Source: Planctomycetota bacterium (GTDB lineage: Bacteria > Planctomycetota > SZUA-567 > H5-PLA8). Taken from it: 20,521 nucleotides of DNA. The stretch is from positions 1-20,521 of the forward strand of contig JBBRPR010000097.1 of assembly GCA_038227875.1 (NCBI GenBank), written 5' to 3'. Each line of letters begins with the position of its first letter. Within the stretch, counting starts at the first letter, position 1. The position numbers and the translations under genes are program-made. The notes under the pieces are model-generated. The model was not told where the DNA came from, searched no databases, and saw nothing but the letters and a program-made list of their open reading frames with translations. Positions 1 to 20,521 of this stretch are shown in pieces.

Positions 1-447
1 AACCTGGCCTTCAACATGCTCAACTCCCACGACGAAAAAACGCACGAACGAGCGATCGTTTTAGGCATGAAGCTGATCGCTCAGCAAGAACGCCAGGCGA
101 GCGCCGAAAAGTGGCGCGAGTTCGTCTACTTCGACAAACTCGAACGCAAAGAAGCCGCCAAGAAGCAACAGGCCGAAACCGAGCTCAAAGAGGAACTCGA
201 AAGCGGCCAAAACCGGACAAAAGCGGACACCACCGCCGAACCGTCCGCCGAAAGCGGCCAAATCCGGACAGAACCGGGCACGACCGCTGAATCAGAATCA
301 GAACCCGGCCAAAGCCGGACAAATCCGGACACGACCGAGCCGCCTATCGTGGTCAAAGAAGCCAAATTCACCACCGCCACGCAGAAACCGCCCTTCAAAG
401 CACCGAACAAAGCTCCTTTCTACGCCGGTGTCGCCGGAAGAAGGTAA
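1..447 (+). CDS. Hypothetical protein, 5'-truncated by the window edge; low-complexity C-terminal tail with three 17-aa repeats
   Basis: Frame is open from base 1 (aac ctg gcc ttc aac atg...) to TAA at 445-447. Helical charged segment, then ESGQNRTKADTT / ESGQIRTEPGTT / EPGQSRTNPDTT. No family recognised. Confidence 0.6.
   Translation, partial: NLAFNMLNSHDEKTHERAIVLGMKLIAQQERQASAEKWREFVYFDKLERKEAAKKQQAETELKEELESGQNRTKADTTAEPSAESGQIRTEPGTTAESESEPGQSRTNPDTTEPPIVVKEAKFTTATQKPPFKAPNKAPFYAGVAGRR
200..331 (+). repeat. Three triads of 10-bp direct repeats (consensus AANNCGGACA), triads spaced 51 bp apart
   Basis: 200-229 aaagcggcca/aaaccggaca/aaagcggaca; 251-280 aaagcggcca/aatccggaca/gaaccgggca; 302-331 aacccggcca/aagccggaca/aatccggaca. 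Confidence 0.85.
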
Positions 448-498
448 GTGAAGTGGACCCAGCTGATCGACGAACCGCAAGCCAGACCGCACTCGCCA

Positions 499-679
499 TC
501 CCGCGAGGGTGAGCTACGCGGACAAGAACCTCGTCGGCAAGCAAGCTTCGTCAACACGGGTGCCGAGAACACGGACGCGTCATTCCGTCTGACCACTCCG
601 TCTTCTCGGCACCATTTCCCCTCTGATCGCCAGCACGGACGAGATTCTTGTTCGCTCCCGCTCACCCACCCTCGTGGGA
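499..679. ncRNA. Candidate structured RNA: ~180-nt rod hairpin with central bubble (6S RNA-like geometry; identity unproven)
   Basis: Nested stems read by eye: 499-511/667-679 (13 bp including one G-U); 518-535/638-655 (17 of 18 paired including one G-U); 559-569/603-613 (11/11); 571-575/597-601; 579-582/590-593. Internal loop at 536-558/614-637. Confidence 0.45.
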
Positions 680-741
680 ATTCATTGCGCGCCGTCAATT
701 CCCCGCAGACCTCCCTTCTCATGTCCGCCCGCCCCCATTAT

Positions 742-769
742 CAGATGCCCGATGCCCGGTCCCCGATGC
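742..769 (+). repeat. Short heptamer tandem repeat (CCGATGC-like, 4 copies)
   Basis: cagatgc ccgatgc ccggtcc ccgatgc, bracketed by the inverted pair CAGATG (742-747) / CATCTG (770-775). Confidence 0.5.
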
Positions 770-816
770 CATCTGTTCGGTTGTAGTCCGCCCTGTTCAG
801 CCCCCGCCCACCTCGC

Positions 817-822
817 TATAAT
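817..822 (+). promoter_or_regulatory. Probable sigma70 -10 box of a leaderless transcript for the BatA/vWA gene
   Basis: Perfect TATAAT in a very GC-rich context, 8 nt upstream of the GTG at 831. No Shine-Dalgarno (ccactccc precedes the start). -35 element is poor. Confidence 0.5.
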
Positions 823-830
823 CCACTCCC

Positions 831-2651
831 GTGCAACTCGGCCCCCTACTCTTCTCTGCCAGCGCGTTCTGGCTGGCGATTCCGGTGCTCCTCGCGCTGA
901 TCATCGCGCGATTTTTCCGCACGCGACGCCGCGAAGTCGTCGCCGGCAGCCTCCTGCTCTGGAAACGGTTGGCCGCACAACAACCCAAACTTCCGCCGCG
1001 CCGCGTGATCATCGATGCGTCGCTGCTCCTCCAATTCGCGGCGTTGCTGGCGATCATGGCCGCGCTGGCCGCGCCGTCCTGGTCCGTCGGCGGCACGCAT
1101 GGCCGTGAAGTCCTCCTGGTCGTCGACAACGGTCCGCTCGCCCGAGCGCGCAACGCCGGCGGCACGCCGCTGCTCTCCGATCTCAGGCAAGCCGCGGAAC
1201 TCCGCCTCAAGTCTTTGAAGTCCGACGACCGCGTCTTCCTCGCCCGCAGTTCGCCCACGCCGAAGCTGCTCACACCGGAAGCGCTCTCGCCCGACGCCGC
1301 AAAATCGAAGCTCGCCGAAATCGCCCCCGCGCTCTCCGGCCCGGACGCCGAGGCGCTCTGGCGTTTCTGTGCCGACAAGGCCCACAGCCTGGACGAGTCC
1401 GGCAGTGTGCGGCGCGAAGTGCTTTCTCTGCGAGACGGCCCGCCCAATCTCGGCGTCCAGTGGCGTTGCATCGCTCCTTCTAACTCTGCGTTGAACAACG
1501 TCGCGCTCGTTGGCACCGGCTCCGCGTTTGTCCCGAATTCCGCCGGCGGCGTCACCGAAGTCCTGATCCGCGTAAAGAATTTCGGCGCGCAACCCATCGA
1601 CGGCTCCGTCACACTTATCGGGCTGAAGGACACGAAGCCCGCCGACGCCGCGCACACCCGGACGCTCCACCTGGATGCTCACAGCGACGGCAGCGTCGTT
1701 TTCACGCTCGACGGCCCCGCCAAAGAAGCCCTGCGAGCCCAGTGGGCATCATCGAAACCCGACGTGCTTCCGGAAGACGACGTGATCGCGCTCAGTCCGC
1801 GCGTGGCCAATCCGCCGCGCATCCGGTTCGTGCCCGCCAGCGTCCCGGCGCTCGAGAAGCTCTTCCGCGAAGTCACGCCGCCGGCCGTGATCGTAGCGCC
1901 GACCGACACCGCCGATGTCGACTTGGAAATCCGCACCGGCAACGTGCCCGAAGCGATGCCCGCCAACGCCAAGGCGCTGATGCTGCTCTCTCCAGAGACC
2001 GGCTTCCGCAGCTTTTTCGAAGTGCCTGGCGAACTCAAAAATCCGCAGCCGCAGAAGGACCCGTCCGACGACCTTGTTCCGTTTGTGAAATCGTCGGCCG
2101 ACAGCCTCTTCGCCGTGCCGCGCGCGCGGGAGATCCAGGTCACCGGAGACATGAGCGTGGTCATCAAGGACCGCGTCTCCGGCCGCCCGCTGATCGCGCG
2201 CTTCGCCGACGAACGCGGACATCCGGTCTTCCTCTTTGCCTTCGTCCCCGGACAGGGCCTGCCCGCCGACCGCGCGCTGGAACCAGAACTCGCCGCCGTG
2301 CTGGTCAGCCTCATCGATCGCGCCGCTGGAATCGGGGAACCCTTCGCCTTCACGACCGCCCGCGAACTCGAAGCCAGCCTCACCGAACCGCTGCCGCTGG
2401 CCTGGTCCGCACCCGCCGACGACACCGCGAAGTCCGGCGCCGGCGTGCTCGACGAAAGCACCTCGAATCTGCAGCTCGGCAAGCCCACGGCTGCTCTCTC
2501 CAGCGCCGACGATACGGAAGCCTGGCCGGCCGCGGCGCGATCCGAGGTCTACGATCTGACGCCGTGGTGCATCGTCCTGGCCGTCTGTCTCATGCTGTAT
2601 GAGCAGTGGCGCGAGCGGCCCCGAGCGCATACCGTGAAGCCGTTGGCGTGA
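831..2651 (+). CDS. BatA (N-terminal double-transmembrane) domain protein with degenerate vWA domain and C-terminal TM anchor
   Basis: N-terminus FWLAIPVLLALIIARFFRTRRREVVAGSLLLWKRL...LLLQFAALLAIMAALAAP fits the BatA/aerotolerance N-terminal pattern. vWA first strand EVLLVVDNGPLA; CARDB/Ig-like NNVALV...VRVKNFG-type segment; C-terminal DLTPWCIVLAVCLMLYE anchor. Confidence 0.8.
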   Translation: MQLGPLLFSASAFWLAIPVLLALIIARFFRTRRREVVAGSLLLWKRLAAQQPKLPPRRVIIDASLLLQFAALLAIMAALAAPSWSVGGTHGREVLLVVDNGPLARARNAGGTPLLSDLRQAAELRLKSLKSDDRVFLARSSPTPKLLTPEALSPDAAKSKLAEIAPALSGPDAEALWRFCADKAHSLDESGSVRREVLSLRDGPPNLGVQWRCIAPSNSALNNVALVGTGSAFVPNSAGGVTEVLIRVKNFGAQPIDGSVTLIGLKDTKPADAAHTRTLHLDAHSDGSVVFTLDGPAKEALRAQWASSKPDVLPEDDVIALSPRVANPPRIRFVPASVPALEKLFREVTPPAVIVAPTDTADVDLEIRTGNVPEAMPANAKALMLLSPETGFRSFFEVPGELKNPQPQKDPSDDLVPFVKSSADSLFAVPRAREIQVTGDMSVVIKDRVSGRPLIARFADERGHPVFLFAFVPGQGLPADRALEPELAAVLVSLIDRAAGIGEPFAFTTARELEASLTEPLPLAWSAPADDTAKSGAGVLDESTSNLQLGKPTAALSSADDTEAWPAAARSEVYDLTPWCIVLAVCLMLYEQWRERPRAHTVKPLA

Positions 2652-2695
2652 GCGGCGTCTGTACTTCAATCGTGAATTTCGAAAGGACGGTCAAA

Positions 2696-3277
2696 GTGGG
2701 TTTTCCGCTCAACAGGATTCGCGCGCTCAGCACCGTGGCCCTGGCAATGGTCTTGCTCGTCCTCGCCGTCGGTTGCAAGAAGGGCGAAGAAGCCGACGAC
2801 CACCCGGCTCCGTCTCCCGCTCCTGATGATGGCGGCGGCAAGGAAGCCAAAAGCTCCGGTGGCGGCGGACTCTCGCGCCTGTTCAAAGCCGACACCGTCG
2901 CGACTTACGGCTGGGACGGCCAGAGCTCCAGCATGACGCTCGACATGAACACCAACGAAGCCTACCGCCGCTCAATCTCCGGACTGCGCGCGATGGGTTT
3001 CGTGATCAAGGAAGAAGCATCGAAGAAGGAAGGCGGCAAGTCGCACATTCAAGGCGCGAAGTCCGATCAGACGCAGGTCTCGGTGTGGATTGAAGAGCCG
3101 GCCGAAAAACCCGGCAAGGCGCTGCTCCACGTCAAGGTCGGCGCGCTCGGCGACCGCACCGGAAGCGAACGGGTCTTCGATGAGATTCAGAAAGTCCGCA
3201 CGCGTCCGGCCACCGCGCCCGTCGCGAAGCCTGCTCCAAAAACGGCGCCGCCGCCAGCTAATTCCCAGCAGCCGTAG
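2696..3277 (+). CDS. Putative lipoprotein (DUF3568-like)
   Basis: GTG at 2696 preceded by GAAAGGA (2681-2687); signal peptide with lipobox LAVG-C. Core segment ending LLHVKVGALGDRTGSERVFDEI resembles DUF3568 lipoproteins. The ORF-track start at 2606 overlaps the upstream gene and is unlikely. Confidence 0.7.
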   Translation: MGFPLNRIRALSTVALAMVLLVLAVGCKKGEEADDHPAPSPAPDDGGGKEAKSSGGGGLSRLFKADTVATYGWDGQSSSMTLDMNTNEAYRRSISGLRAMGFVIKEEASKKEGGKSHIQGAKSDQTQVSVWIEEPAEKPGKALLHVKVGALGDRTGSERVFDEIQKVRTRPATAPVAKPAPKTAPPPANSQQP

Positions 3278-5465
3278 CCATTTTGTCGGCCGACGAAATC
3301 TCGTCGCGCTTGGGTCGGGGCGCGCGAATCAGGGCCAGGCCGACGGCAAACACCAGCACCGCCGGCACCATCCATTGCAGCGGCAGGTTGGGCAGCGCTT
3401 CGCCGGGGTTCGGCGCTTCTTCCTTCACGCCCAAAAGTGCCGGCCAGATGAACGTCGACGAGTTGTGCATGAAATGATAGATCACGCCCGGCCAGAGACT
3501 CTTGGCTTCGTACGCCATGTACGCCAGCACCACGCCCAGCAGCATGACGATGGGCTGCCGGTACAGCGGAACGTGAAACGCGCCGAAGATAAAGCCGACC
3601 AGCAGCAGCACGCGCCACTTGGCGGACTTTTGCAGCAACCCCTGCTGCAGGAACCCGCGGAAGAAATGCTCTTCGCACAGCGCCGGTGAAAAACCGATCA
3701 GGAAGATCAGTACGGTGAGGCCCCAGGACGTCGACGACAGTTCATGAATCGGCTTTTCCAATGCTTCCATGCCGCTGCTCGACGTGGGCCACACCCAACT
3801 CTGCCACACCGCCAGCTGCTGCGCGATGAAGAACGACGAAACGCCGAGCAGGATCGCACCAATCACGGCCCGTATCGGCGGCGCGTTCCATTGAAACGTC
3901 TTCTTCAAATCGAGCTTCAGGTACCAGGCAATGAAGATGGGCATTCCCAGGAAAAGCAGATACAGCGGCAGCGCCACGACCAGCACGAAGTTCGGGACCT
4001 TGACGTCGTTGAAGTCGAGCAGCGCTTTCTGCAGCCACAATTGAAAGTAGAAGTTGATCGGAAAGAGCAGCGCCGCCACCAGCATCGCGTCGCCCCACCG
4101 CGGCCGGTCGCTGGGCTTGAAGAACTTGCGGCTCAAGAACAAGCGCACGCTGCCCTGAGCGTTGAAGAGCACCTCTTCGCGCGCAAACACGCGCGCGGCC
4201 AGCGCCACCGCGCCCGCCGCATAAAAGCATGTGCTGAAGAAGACGAAGACCACGTGCTCCGCCGTGGCGTGACGGAGGAAGAGCTCCTTGATCATCAGCG
4301 CGACATTGACCACCGGCGCGAAGAGCAGCGGCCCGTCGAGCTCCACGTCGGGCATCATCACCATGACCATGCCGACGATCGGAATCATGAACACCGGCAT
4401 GCAGTAGATGCCCGCTTCCTTGTGATTGGTCGCGAAGCTCGCCACCGCCAGCAGCAGCGCGGCGAAGAAGAACGTCAGCGGGATCAGCAGCAGCAGCGCC
4501 AGCGGTAGCACCTGCCACGGAATGCCGGCCTGGTTGAGCATCGGTATCGGCATCATCAGAAAACTGCCGCCGCAACTCAGGACGTTCAATCCCGCCGTCG
4601 CGCTGGCGATCGTGGCCACGGCCAGAAACTTTCCGGTGATGATTTCAATCGGGCGAACAGGCGTGACGATCAGCGTCTCCAGCGTGGAGCGTTCTTTCTC
4701 GCCGGCGGTCATGTCGATCGCCGGGTACATCGCGCCGGTGATGATCATGATGATGAACATCATCGGCAGAAACGAGAGCAGTGATCCGCCGACCTTTGCC
4801 GCGTCGGCCACGTTGGTGCGCACAAACGCGAACGGCTGCAGGTCCTTCACGTCCATATTGTGCGCCTTCAGGCGGTTCTTCAGCGCCTGCTTGCTGTACC
4901 GTTCCATCAACGCCTGCACGCGCGACGCCGCATCCACCGAACGATGTTCCGCCGCGTCGATGCGGACATTGACCTCCACCTTCTTATTGGCCTCAACATC
5001 CTCTTCAAAGGTCAGCGGAATATCGACGACCGCCTTCACCTCACCGGTCGCCAGTTTCTTGCCCGCTTCGTCGGCGTCCATTTCCACGAACGTCAGCGGA
5101 ATTGTATGCACTTTCATTGGCGCGGCGTTGGGCACTTCCGGCTTGTTCGCCTCGCGGAGCATCTTGGCCTTCGCGGCCAGCGGATCGCGCGAGTCGCCGA
5201 AGCCCGGGACGTCGTCGAGGTTGTCGCCGGATTTGGCGTCTTCCATCAGATGCTCGAAAAACGGCCGCATCGTCCGGGGCACCGCGACGGTGTAGGTTTC
5301 TTTGAGCATGCGCGTCTGCGTAGCCGTGAGCACTTCCGACATTCCCAGCATCATCAGCGGGTAGATCATCAGCGGCACGATCACCGATGCCAGCACCACG
5401 CGGCGATCACGCAAAGCGTCGCGGAGTTCCTTGATATAGACGGCGCGTACTTTCGGTGGGAGCAT
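3258..5465 (-). CDS. natB: ABC-2/NatB-type permease fused to a CPBP (Abi/CAAX-like) intramembrane glutamic endopeptidase domain
   Basis: N-terminus VYIKELRDALRDRR; NatB motif AIDMTAGEKERSTLETLIVTPV; CPBP motifs EEHFFRG, FGAFH and HFMHN; many TM segments. ATG at 5465 with AGGA upstream. Confidence 0.88.
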   Translation of the reverse strand: MLPPKVRAVYIKELRDALRDRRVVLASVIVPLMIYPLMMLGMSEVLTATQTRMLKETYTVAVPRTMRPFFEHLMEDAKSGDNLDDVPGFGDSRDPLAAKAKMLREANKPEVPNAAPMKVHTIPLTFVEMDADEAGKKLATGEVKAVVDIPLTFEEDVEANKKVEVNVRIDAAEHRSVDAASRVQALMERYSKQALKNRLKAHNMDVKDLQPFAFVRTNVADAAKVGGSLLSFLPMMFIIMIITGAMYPAIDMTAGEKERSTLETLIVTPVRPIEIITGKFLAVATIASATAGLNVLSCGGSFLMMPIPMLNQAGIPWQVLPLALLLLIPLTFFFAALLLAVASFATNHKEAGIYCMPVFMIPIVGMVMVMMPDVELDGPLLFAPVVNVALMIKELFLRHATAEHVVFVFFSTCFYAAGAVALAARVFAREEVLFNAQGSVRLFLSRKFFKPSDRPRWGDAMLVAALLFPINFYFQLWLQKALLDFNDVKVPNFVLVVALPLYLLFLGMPIFIAWYLKLDLKKTFQWNAPPIRAVIGAILLGVSSFFIAQQLAVWQSWVWPTSSSGMEALEKPIHELSSTSWGLTVLIFLIGFSPALCEEHFFRGFLQQGLLQKSAKWRVLLLVGFIFGAFHVPLYRQPIVMLLGVVLAYMAYEAKSLWPGVIYHFMHNSSTFIWPALLGVKEEAPNPGEALPNLPLQWMVPAVLVFAVGLALIRAPRPKRDEISSADKMATAAGN

Positions 5466-5492
5466 CAATTCTTCCTGGTGATTCGAACTCGA

Positions 5493-6407
5493 CTATTGAA
5501 ACCGTCCCTGAATGTCATCCGGCATGGCTACTGCCCGCGCCTGTCCGGAATCATACGCGGAAACCTCCGGCGGCGGCGCGCCTTCCACGCGCGCCACCAT
5601 CTCAAGGAAGATGTCGCTGAGCCGTTCCTTGCCGGTATTGACGCGCAGTTGCGCCAGCGTGCCTTCCGCCAGCAGCACGCCCTTATGCATCATGCCGAAG
5701 CGGTGGCAGATCGCTTCGACTTCATCGAGATGATGCGTCGAGAGAATGATGGTGTGCCCGCGCTTGCTGGCCTGCTTGACGAAATCGAGAATCAGCCGGT
5801 TGGTCAGCACGTCCAGGCCGTTGGTCGGCTCGTCGAGAATCAGAATCTGCGGGTGGCCGATCAGTGTGCGCGCGATCTGCACGCGCTGGCGCTCGCCGGT
5901 CGACATGCCTTCGCAGCGCCGGTCCGCAAAGGCCGTCAGCCCCAGCATCGTGATCAGCTCGTTGATCTGGCCTTCCAACGCATCGCGCGGAATGCCCCGC
6001 AGTTCGCCGAAGTAGCGCAGCGTTTCCCGCGGCGTCAGCCGCACGTACAGCCCAGTGTTGGCGGTCAGAAACCCCGTACGTTCCTTCAAGGCCATCGGAT
6101 CGGCCGCGCCGCTGATGCCATCGACGATCACGTCGCCGCCGGAGGGCTGCATCAATCCCGCGAGAATGCGCAACGTGGTGGTCTTCCCCGCTCCGTTGGG
6201 CCCCAGCAGGCCGTAGATTTCCCCGCGCGCAACATGAAAGTCGATGCGGTCCACCGCGACATGTTCCTGTCCGGTGTGCGTGTGGAATATTTTTCGGAGG
6301 GCCTGTACGTGGATGATGGGTTCGATCGCGGGGGGAAGCAGGGCTGCGTCTGGAGCGACCGGGATGGGGACCGGAACGGGCTCATTCGCGTTGATCGGAT
6401 CCGCCAT
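5493..6407 (-). CDS. natA: ABC transporter ATP-binding protein (NatA-like)
   Basis: Walker A GPNGAGKT; signature variant MSTGERQR typical of NatA; Walker B ILILDEPT; H-loop STH. ATG at 6407 with GGAG SD. Immediately upstream of the NatB-like permease. Confidence 0.88.
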   Translation of the reverse strand: MADPINANEPVPVPIPVAPDAALLPPAIEPIIHVQALRKIFHTHTGQEHVAVDRIDFHVARGEIYGLLGPNGAGKTTTLRILAGLMQPSGGDVIVDGISGAADPMALKERTGFLTANTGLYVRLTPRETLRYFGELRGIPRDALEGQINELITMLGLTAFADRRCEGMSTGERQRVQIARTLIGHPQILILDEPTNGLDVLTNRLILDFVKQASKRGHTIILSTHHLDEVEAICHRFGMMHKGVLLAEGTLAQLRVNTGKERLSDIFLEMVARVEGAPPPEVSAYDSGQARAVAMPDDIQGRFQ

Positions 6408-6495
6408 CGCTTGCTCCCGCTCGACCACTCTCACTCAATCCGCAGTCGAAAGAGATAATATCCGCACAGTGTGAAATTCCTATCAGTAATGTGAG

Positions 6496-7032
6496 TCATT
6501 GCGCAGACAAGGCGCTAATTAGAGCCTGCACTCCGATCTTTATAGCGTTGAGCACCGCCGCGTCCGCGATCTCGCCCGACTTCGTCATCTCGCGCCGGGC
6601 ACGCGGGGCCACCACGGTCGCGTCCGCCAGCACCCGCGCCTCCATTGTGCTCAGGATTTCCACCAGCGCCGCCTGCGCGAATTGACCGCCGCTGCTGGAC
6701 GCATTGATGATCAGCACCGGCTTCTTTGAAAACTCGCCGCTCGACACAATCCAATCCAGCGCGTTCTTGAACGCGCCGGGCAGTCCGTGCACGTACTCCG
6801 GAGTCGAGACGACGAACCCGTCCGCGGAGGCCAGCAACGCACGAAACTCGGCGACGGCCGGCGGCGGCGCAAGCTCCGGCGCGTCGAGATCCGGATTGAA
6901 GTGCGGCAACCCGCCCAGACCCGTGTAGTGAAGCACCTCCACGCCATCCGGCGCGACGGCCCCCACCGCACGCAGCAGCGCTCCGTTCGACGACGCAGCG
7001 CGGAGGCTTCCCGAAAGTGTGACGATCTTCAT
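6496..7032 (-). CDS. NADPH-dependent FMN reductase (flavodoxin-like, SsuE/ChrR family)
   Basis: MKIVTLSGSLRAASSN phosphate loop; LPHFNPDLD; TPEYVHGLPGAFKNALDW; KPV. ATG at 7032 lies 16 nt past the kinase stop. Confidence 0.92.
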   Translation of the reverse strand: MKIVTLSGSLRAASSNGALLRAVGAVAPDGVEVLHYTGLGGLPHFNPDLDAPELAPPPAVAEFRALLASADGFVVSTPEYVHGLPGAFKNALDWIVSSGEFSKKPVLIINASSSGGQFAQAALVEILSTMEARVLADATVVAPRARREMTKSGEIADAAVLNAIKIGVQALISALSAQ

Positions 7033-7048
7033 CACGCACCCGCAGACC

Positions 7049-10000
7049 TTATGCCTGCCCATCCACCATACGTTTGACTGCCTGACTCAGTTCGATGGGT
7101 TCAATGGGCTTCGACAGATGCAGCTGAAAGCCTGCCGCGAGGGCTTCGGACTTATCGGAATCTCCCGCGAAGGCCGTCAGCGCAATGGCCGGAATCGCCC
7201 GGATCCCCGGCTCGGAGGCGCGGACTTTCCGCATAAACGTGAGTCCGTCGCCATCGGGCAGCGCAATATCGCTGACGATCAGGTCCGGCCTGGCCGTCTC
7301 CAAATGCGTCAGCGCCTCGGCGGTGGTCCGCGCCGGGAACACCGAACAGCCGCACTTCACCAGCATCGCCACGATCAATTCCCGCGTGTCCGACTCGTCC
7401 TCGACCACCAGCACTTTCATTCCGGAGAGATCCGGCATCACGCGCGTGGCCGCTTCCGCCCCGTCCACGACCGCCCGGCCCTCCGCCAGCAGCGGCAGCG
7501 TGACCGTGAACGTGGCGCCCTTGCCGAGGCCGTCGCTGTGCGCCCGGACCGAACCGCCGTGCAACTCAACCAGCGACCGCACCAGCGCCAGGCCCAGTCC
7601 CAGTCCGCCGTGATTGCGCGTGGTCGAACTGTCCGCCTGCCGGAAACGCTCAAACAGCTGCGACAGAAATTCCGGCTTGATCCCCTGCCCCGTGTCAGAG
7701 ATGCGCAGTTCGGCCGCCGCGTTCACCACGCTCAGCGAAACGGCCACATTGCCGCCTTTGGGCGTGAACTTGATCGCGTTGATCAGCAGGTTCCAGACGA
7801 TCTGCTGCAAGCGGTCCGCGTCGCCGGAGACCGGACACGGGTCGTCGGTCAGGTGGACGTCGATGGCGATGTTGCGCGCCGTCGCCGTGGGTTGCGCGAT
7901 CTCCAGCGCCAGGCGGATCGCCTGCGCCAATTCCATCGGCCGCAGATTCAACCGCATCTTCCCGGCCACAATGCGCGAGATATCCAGCAGGTCCTCGATC
8001 AAATGGACTTGCACTTTGACGTTGCGCTCGATGGTGTCGATGGCGTGCGCGACGGTTTTTTCGTCCAGCCCACCCATGCGGATCATGCGCACCCAGCCGA
8101 AGATGGATGTCAGCGGCGTGCGCAGTTCGTGCGACAGCGTCATCAGGAATTCGTCCTTGGAACGGTTGGCGTGTTCGGCGATCACGCGCGCCGCCTGAGC
8201 CTCCCGCTGCTTGGATGCCAGTTGCCGCGCCAGCGACTCGAGGCTCTGCGCAGATGAGGTCAGTTCCGTCTGCAGAATGTCCCGGGTGCGCTTGATCGAC
8301 GACAAATTCCCGACACGCGCACGCAGTTCTTCCAGCACGATCGGCTTCATCATGTAATCGTGAGCGCCCTGTTGCAGCAGCCGCACCCGCAGGTCGTCGT
8401 CGGCCTTGGCCGTGAGCATGATCACCGGCGTGTTGCGCATCTCCGGAATGGACTGCAGTTCCTTCAGCATCTCCTCGCCGGTCTTGATCGGCATCATCAG
8501 GTCGCTGATGATCACGTCCGGATGCAGCGCCACGGCCTTGGCCACACCCTCCGCGCCATCAAAGGCCGTTTCGACCTGGAAGTCCCGCGTCAGGCTGGAG
8601 GCAATGAAGTGGCTCATCTCGGTGTTGTCTTCGACTACCAGCACCAGGGGCGTGGACGTACGATTGGCCGCGGTGAGTTCCGCGGGCTTGGTCTCCGGGA
8701 TTTTCCGCGGCCGCAGTTCGGCCAGCGTCGCCACAGCAATCCGCTCGGTCTGCGCCTGCGTCTCCGGTCCGGCCTGCAGGGCCACTTCCGCCCCTTCCGG
8801 CGCGCGCGCGGGAAGGGTGATCGAAAACGTTGCGCCGCCGCCGGGCGTCTCCGTCACGCCCACCTTGCCGCGGTGGAGTTGCACGAACTCCTTGACGATC
8901 GACAGGCCCAGCCCCGTACCGCCCGTGCGGCGCGTCTGTCCGCCGTCGATCTGGCGGAAGCGCTCGAAAATCTCGGCGCGGTATTTCTCGGGAACGCCCG
9001 GCCCGTTATCCTGCACCACCATCGACACGTCGCCGCCTGAGTTGCTGAGCACGCAACGCACCGTGCCCGTGGCGGGAGCGAACTTGAAGGCATTGGACAG
9101 GAGGTTAAACAGCGCGCGCTGAATCTTCTCTGGATCGACCTGCGCCCGCAGTTGCGGCGGCGCTTCCACGCTCAGCGAAATCGACCGTTCGCGGGCGAGC
9201 GAATCGAAGTAGCCAGCCGTCAGCCGGAACAACTGCGCCAGATCGACATCGCCATAATTGAGCGCCAGACGGCGCGCGTCGAGTTTCGACAGATCGAGCA
9301 GGTCGTTGACGTGCTTGAGCAGCAACTGCGCGTTGCGCTCGATCGTCTCCAGACTGTGGCGCTGCTCGGCGCCGATCGTCCCATTGGCGAGCAACTGTTG
9401 CGCGGGTCCGAGAATCAAGGTCAACGGCGTGCGCAGTTCGTGGCTGACGTTCGAGAAAAAGTCGGTCTTGATCTGATCCAGTTCCTGGGACTTTTCGTGC
9501 GCCAACTTCAGTTGCCCGTGCGTCGCTTCCAGTTCCTTGTGTGCGGCTTCCAACTGCGAGTGCGTGGCTTCCAGCACCAGCCGGCGTTCCTCGGCCAGTT
9601 CGACGCCTTTGATCACGCGCATCGCTTGCGGCAGCAGCGGGTAGAGCCACACCGCGGTGGTCACCGAGGCGACAGCCGTCACCACTTTGATCACGCCGGC
9701 CAGCCAGTATTGTGGTTCCCAGATCGTCCAGACTTCCATGAAATGCGTGCAGCCGCAGGCGCCGATGAAAATTCCGAAGGCGATGAACGCGAGGTGAAAC
9801 GGCACGCGCGCTTTTTGGACGAGGTAAACGAGGGTCATGGAAATCGACGCGTAGGCAATGCCGATCAGAAAATCCGAAGTCACGTGCAGCCAGATCAGCC
9901 GCGCATCATCCTGGTAACACGTTCGATGCGGCAGCAGGGACAATCCGGCATTGGGAAGGTACGTCCGCGCTCCCGCCCACACCAGAAACGCCACGACCAA

Positions 10001-10063
10001 GCCACTCGTTACCAGACCCGCCCTGCCGCCAGGACTGGCCCAGGTTTCTTTGATTGCACGCAT
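7049..10063 (-). CDS. Double hybrid sensor histidine kinase with N-terminal ETR1-like ethylene-binding TM domain (EBD-HisKA-HATPase-REC-HisKA-HATPase-REC)
   Basis: SDFLIGIAYASIS...FIGACGCTH...IKVVTAVAS matches the ETR1 TM1-3 pattern. Two H-boxes (NVSHELRTPL, TLSHELRTPL); two ATPase boxes (NLLSNAFKF..DNGPG..GTGLGL; NLLINAIKF..DTGQG..GLGLGL); two receivers (VEDN..SDLMMP..KP; VEDE..SDIALP..KP). Confidence 0.93.
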   Translation of the reverse strand: MRAIKETWASPGGRAGLVTSGLVVAFLVWAGARTYLPNAGLSLLPHRTCYQDDARLIWLHVTSDFLIGIAYASISMTLVYLVQKARVPFHLAFIAFGIFIGACGCTHFMEVWTIWEPQYWLAGVIKVVTAVASVTTAVWLYPLLPQAMRVIKGVELAEERRLVLEATHSQLEAAHKELEATHGQLKLAHEKSQELDQIKTDFFSNVSHELRTPLTLILGPAQQLLANGTIGAEQRHSLETIERNAQLLLKHVNDLLDLSKLDARRLALNYGDVDLAQLFRLTAGYFDSLARERSISLSVEAPPQLRAQVDPEKIQRALFNLLSNAFKFAPATGTVRCVLSNSGGDVSMVVQDNGPGVPEKYRAEIFERFRQIDGGQTRRTGGTGLGLSIVKEFVQLHRGKVGVTETPGGGATFSITLPARAPEGAEVALQAGPETQAQTERIAVATLAELRPRKIPETKPAELTAANRTSTPLVLVVEDNTEMSHFIASSLTRDFQVETAFDGAEGVAKAVALHPDVIISDLMMPIKTGEEMLKELQSIPEMRNTPVIMLTAKADDDLRVRLLQQGAHDYMMKPIVLEELRARVGNLSSIKRTRDILQTELTSSAQSLESLARQLASKQREAQAARVIAEHANRSKDEFLMTLSHELRTPLTSIFGWVRMIRMGGLDEKTVAHAIDTIERNVKVQVHLIEDLLDISRIVAGKMRLNLRPMELAQAIRLALEIAQPTATARNIAIDVHLTDDPCPVSGDADRLQQIVWNLLINAIKFTPKGGNVAVSLSVVNAAAELRISDTGQGIKPEFLSQLFERFRQADSSTTRNHGGLGLGLALVRSLVELHGGSVRAHSDGLGKGATFTVTLPLLAEGRAVVDGAEAATRVMPDLSGMKVLVVEDESDTRELIVAMLVKCGCSVFPARTTAEALTHLETARPDLIVSDIALPDGDGLTFMRKVRASEPGIRAIPAIALTAFAGDSDKSEALAAGFQLHLSKPIEPIELSQAVKRMVDGQA

Positions 10064-10116
10064 CGATTGACTCCGGAATAGCCCGACTTCGTCCTATTCA
10101 GGAGCAGAATATAGGA

Positions 10117-10134
10117 ATTATCAGAAATGATAAT
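10117..10134. promoter_or_regulatory. Perfect inverted repeat ATTATCA-N4-TGATAAT, putative repressor operator upstream of the ETR-like kinase
   Basis: Lies in the AT-rich 79-bp gap between the synthase stop and the kinase start. An adjacent second dyad TCCTAT-N13-ATAGGA spans 10092-10116. Confidence 0.45.
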
Positions 10135-10142
10135 GGATAAAA

Positions 10143-11009
10143 TCAGCACACGGCCGAACGGGCCTGCAGCCCGAAATAACATATCTCTTCGCGGCTCATC
10201 GGGCGGTGGCATTTGAAGAGCGCTTCGGCGACGGCGCGTTCTTCGGACTTTGAATACGGGTAGCGGTGGATGCGCCGGCCTTCCATATCGCGCCCGTGGG
10301 TGCTGTCGGATTTCTTCAAAATCGATTGGATCTCCGGGAGATTCAGCCGCAGCAGCAGCGCCGGCGCGCCCTGCACCCGCGCGCACGGACGCTCGGGACC
10401 CACTCGGGTGAAGCGCAGCATGCGCTGATAATAGCCTTCGTGACGCGGATTGACTTCCACCACCAGATCGCTGCAGCCCCGCACATCCCGCGCGAAGATA
10501 TAGCATTGATTGAACAGCTGCAGCAGGACCTCCCGCGATGCGGTGCAGCTCTCGTCGATCGCCAGGCGCGTCACCTCGGCGATGCGGCAGCCGGAATCGC
10601 GCAGCGACTGCACTTCCCCGGAATAGATCTCGTCGCACGGCAGGCCGCATTCGGAATCGAAGACCAGCGAGAGCGTCGCCCAGTCGTTTCCGGATGGATC
10701 TTGAGCCAGCAGCGTCAGCGTGTGCGGCTGGGCATCGTAAGGCGCGACGCAGAGATTCAAACCGTCATCGCTCACGTACCCCGCACGCTGATAGACGCGA
10801 TGGGCCAGCGCGTAAGCGCGCCGCCGCAACCCCAGCGTCGAAGCCACACGGATCTTGAACGGTGCCGGCGTTTGTGTTTGAGGAAGCGGGATGGCTTGGA
10901 GATCCGCCTGAACGACCGCGCGCAACGCCTGCGACACCGCCGACGAGCGGCGGCGGTGCGGAGCGATGGTTTCGAGTCCCAGGATGTGGCAATCTTCAGG
11001 CGAGATCAT
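10143..11009 (-). CDS. FeeM-like N-acyl amino acid synthase (GNAT/AHL-synthase fold)
   Basis: FKIRVA...AYALAHRVYQRAGY; TLSLVFDSECGLPCDEIY; RIAEVTRLAID; DLVVEVNPRHEGYYQRMLRF; APALLLRL is the characteristic FeeM/NAS pattern. ATG at 11009 with AAGGAG SD, overlapping the glycosyltransferase stop. Confidence 0.8.
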   Translation of the reverse strand: MISPEDCHILGLETIAPHRRRSSAVSQALRAVVQADLQAIPLPQTQTPAPFKIRVASTLGLRRRAYALAHRVYQRAGYVSDDGLNLCVAPYDAQPHTLTLLAQDPSGNDWATLSLVFDSECGLPCDEIYSGEVQSLRDSGCRIAEVTRLAIDESCTASREVLLQLFNQCYIFARDVRGCSDLVVEVNPRHEGYYQRMLRFTRVGPERPCARVQGAPALLLRLNLPEIQSILKKSDSTHGRDMEGRRIHRYPYSKSEERAVAEALFKCHRPMSREEICYFGLQARSAVC

Positions 11010-12324
11010 GGCGTTCTCCTTGGATGTGCGCGGCGGCCAGCTCCGGCTGCGTTTCAACGGTGAACGGTGCGAATCGGTTCAAGAATTGAATCCACTGCGC
11101 GCAGGTGTCGTGCCGCGCAATCGCGCGCGCCACCTCTGCCGCAGAGACCCGGTACACGTGGTGCCGCAGCGTTCCGATCGCGGCGCTGAGTGCACGAACG
11201 GTGGCGGCGCGCGGTTCGATGCTCAGGCCTGCGCCGCGTCCAACCACTGCGGCGGCGACGAGACCCTGATCGGGATTTCCCGGCAGGCACAGCAGCGGCA
11301 CGCCGGCCGCCAGGCTCTGATAGACCGTCCCGCTTCCGCCGTGACAGACCGTGAACGCCGCGCCTTCGAGAATCTCTTCCGGATCGAAGAACGGCGCGGC
11401 GATGCTGCGCGGCCCCAGGTCCGGCAACTGGCGGTAGAGCGTCTGCGCTTGCGTCGCGTTGACTCCGGACAGCGCGATGTCGTAGTCCGCGTTGAGCAGC
11501 GCGCGCAACACATTCGGCAGCACGCGCGCGTGGCCGGAACTGCCCATCGTCACGTATGCCAGCGGCCGGTTCCGCCCCAGTTCCGGCGCGGAGAGTTTGC
11601 GCACGTGGCGCGGCTTCCAGATCACCGGTCCGACAAAAAAGGAGCGCGCGTTTTCACGCTCCGCCTGCGCGGGATAGAGCTCCGGCAGATCCATGTAGGC
11701 GCAACTATCCCCGGCGGTGTAGTGCTGGCGGAAGTCGTTGAGTGGCCGCATTCCAAAGCGGCGGCGCACCGCATTGAGCGGCTGGGCGAACGTGCGGAAG
11801 GCCAGCGGCCGGATCAACGCGAAGAGTCCGTCGCGAACTTCCGTCGGAAGCACCCGGAAGAGTCCGACGTCCGGCGCGCCGAATCGACACGGCGCGTCTG
11901 GACTCCAGTGAGCGTTGTTCAACGCGACCAGCGGAATGCCCGCGCGCTGCGCCGAGATCGCCAGCGAGAGGCGGAAGTCGCCGACGATGACATCGGGACG
12001 CAGCATGGCGAAGAGTTCCAACTCGGCGCGCACATACGTTTCGAGCTCCGCGGCCGTGTAGAAGAATTGGCCCGCGTTGAGTCGCGCGTAGAACAAACCC
12101 GCGTCAATCGTCAGCAGTTCGTGCGGCACAAATCCTTCTGCTCGAGCCACGGAGGCAAAGGCGCTGCCGCACGCGAAATGGACGTCGTAGCCCGCGTCGC
12201 GCGTCCAGCGCGCCAGGGTCGCCGGCCGGCCGATGTGCGCCAGCGACACGGCCTCGCCCACGAAGAGAATCCGCGGGCTGGAGTGTTCGAGAACCGAACC
12301 GAAGGTGTGAGCGAAATGAGGCAT
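10996..12324 (-). CDS. GT1-family (GT-B) glycosyltransferase resembling mycobacterial PGL/p-HBAD rhamnosyltransferase Rv2962c
   Basis: RILFVGEAVSLAHIGRP; PDVIVGDFRLSLAISAQRAGIP...NAHWSP; PLNAVRRRFG; VGPVIW; YVTMGSSG; UDPGT-like CHGGSGTVYQSLAAGVPLLCLPGNPDQ. ATG at 12324 with TAAGGAG SD. Confidence 0.88.
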   Translation of the reverse strand: MPHFAHTFGSVLEHSSPRILFVGEAVSLAHIGRPATLARWTRDAGYDVHFACGSAFASVARAEGFVPHELLTIDAGLFYARLNAGQFFYTAAELETYVRAELELFAMLRPDVIVGDFRLSLAISAQRAGIPLVALNNAHWSPDAPCRFGAPDVGLFRVLPTEVRDGLFALIRPLAFRTFAQPLNAVRRRFGMRPLNDFRQHYTAGDSCAYMDLPELYPAQAERENARSFFVGPVIWKPRHVRKLSAPELGRNRPLAYVTMGSSGHARVLPNVLRALLNADYDIALSGVNATQAQTLYRQLPDLGPRSIAAPFFDPEEILEGAAFTVCHGGSGTVYQSLAAGVPLLCLPGNPDQGLVAAAVVGRGAGLSIEPRAATVRALSAAIGTLRHHVYRVSAAEVARAIARHDTCAQWIQFLNRFAPFTVETQPELAAAHIQGERHDLA

Positions 12325-12445
12325 CGGTGCGCTCCTTACACGTGTGGCGAGACAAAAGCGGACCGCGCCGCGAGCAACGCAGCCGCTGAAACTCCGCTTC
12401 ACATCCATTTCGCTTTACGAGCCGCGTGGCGCGCTCGTTGTCGGA

Positions 12446-13906
12446 CTACTCATTGAATTGAATCGTGACGGGCTTGCCGGGCACCGTGGATTGCAGCTCC
12501 GGCAGATCGTGAGTTCCGCTGCGTTTCTCCGGCGCGATCTTCTCGACGGCTTCGACGAACGCCCGGGTATCGGGCAGGTCCTCGGGACGGATGGACTCCA
12601 CTTTCAAATTGTCGATCCGGCAGGCACCGCGAACGAGCAGCGCCGGCCGCGCATTGAGCCGCGGGATTCCGTAGAAAATGCTCGCACGCTGGCCGTTGAT
12701 CCAGGTATCGATCGTGCGGCCACTGATGTAGGTTTTGACGGGAAACCAGGCGCCCACGTCGCTGGTCAGCACATTGCCCGCGTTGTGAAACACGCTGTAA
12801 TTCTGAACGTTGCTCCACGCGGCCGACAGCAAATGTTCGCCGGGCGGCAAGGGTTGGCAATCGTACGTGAGAAGGATTGGCAGCGGACCGGCGAACTCAG
12901 TCTCGGCGCCGAACGCAGCGCCGTGCGCAACGGTTTCCATACAACCCGAACCGTCCGCCCCGCCATTCGGCACGAAATGCCAGGAACCAAACGTGACTTT
13001 GAAATCGCGGGACTGCTCTGCCGAATTGAAGTTCCACGTGCGAACCGCTGGAGTGGGCGAAGTCATCGCCACTGCCGGTGCCGGGCTCACGGCCGGAATC
13101 GCCTGAACCGCTGCCGGCTTGCTGAACGCCGACCAACTGAGGGTTCCGACCACCGCAAGAACCGCCACGCCGCCCGCCAGGCTCAGCCACATTTTCCCAG
13201 CCGCTTTGCCACGAGGCGTTCCGACGCGGCGCGACGCTGTGACTGCGTCCAGCTTTTCAAGCTGGCCAAGCGTCATCGACTTCAAGCTCGCGGGAACGCC
13301 GGCGTCCGTCGCCAGCGCCCGGCCGATGTGCTCGGCCCCGATCAGCGGAATCGCAGCCGCGAATCCGGCCTTGGCCAGGTTGCCGCGCAGATTTTCCAGC
13401 GCCTTGTTGATCCGGAATGAGATCGTCTGCTGCGGAAGCTCCAGTTCCGCGCTGATCTGGCGCTGTGAAAGCCCCGCGCCGAAATGGAGCGAGATCAGCT
13501 GGCGTTCCAGCTCCGGCAACTCCCGCAGCACCGCCCACAACGCCGCGAGAAGTTCCGCCTGTTCCGTGCTTTCTGAGGAAGGCGCCGTGGCGCGTTGTTC
13601 GCGTTGCAAACCGGCCTCCTTCTGGCGTTGTTCCCGCCATTTGGTTTTCAGCAATCGAATCCCTTCGCGTGCCACGATGCTCAAGATCCATGCGCGCGCG
13701 TTATCGGTTTTGAACAGTTTCGCCGACTTCCACACCCGCAACATGCCTTCCTGCACGGCCTCATCGGCGATGCTGTGATTTCCGGTGATGCAGAGCGCCA
13801 GGTTGAACGAGACAGTCAGATATCGGTCGTAGAGCTCCGAAAACGCGTCGCGGTCGCCGCGCTGGGCAATCTCCGTCAGTAATTCCGCATCCGCCCGTTC
13901 GCTCAT
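12446..13906 (-). CDS. ECF sigma-70 factor with C-terminal TM helix and extracytoplasmic beta-rich domain
   Basis: Region 2: DAELLTEIAQRGDRDAFSELYDRY...ADEAVQEGMLRVW. Region 4: LPELERQLISLHFGAGLSQRQISAELELPQQTISFRINKALENLR. TM MWLSLAGGVAVLAVVGTLSW, Pro/Ala linker, then a ~200-aa beta-rich domain. ATG at 13906. Confidence 0.9.
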   Translation of the reverse strand: MSERADAELLTEIAQRGDRDAFSELYDRYLTVSFNLALCITGNHSIADEAVQEGMLRVWKSAKLFKTDNARAWILSIVAREGIRLLKTKWREQRQKEAGLQREQRATAPSSESTEQAELLAALWAVLRELPELERQLISLHFGAGLSQRQISAELELPQQTISFRINKALENLRGNLAKAGFAAAIPLIGAEHIGRALATDAGVPASLKSMTLGQLEKLDAVTASRRVGTPRGKAAGKMWLSLAGGVAVLAVVGTLSWSAFSKPAAVQAIPAVSPAPAVAMTSPTPAVRTWNFNSAEQSRDFKVTFGSWHFVPNGGADGSGCMETVAHGAAFGAETEFAGPLPILLTYDCQPLPPGEHLLSAAWSNVQNYSVFHNAGNVLTSDVGAWFPVKTYISGRTIDTWINGQRASIFYGIPRLNARPALLVRGACRIDNLKVESIRPEDLPDTRAFVEAVEKIAPEKRSGTHDLPELQSTVPGKPVTIQFNE

Positions 13907-14102
13907 CGTCGCTTCCAAGAGGCCCACACTGGCCTCGTGAGACTAGCAGGTCAAAGCCCCACGTCTGCCCAGTTTCACACCCAAGAAACCCAGTCGGATC
14001 GAGTGACCAACGAAAAGTGAGAATTCTGAACTGACTCCCAATCCAGAGCATACTTCCGACCGGAATTTTGCCCCGCCTGACTTAAAATCGATATATGCAC
14101 AG

Positions 14103-14121
14103 GTGCCCAATTTTGTGGCAC
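14103..14121. promoter_or_regulatory. Dyad GTGCC-N9-GGCAC in the AT-rich divergent promoter region; possible activator/bEBP binding site
   Basis: gtgcccaattttgtggcac, located between the divergent ECF and NtrC-type genes. Confidence 0.3.
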
Positions 14122-14196
14122 ATAGGGGGAACGTTTTAAAACCTATTGGTACGGAGAATGCGCAGGTATAAAAAGGTATTACGAAAGTGGGCTCTG

Positions 14197-15606
14197 ATGC
14201 TTCGCACAATCGTACTTGTCGACGATGAAGAATCCATTCTGGCTATCGAACGGGATGCTCTGGCTGAAATTGGCATTGAGGCAGAATGCTATCCCAATCC
14301 GATCCTCGCCTGGGAGCGGATCCAGCGCGGCGATGTGGCGTTGGTGGTGACCGATTGGAACATGCCGGAGATGACCGGCATGGAACTGCTCTTCAAAACC
14401 CGCGCGCTTCGACATCCGCCTTATGTGATTGTGGTCACCGCACACGGCACCATTCCCCGCGCGGTCCAGGCCATGAATCAAGGCGCGTTCAGCTTCTTTG
14501 AAAAGCCGTTCGATATTCACACGTACCAGGAACTGGTTCGTGATTCCCTGGACCATTTTCAGCGTTCCGGAGCAATGCCGTGCCGGGATTCCGCTTCGAG
14601 TATTCCGGAGAAGAAAAAAGATTTCGCGGCCGATCCCATTGCGCATTCGGAACTGCTGCGTCAAACCCTGGTAGGCGCTGAAGCCGCGGCGGGAACCGAT
14701 AGCTCCGTATTGCTGCTCGGCGAATCCGGTTCGGGCAAGGAAATGGTGGCGGACTACATTCATCGCAACAGCCGACGCGCGGACAAGCCGTTCATCAAGA
14801 TCAACTGCGGCGCGCTGCCCGAACATTTGATGGAGTCGGAACTCTTCGGGCACGAAAAGGGAGCGTTCACCGGTGCCATCCGCAAGCACATCGGCCGTTT
14901 TGAATTGGCCGCCGGCGGCACGCTCTTTCTGGATGAGATCGGCGATCTGCTGCCGGCACTCCAAGTCAAGTTGCTGCGCGTGCTGCAGGAGCGGAAGATC
15001 GAGCGCATTGGCGGCAGCGCGCCGATCCCCGTCGATTTCCGGCTGATTTGCGCCACGCATTGCGACTTGCGCGCCGGTGTCGCGGACCGCACGTTCCGCG
15101 AGGATCTCTTCTATCGGATCAACGTCGTTCCGCTGCGGATTCCCGCGCTGCGCGAACGGCCGGAAGACATCGAGCCGCTGGCCAAACACTTTTTCCAACT
15201 CCTGCGCAAAAATCTGCCGAGCGGCCCGGAAGACATCGGTGACGGCGCATTGAAGACGCTCAACAGCTATTCCTGGCCTGGAAACGTGCGGCAGCTGCGC
15301 AACGCCATCGAGTACGCGCTGGTCTTCGCCAAAGGGCAGTTCGTTCAGCCGGGAGATTTGCCGGACGAAGTCCGTACCAATTCCCCGCTGGTGGTCATGC
15401 CGACTCAACTTCCACAGGCGAATGTGAGCGTCAGCACCGGCAGCGAAGGATTGAAGCAAACGATCCTCGAGAGCGAATCGAAAGTGCTTCAGGAAACTTT
15501 GGCGCGGCTGCATTGGCGTATGACGGCGGTGGCGCAGGAATTGAAGATCAGCCGCTCGACTCTCTATACCCGACTGCAGGTGCACGGTATTAAACGTCCC
15601 ACTTAG
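14197..15606 (+). CDS. Sigma-54-dependent response regulator (NtrC/AtoC family; REC-AAA+-Fis HTH)
   Basis: REC LVDDE..TDWNMP..EKP; Walker A GESGSGKE; ESELFGHEKGAFTGA; Walker B LFLDEIG; FREDLFYRINV; WPGNVRQL; C-terminal HTH ISRSTLY. Confidence 0.95.
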   Translation: MLRTIVLVDDEESILAIERDALAEIGIEAECYPNPILAWERIQRGDVALVVTDWNMPEMTGMELLFKTRALRHPPYVIVVTAHGTIPRAVQAMNQGAFSFFEKPFDIHTYQELVRDSLDHFQRSGAMPCRDSASSIPEKKKDFAADPIAHSELLRQTLVGAEAAAGTDSSVLLLGESGSGKEMVADYIHRNSRRADKPFIKINCGALPEHLMESELFGHEKGAFTGAIRKHIGRFELAAGGTLFLDEIGDLLPALQVKLLRVLQERKIERIGGSAPIPVDFRLICATHCDLRAGVADRTFREDLFYRINVVPLRIPALRERPEDIEPLAKHFFQLLRKNLPSGPEDIGDGALKTLNSYSWPGNVRQLRNAIEYALVFAKGQFVQPGDLPDEVRTNSPLVVMPTQLPQANVSVSTGSEGLKQTILESESKVLQETLARLHWRMTAVAQELKISRSTLYTRLQVHGIKRPT

Positions 15607-15639
15607 CTCCACCCGCTCGCAAACAGAAAGCAGGTTCTT

Positions 15640-16035
15640 GTGATCAAGATTATGCTGGTTGACGACAATGCCGACGTGGCCAATCTATTCAGCGAAATTC
15701 TGACCGATGCAGGATTCTCGGTGGACGTTTTCACCACCGGCCGCGCGGCGCTCACCAGTTGCGTCAGCGTGCGGTACGCGATGGTGATCGCCGACATCAA
15801 TATGCCGGATATCGACGGACTCGCCCTGCTACAGATGATTCGCGCGCAGCGCCCATCGATGCCGTACATCTTCATCTCCGGGCGCAATGCGCCGCGCGAC
15901 CAAAGCATCGTTCAGAACGCCGACGCGTTTGTCTTGAAAATCGACGGTCCCCGCGACCTGGCTGGCAAGGTGATCGAAGTTCTGGCCGCCAAGGGACGGG
16001 ATGCCGGAACATCGCAATCTGTAGCCGCGATCTAG
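15640..16035 (+). CDS. Single-domain response regulator (CheY-like receiver)
   Basis: IMLVDDN, ADINMPDIDG (phospho-Asp), FISG, and conserved Lys in FVLK. Confidence 0.85.
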   Translation: MIKIMLVDDNADVANLFSEILTDAGFSVDVFTTGRAALTSCVSVRYAMVIADINMPDIDGLALLQMIRAQRPSMPYIFISGRNAPRDQSIVQNADAFVLKIDGPRDLAGKVIEVLAAKGRDAGTSQSVAAI

Positions 16036-16121
16036 TGCACTACGCCAGCTGCGCATGATTCCGTATCAAATCGGGTTGCTCCAGATTTCAATGGCTAGGT
16101 TTGTATTTTTGGAGGTGGAGC

Positions 16122-18614
16122 ATGTCTTCGTCCGAGATTCCCGCGACGGTGTTCATCAAACCCACCGATTTCGATAACGTCGCGTCGCAATTGAAAGCCA
16201 GCAACCTGGCGCGGTCTGTGGAGTCGGCACGACTTCATGCGTTGACACTGACCAATGACCGCATTGAGGCGCTGGAGCAGAAGGCCAAGGACCTGGCCCG
16301 CTTCGTTGAGACCACGCGGCAGCACGCGCTTTTGCAGTCCGACCGCAAGACCGAAGCGCTGGAGCAGAAAGCGCGCGATCTGGCGGACTTTGTTGAGACC
16401 CTGCAGAACCAGACCCGCCTCCAGTCGGAAACCGAAATTGAAGCGTTGGGAAAGAAGGCTCGCGATCTGGCGCAGTTCGTGGAGACCGTGCGCAAGGAAA
16501 CGCGTCTGCAATCCGAGACCGAAATCGCCGCGCTCGGTCAGAAGGCGCAGGACCTGGCCGTCTCCGTGGAGGCCGCGCGAGCCGCCTGCCTGACTCAGAC
16601 CGCGGAAGAGATCGAAGCGTTGGGTAAAAAGGCCCGGGAACTGGCCGTCACCGTCGAAACAGGCCGCGAACAGGCCCTGGGTGACAGCGAGGCGCGCTTC
16701 CGCCAGCTCGCCAATAGCATGCCGGCGATGATCTGGTCGTCCCTACCTGACGGTTACGTCGACTACTACAATTTGCGCTGGTACGAATACACCGGCTTGC
16801 CGGATGGCGGCGACGAGGGCGGGGATCAGAGCTGGTTCGCCGTGCTGCATCCCGACGACGCGCAGACTTGCCACGATATCTGGAATGCGTCAATCCGTTC
16901 GGGCCAGCCGTACGAACTTGAAATTCGCTTCAAGGAATTCAAGAGCGGAGAGTACCGCTGGCATCTTGCGAAAGGCGTCCCGCTAAAAAACATGGATGGC
17001 ACCATCGTCCGCTGGTACGGCACGCTGACGGACATCCACATTCAGCGCCTGGCCGAGGAGAGCGACCGTCATCTCGCGGCAATTGTCGAGTCCTCTCAGG
17101 ACGCGATCATCAGCAAGACACTGACGGGGATCGTGCTGACCTGGAACAAAGCCGCTCAGACCATTTATGGGTACACGGCTGAGGAGATCGTCGGCCATTC
17201 GGTCGAAAAATTGCTCGAGCCAAACCAATTGGACGAGTTGCATCTCATCCTGTCGACGCTGGGAAAGGGAACCAGCATCCGCAATTTGGTCACGACGAAG
17301 AGGCGCAAGGACGGCGCCACAATCACCGTGTCCTTAAGCATCTCGCCGATCCTCAATGGTACGGGCGGCATCACCGCCATCTGCGTGGTCGCGAGGGACA
17401 TTTCCGAGCAGCGCCTGCTTGAGGAAAAGCTCCGGCAATCGAGCAAGATGGATGGCATCGGCTGCCTGGCCGGCGGCGTCGCTCACGACTTCAACAATCT
17501 GCTCACCGTGATCAACGGACGCAGTCAGCTCATGATGAACCGCTTCAAGCCCGGGGACAAGACGCGGACCGATTTGGAGTTGATCTACAAAACCGGCGAG
17601 CGCGCGGCCTCGCTGACGCGCCAGTTGCTCGCTTTCAGCCGACAGCAGGTGCTGCAGTCGGTCGTGCTGGACTTGAATGCCGTTACCGGCGACATGGACA
17701 AATTGCTGCGGCGCCTGATTCCTGAAAGCATCGAACTCGAGACGGTCCTCTCTCCCACACTGGGGCGCGTGAAGGCCGATCCCGGCCAGATCGAACAGGT
17801 GATCATGAATCTGATCGTCAACGCGCGGGACGCGATGCCGGACGGCGGCCGGATTATTGTTGAGACGTCAAACGTGGAACTCGGAGAAGACTATTGCAAC
17901 AGCCATGCGGACGTGCTGCCAGGATTATATTCCATGCTGGCGGTCACGGACACTGGACACGGCATGGACGCTGCCGTGAAGGCGCGGATCTTTGAGCCCT
18001 TCTACACCACCAAACCGCAGGGAAAAGGGACCGGCCTGGGATTGGCGACCGTTTTTGGCGTCGTCAAACAGAGCAAGGGGCATCTTGAGGTCTACAGCGA
18101 GGTCGATAAGGGAACCACGTTCAAGATTTACCTGCCGCAAACCAACGAAGTGGAAAAGAACGCCGTCAACGAGAGCGGTGCCGTGCGCGCGATCGGGCGC
18201 GAAGTCGTGCTGATCGTGGAGGACCAGAAGGGCGTTCGCGAGCTGGTGCGCGATCTGTTGGAAATGAACGGTTACGTGGCCCTGATGGCGAACAACGGAA
18301 CCCAGGCCTTAAAAATTCTGGAGACGGAAATCGACAACGTCAAGCTGCTGATCACCGACGTGGTGATGCCGGAAATGGGCGGCCCGGAACTCTGTGAACG
18401 GATCAAGGTGCTTAATCCAAAGGTGAAAGTATTGTTCACGTCCGGGTATACGGATCACGCCATCGTGCGGAACGGGACACTCGAAGCGAGCGACGACTTC
18501 ATTCAAAAACCGTTCACGCCCGTCAAGTTCGCGTTGAAAGTTCGTGAAGTTCTCGATCGAAAGCCGCAGGCTTCTGATCTGGACGCACTCGTCTCCGCGA
18601 AAAAGGATCTGTAA
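16122..18614 (+). CDS. Cytoplasmic PAS-PAS hybrid histidine kinase (CckA-like) with N-terminal 29-aa helical repeats
   Basis: ATG at 16122 after GGAGG. PAS1 FRQLANSMPAMIW..YNLRWYEYTG..LHPDD..GEYRWH..TDI; PAS2 IVESSQDAII..WNKAAQTIYGY..RDIS; H-box LAGGVAHDFNNLLT; NLIVNARDAM, DTGHGM, FEPFYTTK, GTGLGL; REC VEDQ..TDVVMP..QKPF. Confidence 0.93.
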   Translation: MSSSEIPATVFIKPTDFDNVASQLKASNLARSVESARLHALTLTNDRIEALEQKAKDLARFVETTRQHALLQSDRKTEALEQKARDLADFVETLQNQTRLQSETEIEALGKKARDLAQFVETVRKETRLQSETEIAALGQKAQDLAVSVEAARAACLTQTAEEIEALGKKARELAVTVETGREQALGDSEARFRQLANSMPAMIWSSLPDGYVDYYNLRWYEYTGLPDGGDEGGDQSWFAVLHPDDAQTCHDIWNASIRSGQPYELEIRFKEFKSGEYRWHLAKGVPLKNMDGTIVRWYGTLTDIHIQRLAEESDRHLAAIVESSQDAIISKTLTGIVLTWNKAAQTIYGYTAEEIVGHSVEKLLEPNQLDELHLILSTLGKGTSIRNLVTTKRRKDGATITVSLSISPILNGTGGITAICVVARDISEQRLLEEKLRQSSKMDGIGCLAGGVAHDFNNLLTVINGRSQLMMNRFKPGDKTRTDLELIYKTGERAASLTRQLLAFSRQQVLQSVVLDLNAVTGDMDKLLRRLIPESIELETVLSPTLGRVKADPGQIEQVIMNLIVNARDAMPDGGRIIVETSNVELGEDYCNSHADVLPGLYSMLAVTDTGHGMDAAVKARIFEPFYTTKPQGKGTGLGLATVFGVVKQSKGHLEVYSEVDKGTTFKIYLPQTNEVEKNAVNESGAVRAIGREVVLIVEDQKGVRELVRDLLEMNGYVALMANNGTQALKILETEIDNVKLLITDVVMPEMGGPELCERIKVLNPKVKVLFTSGYTDHAIVRNGTLEASDDFIQKPFTPVKFALKVREVLDRKPQASDLDALVSAKKDL
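16197..16690 (+). repeat. 87-bp (29-aa) tandem repeat, 5 full copies plus 1 partial
   Basis: Units start at 16197, 16284, 16371, 16458, 16545 and 16632; consensus A(R/K)DLAx(F/S)VETxRxxxxxQ(S/T)xxEIEAL(E/G)(Q/K)K. Confidence 0.9.
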
Positions 18615-18616
18615 CC

Positions 18617-19597
18617 ATGCGCACGGAAATTCGAAACGTACTGATCGTCGACGACGACGCCGAAATTCGCGCCTATCTGGCCGACCTGGTGGACAACCTG
18701 GGCGCGCAGCCGCTGCAGGCCAGCGACGGCGCGGCGGCGTTGGAAGCAGTTAGGGGAGTGCTTCCTGATTTGATACTCATGGATGTAGAAATGCCCATCA
18801 TGGACGGATTGACGGCCTGCAGGACGCTGAAGTCGAATCCCGACACGCAGCGCATTCCCGTGATCATGATCACTTCCTTGTTCGCACTGGACGATCGCGT
18901 GCGCGGCATCGAAGCCGGCGCCGACGATTTCCTGACCAAGCCGATTCAAGTTCCGGAATTCAACGCGCGCGTGAAATCGTTGCTTCGGATCAAGAAGCTC
19001 AACGACTCCCTGGAGTCCGCGGAGAACGTGATCTTCACGCTCGCCAACGCGATTGAAGCCAAGGACAAATACACAATTGGCCACACCGGACGCGTCACCG
19101 CATATGCCGTGGAATTGGGGAAGGCGACGGGTAGCTCAGAAAGTGAATTGCTGATTTTGCGCCACGGCGGCTCGCTGCACGACATCGGGAAAGTCGCCGT
19201 GTCCGATGCGATCCTCAACAAACCCGGTAAACTCACCCCCGAAGAGTTCCTGCTGATGACGCAGCACACGGTGGTCGGATTTAACATCTGCTCCCCGATG
19301 AAAAGTCTGGCGCACGCCCTTCCCTGCATCCGCTCGCATCACGAAAAACCGAACGGCACCGGCTATCCCGACCGTCTGAAAGGCGCCGAGATTCCGCGCG
19401 TGGCGTTGATCATCGCGGTCGCGGATGTCTTCGACGCGTTGACCTCCAAGCGCTCATACAAGGAAGCCATCGGCCACGAACGCGCCCACGGCATCCTGGC
19501 GGAAGAAGCCTACCGCGGCGCGCTGGACGCGGACCTGGTAAGATGTTTTACGCACACGGTAATGCCGGGGTTTCATTCGGTGGCGGCTAGCGGGTGA
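18617..19597 (+). CDS. REC-HD-GYP response regulator (RpfG-like cyclic dinucleotide phosphodiesterase)
   Basis: REC IVDDD..MDVEMP..TKP; EAKDKYTIGHTGRV; LHDIGK; HHEKPNGTGYP; VADVFDALTSKRSYK. Starts 2 nt after the kinase stop. Confidence 0.94.
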   Translation: MRTEIRNVLIVDDDAEIRAYLADLVDNLGAQPLQASDGAAALEAVRGVLPDLILMDVEMPIMDGLTACRTLKSNPDTQRIPVIMITSLFALDDRVRGIEAGADDFLTKPIQVPEFNARVKSLLRIKKLNDSLESAENVIFTLANAIEAKDKYTIGHTGRVTAYAVELGKATGSSESELLILRHGGSLHDIGKVAVSDAILNKPGKLTPEEFLLMTQHTVVGFNICSPMKSLAHALPCIRSHHEKPNGTGYPDRLKGAEIPRVALIIAVADVFDALTSKRSYKEAIGHERAHGILAEEAYRGALDADLVRCFTHTVMPGFHSVAASG

Positions 19598-19611
19598 AGC
19601 CATTCAATTAG

Positions 19612-19866
19612 CTAATAAGTGCAGGCGAGTTGGTTGGGATTGCGTTCGGCATGTACCGGGCGGTAAGATCCGGGCGTATGCAAAATGAGCGTCCCATGCG
19701 AATTTTTTCGTATCTTGAATTTGTAGATTCCTTCTTGAATAGCAGATCGGCATTTTATTTAAGCATCGTGTTTCTCGACGTTTTCACGAGTCTGCTGATT
19801 CTTGTACTTTTGGTATGGGTGGTGGAAACTGCGTTGCGCCGTCGCGAGGCTAAGCGCCATGGCTGA
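19612..19866 (+). pseudogene. Probable 5'-truncated remnant of a small membrane-protein paralog
   Basis: Frame is open from 19612 (TAG at 19609-19611). Ends with a TM segment and basic tail (LLILVLLVWVVETALRRREAKRHG) similar to the next gene's tail (RRLDRSEARTQ). Stop overlaps the next ATG. Lacks the family N-terminal motif. Confidence 0.45.
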
Positions 19867-20320
19867 GCCTCCGCGCCGACGACGGTTTCAATTTACACTG
19901 CGTTCCGCGATCGTATCCGTCGCTGTCACGGGCACCCTGCTGTACCTAAATATTCGTCCCGCCCACGAATCCGTAATCTTTAACGACCCCGGAGCCAAAC
20001 CAGACGCCGCAATCATTCAGCGCACATGGCTTCTCGGTTGGCCCGCCGGCATGGAGTACAAATACGAACGGATAGCGAAATTGCAAGGCACCGAGGCGAT
20101 GGACGTATGGAAGAGCGGCCAATACCAGTTCCCTGATGGCCGTCTCGAAAAACTGTATATTACAGAATGGTACCGATACGCTTCGGGGTACACCTGGTTT
20201 TTCGGCCCGATCACGTTTGTTCTGTGCCTGTTAATTGACGGCGGCGCTTATCTATTAATTCTGTGGATTGCGATCAAGCTTAGTAGAAGGTTAGATCGAT
20301 CCGAGGCTCGCACGCAATGA
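19859..20320 (+). CDS. Hypothetical two-TM membrane protein with 'PRRRRFQFTLR' N-terminal motif
   Basis: MAEPPRRRRFQFTLRSAIVSVAVTGTLLYLN...GWP...C-terminal TM plus basic tail. ATG at 19859 overlaps the upstream ORF end; own TGA overlaps the next ATG (ATGA at 20317-20320). Confidence 0.75.
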   Translation: MAEPPRRRRFQFTLRSAIVSVAVTGTLLYLNIRPAHESVIFNDPGAKPDAAIIQRTWLLGWPAGMEYKYERIAKLQGTEAMDVWKSGQYQFPDGRLEKLYITEWYRYASGYTWFFGPITFVLCLLIDGGAYLLILWIAIKLSRRLDRSEARTQ

Positions 20321-20388
20321 GCGATTCCCCGCGCCGCCGCTGGTTTCAATTGCATCTTTCCACGCTGATTGCCCTGACGTTCACGTGA
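20317..20388 (+). pseudogene. Next paralog (MSDSPRRRWFQLHLSTLIALTFT*) interrupted by IS insertion
   Basis: Same N-terminal motif as 19859-20320. The stop TGA (20386-20388) is formed by the first bases of the IS terminal repeat. Confidence 0.7.
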
Positions 20389-20521
20389 CCTGCTCCCCAA
20401 AAACTGAACCAGGTGTTATGAGAGTTCTTAGGCCTGAAGAGGCCGGAAGGGATTCTCATGAAACGCAAGAGGCACAGTCCAGAGCAGATCATCGCCAAGC
20501 TGAGGGAGGCGGATACGGCGC
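20386..20521 (+). mobile_element. Left end of an IS3-family insertion sequence (IS407 group), running off the window
   Basis: Begins TGACCTGCTCCCC, matching the 5'-TGACCTGC(C)CCC termini of IS407-group elements. Followed by an OrfA start MKRKRHSPEQIIAKLREAD. Confidence 0.85.
20458..20521 (+). CDS. IS3-family transposase OrfA, N-terminal fragment (partial)
   Basis: ATG at 20458 after GGAAGGGA; MKRKRHSPEQIIAKLREADTA is the typical HTH_Tnp_1 start of IS407-group OrfA. Confidence 0.85.
   Translation, partial: MKRKRHSPEQIIAKLREADTA

Follow-up and report, generated by a model that had tools for sequence, protein, structure and literature searches.

The systems closest to this locus are those of the N-acyl amino acid synthases (NAS), to which it is related through the FeeM enzyme family, as its Pfam match and its likeness to the solved FeeM structure indicate. 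The stieleriacine producers also share the phylum of the host. Stieleria has three to four NAS copies per genome, according to the accessible part of PMC12479983, as against 19 copies in this genome, most of them with a dedicated sigma factor. The copy in the window (the whole stretch of planctomycete DNA analyzed, 20,521 nucleotides) further differs from known NAS in being coupled to a GT1-family glycosyltransferase (GT); in the same part of that paper, the strings "glycosyl" and "sigma" have 0 occurrences each. TyzABC of M. tuberculosis, OxzAB of Pseudoalteromonas rubra and the thalassotalic and kyonggic acid pathways have a trio of NAS, ThiF and nitroreductase, and the same trio is found at three paralogous loci of this genome, where ThiF and nitroreductase lie beside FeeM (L036, L041 and L046). 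Unlike them, the cassette in the window has neither ThiF nor nitroreductase, and a GT is not reported for these pathways in the accessible parts of PMC10404671 and PMC12479983. Loci of Oxalobacteraceae and related metagenome loci combine the two, adding the GT clade of the window to FeeM and ThiF and/or nitroreductase. These clusters therefore tie the GT clade to N-acyl (dehydro)tyrosine/oxazolone chemistry, as far as that chemistry is covered in the accessible parts of the same two papers.

An earlier note on this DNA knew of no described pathway for a glycosylated N-acyl-tyrosine. That has been overtaken by hyellamide, a phenol-O-xylosylated, N-acyl-tyrosine-derived enamide published in 2025, with a proposed hye cluster in Hyella patelloides; the accessible part of the paper presents the cluster as a proposal, without enzymology (PMC11959600). 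Since hyellamide is known, the product class predicted below exists. The gene sets differ. As described in that part of the paper, the proposed acyltransferase of hye, HyeC, is of the SGNH/GDSL type, whereas the pair in the window has FeeM, and a FeeG-like decarboxylating oxidase is central to hye while the window has none. The hye GT (HyeH) is accompanied by a hexapeptide-type sugar acetyltransferase, as is the GT at loci L138, L140 and L145. By Pfam, the window has only the GT in common with the hye gene set, with no SGNH, FeeG-like or hexapeptide gene.

The mycobacterial PGL/p-HBAD glycosyltransferases (Rv2962c, Rv2958c) are likewise GT1 enzymes, and theirs is a phenolic lipid acceptor; Rv2962c rhamnosylates a phenol. 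The latter is one of three GT genes in the DIM+PGL locus, according to the accessible part of PMC3594219. The likeness to Rv2962c drawn in the earlier note stands only in part. The GT clade includes one homologue with the source name "PGL/p-HBAD biosynthesis glycosyltransferase" (P0114, 35% identity) and a Mycobacterium uberis protein at 34% identity, so the nearest mycobacterial or so-named proteins reach only about 34–35%. The context is entirely different, and the neighborhood of the M. uberis gene, when checked, was not recognizably a PGL locus.

Layout and families of the gene pair

The features of the window are collected in Table 1. On the minus strand, the end of the GT frame reads ...GGAGAACGCC ATGATCTCGCCTGA. 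The GT stop TGA ends at 10996, and the NAS ATG at 11009 falls 14 bases ahead of it, so the 14-bp overlap is exact. AAGGAG stands 7 nt upstream of the GT ATG (12324) and 6 nt upstream of the NAS ATG. The earlier note was thus right about the overlap, about a strong Shine–Dalgarno sequence before each gene and about the tight coupling that the two imply. The open GT frame extends upstream to an ATG at 12408, which would give 470 aa, but the start at 12324 is favored because of its ribosome-binding site and the alignment of homologues.

Table 1. Features of the window, with the strand and the evidence for each.
Feature	Position	Strand	Evidence
ABC-2 permease fused to CAAX-type protease domain	3258–5468	-	Pfam
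ABC ATPase	5493–6434	-	Pfam
Hybrid histidine kinase, ETR1_N-like membrane domain	7049..10063	-	Pfam; 79 bp downstream of NAS
FeeM/NasY-type NAS, P0002, 288 aa	10143..11009	-	Pfam PF21926, PDB 2g0b, invariant residues
GT stop/NAS start overlap, 14 bp, translational coupling	10996..11009	-	Direct sequence reading
GT1-family (GT-B) glycosyltransferase, P0001, 442 aa	10996..12324	-	Pfam, solved relatives, 33-sequence alignments
Terminator-like hairpin between sigma gene and GT, weak, possible attenuator	12361..12384	-	Terminator scan
Sigma-family gene heading the cassette	12446..13927	-	Pfam Sigma70_r2/r4, family HMM, hydropathy, AF2 + Foldseek
NtrC-type sigma-54 activator, divergent from sigma gene	14146..15606	+	Pfam

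Both family calls of that note, GT1 and FeeM-type synthase, agree with the profile searches. The GT exceeds the cut-offs of the Pfam profiles EryCIII-like_C (42.1 bits against 31.7), UDPGT (29.5 against 19.5) and Glyco_tran_28_C (29.2 against 22), showing that the C-terminal nucleotide-sugar-binding domain is present. Among solved structures it is closest to YjiC, CalG1 and GtfD. In GT1 enzymes, an N-terminal His and a mid-domain Asp form the general-base dyad, and HGG.GT...D/E-Q is the donor motif. Both of our 33-sequence alignments show residues H30, D116, G330 and D352 as invariant, and Q336 too, although this is not part of the D/E-Q pair; in alignment A2, H328 and Q353 are nearly invariant. 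The HGGSGT...DQ block as a whole is invariant or nearly so. The motifs to which the earlier note had pointed (RILFVGEAVSLAH..RP, GDFRLSL and NAHWSP) are found in the translation, and their conservation extends across the GT clade. Among NCBIfam models, the macrolide GT subfamily (TIGR01426, MGT) matches best, but its score of 56.4 bits is far below the cut-off of 260; the ESM Atlas returned only generic GT1 clusters. A homologue at 64% identity (P0003) is among the closest. Scanning metagenomes with the GT sequence by itself returned no relative; the metagenome relatives discussed below came from a scan with an alignment as query.

The NAS matches Pfam FeeM (PF21926) at 154.5 bits against a cut-off of 27, over positions 2–158 of the 158-position profile, and residues 62–229 align to 18–184 of solved FeeM (2g0b_A) with an E value of 2.3e-10. 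It retains the family-invariant D118, P188, H190, Y194 and L198 and adds a conserved N-terminal motif and an extension of ~60 aa at the C-terminus past the Pfam domain. An NCBIfam scan at E ≤ 0.01 returned only NF011425, at 50.6 bits against 1337, and the PEP-CTERM/exosortase-associated NAS model (TIGR03694) was unmatched. A word-indexed search for longer FeeM relatives gave just 3 proteins, a number unusable as a count. The nearest relatives of this NAS, at 55–62% identity, are paralogues paired with an FAD oxidase and not with a GT; this GT–NAS pairing is therefore young.

The pairing in other genomes

The earlier note had staked its reading on the pairing being conserved elsewhere, and the GT and FeeM are indeed adjacent or fused in several unrelated lineages. 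A relative, G021, has three single-ORF GT–FeeM fusions (contigs C76, C16 and C155), and metagenome loci L140 and L145 are fusions as well. Both Pfam families are present in 5 of 118 GT homologues, P0120 is one further fusion, and a fusion used as query was matched end to end or across both domains by 6 of the best 150 representatives. Fusions span at least 6 clusters at 50% identity. The layout is always an N-terminal GT and a C-terminal FeeM with no other domain. Where the two are separate neighbors, the order is GT then FeeM at L133, L136, L138 and L139 and the reverse at L132. Among the GT homologues of at least 48% identity with usable flanks (n = 8), two are fused, one is adjacent, three have FeeM within 5 kb and two have none. 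In a quick FeeM tree, whose loci had been gathered using GT or FeeM as bait, the FeeMs linked to a GT are spread over at least 4 separate, well-supported clades. The association has thus arisen, or been retained, more than once.

Most of the wider GT family is not linked to FeeM: of 80 genome loci, 15 have FeeM no more than 10 kb away, and of 80 metagenome loci, 21 have it within 6 kb. The sister genus G004 has 5 GT genes, of which just 1 lies within 5 kb of FeeM. The remaining genes come after a sigma gene, with for example a CDP-alcohol phosphatidyltransferase or LolA-like and MMPL genes downstream; thus the GT clade may accept other lipids. Several related clusters have radical-SAM, AMP-binding, GMC-oxidoreductase and SDR genes between or beside the GT and FeeM, so intermediates beyond a plain N-acyl amino acid exist there.

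Cassettes headed by sigma factors

The earlier note had offered the pair as a candidate two-gene pathway. It does not stand alone but is the enzyme part of a larger unit: this genome has ~20 paralogous cassettes, every one of them beginning with a gene for a membrane-anchored ECF-type sigma factor, and the pair is the payload of one. The sigma protein in the window has ECF regions 2 and 4 (Pfam Sigma70_r2/r4), a single transmembrane helix at about residues 246–264 (hydropathy peak 1.84), a Pro/Ala-rich linker and a beta-rich, lectin-like outer domain; Foldseek relates its AF2 model to ECF sigmas and to galectin/ConA-like folds. It scores 500.7 with the family HMM, which finds 21 members in the genome, and all 16 of the 16 paralogues tested show one hydrophobic peak at the aligned position. 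Within the 9.3-Mb genome, 16 of the 19 FeeM genes lie at most 1.4 kb from a family member on the same strand, and the linkage recurs in 7 of 7 FeeM-bearing genomes searched within the planctomycete family. A literature search found no report of it. Tailoring genes differ by cassette and include ThiF/nitroreductase, an FAD oxidase and a methyltransferase, with the GT in the cassette of the window. Both GT copies in the genome sit after a sigma-family gene.

The same arrangement of sigma 2, sigma 4, transmembrane helix, proline-rich linker and outer carbohydrate-binding-type domain is seen in IutY/ECF243 and SCO4117/ECF52. Unlike those types, the family is amplified (21-fold here, about 65-fold in G004) and associated with FeeM genes. 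It has no zinc-finger anti-sigma motif (H-x3-C-x2-C): the nearest thing to it in the sigma alignment is a "GH.CPP" that follows region 4 in most paralogues, and even this is absent in the copy of the window. In the cases studied, ECF sigmas that have an anti-sigma-like membrane extension are switched on by regulated proteolysis (review PMC8999054).

Simple unit duplication was considered as the origin of the cassettes and set aside. For 14 sigma paralogues and their partner FeeMs, the Mantel r was -0.20 (full length), -0.17 (N-terminal) and -0.08 (C-terminal), with 1812, 1715 and 1329 of 2000 permutations, respectively, reaching the observed value. Sigma similarity thus does not track FeeM similarity, which, on very divergent alignments, weakly argues against duplication of the cassettes as simple units. 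Contigs C156 and C83 have no end overlap; they may join through a split B12-radical-SAM gene.

Control signals around the operon were sought by scanning. The 6 terminator-like sites in the region are not above chance (4.5 ± 2.1 in shuffles). The sigma-54 consensus has 3 matches in the window against 6.4 expected, with none near the operon, and a sigma-70 promoter scan of 9800–14300 gave 0 sites. For a common ECF-type promoter upstream of 20 sigma genes (a 5-mer and a 4-mer with a spacer of 15–18 nt), the best dyad occurred in 3 of 20, equal to shuffles, and no shared promoter emerged.

The predicted product and its alternatives

From the sequence, we think it reasonably probable that the GT adds a sugar to the NAS product, or to a derivative of that product, giving a glycosylated lipoamino acid. 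The NAS would join an amino acid to a fatty acyl group delivered as an acyl-ACP or acyl-CoA thioester, and the coupled GT1 enzyme would then move a sugar from an NDP-sugar to a hydroxyl of the resulting N-acyl amino acid or derivative. We infer this order, the acceptor and the sugar from the genes, and control of the pair by the sigma factor is presumed in the same way. Tyrosine as the amino acid is a guess; if it is correct, the glycosylated hydroxyl would be the phenol. The product would probably be exported.

A different order of reactions seems unlikely to us, whether the GT acts on the fatty acyl moiety or first glycosylates an amine or amino acid for FeeM to acylate. The rhamnolipid enzyme RhlB does glycosylate a 3-hydroxyacyl chain, the acceptor is not fixed by sequence, and the related clusters with radical-SAM, AMP-binding, GMC-oxidoreductase and SDR genes near the GT and FeeM would leave room for it. 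However, the window contains no additional enzyme, the fusions keep their invariable order with no further domain, and hyellamide, the sole described compound of the class, has its sugar on the phenol in the accessible part of its description (PMC11959600). Under such an order, the sugar would not be on the amino-acid side chain. We give a similarly small chance to the idea that the two enzymes share no substrate at all and are co-induced by the sigma factor for envelope remodeling, with the GT glycosylating another lipid. The 4 of 5 sigma–GT units of G004 that lack FeeM within 5 kb, the phosphatidyltransferase and LolA-like/MMPL genes that follow two of them and the majority of the wider GT family that lies away from FeeM all fit that idea; the repeated fusion and the start/stop overlap are hard to account for without a common pathway.

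It is also conceivable, and very improbable in our estimation, that the sugar is a temporary cap by which the producer inactivates a bioactive N-acyl amino acid for its own protection. Macrolide glycosyltransferases inactivate their compound within the producer, and the macrolide subfamily is the top NCBIfam match of the GT, though well below its cut-off. According to its authors, in the accessible part of the paper, hyellamide does not have the antibacterial activity seen with plain N-acyl tyrosines (PMC11959600). Against this, neither a glycosidase nor a matching export or reactivation gene is seen in the window. The chemistry would be identical to glycosylation of the NAS product as we propose it, and only the purpose would differ.

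Building on the glycosylated lipoamino acid as product, each sigma–FeeM cassette might be a private lipid-signal circuit in which the lectin-like domain of the sigma factor senses the lipoamino acid of its own cassette. This is speculative, and we regard it as quite unlikely. The NAS and its tailoring enzyme would make a distinct exported lipoamino acid, glycosylated in this cassette; sensing of the ligand would lead to intramembrane proteolysis and free the sigma domain. The role of the sigma factor would fall to sigma-54 activators in other lineages. If this were true, a single cell would operate ~20 autoinducer channels orthogonal to one another (the sister genus has about 65 sigma genes), functioning like LuxI/LuxR pairs but made of FeeM and membrane-tethered sigma factors. 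The idea makes synthase-plus-sensor signaling pairs beyond LuxI/LuxR testable.

To our knowledge, tailoring of NAS-derived lipids has so far consisted only of desaturation/cyclization, methylation and decarboxylation. A GT1 clade that repeatedly adjoins or is fused to the synthase suggests that glycosylated lipoamino acids are a widespread and almost unexplored product class, for which the GT–FeeM fusions offer simple one-gene constructs. In the planctomycete family, almost all NAS genes come with a membrane-anchored sigma factor of their own; in other lineages, the dedicated partner is a sigma-54 activator. The sigma–NAS link gives a handle on the abundance of planctomycete ECF sigmas and on lipid function.

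The hybrid histidine kinase that follows the NAS is absent from the other FeeM loci of the genome. The ABC ATPase and permease (3258..6434), on the strand of the pair, are a possible candidate for the exporter, and MacB/FtsX/HlyD exporters occur in other FeeM cassettes of the genome.

The GT and synthase genes

The window contig belongs to a genome of 9.3 Mb in 176 contigs. The reading frames of its glycosyltransferase (GT) and its synthase of N-acyl amino acids (NAS) overlap by 14 bases, read from the sequence as ATGATCTCGCCTGA, and AAGGAG stands 6–7 nt before each start. In Pfam the GT scores above the cut-offs of the families that cover the C-terminal nucleotide-sugar domain in GT1 enzymes, and the closest solved structures are YjiC, CalG1 and GtfD-type enzymes. 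No NCBIfam subfamily cut-off was reached by the GT, with MGT at 56 bits versus 260. The NAS matches the FeeM domain over its full length (154.5 bits; Pfam cut-off 27), resembles the solved FeeM in a sequence comparison with the structure database, and has all residues that are invariant across a 20-sequence alignment of the FeeM family. The earlier note's overlapping GT and FeeM genes, both with an SD, are borne out by the exact overlap, the two AAGGAG motifs and the Pfam matches. As background, Rv2962c acts on phenols, and GT1 enzymes work with a catalytic dyad.

The FeeM paralogues share an N-terminal motif, R-R-x-S-x-V-S-Q-x-L-R-x-I (about residues 18–30 of the window NAS, P0002), and a C-terminal extension of ~60 aa beyond the Pfam domain (residues 224–288 of P0002; both in alignment A4). 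A match to NF011425, a 989-aa model, runs through the extension, and a short subtype at loci L046b, L048, L049, L050 and L052 is without it.

Features of the window
Feature	Position	Strand	Length	Remarks
606-aa ORF	831-2651	plus	606 aa	strong coding signal, GC3 0.82; no Pfam match
ORF after 606-aa ORF	2606-3277			DUF3568 only
ABC-2 type permease	3258-5468	minus		fused to CAAX/Rce1-like intramembrane protease domain
ABC ATPase	5493-6434	minus		precedes permease-protease fusion
FMN reductase	6496-7062
Hybrid histidine kinase	7049-10063	minus	1004 aa	ethylene-receptor-like membrane domain (ETR1_N) at the N-terminus; two each of HisKA/HATPase cores and receiver domains
NAS	11009 to 10143	minus	288 aa	ORF reading and Pfam
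GT	12324 to 10996	minus	442 aa	ORF reading and Pfam
Sigma-family gene	12446-13927			121 bp upstream of GT; sigma-family HMM

Recurrence of the GT–FeeM link and the FeeM cassettes

The GT–FeeM pairing is conserved as a recurrent link that is not universal. The adjacency, which the earlier note had left to be looked for in other genomes, recurs as fusions, adjacent genes and shared clusters. Both Pfam families occur in 5 of 118 GT homologues (E ≤ 1e-10). A scan of species-representative genomes by GT alignment found a FeeM-like ORF inside the 10-kb flanks at 15 of 80 GT loci, as detected by an HMM from 16 paralogues of the window genome, and a metagenome scan found FeeM at 21 of 80. GT and FeeM matches fall within a single open frame at three places in G021, a same-class relative from another family, where the ORFs read 862 aa (L014), 730 aa with an open 3' end (L032) and 709 aa (L215). 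By Pfam, metagenome loci L140 and L145 are also fusions, and six representatives among the best 150 of an exhaustive search (P0123–P0126, P0128 and P0120) match the L145 fusion end-to-end or over both domains. GT is adjoined by a following FeeM at four metagenome loci (L133, L136, L138 and L139); at L132 the order is reversed, with a 4-bp overlap. Usable flanks are available for eight GT homologues of at least 48% identity: two of these are fusions, one has FeeM as its direct neighbor, in three a FeeM lies no more than 5 kb away beyond an intervening radical-SAM or second sigma gene, and no FeeM was found near two (L131 and one on contig C112 of G004, a sister genus). Among Betaproteobacteria, clusters of Massilia and related metagenome loci that hold the GT also contain FeeM, ThiF and/or a nitroreductase-family gene, a PEP-CTERM protein, an SDR and a GMC oxidoreductase. 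In a quick maximum-likelihood tree built from 59 FeeM domains, the GT-linked copies are spread over four or more distinct clades with support; only this spread counts, since the loci were collected with GT or FeeM as bait and proportions in the tree are uninformative.

Radical-SAM genes often separate GT from FeeM, and at L014 a SPASM-like protein is encoded upstream. A 2-oxoacid-dehydrogenase-type (CAT-like) acyltransferase repeatedly lies beside GT or GT–FeeM genes (L014, L032, L050, L052, L133 and L210); at L210 it comes after a sigma gene, ~4.5 kb from the GT.

The window genome has 19 FeeM genes and only two copies of the window GT type. The other 18 FeeM genes are covered by 17 regions, in which genes were called crudely with a simple GC3-based caller and 103 neighbors were scanned against Pfam. 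The tailoring gene is the GT in the window and ThiF at L035, L036, L041, L043, L046 (twice) and L049, followed by a nitroreductase-family gene at L036, L041 and L046. An FAD_binding_4 oxidase lies directly 3' of FeeM at L033, L034, L037, L038 and L039 (~560 aa at all but one of these loci). Also present in the cassettes are a SAM methyltransferase (L042, L049), a small membrane protein (L045, L048) and MacB/FtsX/HlyD exporter genes (L038, L041, L043, L046). Since FeeM is found elsewhere fused to FAD_binding_4 (P0121) and to ThiF (P0122), as it is to GT, all three kinds of neighbor are supported by fusions.

The second GT copy lies on the 3,990-bp contig C156, directly 3' of a truncated sigma-family gene and followed by the N-terminal part of a B12-binding radical-SAM gene (1-1289). 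The end of contig C83 (about 32000-32769) carries the matching C-terminal part (DUF4070), then FeeM and an FAD oxidase. The two contigs probably form one locus (sigma, GT paralogue, B12 radical SAM, FeeM, FAD oxidase), a join that we infer, as they share no overlap.

The sigma family beside FeeM

Most FeeM genes are preceded by a protein of 480–525 aa with sigma-70 regions 2 and 4 within the first 200 residues. An HMM from 16 such proteins identifies 21 family members in the window genome, 20 of them full-length and one truncated; members score above 330 (181 for the truncated one), and the other ~113 sigma-like matches stay below 225. For 18 of the 21 members a FeeM is no more than 2.3 kb away, and a same-strand member lies within 1.4 kb of 16 of the 19 FeeM genes, where ~0.2 of 19 would be expected by chance (estimated for 21 genes in 9.3 Mb). 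In each of the 16 paralogues tested, a single strongly hydrophobic segment occurs at the aligned position. The AlphaFold model of the window protein (mean pLDDT 68, 15-row alignment) predicts sigma helices, a disordered/membrane stretch and a beta-rich domain. By Foldseek, its first part resembles the ECF sigmas SigK, SigW and CnrH, and its last part galectin-like, calreticulin-lectin and sialidase/galactocerebrosidase lectin domains; mean identity among the outer domains is just 18%. The layout is that of the fused sigma/anti-sigma proteins IutY and SCO4117, as described in the available part of a review (PMC8999054).

By HMMs derived from the window genome's paralogues, each of the seven FeeM-bearing genomes of the same family has a sigma-family gene beside at least one FeeM. 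Besides the window genome, these are G001 (1/1), G002 (3/4), G006 (1/1), G010 (2/2), G012 (1/3, with one more 2 kb off on the other strand) and G004 (16/24 within 1.5 kb on the same strand, one of them a partial sigma match). G004 has ~65 full-length members, and all five of its GT genes lie 3' of one within 1.9 kb, three of them within ~100 bp. No full-length member was found in G021 or G028, both of another family in the class. GT(-FeeM) loci there and in one low-GC metagenome organism are flanked by sigma-54 activators of 746–848 aa.

Sigma genes in G004 often stand three or four in tandem (examples are C183:104184-109990, C11:129387-134083, C112:30485-40926), and some precede 2-oxoacid_dh-type acyltransferase or GT2 genes in place of FeeM. 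Its locus L212, on contig C125, has a sigma-like gene and GT, then a LolA-like protein and an MMPL transporter. In the window genome, two divergent sigma-family genes stand back to back upstream of one FeeM–FAD oxidase pair (C2:44710-48103). Six GT(-FeeM) loci of one metagenome (GC 34–36%; L133, L136, L137, L138, L140 and L145) each have a divergent sigma-54 activator of 746–788 aa with an unassigned N-terminal part of ~400 aa. Their tailoring genes differ: GMC oxidoreductase, SDR, methyltransferases, hexapeptide acyltransferase, AMP-ligase and PLP decarboxylase.

A putative pathway and its alternatives

We think it reasonably probable that the NAS would make an N-acyl amino acid, with tyrosine a candidate as the commonest case in the family, that the GT would put a sugar on this product or a derivative thereof, and that a dedicated sigma factor would control the expression of both; the glycosylated product may be exported by the ABC system encoded downstream. 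The main counter-evidence is that members of the GT clade without FeeM are commoner than those with it, and that the GT genes of G004 lie 3' of sigma genes in other lipid contexts. This leaves room for a GT that takes a wider range of lipid acceptors, or for a GT and NAS that are co-regulated with separate functions. That sigma and FeeM form a synthase–sensor signalling pair, multiplied ~20-fold, seems to us improbable. No shared promoter was found upstream of 20 sigma genes of the window genome, and no co-divergence was found among 14 sigma paralogues and their partner FeeMs.

NAS, ThiF and nitroreductase (TyzABC) give rise to acyl-oxazolones in M. tuberculosis, according to the available text of PMC10404671, and in that of PMC12479983 the same three are suggested as the source of N-acyl dehydrotyrosines in Stieleria, Massilia and Thalassotalea; PMC12479983 makes no mention of glycosylation or sigma factors. 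The earlier note's statement that no pathway of this kind had been described is contradicted for the product class: glycosylated N-acyl-tyrosines have one precedent, since hyellamide is described in the available text of PMC11959600 as a derivative of N-myristoyl-tyrosine that is decarboxylated and phenol-O-(acetyl)xylosylated. The gene cluster put forward for it there is a putative one, based on an SGNH acyltransferase. Full-text literature searches on NAS/FeeM together with glycosyltransferases, on glycosylated N-acyl tyrosines and on lipoamino acids and PGLs found no description of a FeeM–GT1 pathway, and a search for an ECF sigma linked with NAS yielded just a passing co-mention. Elsewhere in the window, the hybrid histidine kinase gene overlaps the next gene, that of the FMN reductase, by 14 bp.
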